Shown piece after piece: positions 1 through 64,000 of a DNA stretch of 64,000 nucleotides; positions within the stretch are counted from its first letter, which is position 1; each line of letters begins with the position of its first letter. The stretch lies in contig CM000432.1 in NCBI GenBank assembly GCA_000165345.1, forward strand, positions 288,001 through 352,000, read 5' to 3'. A program made the translations under genes and the position numbers. Under the pieces are notes generated by a model, which saw only the letters and a list, made by a program, of their open reading frames with translations, was not told where the DNA came from and did no database searches.

Positions 1-102
1 GTATATATGCATATATAAATATATTAACATATATATATCTATATATATATATATTAATATGTATACAACAGGAAATAATTTAATTTGGAAGACTAGTTAA
101 AA

Positions 103-1770
103 ATGAGGCTATTTAAATGGAGGAAAGAATCAAAAAAAATAGTATTTCAAAATAAGAGAAGAAATACGATCAATTATGTAATTGAAAATTTGGAAAAAAA
201 TGAGAAGAATATTCAAAAGGAATATCATGAGAACTGTTTTGAAAAAAGTATTAAAGAAAGCTTGGCAAATAATCATTCTACAGATGATTTAATGTTAAAA
301 AAAGAGCAGATTGAAATGGGAAAAGTTGATGATAATGGTGATTTTTTTCCACTAGAAAATAATTTTTTATGTTTAAAAGAATACATGGTGAATTTGAATA
401 ATGAAAAAAATTATAATGAATATATGAATTTATTACCAAATGATTCAGGCAGGCATAATTATTTAAGTTCAAACAATTCAGAAGATTACAAATTTTATTC
501 ACTTGATTATAATATAGAGGAAAATAAAGATTTTTCAAATATGGAATCAGAATATGCAAGTAGCCACGAATTTTCTAAATTAATGATGAAAAATTCTAAA
601 TTTAAAAATATTATTGTTGATTTTCCATCAAAATTTAAATCTGTTGGTGAAAATAATTCAAAATCAACTTTATCAAAAAGATCTGAAAAATTATCGAAAT
701 CGTTTTCATTGAATAATATTGACATACCTAAAATAAATAATGGAAAAAATGATAAAGAATTGGAATTATTATTTCAAAAGATAAAAAAATTCATGAGAGA
801 AAAATATGGTGAATATAAAAGATTATTAGAAGAAGTTAGTTTATGGGAAGAAAATGGATATAAAAATGGAATCAAATTTTATAAAAAGAAAGAAAATAAT
901 AATGATTCTTATACAGTAATTAGAGGTATAATTGATACAGATATTAGCAAAGAAAATGAATCAATTTATGAAAGCTTACGTAAGAAAAAAATTACAAATA
1001 TAAAAAATAATTGCCATTTAAATGATATAATATCATCAAAAGAATTGATTAATTATGTTTGGGAGACTGATCCACTTTCATATGATAATACTGTTGATAG
1101 AAGTAATAGAGTATATACATGGGATGATGGGAATCCAGGATTTTGTATATATTATCATTCATATAAGGGAGCTTTTGGAGTTCAGGGCAGAGATTTTATG
1201 TTAATTGGATATAAAGATGTAATTAATAATAAAGATCAATTTTCATCATGTGAGATTTCTAACTTGGCAACTTTATCATCTAGTTCACCAAGTAGAGCAA
1301 ATTCTCCAAGTTCCAATTTTCATAATAATAAAAGGATGATCATAAATAATATATCACCAAGTAGATTAAAGATATGGTCAAAAAAGAATAAAAAAAATTG
1401 TAATAATAATATTAAAACTCAGCTACAAGGAATTAAGTCAAATATTAATGATTCAGCATTCTTTATATCATCTGATTTATCAAAGGAATTAAGTGATGAT
1501 AAAAAATTTCATTCATTAATACAAAATATATATAATCCATCTTTTGTTAAAGCAAAATGTTATTTGAATGGAGTAAAAGTTGAAAAATTAACAATAAATA
1601 ACAATATTATTTTGAGGATGGATATATTGTGGATTGGAGATTTAAATGGTAAACTTCCTGAATTTTTGAAAAGAACAGTGCTTTCATCATCTTTAAGTAC
1701 TATTAAAGTACTAAAGGATAAATATATTGAAAAGAAAAAGAATGAATTGTTAAGTATAATCACAAATTAA
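103..1770 (+). CDS. START (StAR-related lipid-transfer) domain protein with an Asn-rich N-terminal half
   Basis: Uninterrupted 555-aa ORF starting at the ATG at 103. The C-terminal part (RDFMLIGYKD ... ILRMDILWIGDLNGKLPEFLKRTVLSSSLSTI) matches the START-domain pattern RDFV..R ... L.W.L.IDLKGWLPK.I.N, as in StAR/PCTP. The N-terminal half is low-complexity Asn/Lys-rich. Confidence 0.55.
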   Translation: MRLFKWRKESKKIVFQNKRRNTINYVIENLEKNEKNIQKEYHENCFEKSIKESLANNHSTDDLMLKKEQIEMGKVDDNGDFFPLENNFLCLKEYMVNLNNEKNYNEYMNLLPNDSGRHNYLSSNNSEDYKFYSLDYNIEENKDFSNMESEYASSHEFSKLMMKNSKFKNIIVDFPSKFKSVGENNSKSTLSKRSEKLSKSFSLNNIDIPKINNGKNDKELELLFQKIKKFMREKYGEYKRLLEEVSLWEENGYKNGIKFYKKKENNNDSYTVIRGIIDTDISKENESIYESLRKKKITNIKNNCHLNDIISSKELINYVWETDPLSYDNTVDRSNRVYTWDDGNPGFCIYYHSYKGAFGVQGRDFMLIGYKDVINNKDQFSSCEISNLATLSSSSPSRANSPSSNFHNNKRMIINNISPSRLKIWSKKNKKNCNNNIKTQLQGIKSNINDSAFFISSDLSKELSDDKKFHSLIQNIYNPSFVKAKCYLNGVKVEKLTINNNIILRMDILWIGDLNGKLPEFLKRTVLSSSLSTIKVLKDKYIEKKKNELLSIITN

Positions 1771-1966
1771 TGGCAAAAAAAAAATTCAATTCATTTCTTT
1801 AAATGAATACAACTTTAAAATGTTATAATATGAAAATGATATGTTTAAATGTATTAATAATGAATACAATGGGAGAATATTTAGTAGTAATAGTCCAAAA
1901 TCATCAAATTAATTAATACAATTTCATTTTCATCATAATTTCAATATTAATATTATATACTTATGT

Positions 1967-2471
1967 TCAAAGCATAAAACCTAACATCATACCAAATCCA
2001 AATAACGAAATACTATTTCTGTTTGTTTCAAAGAATTTCTTCATTTTCTTTTTGAGTTTTTGGTAGTCAAAATGATCATTTTTATAATCAAAAATAGATT
2101 TCTTAATATTTGAATTTAAAAGACCTTCTTTAAGCGGATTAATAAGTTCATCATTTACTTTTTCTTTGCCATATTTCTGTCTCTAAATTAGTAATAGTTT
2201 ATTATCTCAAGTCAAGGAAAAAAAAAAATCAACTTACCAAAAAAATATATATAATAGTACCAGTGCCAGTAATAATGAGAGTTGTTTTAATCATTTTTCT
2301 GCAGAATACTGAAAACATTAGTCCGCCATAAATAGGACAAAAATATCTCAAAACTAAAGTAACTTTTTCTCCAAACGTTTCTATACTAAGTCTATTAATC
2401 TCTTCAAAGCTTGAAGCTTGGATGATTTCCTTGATCATTTCTTCAATTTTGTTGTATTTTCTTTCCATCAT
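1967..2471 (-). CDS. Hypothetical small membrane protein, two exons (exon 1 2238..2471, intron 2183..2237, exon 2 1967..2182)
   Basis: The ORF-track ORF 2229..2471 ends at a TGA that lies inside a consensus donor (TTG|GTAAGTTGA). Splicing from 2237 to the acceptor ...AATTTAG at 2183/2182 continues in phase 0 through a 71-codon stop-free exon (RQKYGKEKVNDELINPLKEG...LFGFGMMLGFML) to the TGA at 1967. Exon 1 carries a hydrophobic TM-like stretch (TLIITGTGTIIYIFL). Confidence 0.45.
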
Positions 2472-2922
2472 ATATTTACTTATCTTTTTAGTTCAATGAT
2501 AATAATAACAATGACAATATTAAATAAATAATATTAATAATAATACTCTTAATTACCAATTCCTATTAGAAAATTGATTTGAATTTCAAATGACTTTTCC
2601 GTGTATATTGTTTATATATTAATATTAAGATTAAAATTTTTAAAAAAGTTATATATGTTGATTTTATTTTTTAAAATAGTCCCAGTTTATTTCATATTAA
2701 TTATTTAAATATATAATTTTTTCCACATGCAAAAAAAAAAAAATTATCAACAACGGTATAGGGAAAAAAATAATTTTTTTTTTGTCATGCAGTTATCTGG
2801 TATTAAAAAAAAAAAAGAAAAATTCGAAAATAACAATTAATTAATAAATTAACATTTAAAGAAGTATTCAAGAATAGAATTTGATTATATATCAAGTCTA
2901 GGAGAAGAACTAATCAATTAAG

Positions 2923-3844
2923 ATGAAGAATTTAATTGATATGAAAGATAAAGATGGAGATTTAATTAAAGGTAATTTTATCAGGAACAAATGTTGAATA
3001 AAATTTCATTAAAATATATTAAAAATAATAAAACAAAAACTTTAAACTACCTCCCACTATCTATTTTCTAAAATTATTTTTATTAATGCTTAAAACTCAA
3101 AAATAATAATAATAATATAATTAAATTACACAGCCAACAAAGATTCATTCATACAAGTAATTGTGGAAATGCACCAAAAACTAGGCGAAACTTTTGAATC
3201 AAACTTTAATAAAATAAGGTAAGTCTTAAATTCTTTAAAATAAAAGAAGAATTTTCTTCCTTTATTTTTTTTTAACTTTTATACACGTCATTAATTTATT
3301 GCATGCAATGACTACATGTACTTTCCCGCTCTTAGAGAAATTAATTACAAAATTAATCAAGATATTGAACAAATACAAGTAAGTTTTTTTTTATTTAAAA
3401 CAAACCTATTTAGTTAAAAAGGAGTTTGTTTTAAATAAAATGTTGATGGTAATGAATAGTATATTGATATAGAAAATTCTAAAAGGAAAGGAAGAAACAA
3501 AAAGAACTACTCCAGTAATATCTTCAACATAACTATAAGTATTAATGGCATTTGTGAGCCTTTATAACTTTATTATGTAAAAAAAACAGTTTTCTATATC
3601 AATATATTACCGCCTTACAACTATTACTCGAACAAATCTTATTCACTTACCATTTTCTTCCCTTAAACATTTTATTAAATTACTTGAAACTATAAATTAT
3701 TTATCTAAATTAAAGAACCTAATCACTAATGAAGAAAAAATCCAGAAAGATCTTCAAGAAAGAAACTCGGTCATTAATAATGTACTGAATGACTTTATGA
3801 ACACTATGCAGGCTACCATTAATGATGGGCCATCCAATAAATAG
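2923..3844 (+). CDS. Candidate multi-exon gene for a small coiled-coil protein. Exons 2923..2971, 3134..3218 and 3336..3378, plus a terminal exon ending at the TAG at 3842..3844 (acceptor at 3715/3716 or 3589/3590)
   Basis: Not in the ORF track. ATG at 2923 (MKNLIDMKDKDGDLIK), donor AAG|GTAATT at 2972, acceptor CACAG at 3133. Exon 2 (..NKDSFIQVIVEMHQKLGETFESNFNKI) ends at donor AAG|GTAAGT at 3219, acceptor CTTAG at 3335. Exon 3 (EINYKINQDIEQIQ) ends at donor CAA|GTAAGT at 3379. Phases are consistent across these junctions (0>1>2>0). The last exon (NLITNEEKIQKDLQERNSVINNVLNDFMNTMQATINDGPSNK*) is open and in phase 0, but the intron feeding it would be 210-335 nt, long for this locus. The model is therefore tentative. 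Confidence 0.3.
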
Positions 3845-3937
3845 AAAATTCTTATAAATAACTATTTTCAATATTGTTATCAATTCTATTGCTACAACAA
3901 TTAGACTTTAGAATTTTTTTTATGTATCAAAATATAT

Positions 3938-6900
3938 CTACTTTTCACTTGTTACAATATTTATATTAACATTAGTATTCAAGACTTCATCTTCCACATT
4001 TTTACTACTCTCAACTTCCCCATTGATGATTGGGGATATACTTTGATTTGAAGTATTGAGACAATCTCCTCCGTCTTCCATTCTTTCCTCTCTTTCTTCT
4101 TTTCTTATATTCACATTTAAATTTGTATTACTTCCATCTTTAACTTTTGAACTTAAATTTGCAACAATAATACTATTTGCATTACGTCCAGAAATGCTCA
4201 TATTATTATTTGTATTGTTTCCTCCTCCTCCACTCCTTAATACTGCCTCTCCACTATTCACAGCGTTTAGTCTACACTGAATAGCCAATTTCTTTGCCTC
4301 ATTGAACCCATATTTTTTCACATAAAAATGTCTTGAGTGTCTTTTTCTATTCTGATCATACCATTCTGCTACCCATTCTTGATCTCTAGTCTTCCAATAT
4401 ACACCTGGAATTCCTGATTTATAACTAATTCCTCCCATATTCTTCTTTTTTGGAGATGTTATAGCTTTAATCTTTGAACTTGATGAAGAAGCTGGAGTGG
4501 AAGAAACTGTTGGAGCAGTAGATTCTGAAATTTCCAAAATATTGGCTGAATCTTTTATCATTGAAAAACTTGTTGAGTTTGAAGAAATCGAAGAATCTAC
4601 TGATGATGATGTTACTGATCTTGAAATCTTCTTCTCCTCCATTAAATTATCTGTTATATCTCCATTACTTGTACAATTATTTCCAATAATATTAATATTT
4701 CCATCACTTATACTACCACTGATATTGCTTCCACTATTTTTTAAAAAATTTTCATTAGCTATATTCATATTGTTTTCAATATTAATATTAATATTATTAT
4801 TATTGCTACTATTATTATTATTACTATTATTGCTAAAACTCGAATTTCCAGAAATTAAAGGCTCAAAAGATGTCAATAAGTTACTTATTCCTTGGTTATA
4901 ATTCATCATTTCTTCTCTTAATGGGTCAATTTTTTCCAGATTAATGGCTTCAACCATATTTGTATCGCTTCTAGGAACTAATATTCCATTTTCTTGTGAT
5001 ATTATCTTTTTAATCATTCCATTAATATCCATATTAGTATTATTACCATTATTGTTTTGTTGGCACTGAGACTGAATTTGAAATTGGCTTTGATTCTGAG
5101 ATTGATTTTGAGTTTGGTTCAAATGATTCAGTAATATGTTTTCTGTTAGATTTCCTGGAATATTCTGAAATTGATCTAAATTATTCAAGGATAATGATCC
5201 AAAATTATTATTACTACTTGTCGGTACCGATTTATTAGATCCCATTAAATTCTGTAATATGTTATACATATATTGGCTCTGGTGATTGCTTAGATGATTA
5301 ATATGATTATTTCCAGAATTGAATGTATTATTAATCGTTCCATTAGCTCCACTTGCTTGATTTATTCCAAGCATATTTGCCAAATTCGTATTCAAACTTG
5401 AATAGTTACTAAAATACCCTCCAACTCCATTATTAACTCCATTACCCAGTAATAAACTATTCATCATTTTACTTTTTGTCATTCCTTCAAGAGTAGAATC
5501 ATTTAACATTTGCAAAGGAGATAGATAATTAAAATCAATAGAATTCAACATATTTAAAGATGGTGAATTATTATAATTTCCATTGATATTATTGGTGTTG
5601 TTGTTCTTAGTAGTAAACCCTTCAGAATTATCACCAAAAAATTGATGCTTTAACATATTACCATAATAACTATTCAAATAATTGGAAATCATAGAATTGA
5701 GATTAACATTCATGTTATTAGCGTTATTTATATTACTTGGGCTTGAGCCACTTAATGCTCCATTCAAAAGTAACATATTTGATAGAATCATATTATTGTA
5801 ATCAGTTACCATATTATTGGTACCAACATTTCCGGTATTAGCTCCAAAATTACTGTTATTTGTACCTATAAGTCCATTATAACTGCTGTTATTAGTGCCA
5901 GTATTACTATTATTAGTATTGTTATTATTGCTATTATTATTGTTGCCACCATATAAATATTGCATTAATTGACTTAATAATAGCTGATAACTATTATTTT
6001 GAACAAGTATTGGTTGGCTCCCTTCAGTAGAATTATTATTATTATTATTACTTAAGCCATTTAAAGCAGAGAAGCTAGAACCATTCAAATTAATTAATGA
6101 AGAACTACTATTGCCGTTATTGTTATTATTACTATTACCATCGGCATTCAAGGGATTTATAATTCCAGAATTACCATAATTGTTGAAAATATTAAAACAA
6201 GAATTTGTAATTCCTGAAGAACCAGAGTAATTATTATGATATTTAAATTCTTTATTATTAACATACTCTACTACATTATCTCTCAATTTTTTTTCATTGA
6301 TTAACTTTACCCTCCATTCTATTGCTTTTAATCTTGAAATATCAATTCCATCCTCGCCAATCTCATAAGCAAAAGATTGAGTACATGTTTCATGTGTTAT
6401 TGAATCTAGCCAAACTCCTATCCAGACTTTATTTATTGGATGCCAAAATATTCCCTCATATTCGGCATCTTCTTTTAAATGTTTCATTTCTTCCATAAGT
6501 AACCCAATACCTTCATCACTCATATTATTCATAATTTTTTGTATATTCTTTTTCTCCATCAAATTCATAACAATTGATCTATCATCCTTTAATAAGTATT
6601 CAGGCCTTTCATATTCTGCTGTTCCATACTTTGCAATTCTCATTCCTTTTATACCTCCAATATAATTATGAGAGCCTATTGATGCACCTACTCCAGTCTC
6701 ACCCTGATGGCCACCACCTATATAGCAACTTTTATTCATATTTAAATACATCTTCCCTGTAAGACTAGTTTCATGTAACTTTCTTGCTGTTGCTTTTCCA
6801 TTTTCAATTGCATCAACCCTTGATTTTATTGCCATTTGCTTTGCATCTTCAAAACCATATACTCTTGCTGAAAAGCCGTGAGTAATTCTTCTTCCTGAAA

Positions 6901-7417
6901 TAGAATCACTCCACTGAGCAATCCATCTTTGACTACTTTCTTGCCAATAAACTCCAGGAACCCCACTTTGATGTTCTGCTCTTCTTAATCTAGTTCCAGT
7001 TCCTTTTCTAGTAGACACTATAGAACTATTAAAATCTTTTCTGCCAACTTCCACAGTTGTAACACCCTCCTCGCTGTTCTTTTCCTCATCTGATTTAGAA
7101 TCTTCATCATTAATAGCTTCGTCTTTATTAATAAAACTATCCTCTTGGTTCTGAACTTCTATATAATTCTGCTCCATAGTAACATCATCAATGATATTTT
7201 TAGAATTTTCGTCTGGTGTTTCAACATGATTTTCAATTTGAGATTGGACTTGTTGAATTTTACTATTACCAACTTCAACTTCGTTAGATTTATCAAAATT
7301 TTCACCAATTCCACATGTTGGTGTATCTTCTTGTGTAGAGTCCATAGTAGTATACTGACTCCAGTCTACAACTTCTTTATCAATAAAAACCTTTCCAGTT
7401 TCTAATTTTTCCTCCAT
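3938..7417 (-). CDS. ApiAP2 transcription factor (two canonical AP2 domains plus one AP2-like domain), Asn/Ser-rich
   Basis: 1159-aa ORF. AP2 domain 1 lies at about nt 6781..6970 (SGVPGVYWQESSQRWIAQWSDSISGRRITHGFSARVYGFEDAKQMAIKSRVDAIENG). AP2 domain 2 lies at about nt 4260..4420 (SGIPGVYWKTRDQEWVAEWYDQNRKRHSRHFYVKKYGFNEAKKLAIQCRLNAV). An AP2-like segment lies at about nt 6260..6465 (GIFWHPINKVWIGVWLD...FAYEIGEDG...AIEWR). The long Asn/Ser low-complexity linkers are typical of apicomplexan AP2 factors. Confidence 0.85.
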   Translation of the reverse strand: MEEKLETGKVFIDKEVVDWSQYTTMDSTQEDTPTCGIGENFDKSNEVEVGNSKIQQVQSQIENHVETPDENSKNIIDDVTMEQNYIEVQNQEDSFINKDEAINDEDSKSDEEKNSEEGVTTVEVGRKDFNSSIVSTRKGTGTRLRRAEHQSGVPGVYWQESSQRWIAQWSDSISGRRITHGFSARVYGFEDAKQMAIKSRVDAIENGKATARKLHETSLTGKMYLNMNKSCYIGGGHQGETGVGASIGSHNYIGGIKGMRIAKYGTAEYERPEYLLKDDRSIVMNLMEKKNIQKIMNNMSDEGIGLLMEEMKHLKEDAEYEGIFWHPINKVWIGVWLDSITHETCTQSFAYEIGEDGIDISRLKAIEWRVKLINEKKLRDNVVEYVNNKEFKYHNNYSGSSGITNSCFNIFNNYGNSGIINPLNADGNSNNNNNGNSSSSLINLNGSSFSALNGLSNNNNNNSTEGSQPILVQNNSYQLLLSQLMQYLYGGNNNNSNNNNTNNSNTGTNNSSYNGLIGTNNSNFGANTGNVGTNNMVTDYNNMILSNMLLLNGALSGSSPSNINNANNMNVNLNSMISNYLNSYYGNMLKHQFFGDNSEGFTTKNNNTNNINGNYNNSPSLNMLNSIDFNYLSPLQMLNDSTLEGMTKSKMMNSLLLGNGVNNGVGGYFSNYSSLNTNLANMLGINQASGANGTINNTFNSGNNHINHLSNHQSQYMYNILQNLMGSNKSVPTSSNNNFGSLSLNNLDQFQNIPGNLTENILLNHLNQTQNQSQNQSQFQIQSQCQQNNNGNNTNMDINGMIKKIISQENGILVPRSDTNMVEAINLEKIDPLREEMMNYNQGISNLLTSFEPLISGNSSFSNNSNNNNSSNNNNININIENNMNIANENFLKNSGSNISGSISDGNINIIGNNCTSNGDITDNLMEEKKISRSVTSSSVDSSISSNSTSFSMIKDSANILEISESTAPTVSSTPASSSSSKIKAITSPKKKNMGGISYKSGIPGVYWKTRDQEWVAEWYDQNRKRHSRHFYVKKYGFNEAKKLAIQCRLNAVNSGEAVLRSGGGGNNTNNNMSISGRNANSIIVANLSSKVKDGSNTNLNVNIRKEEREERMEDGGDCLNTSNQSISPIINGEVESSKNVEDEVLNTNVNINIVTSEK

Positions 7418-7663
7418 TTTGAGAATTCACTCAAAAAAATTGCCTTATTTAAATATCAAAATGACTATCTTATATAATAATAGAATAATCTATCAGCTTC
7501 TTAAATATTCCGTATTTTAACTTGCAAATCCAATAGCTTAATAACTAATTTTTGCCAGATTGCTTCTTTAAATTTGAAATTAATCTTGTTTTCAAAATAA
7601 TTCTTCACAAACTCTGCTCTTTTATAAAATTACCTTAATATATTTACATATGTATATATATAA

Positions 7664-7690
7664 GCATATATATATATATATATATATATG
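7664..7690. repeat. (TA)n microsatellite
   Basis: Perfect TA dinucleotide run in the intergenic spacer. Confidence 0.9.
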
Positions 7691-8081
7691 TACATTTATA
7701 CATATATACTTTTTTTTAGTTTTAATCTTTACTTCATATTAATTCAATTAGCTTGTATTATTTATATCTCTAAGACTTTATCCTTCTCTTGTTATAACAC
7801 AACTTAAGAATAAAGAAAAGTCTTAATTATTGCTTCCCAATACTGCTTTGTTTTATTTTGGAAAACTTCTTTAAATATATATTTATATTTTTTGAATATA
7901 AATCAATATTTAGTCATTTAATGACGAACTGCACTTTTATCCACGATTTACTTGTATGTTAACATTTTTTTAAACATTTCTGCATACCTCGTGCCATGTA
8001 AACATATCAATATTATTACTCTTTCCTACATTTACTGCTATTTTAGTATTATTTTCTTTTTTTTTCAGCAATCTATCCTCA

Positions 8082-8105
8082 CATGCGCATGCAAATGCAT
8101 GCAAT
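8082..8105. promoter_or_regulatory. Cluster of overlapping GCATGC palindromes (CATGCGCATGCAAATGCATGCAAT), about 670 bp upstream of the ApiAP2 gene start
   Basis: GC-containing palindromic island in an otherwise AT-rich spacer. GCATGC/TGCATGCA-type elements are known ApiAP2-type binding motifs in apicomplexan promoters. Confidence 0.4.
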
Positions 8106-8135
8106 ACCTACAATGTGGGCAAAAATAATTCCACG

Positions 8136-8148
8136 TATGGCGGGAACC
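8136..8148. promoter_or_regulatory. E2F-like box (TATGGCGGGAACC)
   Basis: Matches the TTTGGCGGGAAA-type E2F/DP-like motif over-represented upstream of Cryptosporidium genes. It lies in the spacer upstream of the ApiAP2 gene (minus strand, start 7417). Confidence 0.4.
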
Positions 8149-8291
8149 TGACAAAATTATAAATATTTAAAACAAGGTGCTTGTTTAATTGAAAATAGAC
8201 TAAAGGAAGAGAAAATAATACAGGAAAAAGCTGAAAATCCCCGTGATAATAGTTAAAATTTTAACAATTTGCGATTCTAAGCTAGAATTTA

Positions 8292-9632
8292 TTAAAGCTC
8301 AGTGGATTGATCCCCGTCTCTAATGGATGATTGTATATTAACTCCAATCTCAATCGAATAGTTAATAAAAGTAGTGATAAACATGATGATAAATATAGTT
8401 AGTAAAGTATATTTAATAATGTTTAGGCCAAAGCCAAACATTCCACCATTTTGATTGCTTTTAGCTATATTCATTTGTTTATTATTAGACTTCGCAGAAT
8501 TTTTTCTAGATTTAATTTCTAATACAGAAATGGAATAGTCAGCTCCAGCTGAAATAATATATTCATTAGAATTAAAAAATTGTAGGCCAGTAACTGGGAG
8601 CTCATGAAAAATCCCTTCTTTAAGTAAAGTTAGCTCAGTCAGATTATTTTTGAATATTTTAATTAAGCCAGTGTTAGTACCAACAGCCAAAAGTTTATAA
8701 TCGTCAGAAACAACTAGCACAGAAGATGGTTTATCACAAATCAAATTAGAGGCAATTTGGGCAAATAATATGCGATTATTTGGATTTTCATTTGAATTTT
8801 CTTTAGATATCTTCATATTCCAAACTGTCATAAAGGATGAGCCTCTGATTTCATGTAATAACATTGAAACAATATACTGTTGTCTATCATTATTTTTCTG
8901 TCTTCTAGGGCTATTTAACCTTCCATTCTCAATAAAACGGCATTGCCTCACTAAATAATTCCCATTCTTCATCGGTATCGTGAATTTTTTAAAAATATCT
9001 CCAGAATTATACTCATGTACGATAATTGTACCATTTCTATTTGTTGAAATGATAAATTTATTATCTGGAGATATATCCAAATCCAAAATTTCATTTTCAT
9101 GTCCATGAAGCTCCTTCATTTCTAATGGAATGATTTCTCGTGGATTTTCTGAATCAATATTTAATTTCCAAACACGGACAATATTGTCAGTTCCACCAGT
9201 AATTAGGAATTCTCCATTTTTTGAAAACCTACAAACATTTTGTTTACCTTTCTTATTTCCATCCCAGACTGTTTGAAACTGAAGATACATTCTAATTGAC
9301 TTCCCTTGCTTTTCTTCTTCTATATAAAATAATATACAACAATCTCTTATTCCACCTGCTACTAAATTTAATTTGTTATTAAAGCACATACTATCTAATA
9401 CTCCATTTTGTTTAGTTGTATTATAAATATATTTTAACATTAAAGAACTTTCAGCAGAAATTTTATCATTTGCATTTAATTTCTGACACTCTACCTCACA
9501 ATCTTTCAATTCATATAGTTCTATTTGGTCTTCTATTCCATAATCTTTTCCTCCACCTCCTCCACTTAAAATAATGGAATCTCTTGTACAGCATAGCCCA
9601 AAAATGGGATAATCCGCATAATATATTGGCAT
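8292..9632 (-). CDS. SEC12: Sec12/PREB-like WD40 guanine-nucleotide exchange factor for Sar1 (type II membrane protein)
   Basis: The N-terminus MPIYYADYPIFG...SIILSGGGGGKDYGIEDQIELYEL parallels yeast Sec12 (GYPAYGAKF...LLVAGGGGEGNNGIPNKL). WD40-like repeats run through the body, and there is a single C-terminal TM segment (YTLLTIFIIMFITTFINY) with a short lumenal tail, as in Sec12. Confidence 0.7.
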   Translation of the reverse strand: MPIYYADYPIFGLCCTRDSIILSGGGGGKDYGIEDQIELYELKDCEVECQKLNANDKISAESSLMLKYIYNTTKQNGVLDSMCFNNKLNLVAGGIRDCCILFYIEEEKQGKSIRMYLQFQTVWDGNKKGKQNVCRFSKNGEFLITGGTDNIVRVWKLNIDSENPREIIPLEMKELHGHENEILDLDISPDNKFIISTNRNGTIIVHEYNSGDIFKKFTIPMKNGNYLVRQCRFIENGRLNSPRRQKNNDRQQYIVSMLLHEIRGSSFMTVWNMKISKENSNENPNNRILFAQIASNLICDKPSSVLVVSDDYKLLAVGTNTGLIKIFKNNLTELTLLKEGIFHELPVTGLQFFNSNEYIISAGADYSISVLEIKSRKNSAKSNNKQMNIAKSNQNGGMFGFGLNIIKYTLLTIFIIMFITTFINYSIEIGVNIQSSIRDGDQSTEL

Positions 9633-9829
9633 TATGTTGGATTAATTCGTATATTCTATTTAATTTCAAACCTTAATTACTAATACATAGGAATGTTAGC
9701 TTACGTTATTTATGATCAATTTTCCACTCCAAATCTTTCCTATTATTAAATATCAGATATAAGTAAAAAAGTAAATAAAAAGTCTTTATGCTTATATTTT
9801 TATTTATTCAGCCTTTTAAATAAATTTAT

Positions 9830-9863
<34 letters not shown>

Positions 9864-9960
9864 TTATTTATTTATATTGCCAATGTTTAATTTAGTTTTC
9901 TTTTTTTCCACTAGTTTTCCTCACACCACTTTGGATTCTTTCGTTATTAGTATTGCTGTT

Positions 9961-9970
9961 TTGGCGGGCT
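9961..9970. promoter_or_regulatory. E2F-like box (TTGGCGGGCT) in the divergent promoter between Sec12 (-) and the MBL-fold gene (+)
   Basis: GGCGGG core in an AT-rich spacer, 190 bp upstream of the ATG at 10153 and 330 bp upstream of the ATG at 9632. Confidence 0.4.
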
Positions 9971-10152
9971 CATGCACATCATCTTATTAATAAAATTAAA
10001 TTATTTTATAAACGAATGTATTTATAAATAAATTCATTTCTTAATTAAATGACTAATAATATTTTTATTATCAATAAAAAACGTAATTTGATCTGAATAT
10101 CTACTTATTCTCTCAGAATAGTACAACTCTATAATAATTTTTGAACAAGTAA

Positions 10153-11217
10153 ATGAAGTTACCATGTGGGATATTATTTGTTGGAACAGGTGTTTCGAGT
10201 TCGGTACCTTTATTACATCATGCATTAAATTCAGAAAATTATAAATGCTTATGTAGCTATGTTGGGAAAAAAGAGGGCCCATATGATATGACAAAGAATA
10301 CTAGAAATAACGTTTCAATTTTAGTTAGAATTCCAAATATAAAAGAAAAAGAGAATGGGGATGATGATTGTTATAATATATTAATTGATTTAGGGAAATC
10401 ATTCAGAGAAGCAGCAATTTCAGTGTTTCCAAATTATAGCATTTCAAAAATAGATTCAGTTATTTTGACACATTTTCATAACGATGCAGTTGCAGGATTT
10501 AGTTCTATATTACATTTTCAACAGAAAAAAGAAACTCTAGTTCCAATTTATTTAAATGCAGAAACTTTGGATCTAGTGAATAAAAGGCATAACAAAATTA
10601 TTAATAACTATGCATTTGAGGACAATTTGGTTAATTCAAAAGATTTGAAACGTAGATATGAATTAAACGTCTTTGATATTTACAATGGTAAAATCGAAAA
10701 ATGTTTGAATTCCAATAAACTATACAATATATTGGATAGCTTTAATAAAGAATCAAAATTCAAAAATAATAAAGAATTTAAGAAAATCGAATTTTCTATT
10801 AATAATATTAAAATAACAGCATTTCCAATGAATCATGGTAATTGTATATGTATGGGGTATTGCTTTCATTTTGAAGAACAAAATGTTATTTATATATCTG
10901 ACTATACATTTCCAATGTTAGATAGTTCTATTGAATTTTTAAATTCTATCAAAGATGAAAAGAGGTCTACACTCATTTTGGATTCCATTTCATATAATAA
11001 AATAAGTAATGCTCATGCAAACATCTCTCAATCTTTGAAATTTATACAAGAATTTTCACCAGATTATGTTTATTTTATTGGTATGTCATGTTCTGTTGAA
11101 CATGATGAGACAAATAAAATTTTAAATAATGAATTAATCAATCTAAAGAATGATGGGAAATGTATCAACACAATTTCTATTGAATTGGCATATGATGGTT
11201 TATTCTTACCTATATAA
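10153..11217 (+). CDS. PhnP-like metallo-beta-lactamase-fold (Lactamase_B_2) protein with a partly retained HxHxDH motif
   Basis: The N-terminus ILFVGTGVSSSVPLL....C.C parallels PhnP (GTGGAQGVPAWGCECAAC). ILTHFHNDAVAGFSSI aligns to PhnP LLTHYHMDHVQGL, giving H-x-H-x-D-A with the last His lost. It is a paralog of the convergent gene 12413..13342. Confidence 0.55.
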   Translation: MKLPCGILFVGTGVSSSVPLLHHALNSENYKCLCSYVGKKEGPYDMTKNTRNNVSILVRIPNIKEKENGDDDCYNILIDLGKSFREAAISVFPNYSISKIDSVILTHFHNDAVAGFSSILHFQQKKETLVPIYLNAETLDLVNKRHNKIINNYAFEDNLVNSKDLKRRYELNVFDIYNGKIEKCLNSNKLYNILDSFNKESKFKNNKEFKKIEFSINNIKITAFPMNHGNCICMGYCFHFEEQNVIYISDYTFPMLDSSIEFLNSIKDEKRSTLILDSISYNKISNAHANISQSLKFIQEFSPDYVYFIGMSCSVEHDETNKILNNELINLKNDGKCINTISIELAYDGLFLPI

Positions 11218-11311
11218 TAAATTAATATTTTATAATTACTTTGATAATTTTTTATAATTAAATATTGGAAAATTCTACAAATATAAAATTCAAAATTAAT
11301 ACTGATTTTAT

Positions 11312-11745
11312 TTACTTTGATGGAATAATTTGAAGAATTTCCTTTGTTTCTTCTTTTGAAACTTCTTTAAGTGCTTTGATAATCAATAAGAATTCAGTTG
11401 CCAGTTTTTGTATTTCAGAATCTTCTGCACTCTGTGGTGGTAGAAACTCAATCTTTGCTTTTCTAGTTTGAACTTCTTGAGCTGCTTGACTGTGGGCTGA
11501 GATATTTTCTATCACTTGATCAGTATTCTAAAATAAATAATTATTCATTAAATTCTAATTAAAAAAAAAAGAAGTTTTTTTTAATTAAACTTTACCTCAG
11601 AAATATCCTCATTTAATTTATCGTGTGCTTCTTTTACCAATGCCATTGGATCAAAAGCTGCAAGAAACATTGTGGTAATTGGTCTTGCATTTGTAACTCC
11701 AAAGAATGCAACTATAATTAAGAACAATATATTGAAAATCTTCAT
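11312..11745 (-). CDS. Small secreted protein, two exons (exon 1 11596..11745, intron 11528..11595, exon 2 11312..11527), about 121 aa
   Basis: The ORF track shows only 11312..11515, which begins with GTG. Upstream on the same strand an ATG at 11745 opens a 50-codon exon (MKIFNILFLIIVAFFGVTNARPITT...HDKLNEDISE) with a classic signal peptide. It ends exactly at a GTAAAG donor. A 68-nt AT-rich intron ends in TTTTAG and joins in phase 0 to NTDQVIENISAHSQ... Confidence 0.55.
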
Positions 11746-11965
11746 AATTTTTTTAATATAGAAAAAAAAATAATAAATTAATAATAAATGTTATTAAATA
11801 AATTGTAAATATTTATTTAATTAATTTTTTTTAGTCACACATTACTATTTTCTCCACTAAACTACTAACATTTTTTTTGCTTGAATTTCTATACCGGTAT
11901 CACTTGTCCACATTAAAAATAATAATAACGATTACGTGTGCAATTAAATTCAATATTTAAATCAA

Positions 11966-11984
11966 GTGCATGCGCATATGCATG
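11966..11984. promoter_or_regulatory. GCATGC palindrome cluster (GTGCATGCGCATATGCATG), 220 bp upstream of the secreted-protein gene
   Basis: Same motif class as at 8082, 37501 and 51790. A TACCGGTAT box lies at 11891..11900 nearby. Confidence 0.35.
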
Positions 11985-12412
11985 TTATTGGACAATTTTT
12001 TTCATGCACAAAAAAAAAAAAAAAATGCAATTTTTTAAAAAATTAGTTAAGAATTAAGTTATTTTTAGGAATGGAGAAATCAGTTGAAGATTTTATTATG
12101 AAAAATTTCTTGATAAAATTGAAAAAAAGAAATGAATAAAGAATATACAAATGTATTGGAATAATTAAATTTTAAGTCAAATGTAATTGAAAGAAAACCA
12201 ATTATTAGCTAATAATTGGAATTATTTGAGAGTCGAAAGATATCGTAAATTTTAACTTGGGAAATTCAATACTATTTTTATCAACGATCTCTTGAACAAA
12301 ATCATGTGAATACTTACAATCAATACTATAAAAGAATATATTCTCAGTATTTATTATATTTGCGCAAAAATTTATTGAATCTTTGATTGATTTTGAATTA
12401 ATCGAAATTGAT

Positions 12413-13342
12413 TCATTTGGGACAATTGGGAAAGATGAGTATATTAATAAGTTGAATCGTTTTTAAAAATGCTAAAGTTTCTTTTGGAATAATAGAATAT
12501 CTTGGAATAATGCAAATCAATTTTTTATCACTTGCATATTCAATACAATATCCAGAAGAAAGTTTATTATCTGAATCAATAAAAAATAATGATGTAATTT
12601 TTATTTCATTGGAATATTGAATAATCACTGGATTCAAAGTTAAGTTTTTATCAATTTCATCACTTATCTCAATATCATTATTCAAGCTAATATAATCATT
12701 AAATTTGGATATTGAATCAATTTTAGTAACATCTGGAGAATTTCTTGGATCAAGTATGTTAAGTTGAACACAACCAACTTTTGTTTTTGATTTTAAATCA
12801 TCTTTTAAAGAATAATTAATTATGTAACTATACCAGTCATTAAATTTGTTTAATGCAGAAGATGTAAAATATATTGGTACTCTAATTTTTGGCTCATAAA
12901 ATACTATTCCATCGTTTCCCACAGGTCTTTCATATTTTTGAACTTCTCTTGTTTCATCTATTCCATTAAAAGATGATTCATCCGAACCCATACAAAAAAT
13001 GGCATCCAATCTATTAATATTTGCAGGTATTGCATATTCTAGCATTGATATTCTAAATGTTGAGCCAATTTCAAAAAGAAATGTATCATGGCGTTCACTT
13101 TCAGAACTATTTAAATTACTAACTGGATTCTTAATTAAAATAGAAAATGGATTACGTACATTTTTATTCTTCATCTTAATTGACTCTTGACATATACCAC
13201 AAAATGGGTCGTTTCCTTTATTAACATTATCTATATTTTTAAATACATGCTCAAGATTTGGCGTACCTTGTTCGGTACCAGAACCTAAGAAAAGAATAAA
13301 GCTACTCATATCTCTTGTTGGCTTATGAGAATGTGCATGCAT
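12413..13342 (-). CDS. PhnP-like MBL-fold paralog with a degraded metal-binding motif (probable pseudo-enzyme)
   Basis: Aligns with the 10153 protein: FILFLGSGTEQGTPNL / ILFVGTGVSSSVPLL; RNPFSILIKNP / RNNVSILVRIP; and DAIFCMGSDESSFNG in place of SVILTHFHNDAVAGF. The His cluster is entirely replaced. The start could instead be the internal Met (MSSFILFLGSG) at 13309. Confidence 0.5.
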   Translation of the reverse strand: MHAHSHKPTRDMSSFILFLGSGTEQGTPNLEHVFKNIDNVNKGNDPFCGICQESIKMKNKNVRNPFSILIKNPVSNLNSSESERHDTFLFEIGSTFRISMLEYAIPANINRLDAIFCMGSDESSFNGIDETREVQKYERPVGNDGIVFYEPKIRVPIYFTSSALNKFNDWYSYIINYSLKDDLKSKTKVGCVQLNILDPRNSPDVTKIDSISKFNDYISLNNDIEISDEIDKNLTLNPVIIQYSNEIKITSLFFIDSDNKLSSGYCIEYASDKKLICIIPRYSIIPKETLAFLKTIQLINILIFPNCPK

Positions 13343-13463
13343 GTGGGGAGGATATTCGTATTTAAATCTTCCCTTTTTTTTAAATCTCCAGAATCAAAAA
13401 CTTAGCATTCCATCTGTATTACGACTTAATTGGATTAACTTATAGGTTAAAATCAGTTGAAAT

Positions 13464-13475
13464 GCGCGCCAAATT
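13464..13475. promoter_or_regulatory. E2F-like box (TGCGCGCCAAAT) in a divergent promoter
   Basis: Lies between the minus-strand gene starting at 13342 and the plus-strand gene starting at 13687. Confidence 0.35.
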
Positions 13476-13686
13476 TTTACTATTTCAGTGAAAATTATAT
13501 TGCAGCAAAAGTAATATTCTCTAATTGACATATTTCAGAATTTATAATTTAATATTATACAAAAGTTGATAATTTAAGAATTTTCCGAGTGAAGTGGAGT
13601 TTTTGTTACACTCATTTAATAACTTAATAGCAATACAAAAATTCTTGGATCTTAAACAAGTAATTAGTGAGCATAACACATTTAAA

Positions 13687-14403
13687 ATGTCTAGGAAGAA
13701 AGAAAAATTGAATGCTGCAAAAACTAATTCCAGTCAGAATTTGCAATTATTAATAGTTTGGACGATATTCTTGGGTATTATTGTATTATTTTTCCACTTA
13801 ATTTATAAATATTTGATTAAAAACATATTTAATTATATATTAAATTTTATTAGTAAAAAAGATTCCAGCTTTAATGAAAATGCTAATAATATTAGCACTA
13901 ATAATAATAATCGAGATATCAATACTAGCTCAAGTGCATTTGATAGGGGTGAAATTGATGCAAATCTACAAAGTGGAAATTTTACTTCTGATAATTCAAT
14001 ATTTAGAGTTTCAATCGGATTTTGCTACAGTAAAGAAGCTGAGAATCTTAAGAAGCTAAAGGTAAAAGAGTCTCTGATCAAGCTTTCTGGTTTTACTGAT
14101 CTTTTTCTATTTATTCAGGTTGATACTGAGCAAGATGAACTGGTTATATTGAATTATATGCAAGAATTTGGAATATTTGAAGCTGGATTAAAGAAACATA
14201 GACTTGTTTTTTGTGAAAAACCTGAATCTATTCCAAATATGGCAAGACAACTACAAGCTAATATGCATATTGATACAAATCAAGATAATGCACAGAAACT
14301 TTTAAATAAGGTTCCAAATATTTCTATTCTAACTTTCGACGATGACGGAGATTCATTATATGAATTGGTTGAAACAATTGAAAATGTTGTAAACTCAAAA
14401 TAA
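13687..14403 (+). CDS. Hypothetical N-terminally anchored membrane protein
   Basis: The ORF is open from 13594 (GTG) but the first ATG is at 13687 (MSRKKEKL). One TM helix (LQLLIVWTIFLGIIVLFFHLIY) is followed by a soluble domain. I recognise no family. Confidence 0.45.
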   Translation: MSRKKEKLNAAKTNSSQNLQLLIVWTIFLGIIVLFFHLIYKYLIKNIFNYILNFISKKDSSFNENANNISTNNNNRDINTSSSAFDRGEIDANLQSGNFTSDNSIFRVSIGFCYSKEAENLKKLKVKESLIKLSGFTDLFLFIQVDTEQDELVILNYMQEFGIFEAGLKKHRLVFCEKPESIPNMARQLQANMHIDTNQDNAQKLLNKVPNISILTFDDDGDSLYELVETIENVVNSK

Positions 14404-14504
14404 TAATGATAAAGTTCATCAAATAATACGATTAAAAAAATTACTATAATATATCTAATTTATAATATGTGAATAAATTTTAATTGGAATTATATTTATA
14501 TATA

Positions 14505-16304
14505 TTAAAGCAATCTTTTATTTCTTCTAAAAAAGTAATGAATATAAAGACCAGACCCAACCAGTAAAAAAATGGATGTTTTATTATTTAATATAAAGCT
14601 TTTGCATACATTATAATATGATAAGAAGATTCTTGAAAATACATTTGAGATTTTGAAGTTATCATTAAACTTTTTTTGAATGGTAAATAATGAATTGGCA
14701 CTTAAATTTACTGCCTTTGTTGAATTATTACTATTATTAACAGGCTTTGTCATTGCTTCAAGCTCAGAATCTTCAATTTCAGATGAATTCATAAATAACT
14801 CATCATCAATAAAATCTTCATCAGAATTATCTTCATCATCAGAAACTTTTAATTGTTGATTTACATCTTCAATATTATAATTTTTTGCTTGTTTTAATGC
14901 AAGCTGACCACACGCACCGAAAATTCCATCCCCCATTTTTCTTCTAACAGTTACAAATATATTCAAATCAATAAGTACCTTGGCAAATTTGGTAATAATT
15001 TCTTTAGATGGAGTGGAAAAACGAGTACTTGTATTGGTTTTATTGTATGGAATGAGATTAACAATAGCAAAATTGGTTCTATTAAAGTCTTTAGATAATT
15101 CTTTAAAGATGGTACTCGCAATATGGCTTTTAAAGTTTTTATTAATTATTTTGTTATCAGACATATAATTAATATTCATTTTAACACTATCATCTCTATT
15201 GTCTATTATTTCCTCAATAATATTTTTTGAAATTGGAGTATTTTTCAGCAAATTTGCAAGTTCAACTGCATGATCTTCAGAGTCATTCACATCCTTAAGC
15301 ATTGTATATTCAATAATTATCATTTTATGTCCATATAATAATTTATTCGAGATTAAAATATCATCATAATTCATATTGTCTTTAATGTGATCTTTATTTC
15401 TATCATCTAATAAATTTTTATAACATTTATTAATTATCGTCTTGAAAATAAAAATATCCAAAGATCTCATTAAATCAGAAATTTTATATAATCTTGCAAT
15501 TGGAATAATTCTCTCTCTAAGTGATTGATTTGGTGCATGTAAGCTTAAACAAAGTCCAACTCCAGGTAAATCATCTGCAAGATTAATAATATTTGAAGGT
15601 ATACCAACAGTACTAACCAGAATATGTCCAGAAGATAACGAGAATATTCTAGGGTCAACCATTAATCTAATTGAATCAATAACTTCATCATAATTTTCCA
15701 ACGGTTCTCCCATTCCCATAAAAACAACATTTCTCACAGGTTCTTTGAGTATATTTTTTATATAATATAATTGCTGTAAAATTTCTCCTGATAAAAGTGA
15801 ACCTCTAAGACCCATAGATCCTGTTGCACAAAACATACAACCCATTCTACATCCAATTTGCGATGATACACATATTGAGATTCTCTTATACTTGGATGAA
15901 GTACTTATTTCTTGTTGATTACTATCATTGTTTTTATTATTACTATTACTGTTACAAATGTTTGTATTTTCATTAACCTGATCATCACCGTATCTCATAA
16001 TTACAGCTTCAATTTCATGAGAATCTTGTAATCTGAAGATAATTTTGGTTGTATTACCATCTTTGGATGTTTGTGAATTAATTAATTGTATATTTAAGAT
16101 AGAAAATTGTTCATTTATAATTTTATAGGCAGCTTTTGGTATATCCTTAATTTCTGACATATTCTTAATGCCTTTTTGTACAATATTCCTCCAAATTGTA
16201 TATGCATGAATTCTTTTGACACCTGCATCGTCTAATGCTTTTGTAAGAGACTTATAATCAAAAATTGAATGTTTTTTTATATCTGTTCTTCTCTTATTCT
16301 CCAT
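14505..16304 (-). CDS. RlmN/Cfr-family radical-SAM methyltransferase homolog (RNA adenine C2 methyltransferase-like)
   Basis: CVSSQIGCRMGCMFCATG matches the RlmN CxxxCxxC cluster (CVSSQVGCALECKFCSTA). NVVFMGMGEPLENYDEV matches NVVMMGMGEPLLN. SLHAPNQSLRERIIP matches SLHAPNDEIRDEIVP. IEYTMLKDVNDSEDHAVELANLLKNTP matches [34 protein letters not shown]...FVTVRRKMGDGIFGACGQLAL matches INLIPWNP...[21 protein letters not shown]. An RlmN-type N-terminal domain is present with no obvious transit peptide. There is also an internal insertion of about 60 aa and an acidic C-terminal extension of about 100 aa. Confidence 0.75.
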   Translation of the reverse strand: MENKRRTDIKKHSIFDYKSLTKALDDAGVKRIHAYTIWRNIVQKGIKNMSEIKDIPKAAYKIINEQFSILNIQLINSQTSKDGNTTKIIFRLQDSHEIEAVIMRYGDDQVNENTNICNSNSNNKNNDSNQQEISTSSKYKRISICVSSQIGCRMGCMFCATGSMGLRGSLLSGEILQQLYYIKNILKEPVRNVVFMGMGEPLENYDEVIDSIRLMVDPRIFSLSSGHILVSTVGIPSNIINLADDLPGVGLCLSLHAPNQSLRERIIPIARLYKISDLMRSLDIFIFKTIINKCYKNLLDDRNKDHIKDNMNYDDILISNKLLYGHKMIIIEYTMLKDVNDSEDHAVELANLLKNTPISKNIIEEIIDNRDDSVKMNINYMSDNKIINKNFKSHIASTIFKELSKDFNRTNFAIVNLIPYNKTNTSTRFSTPSKEIITKFAKVLIDLNIFVTVRRKMGDGIFGACGQLALKQAKNYNIEDVNQQLKVSDDEDNSDEDFIDDELFMNSSEIEDSELEAMTKPVNNSNNSTKAVNLSANSLFTIQKKFNDNFKISNVFSRIFLSYYNVCKSFILNNKTSIFLLVGSGLYIHYFFRRNKRLL

Positions 16305-16584
16305 GATTATTAATTATTGATAATCACATGAATTAAGTTTGATTTAATTAATATTATTGGTTTGACAAGTCTTATTTTTTTCTTATAATTGGAAAAAAGT
16401 CTTAATAAATTCTCAGTTTAAAGAATGAAGAGGATAAATACTTGATACTTGTTACCTAATTTAAAATAATATTACTAACTTATTAGAGTTAGAAAAAGAA
16501 ATTGATTAGGTTGCAGCTAAAATTTGTACCTTTTTCTAATTAATAATCAATTCTAAATATAATCAAAAAATAAGAAATGCACCT

Positions 16585-16596
16585 GGCGCTGGCGCC
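16585..16596. promoter_or_regulatory. Palindromic double E2F-like box (GGCGCTGGCGCC)
   Basis: Lies in the divergent spacer between the RlmN-like gene (-) and Rpt2 (+). Confidence 0.4.
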
Positions 16597-16811
16597 AGAG
16601 CTATGAATACCAATATATTTACTATATTAAACTTGACTATAGATATTTTCAGCTTTGCTATTTACATGAAAGCACCTATTATTAATATTTAAGAACAAAG
16701 AAACTTTCAAAGTTCCAAAAAATTTATTTGATTATCTTTTTAATATTTTTTCATGCAATAATTATTAATAATAGTGATTGTTTAGGGCTTTTTAAAATTT
16801 AAGAGCAATTA

Positions 16812-16874
16812 TGCGCGCCAAATGTTTGATCCATTAAATTATTGGGTATAAGAATGAGGGGGCGGGCAAATTTT
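16812..16874. promoter_or_regulatory. Two E2F-like boxes (TGCGCGCCAAATG and GGGGGCGGGCAAATTTT) upstream of Rpt2
   Basis: GC-rich islands 270-330 bp upstream of the Rpt2 ATG at 17145. Confidence 0.4.
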
Positions 16875-17144
16875 AAGGGGGTATATTATATAAATAATTT
16901 ATTGGGGCAAAAGTAATAATAATAAATAAATGCGTTAAATTTTAACTGTATTGTTATAATAGCATTAATAAAGTACAAGAAGATTTCTAAGGTACAAATT
17001 TCAATAAGGTAATAATTTTGAGGAGAAGAGTAATAAAAGGAATCTTTTGGAGAGACTGGCAATTCAAATTAAGGCAGATTTGAATATAATACACACACAA
17101 TAAAATATATGCTCAAGTAAGGTAAAGGTAGGTTAGAGAAAAGT

Positions 17145-18482
17145 ATGGGAAATTCACATGGTGTACTTGGGGAGGGGGGGATGAAAAATAATAGGAAGTC
17201 AAAGAACAATGGTAAAGATGAGAAAAAGAAATTAGAATCCGCCCCACCTCCAATGGAAATGAAAAGGAAAAGAAAGCAAAAAGGCCCACCACAATATGCT
17301 AGATTGCCGGCAGTAGTTCCAAATGCCAAATGTAGACTAAGATTATTAAAGTATGAGAGAATTAAAGACTATTTAATGATGGAACAAGAATTTATTACAA
17401 GTATGGAAAGTGTAAAGCCATCAGCAGAGACAGCAGAAGAAGAACACAATAAAGTGGATGATTTAAGAGGGTCACCAATGAATATTGGAACTTTAGAGGA
17501 AATTATAGATGAGAATCATGCAATAGTTTCATCATCAGTAGGGTCTGAGTATTATGTAAATATTTTATCGTTTGTAGACAAGAACCAACTTGAACCTGGA
17601 AGTTCAGTATTATTACATAATAAAGTATATTCTGTTGTTGGAATAATGAATGATGAGGTGGATCCTTTAGTTTCTGTAATGAAAGTTGATAAAGCTCCTT
17701 TGGAAAGCTATGCAGATATTGGTGGTTTAGAACAGCAGATCCAAGAAATAAAGGAGGCTGTAGAAATTCCTTTAACACATCCTGAATTATATGATGACAT
17801 TGGTATTAAACCTCCAAAAGGAGTAATTTTGTATGGTCCTCCAGGAACTGGTAAAACTCTTTTAGCTAAAGCTGTTGCAAATGAAACTTCAGCAACCTTT
17901 TTAAGGGTAGTTGGAAGTGAACTAATTCAAAAGTATTTAGGAGATGGACCAAAACTTGTACGTGAGTTATTCAGAGTTGCTGAGGAAAATGCTCCAAGTA
18001 TTGTTTTTATTGATGAAATTGATGCTGTTGGTACTAAGAGACATGACTCTCAAAGTGGAGGTGAGAGAGATATTCAAAGAACTATGCTTGAATTACTTAA
18101 TCAATTGGATGGATTTGAGGCAAGAGGGGATGTTAAAGTTATTATGGCAACTAATAAAATTGAAAGTCTAGATCCAGCTCTTATTAGACCTGGAAGAATT
18201 GATAGAAAGATTGAACTTCCCAATCCAGACTGTAAAACTAAAAGAAGAATCTTTCAAATTCACACAAGCAAAATGACTCTATCTGATGATGTTGACTTGG
18301 AGGAATTTATTATGGCAAAAGATGATATTAGTGGGGCAGATATTAAAGCAATTTGTACCGAAGCTGGTCTTCTGGCTCTTAGAGAAAGAAGGATGAGAGT
18401 TACACAAGAAGATCTCAGGAAAGCTAAAGAAAAGGCTTTATATAGAAAGAAGGGTGGAATACCTGAAGGCTTATATCTCTAG
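17145..18482 (+). CDS. RPT2: 26S proteasome regulatory ATPase subunit Rpt2 (PSMC1/S4)
   Basis: Near-colinear identity to human PSMC1: N-terminal MG (a myristoylation-type start), [49 protein letters not shown], Walker [61 protein letters not shown], and the C-terminal GIPEGLYL. Confidence 0.95.
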
Positions 18483-18866
18483 GCAACTTTTTCATAGACA
18501 TTTTCCCGCCTTTGTCACTTCTAACTTTTATTATCAATTTAAGTAAAATAATGAATCGGGATATGTAACAATGAATAAGTAGGTCTAATATATATCTGTT
18601 AGTTTTATTTTGAGAAAGGATATATTTGTAGAATTTTTATTTTCTATTAAAATCTCTGGAAATTTTATTGGAATATGATTTTGTCTTAGTATAGTCACTC
18701 TAACTATTTCTCCCTCCTCACGCTTAAACAAGCATGAATTATATACTTAAAATAATTGTAATGAAGTGACGATAATAAGTAAATTCCCCTAACTTAAGAT
18801 GCCAGTTTTGATTCTAATCATTTTATTTGCACGAGTGTGTGGGGCCAGTGGAAATGAAAACGCATG

Positions 18867-18880
18867 TTTTGGCGCCAACT
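18867..18880. promoter_or_regulatory. Orphan E2F-like box (TTTTGGCGCCAACT) in a convergent 3-prime spacer
   Basis: Perfect TTTGGCGCCA core. It lies between the Rpt2 stop (18482) and the 3-prime end of the minus-strand ORF 18914..19246. No obvious downstream gene is visible. Confidence 0.3.
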
Positions 18881-18913
18881 GATATTTTATTTTATTCTAA
18901 TATTGCATTTTAA

Positions 18914-19246
18914 TTAAGTCAGCTTGGTAAATTTTTTTCTGGAAAATTTACTAAAAATATCACCAAATAAATTATAAGCTCTGTAGTTAGGATCTTTGTT
19001 TGCTCGTTTTTTATAAATCTTTGTATAATAGTAGTAACCTAATCCAGTAGAGAAGAATAAAAAAGAAAATAAGAGAAATCTGTTAAATAATTTAGAAACA
19101 TGCTTTTTTTTAATATTTTTACTTAATATTTGTGCCGATTTTATATCAATATTTTCAAGTATCTTATCTTTAAGTGTATCAATTGATTTATTGGAGAATA
19201 GCTCTTTTAAAAGAAGAGAAAAGCTTGTACTTATAAAAGCGCTCAT
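18914..19246 (-). CDS. Small hypothetical membrane protein (110 aa)
   Basis: ORF with one hydrophobic segment (FLLFSFLFFSTGLGYYYY). It shares the E2F-containing spacer at 19481 with the divergent plus-strand gene. I find no homology. Confidence 0.3.
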   Translation of the reverse strand: MSAFISTSFSLLLKELFSNKSIDTLKDKILENIDIKSAQILSKNIKKKHVSKLFNRFLLFSFLFFSTGLGYYYYTKIYKKRANKDPNYRAYNLFGDIFSKFSRKKFTKLT

Positions 19247-19480
19247 ATTCTTAACTTTTTTATATAGAAATTGTTCTTAAAAGTATAGCTTTCTTATAAC
19301 GAAATAAAAAGGTAAATTATTGACAGAATATTGTTACTCTTTCTACAGACTTTTCTTTTTTTATATTCTGAATAATCTTACTTCCTTATATCCTCTTTTT
19401 TTAATCTACAAATCCAATCCTTCAAAAGTTTAAATAATAATATAACAATTTATTAAATGAAAAAAAAATTCATGCAGAGT

Positions 19481-19490
19481 TTGGCGGGCT
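19481..19490. promoter_or_regulatory. E2F-like box (TTGGCGGGCT)
   Basis: 140 bp upstream of the ATG at 19629. Confidence 0.4.
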
Positions 19491-19628
19491 TTTCCAAATA
19501 GTTATTAAAAAATTTGAAAAAGGTTTAATATTTTAATTATTCATTAAGATGAAAAATAACTAAATTTTTTTATTAAATAAAAATAATTAATTAATTAAAA
19601 TTAAGTAAACTGATTTTTGAGTTAAAAT

Positions 19629-20036
19629 ATGGCAAAATGCCGTGGGTTTAAGCCAGGAGGAGTTGACAACCCATATTATTATAATAAGAGAAAGATTGTC
19701 AAACAAGAAGGATCTACAATCAAGGAAAGACTTCAGAGATCAACAAGGCCAACATGGGAGGAATTAAGAAAAATGGCAAATAAAACATCAGAGGGATTCT
19801 GTAATATTGACGATAATACTATAAGAAATGATGAATATAAAAGAAAGCTCGACAGAACAAGAGAAGAAAAGCTATCATCAATGATGAATTACAATTCAAA
19901 TAATCAAAATAAATATTATAAAAATAATGATAACAATGAAAACAGTTGTAATTCTGGAAAATATAATAAAGTTTGTGTGGAAAAAAAAAGATCTCGTTCA
20001 TTTGATAGATCATCGCCAAATAATGATAATTTATAA
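19629..20036 (+). CDS. Hypothetical basic protein (135 aa)
   Basis: ATG-initiated ORF with a conserved-looking N-terminus (MAKCRGFKPGGVDNPYYYNKRK...RPTWEELRKMANKTSEGF) followed by an Asn-rich tail. An E2F box lies upstream. I recognise no family. Confidence 0.4.
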   Translation: MAKCRGFKPGGVDNPYYYNKRKIVKQEGSTIKERLQRSTRPTWEELRKMANKTSEGFCNIDDNTIRNDEYKRKLDRTREEKLSSMMNYNSNNQNKYYKNNDNNENSCNSGKYNKVCVEKKRSRSFDRSSPNNDNL

Positions 20037-20057
20037 AGGATCCAGTCTGGTCTGATA

Positions 20058-21026
20058 TCATTTCTTAACAACACCAACAATTCCTGGAATTCTTCCGCTC
20101 TTAATTAGTTCCTGATATTTCTCGTTATATGTCCTAACACCTCCAGGTATTCTGTCAGTTTTCCATGGTTCAGGATTCGAATTATTTGTTTGACCACTTT
20201 TATTGCTATATAGACTACTACTGCTGTTAAGTTTTATGGGTTTGCCATCCAATCTTTCGCAGTGGCCAGAAAATATTGAGTCAGTATTACTCATTGAATA
20301 TTCTGAAGTAACAGATGCTGTCAAATTAGTATCAGTCATTGTTCTACTTTCACTCTTGTTATAATCTTCAACATAATCAGGCGGTGGCGCAAAATCGACT
20401 TGAATATCAGTTTCTATGATTGAAATTGCATTATTTGGCTTAGTTTCAAGAACATTTATCCTATATGAATTGTTATTGTAATGAATAGTTATAATATCAC
20501 CAACTGTTAAAGTTGCAAAGTTTCTCAAAGTTGTTTCCAAAACTGCCTTAGGATTAGATATATCCAAGAAATCCATTGATAAGGGCATAAACTTAACATA
20601 AGTACCTTTGCTTAATGATGTATTCATGATTGAAGTAATGTCTCCTTCTTGTAATTCAAGATTCTGCATCATCCAATAAGGCATATAGCATGTGCCTTCT
20701 TCAGCAACAAATTCCAAAACACCAGAATGCGTAAATTTATTCTTTGCAGGGTTGCTAATTTGGAACAACATTGGCCAAGTAATGTTTCTTCTAGCCAATT
20801 GATTTAAAGCTGATGGAGGTAGTAGTATTTTGTTTCCACCTTCAAGCTCATCTCTTCCTGCAAAACTTACTGGATAACAAGAGTATTCATTGATAAATAG
20901 ATTAGAACTTGAGCTTCTAAAGTTAGATCCACCCCTGTTAATTTGTTCAAAATCATCATGTATATTGTCATTTTCAAATCCTCCTGAGAAAAAATTACCA
21001 GATGTAAATCTACTAAAACCAAACAT
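20058..21026 (-). CDS. UFD1: Ubiquitin fusion degradation protein UFD1 (Cdc48/p97 cofactor)
   Basis: GGNKILLPPSALNQLARRNITWPMLFQISNP...HSGVLEFVAEEGTCYMPYWMMQNLELQEGD...DFLDISNPKAVLETTLRNFATLTVGDIITIHYN...VLETKPNNAISIIETDIQVDFAPPPDY is colinear with UFD1 ([29 protein letters not shown]...HCGVLEFVADEG.CYLPHWMM...[30 protein letters not shown]...VMETKPDKAVSIIECDMNVDF). Confidence 0.9.
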   Translation of the reverse strand: MFGFSRFTSGNFFSGGFENDNIHDDFEQINRGGSNFRSSSSNLFINEYSCYPVSFAGRDELEGGNKILLPPSALNQLARRNITWPMLFQISNPAKNKFTHSGVLEFVAEEGTCYMPYWMMQNLELQEGDITSIMNTSLSKGTYVKFMPLSMDFLDISNPKAVLETTLRNFATLTVGDIITIHYNNNSYRINVLETKPNNAISIIETDIQVDFAPPPDYVEDYNKSESRTMTDTNLTASVTSEYSMSNTDSIFSGHCERLDGKPIKLNSSSSLYSNKSGQTNNSNPEPWKTDRIPGGVRTYNEKYQELIKSGRIPGIVGVVKK

Positions 21027-21393
21027 TCTTCGATTTTTCTATAAATGACTTCTTACAATAAAGGCATAAGATTTCTTTAACTTGATAAAGAATATTTCAA
21101 ACAATAATAGTTTCTTGATTTCTTTTTATAGATTTTTTCAAATATATTATTAATATTTTATAACCCCCTTTCCCTACTTGGACGATTCAATCATTTAACT
21201 GATAAAAAGAAAATAGAAAAAAAGTAAAATTCCAGTTTCTGAATTAATTAATATCAAATTCCTTTATGAATTTACCGTAAAAAATGCAACAATTTATTCA
21301 GCTTGATATCTTTTCTTTCTAATAAATTATTATCATTCTTTATTCCCTAAATAAAGTTAAAACTCGTAAAAATAATACCATCTCTATCGTTAA

Positions 21394-21403
21394 GGCGGGA
21401 AAA
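21394..21403. promoter_or_regulatory. E2F-like box (GGCGGGAAAA) upstream of UFD1
   Basis: 370 bp upstream of the UFD1 ATG at 21026. A TACCGGCAT box lies at 21421. Confidence 0.4.
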
Positions 21404-21667
21404 CCCCACATGTCATTCTATACCGGCATTTCTTGCAATACGTATATGTTCACATGCAATATAATATTTATGTGGAAAGAAATACAAAAGAACATAGTTT
21501 AGCAAATAAATCAAATAAAATTTATTATTAATATTTTCAACAAACTATTGTTTTTGTTTTTTTTAAATATTAATTAGTAAAAAAAATTAGTATAAAGATT
21601 TTTATCTATTTTAGAATTAACTTTTATATTATTTATATAATAAAAATAGTAATATTTACCAAATAAA

Positions 21668-23083
21668 TTAATCTGATTCGTCCATATTATCATCGTCATC
21701 ATCATTGTTGTTACTACTATTCAATTGATTGTGAATACTACCATTATTCAACATTATATTATTATAAATACTGCTTTGGTAAGTTTGATAAGCAAAATTA
21801 GTACTATCATTATTCATTTCAGTTTGGTATTCGTAGTTTTGTTGATCGTAGCCATTTTGGTAGTAACTCTGGCCATCATTATTAGAATAAAGACTTTCAT
21901 AATAATCACCATTTGGATTGTACTCACTGCTAGAATGTTCAATGACATTATTAGTTGCTTCTGTATTATAATTTACTTCATGGCCAAGTTCAATCATCAT
22001 TTTCTTAAATTCTTCTTCGACATTATTGTTAGGAACATATTGTTTGCAATCTTTTGTAATATGACCTTTGTCACCACAAATGCTACACTTAATATCAGGT
22101 CTTTTAAATGAATTGAGTGAATTAACGTCTGGACAGGCGTAAGTAGGATGTTGCGTAGAGCCGCAATGTAAGCACCCTTTTGTCAAAGTTATAGCAGTAT
22201 TTCCACTTGAAAATGTATTAATAAGGCTACTAGAGTTATTCAAATTTGTATTCAATGTACCATTGATAATAGCAAGTTGTTGCAATCCATCCCTCTTATA
22301 TTCTTCATGTAAAGGGTGAAAAGGATCCAAAAGCGGCTGAATCATACTTACAGCTTTATCCAGTTTGTATTGAGACTCTGCAGTAATATGAATGTGCATT
22401 GGCATCGCCAATTCTTCTTCAGTTTGATGATCACATTTTTTTCCTTCTTTAGTAGTTCCTTTTCCACGTATTGAAATCTGAGTGCCACTTTCTGCTTCTA
22501 GTCTTCTATGATTATATCCTCTTGGGCCTATAATTAAGCCCATAAAATTATAGTCAGGATACTTATCTAAAGGTATTATCAACTTTTTGGTCTTTTTTAA
22601 TGGTTTATAATCTTTTGGTACAACATAGCCTTCCACATTTTTTGACATATATTCTATTAAATTTGATAATTCTTCCTCCATATTCTTTCTTACTCTTACT
22701 TCCCTTGTATTTATTCTTGAGCCATTCTTATCGTAAATTGGAGGCGGACTAGGCTCTCTAATATCTGGACTACCATACTCTATTTCTCCCATTTGCAGTT
22801 TGTAAATTAATTCGTCCAATCTTTGCTCTCTTAAAAACTGATCAATTTCATAGTTACTCATTCCTGGAGGAAAGTCTGAGTAAGCTGGAGGGATATACTC
22901 TTTTTCATATACACTTTTCCATCTACTTGTAGATCCATCACTCACTTTTGACCATCTACTTTCTCTTTTAGATATATTATCATTACTAATCTCAGCAATT
23001 GATATCTGGCCTGGGTTATTACCTTTGAAATAGATATTATTACCACCAGTACTATTCCCAATGGGCGTAATATCCGCTTCCAT
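21668..23083 (-). CDS. SF1: Splicing factor 1 / branch-point binding protein (SF1/BBP)
   Basis: KH/STAR-type domain LIIPLDKYPDYNFMGLIIGPRGYNHRRLEAESGTQISIRGKG (compare SF1 [40 protein letters not shown]). It is followed by two CCHC zinc knuckles (CLHCGSTQHPTYAC, CSICGDKGHITKDC), an Asn/Tyr/Gln-rich tail and an acidic C-terminus. Confidence 0.85.
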   Translation of the reverse strand: MEADITPIGNSTGGNNIYFKGNNPGQISIAEISNDNISKRESRWSKVSDGSTSRWKSVYEKEYIPPAYSDFPPGMSNYEIDQFLREQRLDELIYKLQMGEIEYGSPDIREPSPPPIYDKNGSRINTREVRVRKNMEEELSNLIEYMSKNVEGYVVPKDYKPLKKTKKLIIPLDKYPDYNFMGLIIGPRGYNHRRLEAESGTQISIRGKGTTKEGKKCDHQTEEELAMPMHIHITAESQYKLDKAVSMIQPLLDPFHPLHEEYKRDGLQQLAIINGTLNTNLNNSSSLINTFSSGNTAITLTKGCLHCGSTQHPTYACPDVNSLNSFKRPDIKCSICGDKGHITKDCKQYVPNNNVEEEFKKMMIELGHEVNYNTEATNNVIEHSSSEYNPNGDYYESLYSNNDGQSYYQNGYDQQNYEYQTEMNNDSTNFAYQTYQSSIYNNIMLNNGSIHNQLNSSNNNDDDDDNMDESD

Positions 23084-23305
23084 TATAATAGTATTTGAAA
23101 TACTACTTATTTTAGTTAATGATCATAACAAGAAAATAATTATATAATTCCTTATTTTAATAAAAAGCTTTACTGTTTCAGGCCTCTGATTTTAAAAATT
23201 TGGTTATTTAATATTTAAAAAAAAAAATCAATTATTTAATTATATTTCTATTATAAATAAATCTTTTTGCACATTCTAATGTAAAATATTACTTATTTTT
23301 TTTTT

Positions 23306-23317
23306 TGGCGGGCAAAT
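23306..23317. promoter_or_regulatory. E2F-like box (TTGGCGGGCAAA) upstream of SF1
   Basis: 225 bp upstream of the ATG at 23083. Confidence 0.4.
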
Positions 23318-23571
23318 TTGTGTCATATATTTGAAGCTTTTAGAAAGTACAGCAAAATATACATATTGATAATTTTTGTCCATCTCAAGGATTTATCTAA
23401 AGTAAAAGTATCGCAGTTGTGCAGAAAGCATAGATAATAGCTATTAGATTGATCTGGTTAGTATAAATTTTGAATCTAGTTACTCTTTCTAAATAATTTT
23501 TAAATTAATGTAATCTTTTCACTTAGAACTATGTTGTTAAAAGCGAGCTAGCTATACAAAATGAGTGATTC

Positions 23572-24363
23572 CTAGAGATTGGAGTTTTGTTTAAGAATTT
23601 TACTATAAATACTTTTATACTTTTCATTTTCATTTTTAGTATCGAGAATTTTCTTAACTTTCTTTACTTTATTAGTTGTACGATCTTCATCTGGAAGTGC
23701 TTTATCTCTTCTTCCATAGGATGCAGTTGATAAAGAAACTCTATCAAAGAGTTCCTTTACTTGGGTCTTACTTCTTTTAACGTTAGTATCTTTCAAGTTT
23801 CCAATACCTAATGCAAACTCATCAGATTTTTGGTTATTTATATTTTTAGAAGAATTCATTTTATTTTTTAACTCTCTAAGTCTCTGCTTATTAATCATCA
23901 TATCTCTCTTTAAGTTAATAGCTTCTCTTGGATCTTTGTTTTCATCCATATTACCCTTAATTTCAATAATAGCTTCATTATGTTTCTTTTGTATCTTCTT
24001 AATAGAGTTTCTACCCCATCTTGGAACAAAGTCATCAGTAATAGGATCATAAACCATTCTTGATCTTTTTCTCTTTTTAATACCTTTAAGTTCAGCAAAT
24101 TTTTCCCATCTAGTCTTTTCCTTTTTTGTTGGAAGAGGATAAGCTCTAGGAAGCAAAATTTCCTGGTTACTTGGGAGACTTACAACAGTTCCATCTTTTG
24201 TATTTTCCTTGCTGAGATCTGACCAAATTGAATTCAACATTAACTGCAAATTATTTGCCCCAGATTTATTTATTTCAGTTTCATTTATACTGCTAATATC
24301 AATTCCAATCAAATTACTAAGACATACTTCTAATGGAGATGTTTCCAGCTGTGCTCCCTCCAT
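23572..24363 (-). CDS. RRS1: Ribosome biogenesis regulatory protein RRS1 homolog
   Basis: EKTRWEKFAELKGIKKRKRSRMVYDPITDDFVPRWGRNSIKK matches the RRS1 core (TRWQQFARLKGIRPKKKTNLVWDEVSGQWRRRWGYQRA). The C-terminal tail is basic and Lys-rich. Confidence 0.7.
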   Translation of the reverse strand: MEGAQLETSPLEVCLSNLIGIDISSINETEINKSGANNLQLMLNSIWSDLSKENTKDGTVVSLPSNQEILLPRAYPLPTKKEKTRWEKFAELKGIKKRKRSRMVYDPITDDFVPRWGRNSIKKIQKKHNEAIIEIKGNMDENKDPREAINLKRDMMINKQRLRELKNKMNSSKNINNQKSDEFALGIGNLKDTNVKRSKTQVKELFDRVSLSTASYGRRDKALPDEDRTTNKVKKVKKILDTKNENEKYKSIYSKILKQNSNL

Positions 24364-24498
24364 TATAACTCCAGAATACTCTCTTCTTCAATTCTTATAG
24401 AAGGAATGAAAGCTTAATAATAACTTTATTTGAAAAAATAAAAATAAAATAAAAAGTTACTTTCAATTTGACATTTTGAATATAGAGATTAATTAATT

Positions 24499-24525
24499 GG
24501 GCGCCACATGTTTGTTGCCGCCAAT
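24499..24525. promoter_or_regulatory. Pair of E2F-like boxes (GGGCGCCAC ... TTGCCGCCAA) upstream of RRS1
   Basis: 140-160 bp upstream of the ATG at 24363. Confidence 0.4.
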
Positions 24526-24997
24526 TTTTTTATATAGAATATATATTTTTGCATGTTTATGGCTAAATGGAACAAAAAGCAAAGCCAGAATTTACAATAA
24601 TATTTGCTAATGATATTAAATAATGCTTATAGAAAATAGTTTAATGCTCACGAAAATTTGGAGTCAATTGTTTATTTAAACTTTACTAGAATAGAGAAGA
24701 TAAATTCTAGATAGATGAAATATAGGAAATCTACTTTAAAAAGGTAAATAATGTTGAATTGGTTAATTGTTCAATTTTGAACCATTACATGTGAGAAATC
24801 CAAAATAAATCGATTTCAAGCACTAATTTATATTAGGCGATTAATAGAAGGAAAAAGAAACACTAAATTAATAATTAGAAAATTTACTACCTATTTAAGC
24901 TAATGAAACAGTGTTTGTAAGAATTGAATACATATTCATTTCTGTTATGATAAAAATATAGAAAAATATTATTGCATTTTTCTATATTTTCAATATC

Positions 24998-25381
24998 TTA
25001 ACACTTAGCCTTTTGGATCTTTCTATATCTAATGATAGCAACATTCTTCAAATCTGGACGGGATGAGATTTGATTTTTGATTGTCTTCTTTGCTTGTTTA
25101 AAATTATTGGAGAGATTTACCTTAGAAATGAGTTTCTTTGGGCATCTAATAGTACTTGATCCAGTGTTCTTCTTGGTTATCTTGGCATTCTTAACAAGCT
25201 TTCCATTGGAATTTGGAACTAAATCCATGCTAATTGATCTTCTTGCAGCAAGACCTGAGTACTTTAAGGTGTTCAAGTTCATTATGTTGAATGGTTCAGA
25301 GGTAAAAGTGAAGCCATTGTTCTTCTTAATGAAAGAAGTGTTTTTCTTAACACATTGCCATAAAAGTTCAGTTGAAAACAT
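24998..25381 (-). CDS. RPL28: 60S ribosomal protein L28e
   Basis: MFSTELLWQCVKKNTSFIKKNNGFTFTSEPFNIMNLNTLKYSGL...RPDLKNVAIIRYRKIQKA is colinear with human RPL28 ([43 protein letters not shown]...[20 protein letters not shown]). Confidence 0.9.
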   Translation of the reverse strand: MFSTELLWQCVKKNTSFIKKNNGFTFTSEPFNIMNLNTLKYSGLAARRSISMDLVPNSNGKLVKNAKITKKNTGSSTIRCPKKLISKVNLSNNFKQAKKTIKNQISSRPDLKNVAIIRYRKIQKAKC

Positions 25382-25772
25382 TTTTAACTATTAAATATAA
25401 TATAATATTACAGATATTTATTCAGAAGAATGTGTTAAAAAATAAGGAAATACTTTTTTTTTTAACTTAATATGACCTTAATTGTTTTTTTAATTTTTTT
25501 TCCAGTGACAAGAAAAAAAGCTACTTTTAATCAATTAATTTTTTTATTTTTAATTAAATTATTTACTATTAATCTCAAATATTCAGCTAATTAATTTAAT
25601 ATAATACATTTATAAATTATAAATTATTACTAATACTAATACTTCAATATATTTCTACGTCTCAAGTCAATTCAAAACAATATTATTATAGTTTAATTAT
25701 TTACTTTTTTAAATTGGGTATAGAATGCAAACAAAATATATTAATAATTTATCGACCATTAATAATTACGTA

Positions 25773-25799
25773 AAAGGCGGCAAAAATGACCGCCAAAAG
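25773..25799. promoter_or_regulatory. Inverted pair of E2F-like boxes (AAGGCGGCAAAAA / ACCGCCAAAAG) upstream of RPL28e
   Basis: 390 bp upstream of the ATG at 25381, and just 3-prime of the stop of the 25823 gene. Confidence 0.4.
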
Positions 25800-25822
25800 T
25801 TTAATTAATATTATTAAATTAG

Positions 25823-28591
25823 TTATTTATATAATGCATGGAAATTATTTGGGAATACAATTTTTTGTTGAACAGCATCAATAGTTATAGGAGTTGGTAC
25901 TGGAGCAACATATTGAAGGTTGTTGTTTGTATTAGTATTTGGTACTATATTGATATTACCATTTAAAAGTGTAGTGTTAGTTGTGTTTTGAGTTGCATTC
26001 ATATTAAAAAAACTGCTATTGCTTCTACTATTAAGTAAGTTTGCCGGGTAGTACTGGTTGTTATTATTATTACTGGTATTATTCAATAGAGGTGTTGTGT
26101 TACTCCTTATTAAATTCGTATCAGTTGTTTTTAAATTATTAGCTTCTATATAGTTTGTAGGTTGCAAGTCTAAAAGTTTGACTTCAGGAGAATAAATTAA
26201 ATATGAATCTGTTTCATTGCTAGCCACATTCTTATTGATTGTGTTTATGTTCTTTTCTGTATTGCTACTCGCTTGAAATTCATTTATTGAATTAATTGTT
26301 TGAATTGTTGCTTTATAAGCTCTTACAATTGGGGCATTAGTTCCGTAATTGGGCTGATTATTTGATTCAATTATATTAGAATGTTCTATTTTTTGATCAT
26401 TTAAATATTTATCCACTGTACTGCTTTTGTTGCTAATGATAAAGGTTGAATTATTCACTAAATTTGTTGTTTTAACTTTAGGTACAATAGTTTCTAAATC
26501 ACTATTCATTTTTCTTAGATTTCTTTTGCTAAGAATATCAGCAGATATAATTGACTCATTATTCATGTATGAATCATCAAAAATACCCCCTTTTAAATTA
26601 CTCATTGAAATCAAATTTGTTTTTGAGTTGGTTCTATAAAAACTATTCGAGTTTGAATTATTATAATCATCAACTAATCTTTCTTTTGATTTTGTCCTTT
26701 TTTTTGATAGGCTATTAACTGTTGGTTTAGTAAAGTTAGATAATTGATCATTAACTTTGATATGCTCCTTTGAACTGGTTTTTGAATTATTAAAATCTGT
26801 ACCTTTGCCAGATTTAACTAAGTTCTTTCCATTTATTCTTTCGTTTTCTTGAACATTCTTCTGATCAGAAATTGTTTTATTTACTTTTTTTTCTGTTGTT
26901 TTATAATTTTGTAGTGATAAATTTGGTCTAGTATTACTCTTCTTAATCTTTTCTAATTCAGAAACATTCTTACTGATATTAGATTCATTTTTATGACAAT
27001 CATCTTTGTTATTTACGCATTTATCGTCTTCAATTTCTTCAGTAATTTTTTTAATATCATTGGTTGGTTTAGCAGTTTTCGTTATATCTTTATGGTCATC
27101 CTCGCTTTTATTATCGCTTTGTTTTTGAATAATAGCTAGTTCGTTATCATTTATCCGTTCATCAAAACTAGTTTCATATTGAGTTTTACTTTCATCCTTT
27201 TCAATCAATTCACATTCCGCATCTACTGGAGTAATAACCAAATGATGGTTATTAATTTGCTCCACTGGGTCTCGTGGAGTTGATATTGCGCTTTTAATAT
27301 GCTTACATTGAGAAAGGATATTCAATTTTGAAGGAATAGATGACCTCAACTCATGGAATCTTTTCTCTATTCCTGAAATAACTGAATTTTTCGGAACTTC
27401 TGTCTGATCGTTGTTGATTCTAAGTAATTCGGCACCACCTTTTAATATATTATTATTAATATTATAATCATGGCGCCTGATGTGTGCATGCATATTTAAA
27501 TAATTATTTTGATTATCGATTTCTTTATTAATAAATAATACTCGATTATCTTGTGATAATTCTTTAATATTTAATAGATTGGTATTGATTTGATCGTCTG
27601 TTAAAGCATTGTTATTTGGAAGTTCGCCACTATTCATTGAATCAAAAGTGTTATCTTCTTGATGAATAAGATTACCATATTTGCTTTTTAACTTCATTCT
27701 AAGATTAATAATTGAGTTATCTAATTGATCTTGTAATGAAAATAAAGTAAAGCTTAGTTTGTTGATTTCTTGATCTTTCTTATTAATTAAAAAAAAATCT
27801 CTATTAATTTGTTCCTTTAATTGTAAATTCTCCATATGTATGAGATTTACTTTCTTTCTTAATACAGATTCTAAATAGAAAGAATCTTCATCTTTTTTAT
27901 TAAGTGTATCAACATCTTCGATATGTCTTTGTAACAAATCATTCATTCTAAGAGTAAAGAAATGAACTCTATTTCTATTAAGCATATCAGTAATCATTTC
28001 TTTTTCCAATAAGAATTCATTATTTAAACTAACTCCTTTCTTTAATATCCTTAAATCCAATAATAACAATTTCAAGTAATCGTTACTTTTAAATATTCCA
28101 GAATTATTATCAGAACTAATCAATTGATTATTCAATAAACTTGAATCCAATAATTTCTTATCATTTTGCCTTATTCTCTCGATAAGAATATGTTTGTTTT
28201 CTTCATTACAATTCAATTCATTAAATAAATGTGTTAATTCACTATAATTTCTTTTAATTTCTAGCAAACTTTCATAGTTTTCCTTCTGAGTTTCATTTTT
28301 TGTTAGCTCTTCATTCAAAATTTTCAAAGTCTCTTTTTCGTTGTTTATATCATATTTCTCTAAAAGAGCTATAAAATTACTATTGTTAAATAATTCATAT
28401 ATTTTGCCATTAATTTTATCCTCCAACTGAATATATTTATCTGTCAGATTCATTCTACTTTCATTTTTATCATTAGCTTTCATTTCTTCCATTTTTGTGA
28501 TTTCTGAATCTTCTTGATTCTTTTTTTTAATCTTTGGTGTATCATATTCAATGATATCTTCTTCGTGAACTATTAATTTCTCTGTATTCAT
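25823..28591 (-). CDS. Hypothetical large coiled-coil / low-complexity protein (922 aa)
   Basis: Uninterrupted ORF. The N-terminal half is heptad-like and Glu/Lys/Leu-rich (predicted coiled coil). The C-terminal half is Asn/Ser/Thr-rich. I recognise no catalytic motifs. Confidence 0.55.
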   Translation of the reverse strand: MNTEKLIVHEEDIIEYDTPKIKKKNQEDSEITKMEEMKANDKNESRMNLTDKYIQLEDKINGKIYELFNNSNFIALLEKYDINNEKETLKILNEELTKNETQKENYESLLEIKRNYSELTHLFNELNCNEENKHILIERIRQNDKKLLDSSLLNNQLISSDNNSGIFKSNDYLKLLLLDLRILKKGVSLNNEFLLEKEMITDMLNRNRVHFFTLRMNDLLQRHIEDVDTLNKKDEDSFYLESVLRKKVNLIHMENLQLKEQINRDFFLINKKDQEINKLSFTLFSLQDQLDNSIINLRMKLKSKYGNLIHQEDNTFDSMNSGELPNNNALTDDQINTNLLNIKELSQDNRVLFINKEIDNQNNYLNMHAHIRRHDYNINNNILKGGAELLRINNDQTEVPKNSVISGIEKRFHELRSSIPSKLNILSQCKHIKSAISTPRDPVEQINNHHLVITPVDAECELIEKDESKTQYETSFDERINDNELAIIQKQSDNKSEDDHKDITKTAKPTNDIKKITEEIEDDKCVNNKDDCHKNESNISKNVSELEKIKKSNTRPNLSLQNYKTTEKKVNKTISDQKNVQENERINGKNLVKSGKGTDFNNSKTSSKEHIKVNDQLSNFTKPTVNSLSKKRTKSKERLVDDYNNSNSNSFYRTNSKTNLISMSNLKGGIFDDSYMNNESIISADILSKRNLRKMNSDLETIVPKVKTTNLVNNSTFIISNKSSTVDKYLNDQKIEHSNIIESNNQPNYGTNAPIVRAYKATIQTINSINEFQASSNTEKNINTINKNVASNETDSYLIYSPEVKLLDLQPTNYIEANNLKTTDTNLIRSNTTPLLNNTSNNNNNQYYPANLLNSRSNSSFFNMNATQNTTNTTLLNGNINIVPNTNTNNNLQYVAPVPTPITIDAVQQKIVFPNNFHALYK

Positions 28592-29140
28592 TTATTCTCG
28601 AACTTAATACTAGTATTCAAGCAAATAGACTCATATAGATCAATATAAATATAAATACATATACATGTATATATCTGCTACATATATATGTGTATATTTA
28701 AGATTATTATCTACTTATTTACCAGTTATTTATCAAATTGTATGTATATTGTTGGCTTAATTATACATTTAAAAAAAAATAGAAATTTTAATATTCTCTT
28801 TAGTCTTCTGTTTAAAAAAGTAAGCCAATTTCACGCATTAATGAGCTAAATAACTGTAAAACTTTTCTCTTGTCTTGTGGATCTATTCTTCCTGCAAATA
28901 TGAATATAAATTCTATGGATTTACTTATTTACCAATTATTTTAACTTAAATATAAATATCTCCCCACTTATATTGAGTTGTGCTTCTAAATAACAATTAT
29001 ACTATTAATGTATAGATCTTTTCTAAAAGATCGAAAGATAATAATAAGAAATAATTACAGTTAACTCTTTATCTTTAAATAAGATTTTATTACATAAATT
29101 AATCCTCACATAATATAAATGCAATTCTCCTCTCTAAATA

Positions 29141-29173
29141 CCGCCAAATGTGAGTTGTTTGCCCGCCAAATGT
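29141..29173. promoter_or_regulatory. Two E2F-like boxes (CCGCCAAATG ... TGCCCGCCAAATG)
   Basis: 550-580 bp upstream of the ATG at 28591 (minus-strand gene). Confidence 0.35.
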
Positions 29174-29542
29174 CCATTTTGAAATTCAATTCATCTAATA
29201 TAACAAAAATTAAAAATAAAGAAAAGCACTAATAATTAGATTATAATTGTTTTTCTTAAATTAATGTAAAGTAGATCAATTAGTGAAAAATAAAATACAT
29301 TTATACTACTCGACAAAATAATTATTTTTTTCTTGAATTTTTTTTTTTTTTTTTTTTGTAAAAATACTAATTATTTAAAAAAAAAGAAAAAAAAACAATA
29401 TTTTTAAACTTTATTTTAGTTATTTATTATTTAATTCTAGTACTATACATGAAAATAAACTTTAAATGTTAAATAATACTTATCTATTCATGTGGAAATT
29501 ATTCATGTTGTTTCCATATTTTTTATTTTTAGCACACAAACA

Positions 29543-29553
29543 TTTGGCGCCAC
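29543..29553. promoter_or_regulatory. E2F-like box (TTTGGCGCCAC) upstream of the tRNA-splicing endonuclease gene
   Basis: 250 bp upstream of the ATG at 29805. Confidence 0.4.
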
Positions 29554-29732
29554 TAATTATTTAGTTGTATAATTTGAATTTATTACGGAAATATAAGTAG
29601 TCGATACTAATAAAGAAAATGAAAAAAAAAAATCCCATTAGTTTGTTTTGGAATTAATTATTAAATATGAGATTTTAACTTATCTTTTTCTTCTGTTTAA
29701 ATATAATTACTTGAACTGTATATTTTACATAT

Positions 29733-29755
29733 ATATATATATATATATATATATC
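29733..29755. repeat. (TA)n microsatellite
   Basis: TA run in the 5-prime spacer. Confidence 0.8.
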
Positions 29756-29804
29756 TTCTATTAAAACGAAATATACCATAAGGGATTTGATAAAGTAGGA
29801 AAAA

Positions 29805-30624
29805 ATGAAGAATGAAGATCAATCAATAGAATTCTCCTTTACAAAACCACTCTATTTTGTTCTATATGACGTAATCGCAATTCCAGAAATTAACGAAAAT
29901 TTACATTTAAAATTTATTGAAGATCTATATTTGAAATTTAAATTAGGTCATAAAACAGTAGATGAAGCTCACGAACAAATAAGCTGTCAGTATACATTTA
30001 ATGTATATGAAATCTTATACATAGGAGAAAAATATGGGCATTACGATATCTTTTTTAAAGTGAAAAATTTAGTTGACGATATTAATAATACTTTTAGAAT
30101 TGTAAGTTAAATAATACAACATTATCTTTACTAAAATAAAATAATAATACTATCAGACATATGAAAATATATCTAATATTTACAATAAATTTCAGTTTAA
30201 TCAAGAAAATCTAATTCTCTTAAAGTATATAATATATAAATACTTTAAAGAGAAAAACTATATAGTTAAAGATGGAATGAAATTTGGAGTTGATTATATA
30301 TTATATCATAAAAGTCCATCTCTAGTCCATGGAAAGCATTGTATATTAATTTGTAAATTCACATATGAAGAAAAAGAAAAGAAAAAAGAAAATGGCAATA
30401 ATGATTATTGTTATAATAAAAGTGATCTATCAAAATATGATGGATATGAAGAAATTATTTACAATAATAAAAAATATATGGTAAAATTTCCTATTATTAA
30501 TTATAAAAAAATTATTAATTTATCGAGATTATGTGAGTCTGTTTCAAAAAAGCTTATTCTTGTTGAATATAACTCCAAAAATGATGAAATCCAAAGTCTA
30601 GAAATTTCCAGATTTTCTAGTTAA
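29805..30624 (+). CDS. tRNA-splicing endonuclease catalytic subunit (Sen2/Sen34-like), two exons (29805..30101, intron 30102..30195, 30196..30624), about 241 aa
   Basis: The ORF-track ORFs 29805..30110 and 30277..30624 are one gene. The first ends at a stop embedded in a donor ATT|GTAAGTTAA. A 94-nt intron ends in ...AATTTCAG at 30195 and continues in phase 0 (FNQENLILLKYIIYKYFKEKNYIVKDGMKFGVDYILYHKSPSLVHGKHCILI). This is the conserved C-terminal catalytic domain of tRNA-intron endonucleases (GxKFGxDFLLYxxxPxxxHAxY). Confidence 0.6.
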
Positions 30625-31461
30625 TTACTTATATTTTTGTTTAAACCTTAAAACATCTTCTTTAGTTAATTTTTTCTTATTATTAATTAATATATCATCC
30701 ATTCTCTCCTTATTCTTCTTCTCTTCTGCTTTAAATTTATCGTGAATCTGTTTATCAGTAAATTCTGGAAAGACTGATTTTACCAGCATTAAATCTGTAC
30801 CAAATAGTGATAAGGCATCATAAAATTTATTGGTTTGTTCTGTTGACCATCTTTTACCCTTTGTTCTTTTATAAGCACCAGAATATGGTTGTAGGGATGT
30901 ACCAGCCATATTCTCATTAATATATACTCTTCCCTCCATTAGTCCAAGCCAATCCATTTGTTTTCCAGAACTATTGTTTAATAAATTTTCTTCTAAAATG
31001 ATATCTCCTTTACAATCTATTGATAATTTTGAATTACTATCACCATTCAATTTATCCATTGAAAATAACTCACTCAAAAAACTATTATTTGAATTATTTT
31101 CACCATTAATTCCTTCAAATAAATTTGAAGTTTTATTCTTATCCTCCAACTTTTTGTTTTCTTGTCCCGAATTTCCATCCAATAAGTAATTTAATAAGTC
31201 ACTTCCATTATTCTTAGTATCTGAAATTCCTAAACCTGATTGATTACTTGAAAAAAAAGTATTATCATTTGAATACCTGTCGCCAAAGCTATCATTTTCT
31301 GTTATACTGGTACTATTATTACTACCATCCAAATTTAATCCATCTTTTTCGCTATTCTGTTCATTTTGTTTTCTTTTTGATCTCCTCTTTCTATAAGCTG
31401 TTTTGATTACAATACTCCATAAAGTAGCATTATCTCCTCTTGTTGAATCATTTCCTGCCAT
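30625..31461 (-). CDS. BDP1: TFIIIB B-double-prime (Bdp1)-like SANT-domain protein
   Basis: RWSTEQTNKFYDALSLFGTDLMLVKSVFPEFTDKQIHDKFKAEEKKNKE matches the Bdp1 SANT domain ([49 protein letters not shown]). Its stop codon directly abuts the convergent Sen gene stop (30624/30625). Confidence 0.65.
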   Translation of the reverse strand: MAGNDSTRGDNATLWSIVIKTAYRKRRSKRKQNEQNSEKDGLNLDGSNNSTSITENDSFGDRYSNDNTFFSSNQSGLGISDTKNNGSDLLNYLLDGNSGQENKKLEDKNKTSNLFEGINGENNSNNSFLSELFSMDKLNGDSNSKLSIDCKGDIILEENLLNNSSGKQMDWLGLMEGRVYINENMAGTSLQPYSGAYKRTKGKRWSTEQTNKFYDALSLFGTDLMLVKSVFPEFTDKQIHDKFKAEEKKNKERMDDILINNKKKLTKEDVLRFKQKYK

Positions 31462-31845
31462 CTAATTACAATAATAACAATAATATTCGTAATATTAATA
31501 AACTTTTTTTTAATAATAATAAATAAACAATAAAATAAAACGACTAAACTTATTTTATTTACAATTCAATGTTAAATTAACTTTCTATAAACAACTTGAA
31601 AATCTTAACCTCATCTATATATTAGTGTTTAGCCGTATATTTAGCTTCAAATACACTTCAATTTTCGTCCTTAATCTTCTTATTATAGCTAAAATCCTAT
31701 ATTATTTAATAAATTTCATCTTTTTTCCTGCTTTTGATTTTTACTTTTTTCTTTCTCCTTATTTTAATTTATTATTCCCCAATTTATTTAATAATACTGA
31801 TATTAATAAATAATAATTATTTATATATTAATTACACTTCGAGAC

Positions 31846-31857
31846 TTTTGGCGCCAT
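31846..31857. promoter_or_regulatory. E2F-like box (TTTTGGCGCCAT) in the divergent Bdp1 / Rtf2 promoter
   Basis: Lies between the minus-strand ATG at 31461 and the plus-strand ATG at 32055. Confidence 0.4.
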
Positions 31858-32054
31858 TTCCAAATGGTAAATATAGATTATTGCACAATTTATTTGAAAT
31901 TAAAATAGCGAAGAGAAGATAACAATATATAAAGAAAGGGACATTTTTAAGGGCTTTTGATCAATTATCCTATAAATTTGTTCACTTGTTTAAGCTATAT
32001 CTGCCTCTTATACTTTTTATTCTTATCAAAATTTTGGAATGTGTAGAAAATAAT

Positions 32055-32918
32055 ATGGGTGGAGATGGAGGTAGTATTCCAAAAAGAGCAGATGTTGTGA
32101 AAACTAAGGGTTATGGATTTAAGAGAAATTTGGGTGGAATGGGTTACATGCCAAATGCACAAGTAAAATTAACAAATGAAGAAAATTCAACAAAACTTAA
32201 AATGCATGAAAGATGGACAAAATGCTATCTAACTAACGTAAGTTTGTCATTCCATTGCACTTTTTTTTACAAAACTAGTTCTTTGTTTTCTTTGGCATTC
32301 TCAACATATTTAAATATATATTATGAGATTCCAAATGATACAAACCTTCACATTAAGTAATCATTTCCTTTTTTTTTCGAATAAACTAACTATTACCATT
32401 TTCAGGAGCCATTAAATCCCCCAGTGGTAATATGTAACAAGGGATTTCTTTATAACAAAGAAGCTGTTATTAATAAATTACTTAGTAAATCCAAAACAGC
32501 TCCACACATTAAAAAGCTTTCAGATGTATTCCAAGTTAAAGTAAGTAATATTCATCTTGATTACTTTCATCATCTTTATTTATTTATTTATTTTTTTTTT
32601 ACTCTCAACATTTCAATTAATTAATATTTAATTTATGAAATGTACAATAATAATCTTTAGAACAAATTTAACAATATATTAAATTGCTTAATATGTCCAG
32701 TAACTAACAAAAATCTGGATTACTATACCAAAGCTTCATATAATAAATGCTGTCAACATATTATTGCATACTCTTCTTCTTATTTAAAAAGTTCCAATTT
32801 AACCAAAATTGGAGAAAGAAACGTTCAAAATAAACATCAAAAAGTTTGTATTAACTGTAATACTAACATTAATCCACAACATAATGAAATTAAGCTGTTC
32901 TCTGATACAATAGATTAA
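32055..32918 (+). CDS. RTF2: Replication termination factor 2 (Rtf2/RTFDC1)-like protein, three exons (32055..32237, 32406..32540, 32661..32918)
   Basis: The ATG at 32055 gives MGGDGGSIPKRADVVK (compare Rtf2 MGCDGGTIPKRHELVK). The ORF-track start at 31986 is an upstream extension. Donor AAC|GTAAGT at 32238, acceptor TTCAG at 32405. Exon 2 EPLNPPVVICNKGFLYNKEAVINKLLSKS...HIKKLSDVFQVK (compare RRPIVACELGRLYNKDAVIEFLLDKS...HIKSIKNV). Donor AAA|GTAAGT at 32541, acceptor CTTTAG at 32660. Exon 3 ...NCLICPVTNKNLDYYTKASYNKCCQHIIAY... (compare FICPVVGLEMNGRHRFCFLRCCGCVFSE). All junctions are phase 0. Confidence 0.65.
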
Positions 32919-32920
32919 AA

Positions 32921-34600
32921 TTAATCTTCAAAAAATGAAAATCCGTCAGCATAACTTTCGGTTCCTTTTACAGCGTATTCCGGTAATTGATTTTCACCAC
33001 TACTGCCGCCAGAAATTACAAATGGAGATTCAGAAGTTCTTTGTAGTCCTCTTTGTTCATAACCCATACTTCCAAGATATTGAATTTGACCTTGAACGCC
33101 ATCAGTAACATCAATATTTTTAAATGTTCCTTCTGTGCCTCTTAAGTTTCTCATTCCAATACTATCACCTGTTAAATCTCCTCCTCTAGTTCTCTTCCTT
33201 TTAAGTCCATATCCCAATCCTCCTAATAGCCCTAAACCTGCAATACTTCCCACTACCGCTCCAGCTACTACTCCTGGATCGACCGAACTTTTAGTTGTAG
33301 CTGCGGCTGTAGTTGTAGTTAATTCAGTAGAAACTGTTGATGGTGCAGTAGTTGTCATAGTGGTTGGTGTAGTGGTTGGAGGACTTGTTGCTGTTGTTGG
33401 AGGACTTGTTGCTGTTGTTGGAGGACTTGTTGCTGTTGTTGGAGGACTTGTTGCTGTTGTTGGTGGACTTGTTGCTGTTGTTGGTGGACTTGTTGCTGTT
33501 GTTGGAGGACTTGTTGCTGTTGTTGGTGGACTTGTTGCTGTTGTTGGTGGACTTGTTGCTGTTGTTGGAGGACTTGTTGCTGTTGTTGGTGGACTTGTTG
33601 CTGTTGTTGGAGGACTTGTTGCTGTTGTTGGTGGACTTGTTGCTGTTGTTGGAGGACTTGTTGCTGTTGTTGGAGGACTTGTTGCTGTTGTTGGAGGACT
33701 TGTTGCTGTTGTTGGAGGACTTGTTGCTGTTGTTGGAGGACTTGTTGCTGTTGTTGTTGGACTTGTTGCTGTTGTTGGCGGATTTGTATCAGTGCTCAAT
33801 GTTGTGTCAGTGCTCAATGTTGTGTCAGTTGATTGCGTTGTAACTGGAGGTAAAGTTGTTGTTGATGCAGGTGGTGCAACAGGACCTCCTCCAAAGCCAT
33901 ATGTTACTACTTTATCTTTTGGGTCGTCTTGGTTTTCATTTGAAGAAACACCATTCGCGTTTGAATTGTCGGGTTCATCATCTTGATTTTTTCCAGTAAA
34001 ACCAGAATCATCTGACACGGCATCCCCTTCTTGATTCCCTCCAATTGAAAGATTACTTGATGAATCTTGTACAGATGTTGAATCTTTTCTTTGTTCGTCT
34101 GATGAAGTTTCAAACCCGGATGTTTTTTCATAGTCACCATCTTCAAAATCAATGGATGCATCGTTCCCAAAGCCTTGACTGGTTTCCTCGAGATCAGATC
34201 CTCCAACACTAGTACCACCAGCACTAGTACCACCAACACTAGTACCACCAACACTAGTACCACCAATGATCGTACCACCAATGCTCGTACCACCAATACT
34301 CGTACCACCAATACTCGTACCACCGGCACTAGATCCTCCAACACTAGTACCACCAATACTAATACCTCCAATACTAGTTCCATCAATACTCGTACCACCA
34401 ATACTCACTTTATCTTCATTTTCCAAATCAATTCCATCATTAAAACTCATTCCATCAATCCCAGAATTCATGCTCTCTGTTTCCATATTAGGAAGGCTTA
34501 AGTCTGATAATTGAAGACTTTTGTTATCAATTTCTTCTCCATTTAATAAATTCAAAATATTAAAGAAAAAGAAAATTAAAGAAAATATTTTATTATTCAT
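32921..34600 (-). CDS. Mucin-like type I membrane glycoprotein (signal peptide, Gly/Thr/Ser repeats, Thr/Pro repeat array, TM helix, short cytoplasmic tail)
   Basis: The N-terminus MNNKIFSLIFFFFNILNLLNGEE is a signal peptide. It is followed by about 14 copies of GGTS[IV], then an acidic region, then about 19 copies of TTATSPP flanked by TLSTDT repeats. A TM helix (VVAGAVVGSIAGLGLLGGLGYGL) with a KRKRTR stop-transfer follows, then an 85-aa cytoplasmic tail. The Thr/Ser/Pro arrays are typical O-glycosylation substrates. Confidence 0.75.
   Translation of the reverse strand: MNNKIFSLIFFFFNILNLLNGEEIDNKSLQLSDLSLPNMETESMNSGIDGMSFNDGIDLENEDKVSIGGTSIDGTSIGGISIGGTSVGGSSAGGTSIGGTSIGGTSIGGTIIGGTSVGGTSVGGTSAGGTSVGGSDLEETSQGFGNDASIDFEDGDYEKTSGFETSSDEQRKDSTSVQDSSSNLSIGGNQEGDAVSDDSGFTGKNQDDEPDNSNANGVSSNENQDDPKDKVVTYGFGGGPVAPPASTTTLPPVTTQSTDTTLSTDTTLSTDTNPPTTATSPTTTATSPPTTATSPPTTATSPPTTATSPPTTATSPPTTATSPPTTATSPPTTATSPPTTATSPPTTATSPPTTATSPPTTATSPPTTATSPPTTATSPPTTATSPPTTATSPPTTATSPPTTATSPPTTTPTTMTTTAPSTVSTELTTTTAAATTKSSVDPGVVAGAVVGSIAGLGLLGGLGYGLKRKRTRGGDLTGDSIGMRNLRGTEGTFKNIDVTDGVQGQIQYLGSMGYEQRGLQRTSESPFVISGGSSGENQLPEYAVKGTESYADGFSFFED
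33377..33778. repeat. 21-bp tandem repeat, about 19 near-identical copies (GGAGGACTTGTTGCTGTTGTT), encoding TTATSPP on the minus strand
   Basis: Directly visible periodicity. The units differ only by GGA/GGT third-position changes. Confidence 0.9.
34200..34410. repeat. 15-bp tandem repeat, about 14 copies (ACTAGTACCACCAAC variants), encoding GGTS[IV] on the minus strand
   Basis: Directly visible periodicity within the mucin N-terminal domain. Confidence 0.85.
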
Positions 34601-35391
34601 CTTTTCTGTATTGTTCTAATACTATAAAAATATATATTTTTAATCAGCTTAATGTTTAAAATTTATAATTAATATTTTTAAATATATATATAAATATATA
34701 TATTTAAAAATATATATTAGTTTATTTATTTAGTTTCTTTTGTATTTTATTATTTTCAATAACAATTGCATACAAAATAAATTTTCTAAAATTATTTAGA
34801 ACAATTTCAGTCTTGGATAATATGGATTTTATTTTATATCTATTTCTGCTCAATATCAAAGATACATATTTAAATGCTAAAATATTAATCCATTTATTTT
34901 GTCCACTTATAAATCTTAAATAGAAACTTATATGTATCAAACTAATTATTTCTATAACTATATCTAAAACATTATATCGAGCGATAACTATAAAATATTA
35001 ATTATTATTTACTATCTTTAATATTTTAAATAAATTGATTACTAAGTTAGAAAAAAAAAATGTATATATTGATTATTAATCTCATAAATATCTACTTTCT
35101 ATTTTACCGTACTAATTTTTGATATTTCAAAATATTAATAAATTATTTACTTTTTTTATTCCTTCTTGTATGTTAAATTTTCTTTTTTTTTTTTTAATTA
35201 TCTCCTCCAACTTTATAAATCCAATAATATTTTTGCATTACTCGCATTCCCCACATTCCCGCCATTGCATTTATTATGTCAAATATTTACATGTAATTAA
35301 TTTGTATATGGAGAGAAAAATTGCTTTATTTTTTCTTTTTCTTTTTTTTAATTGAATTATTAATTTTTATTAATATAAAGATAATATTAAT

Positions 35392-37185
35392 TTATGGTAT
35401 AATATCAACATTTTCTAGTATATCACTCAAAGTTGCTTTTGATATATATTTATCATATTTTTCTTCAATCATTGAATTACTATCACTTATTAAATGGTTA
35501 TGATTAAATTTATTATTATCTTTTACTTCAAATAATAATTGATACTTTTCATCCATTTTTTTGTTGATAATAGTTTTAAAATAAGTTTGATTCTCACTTA
35601 TAAAATTAATGTTTGACATTATTTGTTCATTATTTTTTATTTGGTTTGAATTTATATGTTTTTTTTTTTTGGTTGTTCTTGCTTCACATTCTTTAATAAT
35701 ATCGTCCATTTTTTCATGACAATGATTTTTGATCATATTACCAAAAGTTAAACCTAAAGCACCACCAATTGCTGCACCAAAACTCACTCCAATAGGACCT
35801 AAAATTAATCCAGCAGCACCTCCACAAACTAGCCCAGCAGTAGAACCATGAAATGGCCACCAATTAGCTTTTGATTTACTTCCTTTTGCAACAGATGATG
35901 CACCTTGTGCTGTGTTAATTTGAGCTAAAGCCGATTGTTCTTCTAGATAATCTATTTCTCCAGTACTTTCAATAATTAATTTATAAATTTCAGTTTGAAC
36001 TTCTCGTATTTTAATCATAGAGTGCTTAATATTTGTAACCTTGTTTTTACATTCCATAAGAGATTCAATATCAATATTTTCCATAACGATAGAAGCTCTT
36101 CGTGATTGATTTATCAAACCAAATTGAATTTCTGAAAATTGGCAACTATTACTATTACTATGGTTAACTTCTAATATTGATTTGTCCGAATTAAAATCAT
36201 GTATTGATGATGGGCATACAATCACTTCTGGCAATAAAATATAATTGACATTATTACTTAAATTATCACTGATTTCTTCATCGTAATCAATTTCATCAAC
36301 ATTCGATTCGTTTTCATCAATAGATAATTTATAAGAATTTTGATTTTGAGAATAATGATGATCAACATTAGATTTTTTTTCAAAATTTGTATTAGTTAAT
36401 TTATTATCATTTAATATTTGATCATTGTCTTGATTATCAGCATAATAAATATCATTTTCTAGAATAGATGTAACATTATTGTTAATATTAAAATACTCAA
36501 TTTCAATAAAATTATCATTTTTTGTATTCCAAATACTCATAATAAATGCTTGATTGAATAAATTATTTGCTATTTTACTTAACATTTTAAAATCACTAAT
36601 AAATTTTTCATGTTTTACACAATTTACTGTACATACATGATATTCTTCGATATTATTTTTATTTTGAGAAATAATATTATCCATTTCTATTTCATTAAAT
36701 TCTTGTATATCATTTGAAATACCGGTGCTCTTTGGGAAATTATCATTCCAATAAATAAACCAGTTGTAACTTAACGAATATTTACTCAAAACTATACAAT
36801 CTTCACCTAAAAGCTTGCATTTCTCTTCTAATATTCCACCTACTCTTAATCCAACTGATATGCATACTCTAACCAAATCTATTATATTTTTCTTTATATT
36901 AATAGCACAATTTTCTGCTTGATATTCTTCCAAACTATTTTTTAGCTTCACTAATAAAGAAGATAAATCAATCATTAATTCTTCTATTAATTCTTCCTGA
37001 TTTAAATTTTTCACAATTTTATTTAATGAACAATCTTCAAATTTTAACTTTCTTTCATTTTTAGGTAAACTAATTATTTCACTACTATTTAATAATTCTT
37101 TTTTACCATATCTCATTAAATTTGAGTCCAAATTATTATTTTTACTGTTTTTTTCTCCATAAATGTTAGTAATTGTCTTTTCCAT
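35392..37185 (-). CDS. Hypothetical protein with a C-terminal glycine-zipper membrane hairpin, a possible truncated relative of the adjacent DUF726 protein
   Basis: 597-aa ORF. The C-terminal hydrophobic Gly-rich segment (AGLVCGGAAGLILGPIGVSFGAAIGGALGLTFG) resembles the Gly-zipper segment of the neighbouring gene (GATILGGVVLATATTIAAPGILAGLGTLGLAFPGILG). It has no hydrolase domain. Confidence 0.45.
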   Translation of the reverse strand: MEKTITNIYGEKNSKNNNLDSNLMRYGKKELLNSSEIISLPKNERKLKFEDCSLNKIVKNLNQEELIEELMIDLSSLLVKLKNSLEEYQAENCAINIKKNIIDLVRVCISVGLRVGGILEEKCKLLGEDCIVLSKYSLSYNWFIYWNDNFPKSTGISNDIQEFNEIEMDNIISQNKNNIEEYHVCTVNCVKHEKFISDFKMLSKIANNLFNQAFIMSIWNTKNDNFIEIEYFNINNNVTSILENDIYYADNQDNDQILNDNKLTNTNFEKKSNVDHHYSQNQNSYKLSIDENESNVDEIDYDEEISDNLSNNVNYILLPEVIVCPSSIHDFNSDKSILEVNHSNSNSCQFSEIQFGLINQSRRASIVMENIDIESLMECKNKVTNIKHSMIKIREVQTEIYKLIIESTGEIDYLEEQSALAQINTAQGASSVAKGSKSKANWWPFHGSTAGLVCGGAAGLILGPIGVSFGAAIGGALGLTFGNMIKNHCHEKMDDIIKECEARTTKKKKHINSNQIKNNEQIMSNINFISENQTYFKTIINKKMDEKYQLLFEVKDNNKFNHNHLISDSNSMIEEKYDKYISKATLSDILENVDIIP

Positions 37186-37497
37186 TTAATTTGTTGGTAA
37201 TTGATGATTATTCCTTTTTTTTAATTCCTTATTAAACAAAAAAATTATTATTTTTTAAAATTTTATTATTAACACTACATTGAACTGTTTTTTTTTTTTT
37301 TTATATAATCTTATTTAATTTACGAAATCTTATATTTAATTCAAATTATACTAAAAAATCAATATTTATTCGAAAAAAAAATTAAATTATTTCTGTGCCT
37401 GTATATATTATTTTATTTCCTTATAAATATATTTTATTGTTAATGTGGACAATAATTACGTGTCAATTTTGACACAAATAAATTATGTACCGGAGTA

Positions 37498-37520
37498 ATT
37501 GCATGCATATGCATGTAATT
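37498..37520. promoter_or_regulatory. GCATGC palindrome cluster (ATTGCATGCATATGCATGTAATT)
   Basis: 315 bp upstream of the ATG at 37185. It is preceded by a GTACCGG box at 37487. Confidence 0.35.
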
Positions 37521-37590
37521 ACTGCGCATTGCTACAAAATTAAAAAAAAAATACTACGTAAAATAAACATATATTTATGTTATTTATCAA

Positions 37591-39996
37591 CTAAAAAAAG
37601 TTAACATAATATAAAATTTCACGAATTTTATCAGGATATTGATCATGCGAGGTAATCATTCCCGTTACATCATAATTTTCAACACCAGAAACATTTATGG
37701 GTGAAATTCCTGCGACATGGAATCCCCACTGCATATATCTATAAAAAAATGCAAGAACCCAGTCAGACCTTGAAAATACATTAATCATTCGATTTGAAAC
37801 AACAGACCTAGCTTTAATCCATTTCTTGGTATTTAAAGATGAAGGTAATCCCAACAATACAACATCTTGAATTTTATTGAATTGTTTACGATCATACATA
37901 ATTTGTAATGTTAAATATATAAGTCTAGCACCCATACTATAACCAACAAGTTTAATGGGTCTATCACCTGTAGTTTCAATTGAACATAAAACATCAGCAA
38001 GAATTATAGCAGCCTGCTCAGTTTTTTGTCTTGAAACTGCCCAAGTATTATCGAGAGTTGCAGCATATTGCATAATTGTTATAGGCCAGGATAAAGCTGC
38101 TGTTAAAGTACCAACCACTGTTTGAAGTAAAATAGCTTTTCCTGCAAAAATGGCAAGATCTTGTGACATTGTTATTGCTATGGAATTACCTAACTTTGAT
38201 AACACTTCAGGTTCAAATTCTACAGTATAACTTTCCATCCATTCAACTCCATTAAAAGCAATTTTCCAAGGCATAAATATATCATCATTATTTCTAAGCC
38301 AACCGCTAATACCAATTAAAATAGGAAGAAGACCAGATTTATCCGGATTTTTACCAACTTGATGAAAGTTAAAAATTTGTAATGGAGATTCTCTTCTACT
38401 CATTTTCCATCCTGAAAGACCTGCACCCCCTACGCCAGCAACTGCTGACATTGTGGCTGCACTTGTTCCAGCAGTCATGGCTGTTCCAAGAATTCCAGGA
38501 AAAGCTAATCCTAATGTGCCCAATCCTGCAAGAATACCAGGTGCTGCAATTGTTGTAGCTGTTGCCAATACAACACCGCCCAAAATAGTAGCACCAGCAA
38601 CTTTTAAATATCTCATTGATTTATTCCAACCTTTTTCAAGATTTTTGGTATCGCATTTAAGCCCACTCTTTTTAATATCATTAAAAGTTAACATTTGAAG
38701 AGAATCAAAAATTAAAAGTGATGATTTAAAATATTCATTATTATAATTTAACAAAAGATAAATTTCTTGGAGAATTGATAAAGTACGTGAATTTAATATT
38801 CCATCAATTGCATGAAGTCTTAATAATGATAATATTATTATTAAAAATGAGCTTGGTGATTGTTCATCAAATATGTATTCCAGATTATTAATGCCTGAAT
38901 GCCAAGTTTTTCTTCTTTGGCAATTTGATTTTGCATTAACATTACAATTATTACTGGAATGAGTATTGCTATTATTAAATATCTTCAAATTATTATCAAA
39001 AGCATTTGGGGAATTCAATGGTAAATTTAATATTTTCGAAGATATTCTATTATTTAATGAACTTGCTCTTGGATGTGTATGAGTATTTTGTTCATAATTA
39101 TTATATGAAACTTCAAATGCACTATTATTTCTGATCAGTAAAAAAGTTTCAGCATTTAAATCCCTATTTTGCTTCATAATACTCTTGGATCTTACATTAT
39201 TATTAATACTATTATTATTACAACTATATTCATTAAATAAAATGTCAAGTTTTGGCTGTAATTCATTTTTACAATACTCTATCAAAGTATTTTTTAATGG
39301 TCTAATATCTGGAAAATTCTCAATATTTGGATCATCAATATTTAAATAGTATATTTTTATCATTTGTTCTGTTATTATTTCTGGTATTGATAAATAAGTA
39401 CTTATTTGGCTTAAATAATTACAACCCCATATAATAAAGTAATCTTTTTGTTTCACATCAATATTGGACCAAATTTTTATACGATTTGTTAAAATTATGG
39501 AAATTGCATTAAATAAAATCTGTCTAATATCCATTGGAGTCCCTTTCCAAAGCTCATAAATTCTAATTGGAGGAAGAATATTCAATTTTCTGATATTTTC
39601 AAAAGCATAATTACTTGAAACCAAGAATTTTATCTTTTCAAAATGATTAATACTTTCAAAATGGTCTTGAAGTTTATGGTTAATAATTTCAGTTATTGAT
39701 TCATTATTATGCTGTTTATTCTTTACTGCAGAATTACTTGATTTTCTTCTAATATGGTAATTACTTGTTTCCGAAATTTTTTTATTATCAAAATTAAATA
39801 TTCTTGATTTTGGGAAATCTTGTGGAATATGGTTATTCAAAAATCTGTATGTATTAATTAATTCAATACTATTGTTATTATTTTCTTCAACTCTCAAAAA
39901 TGATTCTGCACATTTTTGTACATTTCTTTGGGAGTATATTTTCAATTCCGAATTTATATCATTGTTATTCAGTTTTTTATTGTTTAAATTGGTCAT
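37591..39996 (-). CDS. DUF726 / TMCO4-family putative alpha/beta-hydrolase membrane protein
   Basis: Gly-rich TM hairpin, then a C-terminal hydrolase-like domain with a GxSxG nucleophile elbow (LVGYSMGARLIYLTL) and conserved downstream blocks (VVLLGLP, NVFSRSDWVL, GMITSHDQY), as in the TMCO4 / yeast Mil1 family. Confidence 0.6.
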   Translation of the reverse strand: MTNLNNKKLNNNDINSELKIYSQRNVQKCAESFLRVEENNNNSIELINTYRFLNNHIPQDFPKSRIFNFDNKKISETSNYHIRRKSSNSAVKNKQHNNESITEIINHKLQDHFESINHFEKIKFLVSSNYAFENIRKLNILPPIRIYELWKGTPMDIRQILFNAISIILTNRIKIWSNIDVKQKDYFIIWGCNYLSQISTYLSIPEIITEQMIKIYYLNIDDPNIENFPDIRPLKNTLIEYCKNELQPKLDILFNEYSCNNNSINNNVRSKSIMKQNRDLNAETFLLIRNNSAFEVSYNNYEQNTHTHPRASSLNNRISSKILNLPLNSPNAFDNNLKIFNNSNTHSSNNCNVNAKSNCQRRKTWHSGINNLEYIFDEQSPSSFLIIILSLLRLHAIDGILNSRTLSILQEIYLLLNYNNEYFKSSLLIFDSLQMLTFNDIKKSGLKCDTKNLEKGWNKSMRYLKVAGATILGGVVLATATTIAAPGILAGLGTLGLAFPGILGTAMTAGTSAATMSAVAGVGGAGLSGWKMSRRESPLQIFNFHQVGKNPDKSGLLPILIGISGWLRNNDDIFMPWKIAFNGVEWMESYTVEFEPEVLSKLGNSIAITMSQDLAIFAGKAILLQTVVGTLTAALSWPITIMQYAATLDNTWAVSRQKTEQAAIILADVLCSIETTGDRPIKLVGYSMGARLIYLTLQIMYDRKQFNKIQDVVLLGLPSSLNTKKWIKARSVVSNRMINVFSRSDWVLAFFYRYMQWGFHVAGISPINVSGVENYDVTGMITSHDQYPDKIREILYYVNFF

Positions 39997-40142
39997 TTAG
40001 AAGAAAAATATTCCAATAATAAATATGGTAATGATTTTAAAAAAATAATATTATTTTCTTCTAATTACTGAAACCGTTCATTAACTGTAAATTAAAGAAT
40101 GAACAAGTTAAAAAAAAAAAAAAAATTTCCCATGCTAATTTA

Positions 40143-40154
40143 ACGCGCCAAAAA
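40143..40154. promoter_or_regulatory. E2F-like box (ACGCGCCAAAAA) in the divergent DUF726 / NDOR1 promoter
   Basis: Lies between the minus-strand ATG at 39996 and the plus-strand ATG at 40608. Confidence 0.35.
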
Positions 40155-40607
40155 TTGAATTATTTAATTAATTGTCAGATAAAGCAAGAAATATGCTTTA
40201 TAATTATAATATTATTAATTATTAAAAATTAATAATAAATAGTCTTTTAATCATATTCATTTATTTGAAGATTCAAGAATTTGTCACACATATATTTATT
40301 CATATTTAATTCTTATTAATTCATCATTAATGGTAATTTGATTAACAAATAAAGTAAATTGAAAATTATAATAAAAATAAAGTCAAAATTTTGGTTCCAT
40401 ATTTATGAAAATTATAAAATAATAACAATAAAAATAATAATAATATTTTGGACATTTTATTAATCAAATAATTTTTATTGTTAGTTTAGTTTTTAAAGTC
40501 ATCTATTCAATTTTGGAAAAATTGCATTAATATTTTCCAAATAACTACTAATATATGGATATTTTATCAATTAAATACTATTTAGAACAAATATTATCAA
40601 GACAAAA

Positions 40608-43034
40608 ATGAAATGTCCAAAAAGAGTTTGGATTGTATATGCATCACAAACAGGTAAATCAGAGAGATTATCTTATGATATTAGAGACGAATTGTGGAAA
40701 ATTGGAGTAATTGGATATCCAACATCAATCGACCAATTTGAACATATTTTTTTTGATTATTTTGAAGAAGAAAACGAGGAAAATGTTGATAAAAAATCTG
40801 AAATCGAATTTCCTATGATAATTTTTGTATTATCAACAACAGGACAAGGAGAAGTACCTGATACAATGGTTTCATTTTGGAATCGAATTCTTTTGAATAA
40901 TTTAAATACAAAATTAATCAAAAAAATGAATTTTACAATATTTGGAATGGGTGATCGATGTTTTGGTAATGAGAGATTTAATATTACTGCAAGAAAATTA
41001 CGACATCTATTATTAAATTATGGAGCAATTGAAAAAATACCATGGGGATTAGGTGATGAATCACATGATTTTGGTATTTTAGGAGAATATGATCCATGGA
41101 TTGAAAATATTATTAAAATGTTTACATCAAATCTTCAAATTGATGATTATTTTAAAATTAATATATTACCTATAAATAAATATAAATGTGAAATTATTGA
41201 TATTCATCCTGAAAAACAAATAAATTATGAATTTGATATGGAATTAGATTATGAGTTAAAAAATTCATTAAATATTCAAAAAAAACATGTTACTGATATG
41301 AATCGAAAAAGTATCTCATTTCCAACTATTTCAAATGTATTATATAATCAAGAATGCGATAAAGAATCTAAAAATAGAAGAATTAAAAAAATTAAATTTG
41401 GATTATCTAATCAAGATCAAATTCATTATAAATCTGGAACACATATTGCTGTTTGGCCTGTTAATCCTATTGAAAAAGTTTTACAATTTATTGATTTGTT
41501 TAATAAAAAAATTAATCCAAAAACTATAATAAAAATCCAATTTAATGATAATTATTATAATTGTTTATGTAATCAATTGGATGAATGTGAATACAAAATT
41601 CAAAATGATCATCTTAATCTAAATAAATTTAAACAGTGTTATATTGAAAATCAAGAATATAAAATTAATAGTCATTTTCCATTAAATGAAAAAATATCAA
41701 TATTTACATTAATATATCGATATTTAGATATTATGAATATACCAGAAAGAAGATTTGTTAATCAATGTTATTATAATACAAGTCATGATATGCATAAACA
41801 ACGTTTAAATGAAATGATACAAAAAACTGTTGATTCAAAAAAAGATTATTGTGATTATATTAAAGATGAACATCGTAATTATATTGAGTTATTATGGGAT
41901 TTTAATTCTATACAATTAGAAATTGATGTTATTATTAATTATATACCAATTATTATTCCTAGATATTATTCTATTTGTAATACTAAGAATTGGTATAAGT
42001 TTAATCTATGGAGATATATTGAATATGAAGAATATATAAGAAAAAATAGTATTGGATTTTCACATAATAATGAATTAATTTTACCAGAAATATTTTCTAA
42101 TATACTTGGAATATTATTACCTAAAATTCAAATTAATTCTAATAATTATTATAATATATTTAAAACATTAAGATCTAAAGTTATTAATAATTATTTCATT
42201 AAAGCTAAAGAAAATTATTTAAATAATATTATGAAAGAATACAAAAATATAAGTTATCATCAAAAATATGGTTATTTAAATTATCATCATATTATTGAAA
42301 TATGTGTTGATATTATTGAATGGAATACTGTATATAATCGAAAAATACGTGGATTATGTTCTGGATATTTAGATGATGTTATATTAAATCAAAAAACATT
42401 AATAGCATTTGAAAATAAAATTACTAATGAAATTCATAAAGAATTAGTTGATCCAAAAATACCTGTTTTATTAATATCTTGTGGATTAGGTATTACAGGA
42501 ATTATTTCAATCTTACAAGAAAGAATTTTTAATATTATGTTAAAGCCAAAATTTAATAATGAAAAAGAAATTACTAATAATACACTTGTATATATTGGAT
42601 TAAGATATAGTAATGTAATGTATCCATATATTGATCAAATTAATGAATTTTCAAGAAGAAAAGAGTTAATAAATCAAGTCAAATTTAATATATCATATTC
42701 AAGAAAAAATCCTGATATTCAAGAATCTATATTTAATAACCATTCATCAGAAAATCATCAAGTGGTCAATTTAAATCATTTAAAATCTGGTTGTTATATA
42801 CAATCATTATTATTATCAGATGAAGATGATAATATGAGAGATTATATTGTTAATTGCATATTAAATGGTTATATTTTAATTTGTGGAAATGCATTAACAA
42901 TGCCTATGGAAATTAGAGAAACTTTAGCAAAAATACTTGTATTACAAGGTAAATTTGATAAAATTGAAGATTCTTTAATATATATAAAAAAGTTAATTAG
43001 ATATGGTAGATATATTGAAGAGACATGGGTTTAA
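40608..43034 (+). CDS. NADPH-dependent diflavin oxidoreductase (NDOR1/Tah18-like; flavodoxin plus FAD/NADPH-binding reductase)
   Basis: The N-terminal flavodoxin-like domain (VWIVYASQTGKSERLS...MIIFVLSTTGQGEVPDTMVSFWNRIL...FTIFGMGDRCFGNERFN) matches the NDOR1/CPR FMN domain. The C-terminal region has an FAD-binding RYYSICNT (RxYSI[AS]) motif, an NADP Gly-rich PVLLISCGLGITG motif and ILICGNALTMPMEIRETL. It is very Asn/Ile-rich with long insertions. Confidence 0.65.
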   Translation: MKCPKRVWIVYASQTGKSERLSYDIRDELWKIGVIGYPTSIDQFEHIFFDYFEEENEENVDKKSEIEFPMIIFVLSTTGQGEVPDTMVSFWNRILLNNLNTKLIKKMNFTIFGMGDRCFGNERFNITARKLRHLLLNYGAIEKIPWGLGDESHDFGILGEYDPWIENIIKMFTSNLQIDDYFKINILPINKYKCEIIDIHPEKQINYEFDMELDYELKNSLNIQKKHVTDMNRKSISFPTISNVLYNQECDKESKNRRIKKIKFGLSNQDQIHYKSGTHIAVWPVNPIEKVLQFIDLFNKKINPKTIIKIQFNDNYYNCLCNQLDECEYKIQNDHLNLNKFKQCYIENQEYKINSHFPLNEKISIFTLIYRYLDIMNIPERRFVNQCYYNTSHDMHKQRLNEMIQKTVDSKKDYCDYIKDEHRNYIELLWDFNSIQLEIDVIINYIPIIIPRYYSICNTKNWYKFNLWRYIEYEEYIRKNSIGFSHNNELILPEIFSNILGILLPKIQINSNNYYNIFKTLRSKVINNYFIKAKENYLNNIMKEYKNISYHQKYGYLNYHHIIEICVDIIEWNTVYNRKIRGLCSGYLDDVILNQKTLIAFENKITNEIHKELVDPKIPVLLISCGLGITGIISILQERIFNIMLKPKFNNEKEITNNTLVYIGLRYSNVMYPYIDQINEFSRRKELINQVKFNISYSRKNPDIQESIFNNHSSENHQVVNLNHLKSGCYIQSLLLSDEDDNMRDYIVNCILNGYILICGNALTMPMEIRETLAKILVLQGKFDKIEDSLIYIKKLIRYGRYIEETWV

Positions 43035-43045
43035 TATTAATTAAT

Positions 43046-45469
<2,424 letters not shown>

Positions 45470-45625
45470 ATTGATTTAATATAAATGAGAAGAAAACTAT
45501 TAAAACAATTTCAAAGTAATAGATTTCTTCTCATATGAAAAAGAGGAATGGTAACTACTATGGATCTTTATTGATTTATTGATCAATTATTAATAGAAAT
45601 ACTTCTATATATATAACTATTTGCA

Positions 45626-45637
45626 ATGGCGGGCACC
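45626..45637. promoter_or_regulatory. E2F-like box (ATGGCGGGCACC) upstream of the bromodomain gene
   Basis: 160 bp upstream of the ATG at 45469. Confidence 0.4.
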
Positions 45638-45881
45638 ATATATTATATTAATAACCATATATTAACAGTAAACTGAACAAATAAATTTTAAATTTAGAAG
45701 AATTAATTGATTAATGTTTTAAAAATTAATGAATTATTTCATAAATGAATTTGTAGATTTATTAATTCCTAAGAGCTTTATTTTTCTTTTTTTTTTTAGT
45801 CCAATAATCTTTGATTTTATTTTATTCATCAATATAAAAAGTATTATAATTTTTTTTTTAGGGCTACACACAAAATGGAAA

Positions 45882-45891
45882 GTGGCGCCAT
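45882..45891. promoter_or_regulatory. E2F-like box (GTGGCGCCAT) upstream of the RCC1 gene
   Basis: 400 bp upstream of the ATG at 46291/46303. Confidence 0.4.
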
Positions 45892-46290
45892 ATTTTAAAT
45901 TTATTAATAAATAATATTTCTTTTTTTTTTTTGTTTTTTTAATAATTACTGAATAATTAATTGAAAAGGAAAGTGAAGAAATAAGGAAGAAAATATTTGT
46001 AATAATAACAACAAATAATACTATTGAAATTAGTACAAGGAACTATATTCCAATTCTAAAGTTAGTTATTCTAATTAGATAAGAAAAATCAGGTAATATT
46101 TAGAGATTTGAAATTAAAAGAGGATTTTGTTTATATATATATAAATAAATAAAAATAAGAATAAAAGGCTAAGATTTTAGATTAATAGTTTGAATTTGGT
46201 ATTGAATAGCAAGATTTATCAAATTTAAAAACTAATAATAACAAACTTGACTTAACTTATTATATTTTAGAAATTCCTTACTTTAAGTTT

Positions 46291-49179
46291 GTGTTAAAAA
46301 CAATGGGTTGGAAATGTACAGTATGTTTGGTAACAAATGATGAGGATGCAAAAGTATGTGTATGTTGTGAATATGCTAGGGAAAAGGATGAAGAACAACA
46401 AAAACAACAATCTTCAGGTCCAATCTTTAATTCAAGTATATTTTCATCAACAGATTCTTCTTGTCCAGTATTTACATTTGGAGCCCCAGTAAACAATATG
46501 AATACAAATCATCAAAATTCTAGTTGTTTTGTTCCAACTTTTGGTAATAATGAAAAATCTCCAACAACTCCAATAATTGTAGCAGAGGAAACTCCAATTT
46601 TACAAAGTGTAGATATTCATCAAGAAAGAAAAGAAGAACAAAAACAGTATTTTGATAAGTTTAATAATGATTTTATTGAATATCAATCATTTATTAAAAA
46701 AGTACCAAATAATAATAAGGTACCTTTAGGTACTGTTTGGGTGTGGGGTTCAGGAGAATGTGATCAATTAGGGATAAAGGAAACTTTATTGGATGAGGAT
46801 TTATGTTTAAAGAGACCAAAACGAATAGAAATTATTTCTAAATATGAAAATATTGTTGATATCTCTTCTGGAGCTTTACATAATCTTATTTTGACAGAAA
46901 AAGGTGAAGTACTTTCTTGGGGGTGTAATGATGATGGAGCATTAGGACGTCTTTCATCAAAGTTTAAAGCTAAATTAGAGAAGCTTAATAAGAAGAGTGA
47001 TAATGATAAGAATAGAAATAAAGATGAAGAAGATGAAGAAGAAGATGAAGAAGATGATGATGAAGTAGAAAATGAAGATGAAGAAGAGCCTGAAGATAGT
47101 GAAAAGTATCCAAATAAGATAGAATTCCCATTAGATATGAAGTATTGTCAAGTAAAATCAATCATTAGTGGTGATTGTTATAGTTGTTGTTTGACAGAGA
47201 ATGGAGAAGTATATTTGTGGGGATCATATAAGGATAGTGGAGGATATATAGGATTCCCAAACTTTCAATTAATGAGTGGAAGCTTAGTGGGTTATAAACA
47301 ATATAATCCAATAAAAGTTCCAATATTTGGTATGAAAGAAGATTCTTCAAATAAAAGAAATATTGGAAGAAAAAAGATAAAATTAGAAAAGGAAACAAGT
47401 ATAAAAATGGTAGGAAAAGCTAAAAAGATTATTGGTGGAGAGAATCATACAATTGTTATAACTGAAGATATGAGAATATTTGCATGGGGAAGTACGGAAT
47501 TTGGACAATTTGGCATAAAACCAGTAGAGGATAAAATGGAAAAGACAAAATACTTATATCCTATAGAAATAGATCATGACACTTTGGGATTTCCTAATCA
47601 TTTGGTAATACAGGATATATATTGTGGAAGAGCTTCCACATTCTTTGTATTAAAAGATGTTAATAAGAATATTCTTCAGGTATTTGCATGTGGTAGAAAT
47701 GGTAGGAATGAATTGGGAATATTTGAGAAATCTTCAGAAAATGGATGTGAGAATAATAATAATGAGGAGGATCCAATAGTTTTTATACCAAAAAAGGTGA
47801 ATATAGCAGATTTTGATACAGAATGTAGTAAATGTAAGAGTACTAAACCAATTAAACAGATTGGAGGAGGACAATATTATTCAGCTTTATTAAATTGTTG
47901 TGGGGAAGTATTTATATGGGGAATGAAGGACTGTTGTGGTTTGGAGGGTCAGTTAATTAAGAATGGAAATGAGAAGATTTTAAAAGAAAGGGATATCAAG
48001 GTACCTACAAAAATTGAACATCTTAAGAATATTATAAAATTAGGATTTGGAGCAGATAGCTGTTTTGCTATTGATGCGAATGGAATATTATTTGTTTGGG
48101 GGATGAATTTGACAGGTCAGATTGGAATTAAAAAACTGATTGATTCAGAAGTTGTTTTGAATCCACAAATTATGAATCCTAAGACTTTTCTATTAGATAA
48201 TGATGGCTTTGATTCCAATTTTGTTTTAAAAGTTGTTGGTGGATCTCAACATTCTATGGCTTTGATATGGAACGGATCTTATTCAAATAAGTTCATGCTT
48301 GAAGAAGAAGAAGAGGAAGAAGAAGAAAAAGAGGAAACTGAGAGAAGTCTTAAAAGAATGAATGCAAAGAGGTTTGATAAGGAGCTGGATATAGAGAAAG
48401 AAGAGGAAGAGCAAGAGGAAGAGCAAGAGGAAGAGCAAGAGGAAGAGGAAGTGGAAGAGGAAGTGGAAGATGAAGAAGAAGAGGAAGAAAAAGAAAAGGA
48501 AGAAGAAGAAGAAAAAAAGAGAAAGAATACAAAGACTTTGTCCAGAGGAGGAAGAGCTGGAAAAAATGATACAGCAAAGACCGTTATAAAAAAGATTGAG
48601 AAGAGTAAATTTGAGAATGGTGGGGTCAAAACTGCCTCGAAAGCCAAAACAAAGACCAAATCCGAACCTAAACCCAAAACTGAGGCAACATCCAAGACAG
48701 CCAAAACTAAAGCTAAGACTGAGCCCAAGTCAACTTCTAAACCTGTTGCTAAGGTAAAAACAACCAACTCCAAAACTAAGGCAAAAACTGAACCTAAAAC
48801 TGAATCTAAAACTAAACCTAAAACTTCCTCATCTTCTTCTAAAGCCAAAACTGAATCTAATTCCATCAAAACTACCTCCAAGGCCAAGACAAAAGTAGAT
48901 TCAAAGACGAAGGCAACCATCTCTAAAACTAAAACCAAAACTGAACCCAAAACCAAATCCAAAACTGAACCCAAGATTGAACCCAAAATTAAACCCAAAA
49001 GCTCCTCTACTAAATCCAAGGCTGAACCCAAAACTACAAAAGCTGCCTCTAAAACCAAGGCCAAGACTATGACAACCACCAAAACTACCAAAACAAAAAC
49101 TACTGCTAAATCAAAAAATGATACATCTAAATCAACAACTAGTTGTAAAAAAACTACTAGATGTAAAACCAAAGAATAG
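46291..49179 (+). CDS. RCC1-repeat protein with an N-terminal RanBP2-type zinc finger and an acidic/Lys-Thr repeat tail
   Basis: The RanBP2-type zinc finger is GWKCTVCLVTNDEDAKVCVCCEYAR (W-x-C-x2-C-x3-N-x6-C-x2-C). There are at least six RCC1 blades (VWVWGSGECDQLG, VLSWGCNDDGALGR, VYLWGSYKDSGG, IFAWGSTEFGQFG, VFIWGMKDCCGLEGQ, LFVWGMNLTGQIG). Poly-Glu and KTKTEPKTK repeats follow. The start could be the ATG at 46303 (MGWKC). Confidence 0.75.
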   Translation: MLKTMGWKCTVCLVTNDEDAKVCVCCEYAREKDEEQQKQQSSGPIFNSSIFSSTDSSCPVFTFGAPVNNMNTNHQNSSCFVPTFGNNEKSPTTPIIVAEETPILQSVDIHQERKEEQKQYFDKFNNDFIEYQSFIKKVPNNNKVPLGTVWVWGSGECDQLGIKETLLDEDLCLKRPKRIEIISKYENIVDISSGALHNLILTEKGEVLSWGCNDDGALGRLSSKFKAKLEKLNKKSDNDKNRNKDEEDEEEDEEDDDEVENEDEEEPEDSEKYPNKIEFPLDMKYCQVKSIISGDCYSCCLTENGEVYLWGSYKDSGGYIGFPNFQLMSGSLVGYKQYNPIKVPIFGMKEDSSNKRNIGRKKIKLEKETSIKMVGKAKKIIGGENHTIVITEDMRIFAWGSTEFGQFGIKPVEDKMEKTKYLYPIEIDHDTLGFPNHLVIQDIYCGRASTFFVLKDVNKNILQVFACGRNGRNELGIFEKSSENGCENNNNEEDPIVFIPKKVNIADFDTECSKCKSTKPIKQIGGGQYYSALLNCCGEVFIWGMKDCCGLEGQLIKNGNEKILKERDIKVPTKIEHLKNIIKLGFGADSCFAIDANGILFVWGMNLTGQIGIKKLIDSEVVLNPQIMNPKTFLLDNDGFDSNFVLKVVGGSQHSMALIWNGSYSNKFMLEEEEEEEEEKEETERSLKRMNAKRFDKELDIEKEEEEQEEEQEEEQEEEEVEEEVEDEEEEEEKEKEEEEEKKRKNTKTLSRGGRAGKNDTAKTVIKKIEKSKFENGGVKTASKAKTKTKSEPKPKTEATSKTAKTKAKTEPKSTSKPVAKVKTTNSKTKAKTEPKTESKTKPKTSSSSSKAKTESNSIKTTSKAKTKVDSKTKATISKTKTKTEPKTKSKTEPKIEPKIKPKSSSTKSKAEPKTTKAASKTKAKTMTTTKTTKTKTTAKSKNDTSKSTTSCKKTTRCKTKE

Positions 49180-49442
49180 TCCCAATATAAAAAATATTAG
49201 TAATAAAATCTGATTGAAAATCCTTTTAATTATATTCTACTACTAGTAATATTATATACTCGAAGAGAAATTAATTAATTAGAAATTAATTTAATATATT
49301 TATATATTATTATTAAACTTTTTTGATCTTAAAATTCCTTTATGATGTGAAAAAGAGAGAAATCCTACTAGAAATACTTTCTCTTTTAACTTGAACTCCA
49401 CCTACACTTCTATCCCAAATAATAATATCATTTTCAAGTGAA

Positions 49443-51503
<2,061 letters not shown>

Positions 51504-51916
51504 TATTATTATTATTATTATTATTGTTAATTTTCTTCTAGTAATTCAAATTCATTATTGCTCGAATATTTACTTAATTACTTCAATTAGAAGTAAAATA
51601 TCCTCTCTTAACTTAAAGTTCTTTAATCAATAGTATTTAATAATATTCCAATCTCTTTTTTTTGAATAAAAAAACTCTTATTCTTTCTATTAATCACTGT
51701 TTTAAATTTTTATTATTTTTTACAGAATATTTACATAAATTTTTTTTTTTAACTGCTTAATGCACAAATGCAACATCCTATTCCCCCCACACATGCAAAC
51801 CGCTGAACACCGGTATTAAAGTCCTGCATGTTCTATTTTTTTAAATTCACACGTAATATATAACTACATGTGGACAAAACAGTAATAATAACAATAGTAA
51901 TAATAATAGCAATAAC

Positions 51917-51947
<31 letters not shown>

Positions 51948-52097
51948 TTAGTATTAATAATTATGATAGCATTATTTTTAACAGATTATATGCGATTAGT
52001 GGAGGAAAAAAAGATATAAAAGAATCAAAAAGAATCAATTAAATATTTTTTTAAGGAGTTAATAAAGTACCAATAGTTAAAGCAAAATTCAAAATAT

Positions 52098-55000
52098 TTA
52101 TAACTTTTTTATTGTTAAGGTTCCCTTATGTAAATACCAAAACTTTTTAATTCCATTCAAATTTCTAATATCATGAGCAACAATAAATGTAGTTGAATGG
52201 CTAAAATACTTAAAAATAATATTTGTAATCAAAGTCGATTTCTTGTTTGAAGTAGAGTTCATATTCACATTATCATTACAATAAATTACCGGTGGCTCAT
52301 CAATCAGTAAAATACTTATTTCATTTCTCTTTAAGAAGTAATGAGTAAATAATAACAACCTCTGTATTTGCATTGGTAAATTTAATTCACTAATCTTCCT
52401 GTTCAAATAATTATTCATTATGGTAAGTCTGTCATTTCCCATTAAAAGAGGTGCACTTTCATCTGGTTTTTTCTCTCCCACAAAAGAATTTTTGAAATTT
52501 ATCTTATGGTTAAAATTATTCATGGTTTCTCTTTCTAATAAATAATTAGTTACACCACATATGTTCAATGCAGAAATTATGTTATCATTTGAATAATTTT
52601 CAAATGGGTCAACAGATTCTCTTATTGTTGTATTCTCATTAAAAAATACCTCAACAGGAAGCATTGCAACATGTCTCATCATATTATAATCTTCCAAAAA
52701 TATCTTCATTATTTCTTCATCCACATTACTCCTACATAACTTGCAGTTTACTAAGTGGTTGCTGTTTAGTAAATTATTATTGGAAGAAATTGGATGGCTT
52801 ATTTTTCCTTTATGTTTCAAAGATTTTGCTATTAAAAATAGTAATGAAGTTTTTCCAGACCCTGATCGTCCAACTATTCCTATTATCTCTCCTTTATTTG
52901 CTATAGCATTTATATTATTTAAACAACAAACTTGTTTTACCAATGTTCCTCTAACTTCTGAACGATCTAATTGAGATTTCTCATTCTCCGTTGATAAATT
53001 TGAATGATAACCATATGCTGACTCTAATATTATATTATTATTTTGGTTCATTTTTATATTGTTATCATATTTCACATTATTGTTTTCTAATAAATCATTC
53101 TTCATTTTGTATTCATCTTTAATAAGCTCCAAATACTTTCTCATCCTTTCCACAGAAACTAATTCCTTTTCTAGTCGCATTAAATACCTCACAACCTCGT
53201 CAATTCTGCTTAGAGAACCAAAAGCAGTAGCAATCATTAAAGCTATTAATATTTTTGAACTTCCATTTGAAAAATATGATGAAAATACATTGAAAAATGT
53301 TAATGGAATAATAATTCCAACTTGAAGTCTAATCTTTAGCCAAGCTTCCAGAGAAGATTGAATATATATTGGTCTCATAATCTCTTGAAGCTGGCCATAT
53401 CCATTTTCTAAATAAAATCTGTCCAACTTCTGAGGTCTTATACATTCTTTTCCATCGCATATATTTCTAACTGTATCTACTAATAATGAAATCTCTGAAA
53501 TATAAGTATTATGTAATAATCTGCATGAATGTATAAAATACCTAAATATATATTTATATATTATATAGAAAAGTATTGAGAATAATATAGTCTGTATTAT
53601 TGGATATTCTGAAGCTAATATAGATAAATATATTGTTGCCAATACTCTATTAACTGCTGTAACAAATTGTCCAACCCTTTTAGTTGTACAATAATCAATT
53701 GTGAGTTGGTCCAAGCTGATTCTATTCAATATAAATGATACTGGTATATATCTGATACAAGAAGAAAGTTTTGATCCAATATATCCTAATAAAAATGAAT
53801 TATGCAAATTATTCGCAGCTCTTAATCCAACGTAAACTTCTAGAATACCGCTTGCAATGACTGATAGTATTGCCAAAAAAATACAAACAAAATATGTGAA
53901 ATAAAGAATATCAACACCTATAATTCCTCCAATTTTACTTCCTGTTTCACTTACTAGTGATAAATTACCTAATAGTACTTTTTCTCCAAATAATAAAATG
54001 AATTGATGAAGCAATAGTAATACCAAATAAAGTATCATTTCTAATGATGATTCTTGAATCTTTTCAGTAATTGACCAATTTTTTGGATATTTAAATCTAT
54101 TTGCAGCTTTCAATATATAGAAAAATAAAGTAGAGTATGAGTTTTCTGAAGAGCCACCTAAAACTTCTTTTTTTGGAAGAAGCTCAATAAATTCTTCAGT
54201 TTTTTCCTCACAACATTTTAAACTATTTAATCCCATATCCACCCTATTTTCATACTTTATATGAGTTTGGCTATCAGCAATTTCACTTTCATTACCGTTA
54301 GAATTACTACTTAAATTTAAGACTTCATCCTCCTCAGTAGAAAGTTCCCACAAATCTTTAGAAAAATCAGTATCAAAGCAGAAATCATTAATAATAGAAT
54401 GTATACTGGAAGATGTATTAACACTTGTAGTTGATTTTGGTGATTCAATATTGACACCAAAACTCCTATTTTCACCATATTTGAATGGTATTACGTGTAT
54501 TATAGATTCCAGAATATTATTAGGAAGGAAATTAAGCATTTGAGTATCCAAAATCATTATAGAAAATACATGTTTCAGTAATCCATTTTCATGATTAAAT
54601 AGTTTCTCAAGTATTGAACAACAAACTGGAGGATCCAAACTACTAAATATTGAATCTAATATCAAAATTGGAACACCATCTTGAAGATTGTTGTTAGATT
54701 CATCATTTTTAGATTCAATTCCATATAATGCTCTTGAAAGAGAAAGGCGAACCTTTTGGCCTCTACTGAATTGAACTTGTGAGAATATAGTACTTCTGGC
54801 CATATCATAAGTTGAAATACCCCAAGATACAAAGTCATTCCTTAGCTCACAAATATCTATAACTCTCTCCCATGAATCCTGGTCATAATCTCTTCCATTC
54901 AAAATAATATCAGCTAGACTCATACCATCTGTAATCCACGAATCCAAGGGAACATAACATACTGGGTTAGAAATGTCTGCCAATATATTCGATATTTCTC

Positions 55001-64000: not shown

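Follow-up and report, generated by a model that had tools for sequence, protein, structure and literature searches.

Do positions 1967 to 3844 of the window (the whole stretch of 64,000 nucleotides analysed here) contain two adjacent intron-containing genes, as a sequence-only reading had proposed, and if so, how are these genes put together and what might they encode? The window derives from C. parvum chromosome 4, and its first 9,844 nt are 100% identical to CP044419.1. Splicing at the proposed sites yields two proteins that agree residue for residue with annotated C. parvum proteins. The two-exon model on the minus strand (149 aa) matches CPATCC_0018210 / cpbgf_4001103 (QOY41998.1 / WRK32028.1) with 100% identity and 100% coverage. 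The four-exon model on the plus strand (101 aa) matches CPATCC_0018220 / cpbgf_4001105 (QOY41999.1 / WRK32027.1) with the same identity and coverage; there is no difference between the two, and they are the same gene. The spans are also those of the annotated calls on CP044419.1, with extract positions 5045-5549 equivalent to 1967-2471 in the window, and 291,206-292,127 of the accession (extract 6001-6922) equivalent to 2923-3844.

Both gene models are thus already present in GenBank for this assembly, and the finding is right but not new. The statement that the genes were missed holds for the six-frame view of open reading frames (ORFs) and fails for the public annotation. The introns of the CpIOWA-ATCC annotation are stated to be 100% supported by RNA-seq (PMC8744675), a statement on the annotation as a whole and not on these two loci, and Iso-Seq was used in curating the BGF annotation (PMC12179316), which is again a general statement and not one on these loci. 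A literature search under the cgd4_1103, cgd4_1105, cpbgf and CPATCC identifiers returned nothing specific. Comparison between species provides evidence independent of annotation: splice sites and phases are conserved in ten species for the plus-strand gene and in seven for the minus-strand gene. The observation of two intron-containing genes is confirmed, and its interpretation is supported by these sequence comparisons. The segment almost certainly holds two real protein-coding genes, both spliced and transcribed divergently from a common intergenic promoter region of 451 nt (2472-2922).

The minus-strand gene starts at an ATG at 2471-2469. Its first exon (2238-2471) contains 78 codons and ends TTG|GTAAGT, and the position of this donor is kept in seven species. 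The ORF listed at 2229-2471 does run into the GTAAGT donor (2237-2232), as the sequence-only reading had noticed; its TGA stop (2231-2229) lies directly after the donor, however, and is not part of it. The intron (2183-2237) is 55 nt long, runs from GTAAGT to TAG in phase 0, and carries a branch-like TACTAAT element 7 nt ahead of the AG. Splicing restores a second exon (1967-2182) of 71 codons and a TGA stop (1969-1967), exactly the length that had been predicted, and this exon holds the C-terminal hydrophobic segment.

Public models of the minus-strand gene differ in several respects. An older C. parvum model of 136 aa uses as acceptor a CAG 6 nt downstream. In a comparison of seven species that CAG is not conserved, whereas an AG is found at the position of the TAG acceptor in all seven and the GTAAGT donor is also kept. 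The splice junction is annotated identically in at least seven species. Some models start at Met12, giving a protein of 138 aa. The models for C. ryanae and C. bovis end after exon 1, which is the same truncation that had been described from the ORF list. Orthologues in C. hominis, C. tyzzeri, C. meleagridis, C. ubiquitum, C. canis, C. felis and chipmunk genotype I are labelled 'putative integral membrane protein'.

The predicted minus-strand product is a basic protein of 149 aa (17.6 kDa) with three hydrophobic segments, at about residues 43-57, 63-79 and 135-149 (Kyte-Doolittle peaks). It would be a small integral membrane protein with its hydrophobic segments arranged as in FUN14-type proteins. 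The likeness lies in size, in the general layout of about 150 aa with three hydrophobic segments, and in the order of the parts: two adjacent glycine-containing hydrophobic segments, then a helical linker that carries charges and, at the extreme C-terminus, the third hydrophobic segment. Human FUNDC1, a member of the FUN14 family, is a protein of the mitochondrial outer membrane. The match to the Pfam FUN14 profile (PF04930) crosses both exons, with residues 49-147 aligned to profile positions 7-92 of 92, but at 16.3 bits (E = 0.014) it falls below the gathering cut-off of 22.5 bits. Eight of the 10 orthologues match the profile at E <= 0.1, the best of them at E = 0.0037. When the protein was aligned by hhalign with a FUNDC1 sequence that itself scores 110 bits on PF04930, E was 0.28 and only the last 25 residues were aligned, over 25 columns. 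The AlphaFold2 (AF2) model of the protein was poor (pLDDT 49.6) and unfit for a fold search. The layout suggests a FUN14-like protein, and its function is weakly defined.

On the plus strand, the ATG at 2923 and all of the donors and acceptors named in the sequence-only reading were found at the positions given there, with phases that agree. Exon 1 (2923-2971, 49 nt) ends at AAG|GTAATT in phase 1. After intron 1 (2972-3133, 162 nt, GTAATT...CAG), exon 2 (3134-3218, 85 nt) begins at CACAG| and ends at AAG|GTAAGT in phase 2. Intron 2 (3219-3335, 117 nt, GTAAGT...TAG) is followed by exon 3 (3336-3378, 43 nt), which begins at CTTAG| and ends at CAA|GTAAGT in phase 0. Intron 3 (3379-3715) is 337 nt long and runs from GTAAGT to AAG. 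Exon 4 (3716-3844, 129 nt), described beforehand as an open exon closed by a stop, consists of 42 codons and a TAG stop (3842-3844). Its AAG acceptor is weak, yet it is the first AG after a stretch of 60 nt that is free of AG; it is kept in six species, and C. felis has TAG. These GT-AG boundaries restore a single open frame, a coding sequence of 306 nt that is translated into 101 aa beginning with the peptide predicted earlier. The exons had been said to be invisible as ORFs, and the six-frame list indeed contains no ORF of at least 40 aa on the plus strand between 2472 and 3937. A gene of four to five exons had been proposed. Four exons were found, and a fifth within intron 3 was rejected: the frame formed by four exons is already complete and is conserved, and C. 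bovis, C. ryanae and C. serpentis have an intron 3 of only 63-100 nt.

In nine further Cryptosporidium species, among them C. serpentis of the gastric clade, tblastn located all four exons of the plus-strand gene at the syntenic site, and gene models were built manually. In the resulting set of ten species, all three introns have homologous GT/AG positions and equal phases. Exon 1 is 40-49 nt and exon 2 82-91 nt long, exon 3 is 43 nt in 10 of 10 species, and lengths differ by whole codons only. Intron lengths vary freely, from about 50 to 358 nt; intron 1, for example, measures 118-218 nt among the other six species of the intestinal clade and some 50-123 nt among C. ryanae, C. bovis and C. 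serpentis. The ATG and the phase of exon 1 are kept across species, and protein identity over exon 2 is 66% with C. serpentis and 83-100% with the remaining eight of the nine other species. At the nucleotide level, exons are 88-95% identical and introns and intergenic DNA 61-70%; exons exceed introns by about 25-30 percentage points. In comparisons where dS was not saturated, dN/dS was about 0.04-0.13, with 16-22 synonymous and 4-9 nonsynonymous differences. This pattern of substitution confirms purifying selection on the predicted spliced frame. All nine other annotated Cryptosporidium assemblies examined lack a gene call at this position; what is added here is that orthologues, identified by comparison of sequences, exist uncalled in them.

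Sequence motifs in the 3′ part of intron 2 had been given as the main reason for caution about the plus-strand gene. Both motifs lie where they were reported, inside the intron: an E2F-like TTTCCCGC at 3322-3329 and a GCATGCA at 3301-3307, the latter within TGCATGCA (3300-3307). TTTCCCGC occurs 4 times in the window, with 0.25 occurrences expected, and GCATGCA 15 times, with 2.8 expected. AP2_1 (GCATGCA; [T/C]GCATGC[A/G]) and E2F-like (TTTCCCGCC / TTTGGCGGGAA) sequences are promoter-type elements of C. parvum (PMC3734150), and TTTCCCGC at 3322 and TGCATGCA at 3300 match in sequence the published E2F-like and AP2_1 consensus respectively. Peaks of open chromatin are dominated by E2F motifs (bioRxiv 10.1101/2025.01.17.633476). 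In five species the TTCCCGC core is placed at -13 relative to the end of intron 2, and in C. felis at -19; C. meleagridis has lost the CGC core of the motif. An AP2_1-like element is found 21-39 nt from the end of intron 2 in seven of seven intestinal-clade species. Neither motif is present in C. ryanae, C. bovis or C. serpentis. Within intron 2, the 3′ block has an identity of 0.75, compared with 0.61 for intron interiors. The motif block does not appear to reflect a generic polypyrimidine requirement, because no C-rich tract precedes the AG in the other introns of the two genes. On these grounds the motifs of intron 2 may be suggested to have a regulatory role. The divergent intergenic region carries two CATGCA elements of its own (2726-2731 and 2786-2791), which are invariant in seven species.

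Intron 3 contains predicted RNA structure. A hairpin near its 5′ end (3392-3408 paired with 3422-3437) is conserved, and a long-range stem pairs 3447-3451 with 3608-3612 and 3461-3478 with 3588-3605. The stems are conserved in six species, in which the intron is about 290-360 nt long. The z-score of the minimum free energy (MFE) is -3.8 in C. parvum and -3.3 to -4.8 in C. hominis, C. ubiquitum and C. canis, and about -1.1 to -1.2 in C. meleagridis and chipmunk genotype I; the short intron 3 of C. felis is unstructured (z = -0.17), though the intron-2 motifs are present in this species. Paired cells make up 91% of the consensus structure, compared with 41-47% in slid controls. Compensatory changes were found in 13 of 39 pairs, a count reached by none of 500 shuffles, and the RNAalifold covariation term is small; the comparisons of introns 2 and 3 draw on six or seven sequences, three of them very close relatives, and covariation statistics are hence weak. 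Since intron 3 is only 63-160 nt long in C. bovis, C. ryanae, C. serpentis and C. felis, the element is confined to the clade from C. parvum to C. canis. A snoRNA or another known RNA in the introns was considered and rejected, as the alignment shows no conservation of an ACA box that follows the second stem and there is no Rfam match: covariance models of Rfam 15 gave only chance-level matches to the introns (E >= 0.69), none at the gathering score and none to a snoRNA.

The intron-3 stems may assist splicing. In yeast, zipper stems or bridging helices in long introns bring the 5′ splice site and the branch point together. The long-range stem of intron 3 is similar in that some 110 nt (3479-3587) of an intron of unusual length lie within it; it differs in belonging to another organism and in having a putative role. 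Intronic structured non-coding RNAs have been reported in C. parvum (Li et al. 2022, PMC9465071). Like these, the intron-3 element is a conserved secondary structure within an intron of a compact genome; it differs from them as a predicted element with no Rfam snoRNA match.

Two other accounts of the plus-strand locus have to be weighed against a four-exon protein-coding gene. The locus might specify a spliced long non-coding RNA, or be a decayed pseudogene, with the 101-codon frame arising by chance in AT-rich sequence. Many lncRNAs are annotated in C. parvum (PMC12179316), and the lack of a six-frame ORF of at least 40 aa, of a homologue beyond the genus and of a gene call in nine other annotations would all fit such an account. 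Against it stand a frame intact in ten species, an exon 3 of invariant length, changes in exon length by whole codons, a dN/dS of 0.04-0.13, and exons that exceed introns in conservation by some 25-30 percentage points. Judged by the substitution pattern, this account is effectively refuted, and we consider it extremely improbable. The other account takes the motifs at 3300-3330 as the true promoter, so that the gene begins after them and exons 1 and 2 are spurious. Both motifs are of known promoter type, E2F motifs dominate open chromatin, and the motifs are conserved in seven species. Against this, the protein sequence of exons 1 and 2 is conserved in all ten species, and C. ryanae, C. bovis and C. 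serpentis have the gene without the motifs. Exon 3 contains no ATG, and the next in-frame ATG downstream would leave a tail of only 15 codons. A start after the motifs, raised as a caution in the sequence-only reading, is for these reasons rejected as scarcely credible, and the four-exon gene starting at 2923 is retained.

A further reading leaves both genes in place and adds to them a lineage-specific layer, made up of the E2F and AP2_1 module in intron 2 and a structured RNA in intron 3. The RNA might act as a zipper stem to shorten a long intron, or might be an ncRNA hosted by the intron, perhaps with a start site of its own. The fixed position of TTCCCGC at -13 in five species, the AP2_1-like element in all seven, the raised identity of the 3′ block, the z-scores of intron 3, the 13 compensatory pairs among 39 and the published intronic ncRNAs (PMC9465071) speak for it. 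On the other side stand the small number of sequences and their close kinship, the small RNAalifold covariation term and the failure to match Rfam; C. felis combines the motifs with an unstructured intron 3, C. meleagridis lacks the CGC core, and the motif block may be kept merely as part of the 3′ splice-site region. Such a layer is conceivable but on balance doubtful. Somewhat less probable still is the proposal that introns 2 and 3 together would constitute an intragenic regulatory unit in the intestinal Cryptosporidium clade, with intron 3 enlarged around its stems in six of the seven species. Such a unit might consist of a start site within the gene, of a structured RNA hosted by an intron, or of a splicing switch controlled by structure and by factors. 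The conserved intron-2 motifs and intron-3 stems offer modest, testable leads on how genes are regulated and spliced in a genome as compact as this.

The predicted plus-strand product is an acidic protein of 101 aa (11.8 kDa). Its AF2 model has a pLDDT of 92.8, with strands at residues 4-8 and 14-18 and a helix from 19 to 95, and its hydrophobic residues recur with a period of 3.55 residues, a periodicity reached by none of 1000 shuffles. The protein is predicted to consist of an N-terminal beta-hairpin followed by one continuous amphipathic coiled-coil helix of 77 residues. A word-indexed search of 5.8 billion clusters and a full phmmer scan of 1.84 billion representative proteins each returned only the protein itself. 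Profiles of seven and nine orthologues gave only coiled-coil noise against PDB sequences (E >= 0.06), a Foldseek search of the PDB with the AF2 model gave nothing at E <= 0.001, and Pfam searches with each orthologue gave inconsistent sub-threshold matches, Glutaredoxin2_C, Fzo_mitofusin and CENP-K among them. By these searches the protein appears to be restricted to the genus, without a detectable homologue. Subunits of BLOC-1/BORC type (snapin, KXD1) and of DASH/Dam1 had been raised as candidates on size and helical character; they were dropped, as no Pfam model of these groups matched at E <= 1 except for one match to 'Muted' in one orthologue (E = 0.032). Most likely the protein is one subunit, of coiled-coil type, in a larger assembly, a function that is inferred.

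The annotation of C. parvum itself is unchanged by these results, as both genes already stand in GenBank and CryptoDB-style annotations. The plus-strand gene provides a simple correction for comparative annotation of the genus, and shows how short multi-exon genes elude gene callers in intron-poor genomes. The gene ends 93 nt from the stop codon of a neighbouring AP2 gene, which is probably AP2-F (cgd4_1110), an essential female factor, and the intragenic regulatory unit proposed above would lie 94 nt upstream of the 3′ end of that AP2 gene. Cassettes placed at the 3′ end of this AP2 gene could disturb the plus-strand gene.

Window positions 1–9844 were identical, with zero mismatches, to the Cryptosporidium parvum IOWA-ATCC chromosome 4 record CP044419.1 (GCA_015245375.1), starting from record position 288,284. 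The low G+C content (22–30%) and an adjoining 1159-aa open reading frame (ORF) with AP2 domains (3938..7417, minus strand; E = 7e-29) indicate apicomplexan DNA. The spliced 149-aa product of the minus-strand gene was identical to QOY41998.1 and WRK32028.1 (CPATCC_0018210, cpbgf_4001103), and the 101-aa product of the plus-strand gene to QOY41999.1 and WRK32027.1 (CPATCC_0018220, cpbgf_4001105). The outer coordinates of both genes in the sequence-only reading coincided exactly with the gene spans called on CP044419.1. Both gene models are already known for the C. parvum genome. Introns of the IOWA-ATCC annotation are 100% supported by RNA-seq, a statement made for the annotation as a whole (PMC8744675). 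The BGF annotation was lifted from it and then manually curated using RNA-seq and Iso-Seq, and its identifiers echo legacy cgd numbers (PMC12179316).

The minus-strand ORF 2229..2471 was present in the ORF listing, and the GTAAGT donor was found at 2237..2232. The stop had been described as part of the donor, but the TGA (2231..2229) directly follows the hexamer and lies outside it. Removal of a 55-nt intron ending in TAG (2237..2183) restores the predicted second exon of 71 codons plus stop (2182..1967). Annotations of C. ubiquitum, C. canis, C. felis, chipmunk genotype I, C. hominis, C. tyzzeri and C. meleagridis share this junction, and the GTAAGT donor and first AG acceptor were kept in 7/7 loci compared. 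Tandem acceptors are present at 2177–2185 (minus strand; TAG/AGACAG/, slashes marking the acceptor ends), and the current model takes TAG. The CAG, 6 nt further on, is the acceptor of a second, older C. parvum annotation (P0005, 136 aa). This CAG is missing in C. meleagridis, C. ubiquitum, C. canis and C. felis, and the first acceptor position alone is conserved across species. The TAG acceptor of the sequence-only reading, also that of IOWA-ATCC and BGF, is therefore better supported. The CAG may be used as a low-level alternative.

Public models of the membrane-protein orthologue consist of exon 1 only in C. ryanae (83 aa, positions 15868–16147 of syntenic region L008) and C. bovis (92 aa, 15858–16169 of L009). 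Exon 2 was found downstream by tblastn, at L008 16203–16379 and L009 16193–16369. Judged from these alignments, both models are unspliced and truncated, the kind of truncation that had been described for this gene. A 103-aa prokaryote-style ORF call (P0011) on a 919-nt Logan contig, assembled from a raw sequencing run, is an unspliced exon 1 read-through of the same gene. Its source is a Cryptosporidium species, and the ORF shares 81% identity with the C. parvum protein over the part that aligns.

The plus-strand exons lie at 2923–2971, 3134–3218, 3336–3378 and 3716–3844. As proposed, three short phase-consistent exons and a downstream stop-terminated exon join in frame (phases 1, 2 and 0), giving a 306-nt coding sequence of 101 codons, and the N-terminus of the product is the peptide that had been predicted. 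The absence of a six-frame ORF also held on the plus strand, where the ORF listing contained none of at least 40 aa between the flanking genes.

Syntenic regions were located via orthologues of neighbouring genes in C. ubiquitum, C. canis, C. felis, chipmunk genotype I, C. meleagridis, C. hominis, C. ryanae, C. bovis and C. serpentis, and orthologue models of the four-exon gene were built by hand. In none of these nine assemblies was a gene called in the interval flanked by the AP2 and membrane-protein genes; tblastn placed exons of the 101-aa gene in the uncalled interval in all nine. An intact frame of 98–102 aa was obtained in 10/10 species, C. parvum included, with three GT...AG introns identical in position and phase. 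Exon 1 measured 40–49 nt, exon 2 82–91 nt and exon 3 always 43 nt. Intron lengths varied freely, intron 3 being 63 nt in C. bovis, 100 nt in C. serpentis, 160 nt in C. felis and 287–358 nt in the C. parvum–C. canis group. Identity to C. parvum in six species was 0.88–0.95 in exons versus 0.62–0.70 in introns and intergenic DNA, and dN/dS was 0.04–0.13 (Nei–Gojobori, comparisons with unsaturated dS). By these comparative measures the four-exon gene is a real, constrained coding gene. Conservation of frame and splice sites, exon identity and dN/dS ruled out a chance frame, a lncRNA or a pseudogene at the locus. Together with the identity of both products to GenBank proteins and the matching spans, conservation of the frame in ten species supports the interpretation of two spliced genes, and the original observation is confirmed.

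The nine orthologous proteins had no exact match among ~15 billion public proteins, and a 90%-identity cluster search with the 101-aa protein returned the C. parvum entry alone. Within the data searched, annotation of the gene therefore appears confined to C. parvum. Nine orthologues that lack annotation and two truncated membrane-protein models in public records could be corrected.

Intron 2 contains both promoter-type motifs that had been noted there, the E2F-like TTTCCCGC at 3322 and GCATGCA at 3301. The sequence-only reading had cautioned that the gene might instead start after the motifs at 3300–3330. Both motifs are over-represented in the window (TTTCCCGC, 4 versus 0.25 expected; GCATGCA, 15 versus 2.8). 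GCATGCA is the AP2_1 motif, target of the cgd2_3490 AP2 domain, and TTTCCCGCC-type sites form the E2F-like family, which is more abundant upstream of C. parvum genes than any other class of motif (PMC3734150); E2F-like sites predominate in open-chromatin peaks (bioRxiv 10.1101/2025.01.17.633476). A TTCCCGC core lies exactly 13 nt before the intron 2 end in C. parvum, C. hominis, chipmunk genotype I, C. ubiquitum and C. canis, and 19 nt before it in C. felis; it is mutated in C. meleagridis and absent from intron 2 in C. ryanae, C. bovis and C. serpentis. An AP2_1-like element occurs 21–39 nt before the intron end in 7/7 intestinal-clade species. By this conservation the motifs are real and probably under selection. 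They do not, however, mark the gene start: exons 1 and 2 are conserved at the protein level in 10/10 species, no usable ATG lies downstream of the motifs, and the gene is retained in species that do not have them. An intragenic regulatory role for the motifs is possible. The common 451-nt upstream region carries two further CATGCA elements, invariant in seven species. A second pair of GCATGCA and TTTCCCGC, 57 nt apart at 55243–55307, lies within the long ORF 52098..56570 on the minus strand; it might act as an internal promoter or simply co-occur by chance.

Intron 3 (337 nt) contains nested inverted repeats and has about four times the length of the average C. parvum intron, a mean derived from 1370 introns making up 1.29% of the genome (PMC9465071). 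Compared with shuffles, its folding gave z = –3.8 in C. parvum and between –3.3 and –4.8 in C. hominis, C. ubiquitum and C. canis; the signal was lower in C. meleagridis and chipmunk genotype I, and none was seen in the short C. felis intron. RNAalifold of the six long introns predicted a 5′ hairpin and a long-range stem, with 91.4% of cells paired versus 41–47% with slid partners. Compensatory changes were found in 13 of 39 pairs, versus 1–6 in slid controls, and 0/500 shuffles reached 13. A conserved structure in these six related sequences is suggestive, not proven. The structure might be a bridging stem that assists splicing or an intron-hosted structured RNA; an Rfam search for known RNAs in the introns gave no match. 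The last 10 nt of the intron (TAAATTAAAG; region 3698–3715) are invariant in six species. The acceptor is an unusual AAG, replaced by TAG or CAG in C. felis, C. ryanae, C. bovis and C. serpentis. The last two introns offer modest, testable regulatory and structural leads.

The 149-aa protein is basic (pI 9.5), with three hydrophobic segments (~43–57, 63–79 and 135–149). Its best Pfam match, across both exons, was FUN14 (residues 49–147 versus profile positions 7–92 of 92), at 16.3 bits, below the cut-off of 22.5. FUN14 matches at E ≤ 0.1 were obtained for 8/10 orthologues (best E 0.0037). Using hhalign, a FUNDC1 sequence, itself scoring 110 bits as a FUN14 member, aligned over the C-terminal 25 columns only (E = 0.28), and the AF2 model was poor (pLDDT 49.6). 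The predicted layout is FUN14-like, short of FUN14 membership. The 101-aa protein is acidic (pI 4.9) and was modelled by AF2 as a short N-terminal β-hairpin and a single unbroken helix from residue 19 to 95 (pLDDT 92.8). Its hydrophobicity period is 3.55 residues, with a power equalled by 0/1000 shuffles. Judging by shape alone, it most likely belongs to a larger assembly, as one of its coiled-coil subunits. Sequence, profile, Pfam and structure searches detected no homologues outside the genus; its residual interest is that it is an orphan yet strongly constrained.

The AP2-domain neighbour (3938–7417, minus strand) is convergent with the four-exon gene. From the identifier order (cpbgf_4001105, then 4001110) it is probably cgd4_1110; cgd4_1110 is AP2-F, an essential female-specific factor (bioRxiv 10.1101/2022.11.23.517783). 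The two stops are 93 nt apart, so the 3′ UTRs must overlap, and 3′-end cassettes at the AP2 gene may disturb the small 101-aa gene. Three overlapping or adjacent GCATGCA (AP2_1) motifs lie at 8087–8103, in the 874-nt upstream region of the AP2 gene (between 7417 and 8292).

What the first reader, a model, noticed from the sequence alone, without database searches (positions are those of the whole stretch)
10153..13342. Convergent pair of PhnP-like MBL-fold paralogs, one of them a likely pseudo-enzyme
Genes 10153..11217 (+) and 12413..13342 (-) align block by block: GTG/GSG N-terminus with a Cys pair, the RNxxSIL block and the GYC block. Copy A retains H-F-H-N-D-A where PhnP-type phosphodiesterases have H-x-H-x-D-H. 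Copy B has CMGSDESS at that position, so all metal ligands are gone. A small intron-containing secreted-protein gene sits between them. The pair looks like duplication followed by loss of catalysis, possibly leaving a regulatory or binding partner.
Basis: partly seen in the sequence, partly recalled or inferred. Interest (0 to 1): 0.5.

Follow-up and report, generated by a model that had tools for sequence, protein, structure and literature searches.

The report
Enzyme and dead twin sharing one site
Two neighbouring Cryptosporidium parvum genes are ancient duplicates of one nucleotide-cleaving enzyme: one keeps only the metal-binding catalytic residues and the other only the residues that hold the substrate from the partner subunit, so they probably work only as a mixed pair with a single active site.

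Summary

Corrections:
- The 309-aa ORF of B is cut short by one extra G at 12428..12430. The real CDS is 12205..13309 (367 aa), intact in all other assemblies.
- A's HxHxDA is not a private lesion. It occurs in all 48 eukaryotic relatives examined.

The A–small gene–B arrangement is conserved from C. parvum to C. andersoni. B is under purifying selection (dN/dS about 0.2; A about 0.1).

New result: in the Brucella homolog (3md7) the nucleotide sits in the dimer interface. Its phosphate binds the metals of one protomer; its ribose and base are held by Asp96, Arg99 and Tyr127 of the other. A keeps the metal-side residues in 13/13 species and has lost all three trans residues. B shows the exact reverse.

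This predicts an A:B heterodimer with one composite and one dead site. That step is inferred, not shown. Substrate unknown.

The parts
10153..11217 (+). Copy A (cgd4_1120, EAK87633.1), 354 aa. PhnP-like MBL-fold protein and the presumed catalytic subunit.
   Evidence: Pfam Lactamase_B_2 at 47.8 bits, E 1.7e-12. AF2 model pLDDT 91.9; Foldseek top hit 6b9v, E 1e-17, TM 0.87. Exact match to C. parvum Iowa II 'PhnP like hydrolase'.
10471..10488 (+). Copy A motif II, H107-F-H109-N-D111-A112 (HxHxDA).
   Evidence: H, H and D are kept in 13/13 A orthologs. Ala replaces the last His in 13/13 A orthologs and 48/48 eukaryotic relatives.
10495..10518 (+). Copy A 'GFSSILHF', the degenerate remnant of the G-[IL]-D-D-x-R motif. 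The trans-acting Asp and Arg are lost.
   Evidence: The Asp96 equivalent is S/N/G and the Arg99 equivalent is L/Q/K/S in 13/13 A orthologs. Both are D and R in 48/48 outgroups and 3/3 bacteria.
10585..10602 (+). Copy A 'RHNKII', the degenerate remnant of the FxYI motif. The trans-acting Tyr is replaced by K148.
   Evidence: The Tyr127 equivalent is K/S/N in 13/13 A orthologs and Y in all outgroups.
10834..11016 (+). Span holding copy A's other catalytic residues: H228 (10834..10836), D250 (10900..10902) and H288 (11014..11016). H288 aligns with Brucella His219.
   Evidence: All three are kept in 13/13 A orthologs and in at least 47/48 outgroups. They are lost in B, where the ancestral residue survives in at most one of 13 species at each position.
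11312..11745 (-). Small intervening gene (cgd4_1130), 121 aa, with a hydrophobic N-terminus. Exons 11596..11745 and 11312..11527; 68-nt intron 11528..11595.
   Evidence: The spliced translation is identical to C. parvum QOY42003.1/WKS77306.1, 'putative integral membrane protein'. A small gene lies between A and B in C. ubiquitum (121 aa), C. bovis and C. andersoni. No significant Pfam hit.
12205..13309 (-). Copy B (cgd4_1140), true CDS of 367 aa once one spurious base is removed. Catalytically dead MBL-fold paralog.
12428..12430 (.). GGG run (CCC on the coding strand) holding one extra base. It frameshifts copy B in this assembly and creates the 309-aa ORF 12413..13342.
   Evidence: Alignment with the 99.6% identical contig L001 shows CC against CCC. 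The 309-aa product equals EAK87629.1 (Iowa II, 2004). The gene is intact in the C. parvum ATCC, HLJ and 43IA8 assemblies and in C. hominis, C. meleagridis and C. tyzzeri.
12971..12994 (-). Copy B 'CMGSDESS', in the place of motif II (T-H-x-H-x-D-A).
   Evidence: The ligand positions are G/S/T/H, N/D/T and variable across 13 B orthologs. The interleaved positions S, E and S are invariant.
12938..12964 (-). Copy B 'GIDETREVQ'. It retains the G-I-D-[DE]-x-R motif (D129 and R132 in 378-aa numbering).
   Evidence: D and R are invariant in 13/13 B orthologs. hhalign places them on Brucella Asp96 and Arg99. Those two residues bind the ribose of the nucleotide held by the other protomer (PMC3169410).
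12818..12835 (-). Copy B 'WYSYII'. It retains the Tyr (Y173) of the FxYI motif.
   Evidence: Invariant in 13/13 B orthologs and aligned with Brucella Tyr127. Tyr127 stacks on the base from the other protomer.
12316..12318 (-). Copy B Cys342 codon. It is the proposed fourth ligand of the structural metal site, with H32 (13247..13249), C48 (13199..13201) and C51 (13190..13192). It lies downstream of the frameshift, so the 309-aa model lacks it.
   Evidence: H, C, C and C are invariant in A, B and at least 98% of the outgroups. Their assignment as a Zn site is inferred by analogy with E. coli PhnP from my own recollection and was not tested.

Best explanation
Shown: A and B are products of an old local duplication of a eukaryotic PhnP-like MBL-fold phosphodiesterase. 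The duplication is older than the last common ancestor of living Cryptosporidium species. Both copies are kept under purifying selection.

Shown: the two copies have degenerated in complementary ways. A keeps the metal-centre and catalytic residues (H107, H109, D111, H228, D250, H288). It has lost the Asp, Arg and Tyr that this subfamily uses to grip the ribose and base of a nucleotide bound in the neighbouring protomer's active site. B has lost every catalytic residue. It keeps that Asp, Arg and Tyr (D129, R132, Y173), the fold, and the His/Cys3 site.

Inferred: the working enzyme is an A:B heterodimer. It would have one complete composite active site, with metals and chemistry from A and the substrate clamp from B. 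The symmetry-related site would be doubly dead. B would therefore be an obligate non-catalytic 'prozyme' subunit, not a free-standing binder.

Inferred more weakly: the substrate is a nucleotide-type phosphodiester or diphosphate. Its identity is unknown.

For: 2. Age and retention. The order WD40 - A - small gene - B - HAD_Pex22 is the same in C. parvum, chipmunk genotype I, C. ubiquitum, C. bovis and C. andersoni. The A and B clades have 99.5% and 100% bootstrap support with congruent species order.

3. Selection. dN/dS is 0.09-0.11 for A and 0.20-0.23 for B in unsaturated pairs.

4. Structural precedent. In the Brucella homolog the nucleotide lies in the dimer interface. Its phosphate is on the two Mn ions of one protomer. 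Its ribose is bound by Asp96 and Arg99, and its base stacks on Tyr127, 'each from the other protomer' (PMC3169410).

5. Reciprocity.
- Cis residues: A keeps them in 13/13 species, B in about 0/13.
- Trans residues: A keeps them in 0/13, B in 13/13.
- Eukaryotic outgroups keep both sets in 48/48, and bacteria in 3/3.

6. Unbiased scan. Of 63 columns at least 90% conserved in the outgroups, only 6 are kept in B but lost in A. All three trans residues are among those 6 (hypergeometric 20/39711 = 5e-4).

7. Relaxation. The lost positions are variable within each family, as expected for a site with no function.

8. Location. Neither protein has an N-terminal extension, so nothing suggests they sit in different compartments.
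Against: - No physical or structural test of an A:B complex was possible.
- The trans role of Asp, Arg and Tyr is documented for one bacterial homolog, with a product nucleotide that may not be the physiological ligand. It is transferred here by alignment.
- Asp96 and Arg99 are three residues apart, so they are not independent events. The p-value is therefore optimistic.
- Those residues could be kept in B for structural or dimer-contact reasons.
- A could have become a monomer, or changed substrate so that it no longer needs them.
- The whole eukaryotic subfamily, A included, lacks both His ligands of the second metal site. A's own catalytic competence is therefore assumed, not shown.
- The NJ tree does not resolve A and B as sisters (30% bootstrap).
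- The two genes have separate promoters.
Confidence: 0.55

Rival explanations
1. A and B work independently. A acts alone, as a monomer or homodimer, on a substrate that does not need the trans Asp, Arg and Tyr. B is a stand-alone non-catalytic MBL-fold protein (a ligand or protein binder, or a scaffold) that keeps those residues for its own dimer contacts or stability.
For: Pseudoenzymes with functions unrelated to their parent enzyme are common (general knowledge). The genes are convergent with separate promoters. B has its own invariant surface residues absent from relatives, such as S-x-E-x-SF, DWY and KTKVG. There is no direct evidence of a complex.
Against: It does not explain why the only ancestral, otherwise universally conserved residues that A has given up and B has kept include exactly the three trans substrate contacts. 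It also does not explain why B keeps a substrate clamp that would point into a metal-free pocket in a B:B dimer. All 48 single-copy relatives keep both sets.
Confidence: 0.3
2. B has acquired a new catalytic activity that uses different residues in or near the old pocket, for example the invariant Ser, Glu and Asp residues.
For: S120, E122, S124, D129, E130 and E133 are invariant across B orthologs. The position of the motif III His is Asp in 12/13 species.
Against: The former ligand positions themselves vary between species (G/S/T/H; N/D/T; eight different residues at the Asp position), which argues against a used pocket. The invariant Ser and Glu occupy the interleaved 'x' positions of HxHxD(H/A), not the ligand positions. 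No known catalytic motif was recognised by Pfam or NCBIfam.
Confidence: 0.07
3. B is a decaying pseudogene, as the premature stop in this window might suggest.
For: The window's ORF stops at 12413, 69 codons short, because of a 1-nt insertion.
Against: The gene is intact in every other assembly examined, including three other C. parvum assemblies and nine or more other species. The sequence downstream of the frameshift is still open in the shifted frame and conserved. dN/dS is about 0.2. The extra base sits in a homopolymer in the 2004 assembly, so an assembly error or a private mutation is the likely cause.
Confidence: 0.02

Closest known systems
Brucella melitensis BrabA.11339.a (PDB 3md7/3qh8/3py5) and the Koribacter FAD-photoproduct diphosphatase (PDB 6b9v), the bacterial PhnP-like subfamily
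   Different: The bacterial proteins are homodimers in which every chain carries both the cis and the trans residue sets and the full HxHxDH plus motif V His. In Cryptosporidium the two sets are split between two genes. The eukaryotic clade as a whole has HxHxDA and Gly in place of the motif V His.
E. coli PhnP (5-phosphoribosyl 1,2-cyclic phosphate phosphodiesterase of the C-P lyase pathway; PDB 3g1p)
   Different: A scores 45 bits against the PhnP equivalog cut-off of 272 bits. From general knowledge, eukaryotes have no C-P lyase pathway. In the one aligned stretch seen here, PhnP has G-L-F-P-L-R rather than G-L-D-D-x-R.
Trypanosomatid enzyme-prozyme pairs (deoxyhypusine synthase DHSc/DHSp, AdoMetDC/prozyme, PRMT1 ENZ/PRO)
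   Same: A parasite-lineage gene duplication in which a catalytically dead paralog is kept and is needed as a partner of an impaired catalytic paralog. DHS activity rises 3000-fold on heterotetramer formation (PMC3663545).
   Different: Different folds and chemistry. For the Cryptosporidium pair the complex and the activation are predictions only.
MBL-fold catalytic/pseudo-catalytic pairs: tRNase Z long form (dead N-terminal half plus active C-terminal half), CPSF73/CPSF100, INTS11/INTS9
   Same: A duplicated MBL domain in which one copy loses the His/Asp motifs but stays as the obligatory partner of the active copy (general knowledge). These structures appear among the fold matches.
   Different: Those are RNA endonucleases of the RNase Z and beta-CASP branches. 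They are fused in one chain or carry extra domains. Here there are two separate single-domain PhnP-like genes, and the split concerns small-molecule trans contacts.

Membership tests
Metallo-beta-lactamase (MBL) fold superfamily | alpha-beta/beta-alpha sandwich fold recognisable by profile or structure | tested here: met
Metallo-beta-lactamase (MBL) fold superfamily | Metal-binding motifs: HxHxDH, motif III His, motif IV Asp, motif V His | tested here: not met
   A has HxHxDA, the motif III His and the motif IV Asp, but Gly at the motif V metal His. That is 5 of 7 ligands, like all 48 eukaryotic relatives. B has none of them.
PhnP proper (TIGR03307 equivalog) | Score above the curated equivalog cut-off | tested here: not met
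   A scores 45.3 bits against a 272.25-bit cut-off. B has no hit.
PhnP proper (TIGR03307 equivalog) | Genomic context in a phn (C-P lyase) operon | tested here: not met
   The neighbours are a WD40 protein, an AP2 factor, a HAD_Pex22-like protein, a radical SAM protein and a proteasome ATPase.
PhnP-like nucleotide phosphodiesterase/diphosphatase subfamily (Brucella 3md7, Koribacter 6b9v, eukaryotic relatives) | Trans-acting substrate contacts: Asp and Arg of G-[IL]-D-D-x-R and Tyr of FxY | tested here: inconclusive
   Met in B (13/13 orthologs) and not met in A (0/13). Met in 48/48 eukaryotic and 3/3 bacterial relatives. The pair as a whole has one full set.
PhnP-like nucleotide phosphodiesterase/diphosphatase subfamily (Brucella 3md7, Koribacter 6b9v, eukaryotic relatives) | Conserved N-terminal His/Cys cluster plus a C-terminal Cys or His (structural metal site) | tested here: met
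   H23/C32/C34/C313 in A and H32/C48/C51/C342 in B are invariant, and at least 98% conserved in outgroups. Metal binding itself was not tested.
PhnP-like nucleotide phosphodiesterase/diphosphatase subfamily (Brucella 3md7, Koribacter 6b9v, eukaryotic relatives) | Dimeric assembly with the ligand at the interface | not testable with these tools
Dimer geometry is known only for the Brucella homolog.
Prozyme-type enzyme/pseudoenzyme pair | A catalytically dead paralog retained under selection alongside the catalytic paralog | tested here: met
   All catalytic residues are lost in B. dN/dS is 0.20-0.23. B is present with A in every Cryptosporidium genome examined.
Prozyme-type enzyme/pseudoenzyme pair | Physical complex, and activation of the catalytic paralog by the dead one | not testable with these tools
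   Needs co-purification and enzymology, or at least multimer prediction.

The most novel reading that the evidence does not exclude
Cryptosporidium has split a homodimeric enzyme with interface-shared active sites into two genes. Neither can form a complete site alone. cgd4_1120 supplies the metal centre and cgd4_1140 supplies the ribose/base clamp, giving an obligate heterodimer with one live and one doubly dead site. This would be the first prozyme-type pair in the PhnP-like MBL branch and in Cryptosporidium. It would be a genus-specific, parasite-only enzyme architecture.
Probability: 0.5. Interest if true: 0.65.

Novelty: new member of a known kind. Interest (0 to 1): 0.55.

Why it matters
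- **Pseudoenzyme evolution.** This would be an unusually clean sequence-level case of complementary degeneration: cis residues kept in one paralog, trans residues in the other, in 13 of 13 species. It comes with a direct, cheap experimental test.
- **Cryptosporidium biology.** It gives a concrete hypothesis for cgd4_1140, a 'hypothetical protein' that Pfam cannot see, and links it to cgd4_1120. It also defines a parasite-specific enzyme interface in an organism with a very reduced nucleotide metabolism and few drug targets.
- **Annotation.** The Iowa II reference model of cgd4_1140 (EAK87629.1 / UniProt Q5CQD7, 309 aa) is truncated by a 1-nt insertion and lacks the last 69 residues, including a conserved Cys.
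- **The wider family.** The whole eukaryotic PhnP-like clade has lost both His ligands of the second metal site. Its chemistry probably differs from bacterial PhnP and is uncharacterised.

Tried and rejected
- **Pfam and NCBIfam on B, truncated and full length.** No meaningful hit. A weak AnkD hit (E 0.033) was ignored.
- **B-family profile against PDB sequences.** It gave only weak hits to the helical C-terminal domain of PAT1 (E about 0.002) and 6b9v at E 0.1. I rejected the PAT1 hits as compositional. The matched stretch is predicted beta-rich, and fold and profile comparisons point firmly to MBL.
- **Intron instead of frameshift at 12413.** Rejected. There is no plausible GT..AG, and a near-identical contig differs by exactly one base in a homopolymer.
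- **The roughly 17-residue loop after motif II, kept in B and deleted in A, as an RNase Z-like exosite.** Rejected. The loop is eukaryote-specific, varies in length, is absent from the bacterial structures, and from recollection sits at a different position from the RNase Z arm.
- **NJ phylogeny to date the duplication.** A and B are each monophyletic, but their sister relationship is unresolved (30% bootstrap). There is likely attraction to an AT-rich outgroup.
- **Literature and supplement searches.** Searches for cgd4_1120/1130/1140, PhnP with Cryptosporidium, and proteome or expression data found nothing. The 6b9v paper is not held.
- **Unavailable resources.** The afdb50 fold library was not available. 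Model coordinates could not be reached from the scripting tool, so residue distances in the models could not be measured.
- **tRNA, Rfam and tandem-repeat scans.** Nothing relevant was found.
Full report
**Where we are.** The window is AT-rich (22-31% GC across most of the window, one 2-kb stretch at 35%). Three products match Cryptosporidium parvum database entries exactly:
- The 354-aa product of 10153..11217 (+) is identical to C. parvum Iowa II EAK87633.1, 'PhnP like hydrolase of the metallobetalactamase fold'.
- The 309-aa product of 12413..13342 (-) is identical to EAK87629.1/XP_625711.1, 'hypothetical protein'.
- The spliced 121-aa product of the gene between them is identical to C. parvum QOY42003.1/WKS77306.1.

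The locus tags of the newer assemblies (…4g1140) place this on chromosome 4. I therefore call the three genes cgd4_1120 (A), cgd4_1130 and cgd4_1140 (B). These cgd identifiers are my extrapolation from that one tag, not a database result.

**Checking the observation.**
- A against B by BLASTP gives 25% identity over 290 residues, E 1e-11.
- Profiles of the two ortholog families align end to end, hhalign probability 99.9%, E 2.2e-33.
- A has H-F-H-N-D-A at residues 107-112. B has C-M-G-S-D-E-S-S at the aligned place.
- The intervening gene has a 68-nt GT..AG intron (11528..11595) and a hydrophobic N-terminus.

**Correction 1: gene B is longer than the ORF.**
- Past the stop at 12413, the next frame continues with sequence that aligns with the C-terminus of A.
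- A 99.6% identical public contig (L001) differs there by one base: CC on the coding strand where the window has CCC, which is the + strand G run 12428..12430.
- Removing one base gives a 367-aa protein ending at the stop 12205..12207. It is identical to WKS77307.1.
- The gene is intact, at 367 or 378 aa depending on the chosen start, in three other C. parvum assemblies and in C. hominis, C. meleagridis and C. tyzzeri. It is 360-370 aa in chipmunk genotype I, C. ubiquitum, C. canis, C. felis, C. ryanae, C. bovis and C. andersoni.
- The truncation is therefore an error, or a private mutation, of the 2004 Iowa II assembly, and not pseudogenisation.
- More distant orthologs start at the second Met, so the likely start is 13309.

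**Correction 2: HxHxDA is not a lesion of copy A.**
- In an alignment of 13 A orthologs, 13 B orthologs, 48 eukaryotic relatives (Vitrella, Chromera, the gregarine Lankesteria, Platyproteum, a euglenid, ochrophytes and others) and 3 bacterial relatives, Ala replaces the last His of HxHxDH in all 61 catalytic-type eukaryotic sequences.
- In the same sequences Gly replaces the motif V metal His (Brucella His241). Only the bacterial proteins have both His residues.
- The eukaryotic clade as a whole thus lacks both His ligands of the second metal site.
- A keeps everything this clade keeps: H107, H109, D111, H228, D250 and H288. H288 aligns with Brucella His219. I take that to be the His proposed as general acid in PhnP, from my own knowledge and not tested here.

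**What B is.**
- Full-length B matches no Pfam family.
- Its family profile matches the relatives of A, with A itself excluded, at E 4.3e-35.
- In a search of 1.84 billion representatives, the B profile scores Vitrella (98.6 bits) and a Lankesteria protein (103.5 bits) higher than Cryptosporidium's own A (67.7 bits).
- The AF2 model is confident: pLDDT 92.1, pTM 0.91. The alignment used for it included catalytic homologs.
- The A model (pLDDT 91.9) has the same neighbours: 6b9v at E 1e-17 and TM 0.87.
- B has none of the catalytic residues. The former ligand positions vary between species (G/S/T/H; N/D/T; eight different residues at the Asp position).
- Both A and B keep an invariant His plus three Cys (A: H23, C32, C34, C313; B: H32, C48, C51, C342). 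By analogy with PhnP I take these to be a structural zinc site. This is inferred.

**Age and selection.**
- The order WD40 protein - A (+) - small gene (-) - B (-) - HAD_Pex22-like gene is the same in C. parvum, chipmunk genotype I, C. ubiquitum, C. bovis and the gastric species C. andersoni. C. andersoni B is 34% identical to C. parvum B, E 4e-66.
- In a neighbour-joining tree, A and B are each monophyletic (99.5% and 100% bootstrap) with the same species order. The duplication therefore predates the crown of the genus.
- Whether A and B are sisters to the exclusion of other apicomplexan sequences is unresolved (30% bootstrap).
- Adjacency, and a shared roughly 35-residue helical insertion before the motif III strand, favour a local duplication in the Cryptosporidium stem. 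That insertion site is also prone to insertions in other lineages.
- Nei-Gojobori dN/dS in unsaturated pairs (dS 0.37-0.81) is 0.09-0.11 for A and 0.20-0.23 for B. B is constrained, about twice as relaxed as A.

**The key result: the degeneration is reciprocal.**

The paper on the Brucella homolog (PMC3169410) reports a crystallographic dimer with GMP or AMP bound in the dimer interface.
- The phosphate sits on the two Mn ions of one protomer (His86, His88, Asp90, His170, Asp188, His241).
- The ribose is hydrogen-bonded by Asp96 and Arg99, and the base stacks on Tyr127, 'each from the other protomer'.
- From the HMMER alignment, Asp96 and Arg99 are the Asp and Arg of the G-I-D-D-L-R motif that follows HxHxDH. 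Tyr127 is the Tyr of the family's FxY motif.

Conservation of these three residues across the groups:

| Group | Trans residues kept (Asp96, Arg99, Tyr127 equivalents) |
|---|---|
| Eukaryotic relatives | 48/48 |
| Bacterial relatives | 3/3 |
| B orthologs (GIDETREVQ; WYSYII) | 13/13 |
| A orthologs (GFSSILHF; RHNKII) | 0/13, and variable among species |

hhalign of the B family against a profile headed by the Brucella sequence independently gives the same residue pairing: D129-Asp96, R132-Arg99 and Y173-Tyr127.

I also ran an unbiased scan of the 63 columns that are at least 90% conserved in the 48 outgroups:

| Category | Columns |
|---|---|
| Kept in both A and B | 17 |
| Kept only in A (includes every catalytic residue) | 25 |
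| Kept in neither | 15 |
| Kept only in B | 6 |

All three trans residues are among those 6. The chance of that is 20/39711, about 5e-4. This is optimistic, because Asp96 and Arg99 are neighbours in the sequence.

**Mechanism proposed.**
- In single-copy organisms the enzyme would be a homodimer with two composite active sites.
- In Cryptosporidium, an A:A dimer would have metal centres but no ribose/base clamp. A B:B dimer would have clamps pointing into metal-free pockets.
- Only an A:B heterodimer rebuilds one complete site: A's metals and catalytic His plus B's Asp, Arg and Tyr. The symmetry-related site would lack both halves.
- That fits the relaxed, variable residues seen at exactly those positions.

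This is the logic of the trypanosomatid prozyme pairs, for example DHSc/DHSp, where a dead paralog raises activity 3000-fold in a heterotetramer (PMC3663545). Within the MBL fold it is the logic of tRNase Z long form, CPSF73/CPSF100 and INTS11/INTS9 (general knowledge).

What is shown: homology, fold, loss patterns, conservation and selection. What is inferred: dimerisation in the 3md7 geometry, the trans role of the three residues in this clade, catalytic competence of A, and the nature of the substrate. The substrate is probably a nucleotide-type phosphodiester or diphosphate, by analogy with the ligands of 3md7, the title and description of 6b9v, and PhnP. I put the heterodimer model at about 0.55. 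The main rival, independent functions, is at about 0.3.

**Membership.**
- Both proteins belong to the MBL fold and to the PhnP-like branch.
- Neither is PhnP. A scores 45 bits against a 272-bit cut-off, and there is no phn context.
- B fails the metal-motif test entirely. A meets 5 of 7 ligands, like its whole eukaryotic clade.

**Novelty.**
- The genes are annotated. Some newer annotations already label B 'Metallo-beta-lactamase'.
- Full-text searches found nothing on these genes or on a PhnP-like pseudoenzyme in Cryptosporidium.
- The complementary-loss pattern and the composite-site heterodimer prediction appear to be new. They are a new instance of a known kind of system.

Noticed in passing
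window 12428..12430 (within 12205..13342): The reference C. parvum Iowa II model of cgd4_1140 (EAK87629.1 / XP_625711.1 / UniProt Q5CQD7, 309 aa) is truncated by a single extra base in a homopolymer. Newer assemblies give 367-378 aa. Analyses that use the old model miss the last 69 residues.
   Followed up: yes
window 10486..10488 (A112) and 11080..11082 (G310); alignment of 48 eukaryotic relatives: The whole eukaryotic PhnP-like clade (chromerids, gregarines, Cryptosporidium A, a euglenid, ochrophytes) has HxHxDA and Gly in place of the motif V His. Both His ligands of the second metal site are therefore missing in 61/61 sequences. This suggests a mononuclear or remodelled metal centre in an uncharacterised enzyme family.
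   Followed up: partly
window 9961..9968 (+) and 13465..13472 (-); also 16814, 19481, 23305, 29162, 40144, 55297: I take TTGGCG[GC]G for an E2F-like promoter motif. It occurs 8 times in the window against 0.12 expected. One copy lies 192 nt upstream of A and one 156 nt upstream of B, each in the sense orientation. The motif recurs upstream of B in chipmunk genotype I and C. ubiquitum, and upstream of A in C. ubiquitum and C. bovis, but not in C. andersoni. It may point to co-regulation. Both intergenic regions are shared with divergent neighbours.
   Followed up: partly
window 11960..11985: A near-palindromic GC-rich element, GTGCATGCGCATATGCATG, lies about 220 nt upstream of the small gene cgd4_1130. 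It resembles the TGCATGCA-type AP2 motifs of Cryptosporidium promoters, from recollection.
   Followed up: no
window 12006..12026 and 9827..9877: A poly(A)/poly(T) tract between B and the small gene is 3 bases longer here than in the near-identical contig L001. A (TA)n microsatellite upstream of A also differs in length. These are ordinary hypervariable simple repeats.
   Followed up: partly
window 11312..11745 (-): The small 121-aa protein between A and B has a hydrophobic N-terminus, is annotated 'putative integral membrane protein', and has no Pfam family. It keeps its position between A and B from C. parvum to C. andersoni. It has been trapped between the paralogs since before the genus radiated. 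Its function is unknown.
   Followed up: partly
B residues 137-154 (window about 12881..12934) compared with A residues 124-128: A loop of about 17 residues after motif II (ERPxxxDGxxxYxP) is present in B and in other eukaryotic relatives (the gregarine Lankesteria, chromerids) and deleted in all A orthologs. B also keeps the ancestral CxxC where A has CxC. In several respects B is the more ancestral-looking copy, despite being the dead one.
   Followed up: partly
window 32001..34000: This is the only stretch of the window with clearly higher GC (35% against about 22-30%). It has long overlapping ORFs on both strands (32921..34600 -, 33135..33986 +). I did not examine it.
   Followed up: no

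Follow-up and report, generated by a model that had tools for sequence, protein, structure and literature searches.

In E. coli, RlmN (PDB 3rfa, 5hr7) produces m2A at A2503 of 23S rRNA and at A37 of tRNA, and Cfr, which belongs to the same superfamily and has the same fold, methylates C8 of 23S rRNA A2503 and is associated with antibiotic resistance. Previous work in Arabidopsis (Duan et al. 2024, PMC10838301) distinguished the chloroplast paralogues RLMNL1 and RLMNL2 from RLMNL3 (At3g19630), the 'clade III' of those authors, a non-chloroplast enzyme responsible for m2A37 in cytosolic tRNA. Loss of rlmnl3 abolishes m2A from cytosolic tRNA only, and in plants m2A is undetectable in cytosolic rRNA (25S and 18S) although RLMNL3 is present (PMC10838301). 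In Toxoplasma, TgRlmN, a 68-kDa apicomplexan RlmN-like radical-SAM protein, sits on the outer mitochondrial membrane, where a C-terminal transmembrane domain (TMD) serves as its tail anchor and leaves the catalytic domain exposed to the cytosol (Padgett et al. 2018, PMC5749711). The phenotype of TgRlmN overexpression depends on the cluster cysteines as well as on the TMD, and m2A activity has not been demonstrated for TgRlmN itself (PMC5749711).

The gene described here lies in a 64-kb window, by which we mean the whole stretch of DNA that was analyzed, and appears in the ORF list as one unbroken frame of 599 aa. Its protein matches exactly the C. parvum entries QOY42006.1 (CPATCC_001600) and EAK87719.1, so the initial annotation was correct in guessing a Cryptosporidium-like genome. 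The identity of the gene was already known, as QOY42006.1 carries the GenBank name "RlmN/Cfr with Radical SAM domain". The locus comprises the following:

14505..16304, minus strand: whole coding sequence of an RlmN-like radical-SAM methyltransferase, single exon, 599 aa plus stop (protein match, RlmN HMM, dN/dS)
16305..17144, no strand: divergent intergenic region shared with the Rpt2/S4 proteasome gene, presumed promoter (ORFs, gene order)

Compared with C. ubiquitum, the whole coding sequence is under purifying selection (dN/dS 0.14), and the order Rpt2, RlmN, Pex22-like is kept in both C. ubiquitum and C. muris, which makes the gene syntenic across the genus. Neither ARAGORN nor an Rfam scan at the gathering threshold found tRNA or other RNA genes in the 64-kb window. 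As judged from its sequence, the ORF is a real, intact RlmN-type radical-SAM RNA methyltransferase gene of C. parvum.

An earlier reading of the sequence had recognized all of the RlmN blocks together with the N-terminal domain, and alignment with E. coli RlmN bears this out. From the N-terminus to the end of the catalytic core, the protein is organized as follows:

15987..16304, minus strand: N-terminal RlmN accessory (RNA-binding) domain, aa 1-106, no presequence (TIGR00048 start, AF2 model, upstream TAA)
15885..15986, minus strand: insertion 1, aa 107-140, N/S-rich disordered linker between N-domain and core (alignment, pLDDT ~52)
15438..15884, minus strand: radical-SAM core, first part, aa 141-289 (PF04055; identity within the genus 68-97%; dN/dS 0.04)
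15870..15872, minus strand: Cys145, aligned with E. coli C118, resolver of the enzyme-RNA crosslink (alignment; invariant in 92 clade members)
15828..15851, minus strand: CRMGCMFC, the CxxxCxxC [4Fe-4S] motif, C152/C156/C159 (translation, alignment; invariant in the clade set)
15702..15719, minus strand: MGMGEP block, aa 196-201 (alignments)
15324..15437, minus strand: insertion 2, aa 290-327, helical extension (alignment; AF2 helices nearby, pLDDT 75-88; dN/dS 0.04)
15237..15323, minus strand: core segment with the IEYxLLxxVNDS block, aa 328-356 (alignment; dN/dS 0.04)
15066..15236, minus strand: insertion 3, aa 357-413, 57 aa (alignment; Cryptosporidium only; dN/dS 0.19)
14895..15065, minus strand: core, last part, including GACGQL, aa 414-470 (alignment; dN/dS 0.05)
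14901..14918, minus strand: GACGQL, aa 463-468, with Cys465 aligned with E. coli C355, the methyl carrier (translation, alignment)

The NCBIfam model for RlmN, TIGR00048, matches the protein with an E-value of 1e-78 and a score of 264.8 bits, the match being broken into three pieces by the three insertions, and since this score falls below the curated cut-off of 290 bits, the protein is filed in the wider RlmN-type family and its eukaryotic clade rather than in the bacterial equivalog. Cfr HMMs score at least 56 bits under the RlmN model (196-208 bits, against cut-offs of 468-550), and in the trees a 100%-supported split separates Cfr and five divergent bacterial sequences from this protein and the rest. 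The protein therefore lies on the RlmN rather than the Cfr side by both profile score and tree, which would predict methylation at C2 rather than C8, and a Cfr-type function was rejected. A sequence search of solved structures returned Cfr and RlmN as top matches, the best single one being Cfr 9p0p (E=4.5e-41). When the AF2 model (pLDDT 81.5) was searched with Foldseek, E. coli RlmN was best, including its tRNA complex 5hr7 (E ~5e-30, target TM-score 0.82-0.89), compared with an E-value of 1e-20 for Cfr, and the model covers the RlmN chains over their whole length, N-terminal accessory domain included. The protein thus shares with the E. coli enzyme the fold, the N-terminal domain, the five cysteines and MGMGEP, but structure-based identity is only ~25%, the bacterial enzyme is soluble and modifies rRNA too, and the C. 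parvum protein adds the three insertions and, at its C-terminus, 130 aa that include a membrane anchor. The Pfam search matched Radical_SAM (PF04055, aa 148-269) and no other domain, and so there is no known Pfam domain within the insertions or the tail.

All five catalytic cysteines align with those of E. coli RlmN (C145 with C118, C152/C156/C159 with C125/C129/C132, and C465 with C355) and are invariant across 92 aligned clade members; SLHAP is also present, at aa 254-258. Given these residues and the established chemistry of RlmN, one SAM would methylate Cys465, a second would be reductively cleaved by the [4Fe-4S] cluster on C152/C156/C159, the resulting radical would add the methylene to C2 of the adenosine, and Cys145 would resolve the protein-RNA crosslink. 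Conversion of the protein into an inactive or repurposed scaffold, such as one on which the cytosolic Fe-S machinery docks, would be in keeping with its three lineage-specific insertions, its long acidic disordered tail, a whole-protein HMM score under the cut-off, and an insertion 2 that is as constrained as the catalytic core (dN/dS 0.04). However, such a role is highly improbable, as the catalytic residues are all kept across the genus and in the 92 clade sequences aligned, constraint within the protein is strongest in the catalytic core (dN/dS 0.04-0.05 for its segments against C. ubiquitum), and the Toxoplasma phenotype depends on the cluster cysteines (PMC5749711).

The N-terminal domain is confidently modeled by AF2 (pLDDT 88-98), with helices at 17-26, 32-44 and 57-66 and strands over 73-105. 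Because the conserved domain begins at residue 13, where the TIGR00048 match starts at profile position 8, and an in-frame TAA stands four codons 5' of the ATG, no space is left for a presequence at the N-terminus. The single internal insertion of about 60 aa previously noted corresponds to insertion 3, to which two more, at aa 107-140 and 290-327, can now be added. Insertion 1 occupies a site where other eukaryotic clade members have insertions of variable length and E. coli has none, and it is poorly conserved within the genus (9-76% identity, dN/dS 0.29). A shorter form of insertion 2 is common to Vitrella, Chromera and Porospora, with ~22 aa extra in Cryptosporidium. Insertion 3, which is shorter in C. 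muris, is modeled as a short helix (362-367), a disordered stretch (375-381) and a long helix (382-406).

In a neighbor-joining analysis, 29 named eukaryote sequences, including Cryptosporidium, the coccidian Besnoitia and Arabidopsis RLMNL3, cluster together in 96% of 500 bootstraps, to the exclusion of 61 bacteria, RLMNL1, RLMNL2, E. coli RlmN and Cfr. Support for the eukaryote clade is 72-75% in larger trees of 185-188 taxa; all trees are distance-based, and the RLMNL1-3 sequences in them were rebuilt from a machine-read supplementary figure. Inner nodes have less than 50% support, the apicomplexan sequences do not form a group of their own, and Cryptosporidium, whose branch is long, pairs artefactually with a diatom and an ichthyosporean inside the clade. 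With the inner nodes unresolved, the tree alone permits no conclusion on vertical inheritance within Alveolata. Membership of the clade itself is clear, and these comparisons identify the protein as the Cryptosporidium member of a eukaryote-specific RLMNL3/TgRlmN clade. A Myxococcota MAG (L035) was considered as a bacterial sister and rejected, its support being 78% in one tree but only 28% in a better-aligned one; it has neither the NIED motif described below nor an anchor.

Cryptosporidium is known for acquiring bacterial genes, and the RlmN family is mostly bacterial, both of which would be consistent with the suggestion in the initial annotation of a bacterial gene transferred into this lineage and retained for a new, non-translational role. 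We give this explanation next to no credence. Among the 120 matches listed, the best-scoring organism-named ones beyond Cryptosporidium are all eukaryotic (29-44% identity), whereas the best bacterial matches reach 24-35% identity and come from many different phyla, with no candidate donor emerging among them. The eukaryote-only clade at 96%, the lack of both the NIED motif and the anchor in all 60 bacterial sequences, and the synteny kept from C. parvum to C. muris likewise argue against it. On this evidence the gene is not a recent bacterial transfer, and our results amount mainly to a correction: rather than a bacterial orphan lacking a substrate, the gene would encode the Cryptosporidium version of an enzyme conserved in eukaryotes.

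The view that eukaryotic homologs are usually organellar also proved too simple, given a eukaryote-only clade that includes the non-chloroplast RLMNL3 (PMC10838301). The C. parvum protein groups with neither a mitochondrial nor a plastid clade and lacks a transit peptide. It falls outside of the chloroplast paralogues RLMNL1 and RLMNL2, whose N-terminal extensions of ~50-80 aa it does not share. An organellar enzyme was rejected on this basis. With RLMNL3 it shares the lack of a transit peptide, the catalytic residues and a (D/N)IE(D/E) motif after ACGQL, and it is ~32% identical to a Brassicaceae RLMNL3 orthologue by BLASTP (40% over aligned columns). In contrast, RLMNL3 is a soluble protein of 372 aa, and in streptophytes neither the anchor nor the acidic tail nor insertions 2 and 3 are present. 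TgRlmN itself, which at 68 kDa is comparable in size to the C. parvum protein, was absent among the 120 matches listed. Searching 50%-identity representatives with a myzozoan profile and screening for CxxxCxxC near residue 225 and a tail anchor gave instead a protein of Besnoitia (Sarcocystidae; P0139), which has 593 aa, a tail anchor and CxxxCxxC at 220, compared with 225 in TgRlmN, and which belongs to the same 96% clade and matches the C. parvum protein by BLASTP at 1e-75. It is probably the orthologue of TgRlmN, and the link to TgRlmN runs through this 50%-identity cluster representative. The Besnoitia protein lacks insertion 3 and the extended part of insertion 2, both of which are specific to Cryptosporidium.

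The C-terminal extension following the core can be divided as follows:

14730..14894, minus strand: acidic, mostly disordered segment, aa 471-525, starting with NIED at aa 477-480 (composition; pLDDT <50)
14583..14729, minus strand: linker, aa 526-574, N/S-rich and slightly basic, its last 35 residues helical in the AF2 model (composition, AF2)
14529..14582, minus strand: predicted tail-anchor transmembrane helix, aa 575-592, KTSIFLLVGSGLYIHYFF (hydrophobicity; AF2 helix 575-594)
14508..14528, minus strand: basic C-terminal flank RRNKRLL, net charge +4 (translation; the stop codon occupies 14505-14507)

The initial annotation had described an acidic tail of about 100 aa, and this holds for aa 471-525, with 17 D/E to 4 K/R; the remainder is the slightly basic linker, the hydrophobic helix and RRNKRLL. 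Its statement that the protein has no targeting peptide is likewise right for the N-terminus, but it overlooked the C-terminus, which is a predicted tail anchor conserved throughout the genus: the hydrophobic helix and basic flank are found in all ten Cryptosporidium orthologues examined, and an early database annotation of the protein already mentioned a 'transmembrane region at C-terminus'. Across the eukaryotic clade, a tail-anchor-like C-terminus is found in 84 of 119 members, and the motif x[IVLM]E[DE] after ACGQL in 100 of the 119, compared with 0 of 60 bacterial sequences in either case. The anchor is seen in chytrid fungi, an ichthyosporean (Holozoa), oomycetes, a diatom, a brown alga, a chlorarachniophyte, a foraminiferan, a dinoflagellate, chromerids and apicomplexans, and is missing from streptophytes. 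As a modest new point, then, the tail anchor appears to be widespread in the clade rather than specific to myzozoans. The Toxoplasma literature treats it as a myzozoan or 'chromalveolate' invention, in contrast to the wider distribution seen here.

Taken as a whole, the best reading is that the protein is a cytosol-facing, membrane-anchored m2A37 tRNA methyltransferase of the RLMNL3/TgRlmN clade, probably on the mitosome, and we put the probability of this reading at roughly two in three. The activity, the substrate and the membrane to which the anchor leads are all parts that we infer. The protein would be made in the cytosol and inserted post-translationally into an organelle membrane through its C-terminal tail anchor, with the catalytic domain as a whole facing the cytosol, and by analogy with Toxoplasma the target would most likely be the mitosome outer membrane. 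A short, moderately hydrophobic TMD followed by a basic flank is the classical type of mitochondrial outer-membrane tail anchor, and the C. parvum sequence, with a Kyte-Doolittle value of only 1.2 over 19 aa and the +4 flank, is of this type. By the usual tail-anchor rules a more hydrophobic TMD is more ER-like, and that of C. muris is more hydrophobic (2.04). It is therefore conceivable that the enzyme and substrate are as proposed and that the anchor leads instead to the ER/nuclear envelope or another endomembrane, particularly as the tail-anchor signal is generic and does not tell target membranes apart, chytrids, oomycetes, a diatom and an ichthyosporean have the anchor too, and the C. parvum mitosome is one tiny organelle. 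We consider an endomembrane location unlikely, if plausible enough to be taken seriously, since, besides the character of the C. parvum TMD, TgRlmN is located on the outer mitochondrial membrane (PMC5749711) and the mitochondrial targeting features of the CIA machinery have been reported to be conserved across myzozoans in a comparison that included C. parvum (PMC12674569).

Unlike Toxoplasma, Cryptosporidium has neither a mitochondrial genome nor translation within the organelle. The explanation put forward for TgRlmN, tRNA import, therefore cannot hold there, and retention of the anchor, a second modest new point, argues against its serving the import of tRNA into the organelle. Anchoring would more likely serve the supply of Fe-S clusters at the organelle surface, or a local tRNA pool. 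We put slightly less than even odds on this reading as a whole, in which the anchor is widespread and probably ancestral in the eukaryotic RLMNL3-type clade and serves one of these two functions rather than import. Cryptosporidium offers a natural experiment on why radical-SAM tRNA enzymes sit on the mitochondrial surface in this lineage.

As for the substrate, orthology with Arabidopsis RLMNL3 suggests A37 of a few cytosolic tRNAs, and the cytosolic tRNA proposed in the initial annotation stands as the best choice through membership of the same clade (PMC10838301). That annotation had also raised the option of cytosolic rRNA, and methylation of the large-subunit rRNA at the position that corresponds to 23S A2503, instead of or besides tRNA, would agree with the dual specificity of bacterial RlmN and with an intact catalytic apparatus. 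It is nevertheless very unlikely, as plants with RLMNL3 show no m2A in 25S or 18S rRNA (PMC10838301) and a membrane-anchored cytosolic enzyme would presumably be unable to reach the nucleolar pre-60S particle, in which the nucleotide of the peptidyl-transferase centre is exposed. The protein has potential implications for treatment: HeLa RNA lacks m2A (PMC10838301), a fitness score of -1.82 is given for the Toxoplasma homologue (PMC5749711), and the absence of the enzyme from animals, including the host, together with that score would make the Cryptosporidium protein, by analogy, a possible parasite-specific drug target. If the preferred reading, modification of cytosolic tRNA, is true, m2A37 is expected in C. 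parvum cytosolic tRNA, most plausibly in tRNA-Gln(UUG), which would serve the abundant CAA codon. Over the 23 ORFs of the window, CAA is used at 24.9 per thousand codons and CGU, CGC and CGA together at 4.1 per thousand, so that tRNA-Gln(UUG) would matter far more than tRNA-Arg(ACG).

The RlmN-like gene of C. parvum encodes an intact RlmN-type enzyme that is under selection, lacks a presequence, carries a C-terminal anchor, and belongs to the clade of RLMNL3, the Arabidopsis cytosolic tRNA m2A37 methyltransferase, and probably of TgRlmN, the Toxoplasma gondii homologue. The interpretation offered in the initial annotation is borne out in part, and nothing sets the gene apart as unusual within this known clade of eukaryotic enzymes. 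The gene, in a window of ~26% G+C with long, intronless ORFs, and the segments of its product are as follows.

Features of the RlmN-like gene (window positions) and its product (residues)
16304 to 14505, minus strand: RlmN-like ORF, 599 codons (ORF scan of window)
aa 107-140: insertion 1, N/S-rich, disordered, weakly conserved even inside the genus (alignment, AlphaFold2 model)
aa 290-327: insertion 2, helical extension, dN/dS 0.04, constraint equal to that on the catalytic core (alignment, codon comparison)
aa 357-413: insertion 3, Cryptosporidium only (alignment, model)
aa 471-525: acidic segment, 17 D/E vs 4 K/R, disordered
aa 526-574: linker, slightly basic
aa 575-592: hydrophobic helix KTSIFLLVGSGLYIHYFF (sequence, AlphaFold2 model)
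aa 593-599: basic flank RRNKRLL, C-terminal end

An in-frame TAA lies 4 codons upstream of the ATG, and the protein matches C. parvum QOY42006.1 (CPATCC_001600) exactly in public databases, which confirms the ORF; the guess of a Cryptosporidium-like lineage was therefore right, and both the gene and its RlmN/Cfr family assignment are already public in annotation. In the original Iowa II record, EAK87719.1, the product is labeled "conserved protein with transmembrane region at C-terminus." The neighboring ORF at 17145-18482 matches the C. parvum 26S proteasome subunit S4/Rpt2.

Pfam detects only the generic Radical_SAM domain, while the NCBIfam RlmN model TIGR00048 matches at E=1e-78 and 264.8 bits, with profile position 8 already at residue 13, and Cfr models score 196-208 bits. 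The RlmN score falls below the NCBI equivalog cut-off of 290 because three insertions split the match into three stretches. The RlmN motif blocks MGMGEP (196-201), SLHAP (254-258), and GACGQL (463-468) are all present in an alignment with E. coli RlmN (from NC_000913), and the five mechanistic cysteines align exactly (C145 with C118, C152/156/159 with C125/129/132, and C465 with C355). An AlphaFold2 model built with 92 homologues as input (pLDDT 81.5, pTM 0.77) retrieved as its top PDB matches in Foldseek a Sphaerobacter homologue and E. coli RlmN, including the tRNA-crosslinked structure 5hr7, all at E ~5e-30 and target TM-score 0.82-0.89, followed by Cfr (E=1e-20).

Variable insertions also occur at the site of insertion 1 in other eukaryotic homologues, and insertion 2 has a shorter form in Vitrella, Chromera, and a gregarine. 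The internal insertion of about 60 aa that had been noted corresponds to insertion 3, which holds a confidently modeled long helix (382-406). The acidic tail of about 100 aa, by comparison, is acidic only in its first part and gives way to the linker, helix, and basic flank. This helix and flank constitute a tail anchor, so the claim that the protein has no targeting peptide stands for the N-terminus but overlooked the C-terminus. All Cryptosporidium orthologues, C. hominis through C. muris, keep this C-terminal architecture. Orthologues occur in all Cryptosporidium species sampled (98% down to 48% identity), the order Rpt2, RlmN-like, Pex22-like is the same in C. ubiquitum and C. muris, and dN/dS against C. 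ubiquitum is 0.14 for the whole gene, 0.04-0.05 for catalytic segments, and 0.2-0.45 for the tail. Selection acts on the gene, and its inheritance within the genus is vertical.

Beyond Cryptosporidium, the best organism-named matches are all eukaryotic (chytrid fungi, oomycetes, land plants with homologues of ~372 aa, Vitrella, Chromera, and a gregarine), and bacterial and archaeal matches, with one genome per species scanned, are only 24-35% identical and come from many phyla. Distance trees (neighbor-joining) used 339-341 well-aligned columns throughout, with bacteria drawn from the 80 best among the first 600 pattern matches. With 185-188 sequences, all eukaryote-type matches and RLMNL3 formed one clade at 72-75%. 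A smaller tree, realigned with L-INS-i and comprising 29 named eukaryotes, 61 bacteria, E. coli RlmN, three Cfr, and the Arabidopsis chloroplast paralogues RLMNL1 and RLMNL2, recovered the eukaryote clade in 96% of 500 bootstraps. The chloroplast enzymes placed among bacteria, and RLMNL3 grouped with the Brassicaceae protein P0097 (97-100%) within the clade containing Cryptosporidium; RLMNL1-3 were rebuilt from a machine-read supplementary figure as 424, 443, and 359 residues versus the real 431, 458, and 372. The inner topology lacks resolution, and Apicomplexa were therefore not recovered as a group inside the clade. At the sequence level, two signatures distinguish this clade from bacteria. 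Soon after ACGQL, 100/119 members but 0/60 bacterial sequences have a (D/N)IE(D/E) motif, and a tail-anchor-like C-terminus is present in 84/119 versus 0/60. According to Duan et al., the "clade III" they define, with members in green plants, heterokonts, and chytrids, has no close prokaryotic relatives (PMC10838301). The sole prokaryotic sequence adjoining the eukaryote clade, from a Myxococcota MAG (JAWKRR010000024.1, match 1501-2280), did so in one tree (78%) but not in the better-aligned one (28%), and it lacks both the NIED motif and the tail anchor. Among clade homologues from chytrids and metagenomes (P0034, P0071, P0098, P0224) and Phytophthora kernoviae (P0055), several are source-named 'sorting nexin', and P0055 has sterile-alpha-motif domains (PF00536, PF07647) beside the radical-SAM core. 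Such proteins represent either genuine fusions or gene models that were merged.

The tail-anchored apicomplexan RlmN and the cytosolic tRNA function of the RLMNL3-type clade are already published. Padgett et al. 2018 (PMC5749711) showed that a tail anchor holds TgRlmN (68 kDa) in the outer membrane of the mitochondrion, with the catalytic domain on the cytosolic side. Its overexpression slows growth only when the cluster cysteines and the TMD are both intact, and its CRISPR fitness score is -1.82; the authors did not demonstrate methyltransferase activity. Searching 50%-identity representatives with a profile yielded a tail-anchored 593-aa protein of Besnoitia besnoiti (Sarcocystidae), with CxxxCxxC at 220 versus 225 in TgRlmN, that shares a clade with the C. 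parvum protein and matches it at 1e-75. In a 2025 study, the machinery for cytosolic Fe-S assembly was placed at the surface of the Toxoplasma mitochondrion, and the C-terminal TMDs of Elp3 and RlmN were assigned an early origin in myzozoans (PMC12674569). Our comparisons suggest that the anchor extends beyond myzozoans and "chromalveolates," a point that the papers cited here seem not to make: it occurs in five chytrid genomes and the ichthyosporean Chromosphaera; in oomycetes, a diatom, a brown alga, a chlorarachniophyte, and a foraminiferan; in Amoebophrya, chromerids, and apicomplexans; and in 103 of 135 further cluster representatives from the 50%-identity search. Among the clade members examined, streptophytes and Basidiobolus lack it.

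The C. parvum protein would be inserted post-translationally into an organelle membrane with its enzyme part in the cytosol. The cytosolic assembly pathway would supply its [4Fe-4S] cluster, and the enzyme would use the established ping-pong radical mechanism to methylate A37 at C2 in a small set of cytosolic tRNAs. The short, moderately hydrophobic helix with its +4 flank and the Toxoplasma precedent favor the mitosome outer membrane over the ER as anchor site, the weakest step in this proposal. To our knowledge, Cryptosporidium has neither a plastid nor an organellar genome, and its retention of the anchor would therefore argue against the tRNA-import explanation offered for TgRlmN, another point that the papers cited here seem not to make; retention is compatible with an Fe-S-supply explanation. 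Should the plant substrate set apply here, the quantitatively important target is likely tRNA-Gln(UUG), as CAA is far commoner in 23 window ORFs (24.9 per thousand) than CGU+CGC+CGA (only 4.1). Cytosolic rRNA, the other substrate initially considered, is argued against by its lack of m2A in plants, and an enzyme tethered to a membrane in the cytosol cannot reach nucleolar pre-ribosomes; Duan et al. found cytosolic rRNA and HeLa RNA to be without m2A (PMC10838301).

The Pex22-like ORF (13594..14403, plus strand) and the RlmN-like gene face each other tail-to-tail, separated by 101 bp. The ORF product has a TM helix at its N-terminus and matches the Pfam HAD_Pex22 domain (E=1.3e-10, 41.6 bits). 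As listed the ORF has a GTG start, and its 5' end is probably overlong, given a length of 193 aa for the gene model in C. ubiquitum. Cryptosporidium, as far as we know, has no peroxisomes. An earlier paper described this Pex22-like remnant of C. parvum along with Pex4 (PMC5737649). In C. muris an OPA3-domain gene (L086, the C. muris locus, 4650..5315) sits between the RlmN-like and Pex22-like genes, and none was found in the same interval of C. parvum (window 14404..14504) or C. ubiquitum (locus L085). The C. muris mitochondrion is more complete, which the OPA3-domain gene fits. The divergent intergenic region between the RlmN-like and Rpt2 genes (16305..17144) holds TGGCGCCAGCGCCAGG at ~16585..16600, with two overlapping GGCGCC-type cores reminiscent of the E2F-like upstream motif that many Cryptosporidium promoters share. 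ORFs 12413..13342 (minus), 103..1770 (plus), and 25823..28591 (minus), of 309, 555, and 922 aa, have no Pfam matches at E<=0.001. Two stretches of the 1159-aa ORF 3938..7417 (minus) match the Pfam AP2 domain model (E=7e-29), which identifies it as an ApiAP2 transcription factor. The highest G+C stretch, 32001..34000 (0.352 vs ~0.26), overlaps a 559-aa ORF at 32921..34600 (minus) and an antisense 283-aa ORF.

Follow-up and report, generated by a model that had tools for sequence, protein, structure and literature searches.

Muc12 (cgd4_1300) of Cryptosporidium, a fast-evolving mucin-like gene with length-polymorphic repeat arrays and female-stage transcription

Introduction

Metazoan MUC1 is a type I membrane protein whose length-polymorphic tandem array, rich in Pro, Thr and Ser (PTS), forms an extended glycosylated stalk. 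In Toxoplasma, the secreted protein CST1 of the cyst-wall stage carries SRS domains and a Thr-rich mucin domain, and O-GalNAc on the repeats gives the wall its rigidity. In Cryptosporidium, gp60 has a trinucleotide poly-Ser tract and a GPI anchor, undergoes furin-type processing and is expressed in the invasive stages. Muc25 (cgd6_40, marker MSC6-7) is a small, highly polymorphic mucin used as a typing marker; it is a small-granule protein that is exported to the host microvilli in asexual growth. GP900 (cgd7_4020) is described in PMC9111948 as a micronemal type I transmembrane (TM) mucin with a signal peptide, Thr-rich arrays, a single TM segment and a short cytoplasmic tail, which is cleaved and shed. 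The GP900 gene shows a high INDEL density among C. parvum isolates.

A further Cryptosporidium mucin, Muc12, has been listed in a mucin catalogue (Liu et al. 2016, Xu et al. 2020) among the ‘potential invasion-related’ proteins. Here we analyse the Muc12 locus in a 64,000-nucleotide stretch of DNA (the window) with respect to its repeat arrays, its orthologues and the public expression data. A first-pass annotation made from the letters alone had described the gene as a mucin-like surface glycoprotein with two fast-evolving repeat arrays and had proposed it as a typing marker and as a host-attachment or vaccine candidate.

Results

The open reading frame on the minus strand (Table 1) is cgd4_1300, which encodes the mucin-like, membrane-anchored protein Muc12. 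The gene identifier was reached via the syntenic orthologue cubi_01576, which sits between the Gly-zipper gene and the convergent Rtf2 gene, and which leads to Table S2 of Liu 2016, where Muc12 = cgd4_1300 = Chro.40149 = cubi01576 in the class of mucin-type glycoproteins. The published cgd4_1300 primers (Mauzy 2012) map within the ORF, at 33253-33274 and 33091-33112, and a 559-aa gene called on C. parvum CP029783.1 is identical to it in nucleotide sequence. The first-pass annotation had placed the DNA in Cryptosporidium, correctly, as the ORFs on either side are exact matches to proteins of C. parvum Iowa II and the window belongs to chromosome 4. The close convergence that it had noted is also real: the stop codons of Rtf2 and Muc12 lie 2 bp apart, and Rtf2 gene calls adjoin the Muc12 orthologue at every locus compared. 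Because Table S2 of Liu 2016 already catalogues the gene, the discovery value is small. No main-text mention of cgd4_1300, Chro.40149 or CPATCC_001613 was found in the literature searched.

Table 1. Features of the Muc12 locus, in positions of the window
Feature	Position	Strand	Basis or description
Rtf2 stop codon TAA	32916..32918	(+)	convergent gene; translation ends ...LFSDTID, then stop
Complete Muc12 CDS	32921..34600	(-)	559 aa + stop, intronless; ORF list
Muc12 stop codon	32921..32923	(-)	
C-terminal tail, aa 467-559, presumed cytoplasmic	32924..33202	(-)	alignment
TM segment, aa 440-466 (VDPGVVAGAVVGSIAGLGLLGGLGYGL)	33203..33283	(-)	Gly-rich, GxxxGxxxG spacing, KRKRTR directly after
Array 2, 19 x 21-bp units = PPTTATS, aa 274-406	33383..33781	(-)	core of 193-aa PTS domain (33284-33862)
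Mini-array STDTTL, 18 bp x 2.6	33784..33829	(-)	TRF
Conserved motif VTYGFGGGPVAPPAS, aa 232-246	33863..33907	(-)	alignment
Acidic Ser-rich non-repeat region, aa 136-231	33908..34195	(-)	D+E 26/96, S 16/96, pI 4.1
Array 1, 14 x 15-bp units = S[IVA]GG[TS], aa 66-135	34196..34405	(-)	TRF + unit-by-unit reading
Acidic N-terminal segment, aa 22-65	34406..34537	(-)	D+E 12/44 aa; fast-evolving
Predicted signal peptide, aa 1-21 (MNNKIFSLIFFFFNILNLLNG, then EE)	34538..34600	(-)	basic n-region MNNK, then 15-residue hydrophobic core; putative cleavage site
E2F-like GGCGGGAA box	35256..35263	(-)	in 790-bp AT-rich upstream intergenic region

From N- to C-terminus, Muc12 consists of the signal peptide, array 1, the acidic region, an invariant VTYGFGGGPVAPPA motif, array 2, the TM helix and a 93-aa tail, in a polypeptide of 53 kDa. 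This agrees with the type I membrane mucin-like architecture proposed earlier, whose signal peptide, topology and glycosylation are predicted here from hydropathy, conservation and the literature listing. The hydrophobic core after MNNK would provide secretory entry, and the signal peptide is conserved in an alignment of six species. The TM segment is the sole 19-residue hydropathy (KD) peak above 1.6, lies near the C-terminus and is followed on its C-terminal side by the basic KRKRTR, as in a type I single-pass protein. An AlphaFold model (AF2, 2-sequence alignment) has helices only at 2-20 and 442-462, with a mean pLDDT of 35.7. Both the signal peptide and the TM segment thus stand on re-analysis by hydropathy, AF2 and conservation. 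The PTS domain is 59% S+T and 22% P and includes the 19 PPTTATS units; the ectodomain as a whole has 169 S/T among 418 residues, and Muc12 is a predicted mucin-type glycoprotein in the NetOGlyc-based catalogue. The first-pass annotation regarded both arrays as dense O-glycosylation substrates; the GGTS array contains no proline and is a candidate substrate only. In the motif preceding the PTS domain, V232-A245 and T247 are identical in C. parvum, C. hominis, C. tyzzeri, C. meleagridis and C. ubiquitum, and position 246 is S or T. The conserved parts of the tail are the juxtamembrane stretch, NLRG[TS]xG and the C-terminal LPEYAV.G.E.Y.DGFSFFED (32924-32986), and its poly-Gly tract varies by species. 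No Pfam family was matched even at E<=1-10, apart from a weak match of the TM region to Mucin15, far below threshold (E 0.58). Muc12 contains zero Cys and zero Trp. The known oocyst-wall proteins (COWPs) are defined by Cys-rich type I/II repeats and are not membrane-anchored; in both respects Muc12 is the opposite, which speaks against a wall role.

The repeat counts of about 14 and about 19 given at first pass are exact: there are 14 pentapeptide and 19 heptapeptide units. TRF reports the 15-bp array at 34203-34405 (13.5 copies, 84% matches) and the 21-bp array at 33375-33787 (19.7 copies, 96% matches). Since the 15-bp array is just 84% matched, the near-perfect identity that had been claimed for both arrays is limited to the 21-bp array. 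In array 2, the unit is PPTTATS in 18/19 cases and PTTTATS in 1/19, and the other DNA differences are synonymous, in the first proline codon (CCT in 11 units, CCA in 6, CCG in 1); the order of the variant units is CDAAAAABABABBABBAAA. The STDTTL mini-array aligns with an expanded TDPVDK array of C. ubiquitum.

Copy number varies in both arrays, among isolates of one species as well as from species to species, as the first-pass annotation expected for divergent isolates. The numbers of units in array 1 and array 2 are 14/19 in IOWA-type and 12/10 in HLJ-type C. parvum, the sampling of this species comprising these two alleles only. They are 2/15 in C. tyzzeri and 7-8/7 in C. meleagridis. In C. 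hominis, array 1 comprises 10, 11 or 12 units, and array 2 is replaced, with remnants only. C. ubiquitum has different repeat units, including SNIDG and MSVGG. All differences between the IOWA-type and HLJ-type alleles fall within the arrays or at an indel adjoining array 2. When C. canis isolates are compared, MUC12 is likewise reported as one of the highly polymorphic genes. The proposal of a typing marker holds insofar as copy number varies within one species; the gene lies outside the validated seven-locus C. parvum MLVA scheme, in which the chromosome 4 marker is cgd4_2350_796 and not cgd4_1300.

Muc12 evolves about ten times faster than its neighbour genes. Between C. parvum and C. hominis, the whole-gene dN is 0.094 for Muc12 and 0.007-0.012 for four neighbours, and omega is 0.54-0.69 versus 0.10-0.27. 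The rate differs along the protein. In the acidic N-terminal segment (aa 22-65), C. parvum differs from C. hominis by 10 nonsynonymous and 0 synonymous changes, and from C. tyzzeri by 17 and 1, respectively. The acidic Ser-rich region (aa 136-231) keeps 87-94% amino-acid identity to the other species, with an omega of 0.28-0.67, and the TM segment is the most conserved part of the protein (omega 0-0.2). In the tail, omega is 1.2-2.3, which is significantly greater than in the neighbours (p 1e-6 to 2e-5), but not significantly >1. We considered positive selection on the tail and the N-terminus and did not retain it, as omega exceeds 1 there without significance; all that can be claimed is that these parts are unconstrained or positively selected.

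Muc12 orthologues were reported or retrieved for C. parvum, C. hominis, C. tyzzeri, C. meleagridis, C. ubiquitum and C. canis, while C. andersoni, C. bovis and C. ryanae reportedly lack the gene. Word-indexed protein searches with the full and the repeat-free sequence and an exhaustive HMMER scan with the C-terminal 139 aa found no relatives outside Cryptosporidium. The sole homologue returned by the protein searches was cubi_01576, the remaining matches being compositional (PT-rich proteins and P0046). The last of these, a 164-aa protein with a similar Gly-rich TM segment, was rejected as a homologue. The C. parvum, C. hominis, C. tyzzeri and C. meleagridis orthologues did not come up in these searches, the exact 559-aa protein being absent from the protein set, and were recovered via the neighbour genes on contigs; because they went unreturned though genes of that size are called there, absence from the protein searches is not evidence of absence. 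On these comparisons, Muc12 appears as an orphan gene, known from Cryptosporidium only. Upstream of the gene, the E2F-like box is a possible promoter element; it recurs at a corresponding position in C. hominis, C. meleagridis and C. ubiquitum, and C. tyzzeri has no exact match. No GCATGC motif occurs in the upstream region.

Public expression data show that Muc12 is transcribed in the female stage (macrogamonts) and not in asexual or invasive stages. By qRT-PCR (Mauzy 2012), cgd4_1300 transcript is approximately zero at 2-36 h, 0.6-4.3e-7 at 48 h and 2-8e-9 at 72 h. File 4 of that study describes cgd4_1300 as ‘RRM and KH domain protein’, which is the description of cgd4_130 and a labelling error; the values and primers nonetheless fit cgd4_1300. 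In sorted parasites (Tandel 2019), in which ‘female’ cells are COWP1-reporter positive infected cells, log2CPM is 2.30 in asexual stages, 9.81 in females in vitro and 5.58 in females in vivo, the logFC of females in vitro versus asexual stages being +7.51 (~180-fold). Among the top-500 expressed genes, Muc12 is assigned to the ‘Female in vitro only’ sheet. The sporozoite-comparison file contains it a single time, and the sheet of genes common to sporozoites and in-vitro females lacks it. The transcript is 19-fold lower in in-vivo than in in-vitro females. In HCT-8 culture, it drops ~100-fold by 72 h, although unfertilised females persist there. Both observations speak against a wall role: a structural wall component might be expected to stay high, so that Muc12 expression may mark a short window of female development.

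Discussion

Taken together, Muc12 is probably produced by macrogamonts as an O-glycosylated type I membrane mucin and belongs to the coat of the female gamete or to the oocyst wall. It stands in the catalogue among potential invasion-related proteins, whereas the expression data point to the female stage; transcription in macrogamonts, and not in asexual or invasive stages, makes a place in the female coat and/or the oocyst wall the most likely. A 2026 review describes early membrane and secreted proteins of females thought to serve fertilisation, followed by a later phase in which mucins and a C-type lectin are expressed to build the wall. In the pathway that we propose, the signal peptide would direct Muc12 into the ER, and the 193-residue Pro/Thr/Ser domain, presumably decorated with O-GalNAc, would form a stiff, extended stalk. 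This stalk would hold the acidic, disordered N-terminal region with its 14 S[IV]GGT units off the membrane, with the conserved Gly-rich helix as the likely membrane anchor. The tail, mostly unconstrained, ends in a conserved aromatic/acidic motif that is possibly a trafficking signal. Muc12 would then most likely reside in the surface coat of the female gamete and/or contribute material to the oocyst wall, in its glycoprotein layer or glycocalyx, perhaps after being shed at a helix-destabilised TM. Cleavage by a co-expressed rhomboid would call for small, helix-destabilising residues in the outer half of the TM segment; the sequence of this segment, VVAGAVVGSIAGLGLLGGLG, contains many Gly and Ala residues, and the rhomboid cgd7_3020 shares the ‘Female in vitro only’ top-500 list with Muc12. 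Length change of the two arrays, by slippage or unequal recombination, probably far outpaces point substitution and gives rise to isolate- and species-specific alleles. In the literature searched, no localisation, proteomic detection or glycopeptide of Muc12 was found.

The function first suggested for the gene was host attachment, here read as that of an invasive-stage (sporozoite or merozoite) surface or micronemal mucin that would be a protective antigen like gp900 or gp40/15. Muc12 does share its general build with gp900 (signal peptide, Thr-rich arrays, single TM, short tail), as described in PMC9111948, and its fast evolution and length polymorphism resemble those of gp60. In-vivo females, among which are post-fertilisation stages with sporozoite protein synthesis, also contain some transcript. 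However, sorted asexual cells and cultures at 2-36 h, the period of merozoite formation, show background transcript only, with the peak at 48 h; the highest level is that of in-vitro females, in which microneme, rhoptry and glideosome genes are not expressed according to the 2026 review, and the gene falls outside the sporozoite-shared sheet. Muc12 has no adhesive domain (TSR, vWA, Apple, EGF or lectin; Pfam E<=1-10) and no Cys, its tail lacks the sub-terminal Trp of TRAP/MIC2-like proteins, ending in FSFFED, and it was not found in the supplementary tables searched from a 1,761-antigen array study. We therefore consider an attachment role improbable. Female-specific expression, possibly early or transient, would also suit gamete recognition, in which the microgamete binds the variable N-terminus and the arrays, and rapid evolution reflects sexual selection or mating barriers. 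The protein is membrane-anchored and not simply secreted, its membrane-distal N-terminus carries the 10 nonsynonymous and 0 synonymous differences from C. hominis, and the arrays show concerted evolution; the 2026 review hypothesises that early female membrane proteins serve fertilisation and calls the mode of female-male interaction unknown. Against this, omega is not significantly >1 at the N-terminus, the putatively cytoplasmic tail evolves equally fast, which argues for relaxed constraint and not for directed selection on an exposed surface, and C. tyzzeri has almost lost array 1 (2 units). Gamete recognition thus seems unlikely, and it is rather unlikely that Muc12 is a female-gamete receptor which the microgamete must recognise and whose arrays and N-terminus set mating compatibility between Cryptosporidium lineages. 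Such a receptor would be a protozoan counterpart of egg-coat recognition proteins whose repeats evolve in concert and, if real, a first molecular handle on Cryptosporidium fertilisation, a ‘mystery’ in the words of the 2026 review.

Two further alternatives concern the arrays themselves. The copy-number differences could be assembly artefacts, from collapse or expansion of repeats, and not biological. Several of the assemblies compared are short-read based, five of five short-read Logan contigs break exactly at the start of the 21-bp array, and the C. ubiquitum assembly has a 100-N gap within the PT-repeat, bridged by a false intron. Array 1 (210 bp), in contrast, lies wholly inside contigs and has 12 units in each of six HLJ-type assemblies, against 14 in IOWA-type assemblies; two independent chromosome-level IOWA-type assemblies both have 19 array 2 units and are one synonymous unit variant apart; a 21-nt indel in unique sequence (TQTTIVT), shared with other species, is likewise part of the HLJ allele; and C. 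hominis has a different sequence at the place of array 2. An artefact is thus very improbable as the source of the polymorphism. It remains that the 21-bp array defeats short-read assembly, breaking contigs and leading to a false intron over the gap in the C. ubiquitum gene model, so that array 2 length is unreliable in many genomes, and long-read amplicons are needed before Muc12 can be used as a typing marker. As to fold, the S[IV]GGT array could be a pentapeptide-repeat beta-helix, serving as a binding module, and not disordered mucin-like sequence. Its periodicity is five residues, each fifth one being hydrophobic, and the C. ubiquitum units SNIDG and MSVGG resemble the pentapeptide pattern [STAV][DN][LF][STR][G]. 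There is, however, no Pfam pentapeptide (PF00805) match to Muc12 even at E<=10, AF2 gives coil without strands (pLDDT 27-32, the shallow 2-sequence alignment making this a weak test), and a copy number of 2 to 14 among close species is hard to square with a defined fold. A beta-helix is extremely improbable on these grounds and was rejected.

Public expression data point to the macrogamont, so that Muc12 is relevant to fertilisation, the building of the oocyst wall and transmission blocking and not to attachment, and it should not be taken by default for an invasion or vaccine antigen.

Among the known systems, GP900 shares the build of Muc12, while protein searches detect no sequence similarity between the two. 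GP900 is several times larger, micronemal and made in sporozoites and merozoites, whereas Muc12 is Cys-free and belongs to the female stage. The standard subtyping locus gp60 (gp40/15, cgd6_1080) has, like Muc12, a Ser/Thr tract (O-glycosylated in gp60, presumably so in Muc12), isolate-variable length and fast evolution; Muc12 differs from it by its 15- and 21-bp minisatellites, its TM anchor and its female-stage expression. Membrane anchoring and female-stage expression also set it apart from Muc25. Compared with MUC1-like VNTR mucins, Muc12 has no SEA domain and no homology, and the likeness is one of convergent architecture only. CST1 is a cyst-wall glycoprotein with folded domains; Muc12 has no folded domain and is TM-anchored, and its place in a wall is a prediction from its stage of expression.

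Identity and architecture of Muc12

The ORF at 32921-34600 is Muc12 (cgd4_1300), which is already catalogued as a predicted mucin-type glycoprotein, since Liu et al. 2016 (PMC5146892, Table S2) give Muc12 = cgd4_1300 = Chro.40149 = cubi01576, the primers used by Mauzy et al. 2012 for qRT-PCR of cgd4_1300 fall within the ORF, the gene is reported lost in C. bovis and C. ryanae (Xu et al. 2020), and MUC12 is among the highly polymorphic genes in a study of C. canis isolates. It is absent in C. andersoni according to the same Table S2, and no main-text discussion of it was found in the literature searched. Five flanking ORFs match C. parvum Iowa II and IOWA-ATCC proteins of the 1.1-Mb chromosome 4 exactly, and the 559-aa gene called on C. 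parvum CP029783.1 is nucleotide-identical to the ORF. The sole protein-database homologue is C. ubiquitum cubi_01576 (45% identity), which is syntenic, lying downstream of a Gly-zipper protein gene and convergent with Rtf2. Scanned exhaustively with HMMER, the C-terminal 139 aa matched only cubi_01576 and, by composition, one TM sequence; Pfam gave no family match. In these searches, Muc12 is an orphan gene confined to Cryptosporidium. The protein collections searched yielded neither a C. parvum, C. hominis, C. tyzzeri or C. meleagridis orthologue nor the exact 559-aa sequence, although the contigs concerned carry gene calls of these sizes. These indexes seem to under-represent low-complexity proteins, or this family specifically.

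The first-pass annotation had described a secreted, mucin-like type I membrane protein, and this architecture stands, with a signal peptide, two repeat arrays, a domain rich in Pro, Thr and Ser (PTS) and a TM segment. Serine or threonine occupies 169 of the 418 ectodomain residues. The protein (mature polypeptide 53 kDa, pI 4.05) contains no Cys or Trp and only two N-glycosylation sequons. At the motif VTYGFGGGPVAPPAS, all six species share V232-A245 and the adjoining T247, with S or T at position 246. AlphaFold, run on a two-sequence alignment, gave a mean pLDDT of 35.7 with helices at 2-20 and 442-462 only, and a disordered ectodomain and tail would fit this model.

Features of Muc12 and its surroundings (TRF, Tandem Repeats Finder; protein segments assigned from alignment and hydropathy/composition)
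Feature	Window position (strand)	Residues	Details
Rtf2 stop	32916-32918 (+)		convergent neighbour
Muc12 ORF	32921-34600 (-)		uninterrupted, 559 codons; stop 32921-32923
Signal peptide		1-21	cleavage site putative
Acidic segment		22-65
Array 1 (15 bp)	34203-34405	66-135	13.5 copies, 84% matches (TRF)
Acidic, Ser-rich region		136-231
Conserved motif		232-246	VTYGFGGGPVAPPAS
PTS domain			193 aa, 59% S+T, 22% P; holds STDTTL mini-array and array 2
Mini-array (18 bp)	33784-33829		2.6 copies (TRF)
Array 2 (21 bp)	33375-33787	274-406	19.7 copies, 96% matches (TRF)
TM segment		440-466	Gly-rich, followed by KRKRTR
Tail			93 aa; C-terminal conserved LPEYAV.G.E.Y.DGFSFFED
Poly-Gly run in tail	~32990-33010 (-)	~531-537	length-variable
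qRT-PCR primers	33253-33274 (-), 33091-33112 (+)		Mauzy et al. 2012
AT-rich tandem repeats	34655-34732		periods 14-26, directly upstream of start codon
Conserved block	~34977-34990		ATAGTTATCGCTCG, ~430 bp upstream
E2F-like box	35256-35263 (-)		GGCGGGAA, inside small GC island
cgd4_1310	35392-37185 (-)		597-aa Gly-zipper_Omp-domain membrane protein, Gly-rich TM region

Array length and sequence evolution

Counting the individual units gives exactly 14 for array 1 (S[IVA]GG[TS]) and 19 for array 2 (PPTTATS), in agreement with the approximate counts first made from the sequence; the near-perfect identity also claimed holds for the 21-bp array and fails for the 15-bp array. One of the 19 array 2 units encodes PTTTATS, and the remaining unit-to-unit DNA differences are synonymous and confined to the codon of the first proline, which is CCT 11 times, CCA 6 times and CCG once.

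The Muc12 loci of other assemblies were located through the neighbouring genes and the orthologues extracted. The predicted length polymorphism is found both between two C. parvum alleles and between species.

Muc12 length and repeat units by allele and species
Source	Length (aa)	Array 1	Array 2
C. parvum IOWA-type (window, CP029783, CP141121)	559	14	19
C. parvum HLJ (CM109964)	493	12	10
C. hominis (four assemblies)	466, 466, 475, 480	10, 10, 11, 12	
C. tyzzeri	475	2	15
C. meleagridis (two assemblies)	444, 448	7, 8	7

All differences between the IOWA and HLJ alleles lie inside the arrays or at an indel, a 7-aa TQTTIVT segment that HLJ carries and the IOWA-type allele lacks. Their array 2 copies have the first two units (encoded C, D) in common and differ in the interior, and two IOWA-type chromosome assemblies differ solely by one CCT-to-CCA unit switch. 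Five of five further short-read contigs from HLJ-type parasites have 12 array 1 units. In place of array 2, C. hominis has degenerate Thr-rich sequence that includes 3-4 TTTE(A) units. Array 2 is homogenised in C. parvum, with synonymous CCT and CCA units as its two main variants, and its units are more diverged in C. tyzzeri and C. meleagridis; the pattern fits recent expansion and contraction through slippage or unequal exchange. The poly-Gly run of the tail also varies in length, making three such tracts: C. parvum has GGSSGEN, C. hominis GSGSGGGGGGGEG and C. meleagridis GGGGGGGGG(G)DG, with a one-Gly difference between the two C. meleagridis isolates.

Muc12 repeat lengths from short-read assemblies should not be trusted. 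The start of array 2 is the break point of all five short-read contigs, and the annotated 175-nt 'intron' of cubi_01576 (LRBP01000025.1; gene at 10001-11435 of the extracted locus) spans a 100-N assembly gap; therefore, array 2 counts from such assemblies may be wrong. This gap sits inside a further TQPATP[AT]P repeat with its flanks in different frames. The cubi_01576 model is thus an assembly-gap artefact, its 419-aa protein being internally truncated and the real one longer. In the locus extracted from C. hominis JTAI01000021.1, the deposited 437-aa model lacks a signal peptide because its start (8713) is placed 38 codons downstream of the ATG of the intact 475-aa ORF (8599-10026).

Between C. 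parvum and C. hominis, Muc12 as a whole has dN 0.094 and omega 0.64, versus dN 0.007-0.012 and omega 0.10-0.20 for four neighbouring genes, and the picture is similar when C. tyzzeri or C. meleagridis is compared. The domains differ: omega is 0-0.2 in the conserved TM, intermediate in the acidic middle and 1.2-2.3 in the tail. The N-terminal 65 aa carry 10 nonsynonymous and 0 synonymous changes relative to C. hominis; for C. tyzzeri the counts are 17 and 1. The N-terminal and tail ratios greatly exceed those of the neighbours (Fisher p 1e-6 to 2e-4) but are not significantly above neutrality (binomial p 0.08-0.4). It is safe to say that, apart from the TM and some short motifs, most of Muc12 is either unconstrained or positively selected.

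Gene neighbourhood

The 2-bp gap between the convergent Muc12 and Rtf2 stops, noted in the first-pass annotation, is confirmed. Therefore, the 3' UTR of each gene must overlap the coding sequence of the other. Where both models are complete, the spacing is 2 bp in C. parvum, C. tyzzeri and C. meleagridis, and 6 bp in C. ubiquitum. Measured from the Muc12 ATG, the GGCGGGAA box is 560-760 bp upstream, and it lies ~105-130 bp beyond the stop of the Gly-zipper gene cgd4_1310; it is conserved in C. parvum, C. hominis, C. meleagridis and C. ubiquitum, with no exact match in C. tyzzeri. Two C. hominis assemblies differ by 85 bp in intergenic length (889 vs 804 bp). No sequence relationship was detected between cgd4_1310 and Muc12; cgd4_1310 shows a modest increase between asexual and female stages (log2CPM 1.3, 3.4, 5.7; Tandel 2019).

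Discussion

Mauzy et al. 2012 followed cgd4_1300 over time in HCT-8: its signal is near zero at 2-36 h, reaches 5.9e-8 to 4.3e-7 at 48 h and falls to 2-8e-9 at 72 h. The 48-h value makes up 98.9% of the signal, and the gene is listed there as 48-h-specific. The product description beside it in that list belongs to cgd4_130, an evident labelling slip; descriptions in supplementary file 4 of PMC3305300 seem shifted or mis-joined, at least in this row. Sorted-cell RNA-seq (Tandel et al. 2019) gives mean log2CPM of 2.30 for asexual stages, 9.81 for females in vitro and 5.58 for females in vivo (LogFC +7.51, female vs asexual; LogFC.invitroVsinvivo -4.22, lower in vivo). Among the top-500 expressed genes, Muc12 falls in the 'Female in vitro only' sheet; the sporozoite-comparison file has it once, and the sheet common to sporozoites and in-vitro females lacks it. 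The ~100-fold drop at 72 h, although unfertilised females persist, and the lower level in in-vivo than in in-vitro females count against a structural wall role, for which the level might be expected to stay high.

The host-attachment role first proposed for Muc12 is not borne out, since female-stage expression and the absence of an adhesive domain do not fit it. In-vitro females lack microneme, rhoptry and glideosome gene expression; early females make membrane and secreted proteins with a presumed role in fertilisation, and a later wave includes mucins and a C-type lectin that are secreted for oocyst wall building (2026 review, PMC13657310). The female-specific expression, membrane anchor and fast-evolving tip of Muc12 would also suit a hypothetical gamete-recognition molecule, which we consider improbable. 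The evidence best supports reading Muc12 as a type I membrane mucin made by the macrogamont. Its PTS stalk, predicted to be decorated with O-GalNAc, would display an acidic, disordered tip, and stalk length would follow the number of repeats, with 133 residues in one C. parvum allele and 70 in the other. Muc12 would contribute to the surface coat of the female gamete, to the glycoprotein layer of the oocyst wall or to its glycocalyx. A Gly-/Ala-rich TM and the presence of the rhomboid cgd7_3020 in the same 'Female in vitro only' top-500 sheet make shedding plausible, though unproven. The conserved C-terminal aromatic/acidic motif may, we infer, be a trafficking signal.

The useful correction is that Muc12 belongs to the female stage. 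The initial finding is otherwise a correct description of a catalogued gene, of a class that is ordinary in Cryptosporidium.
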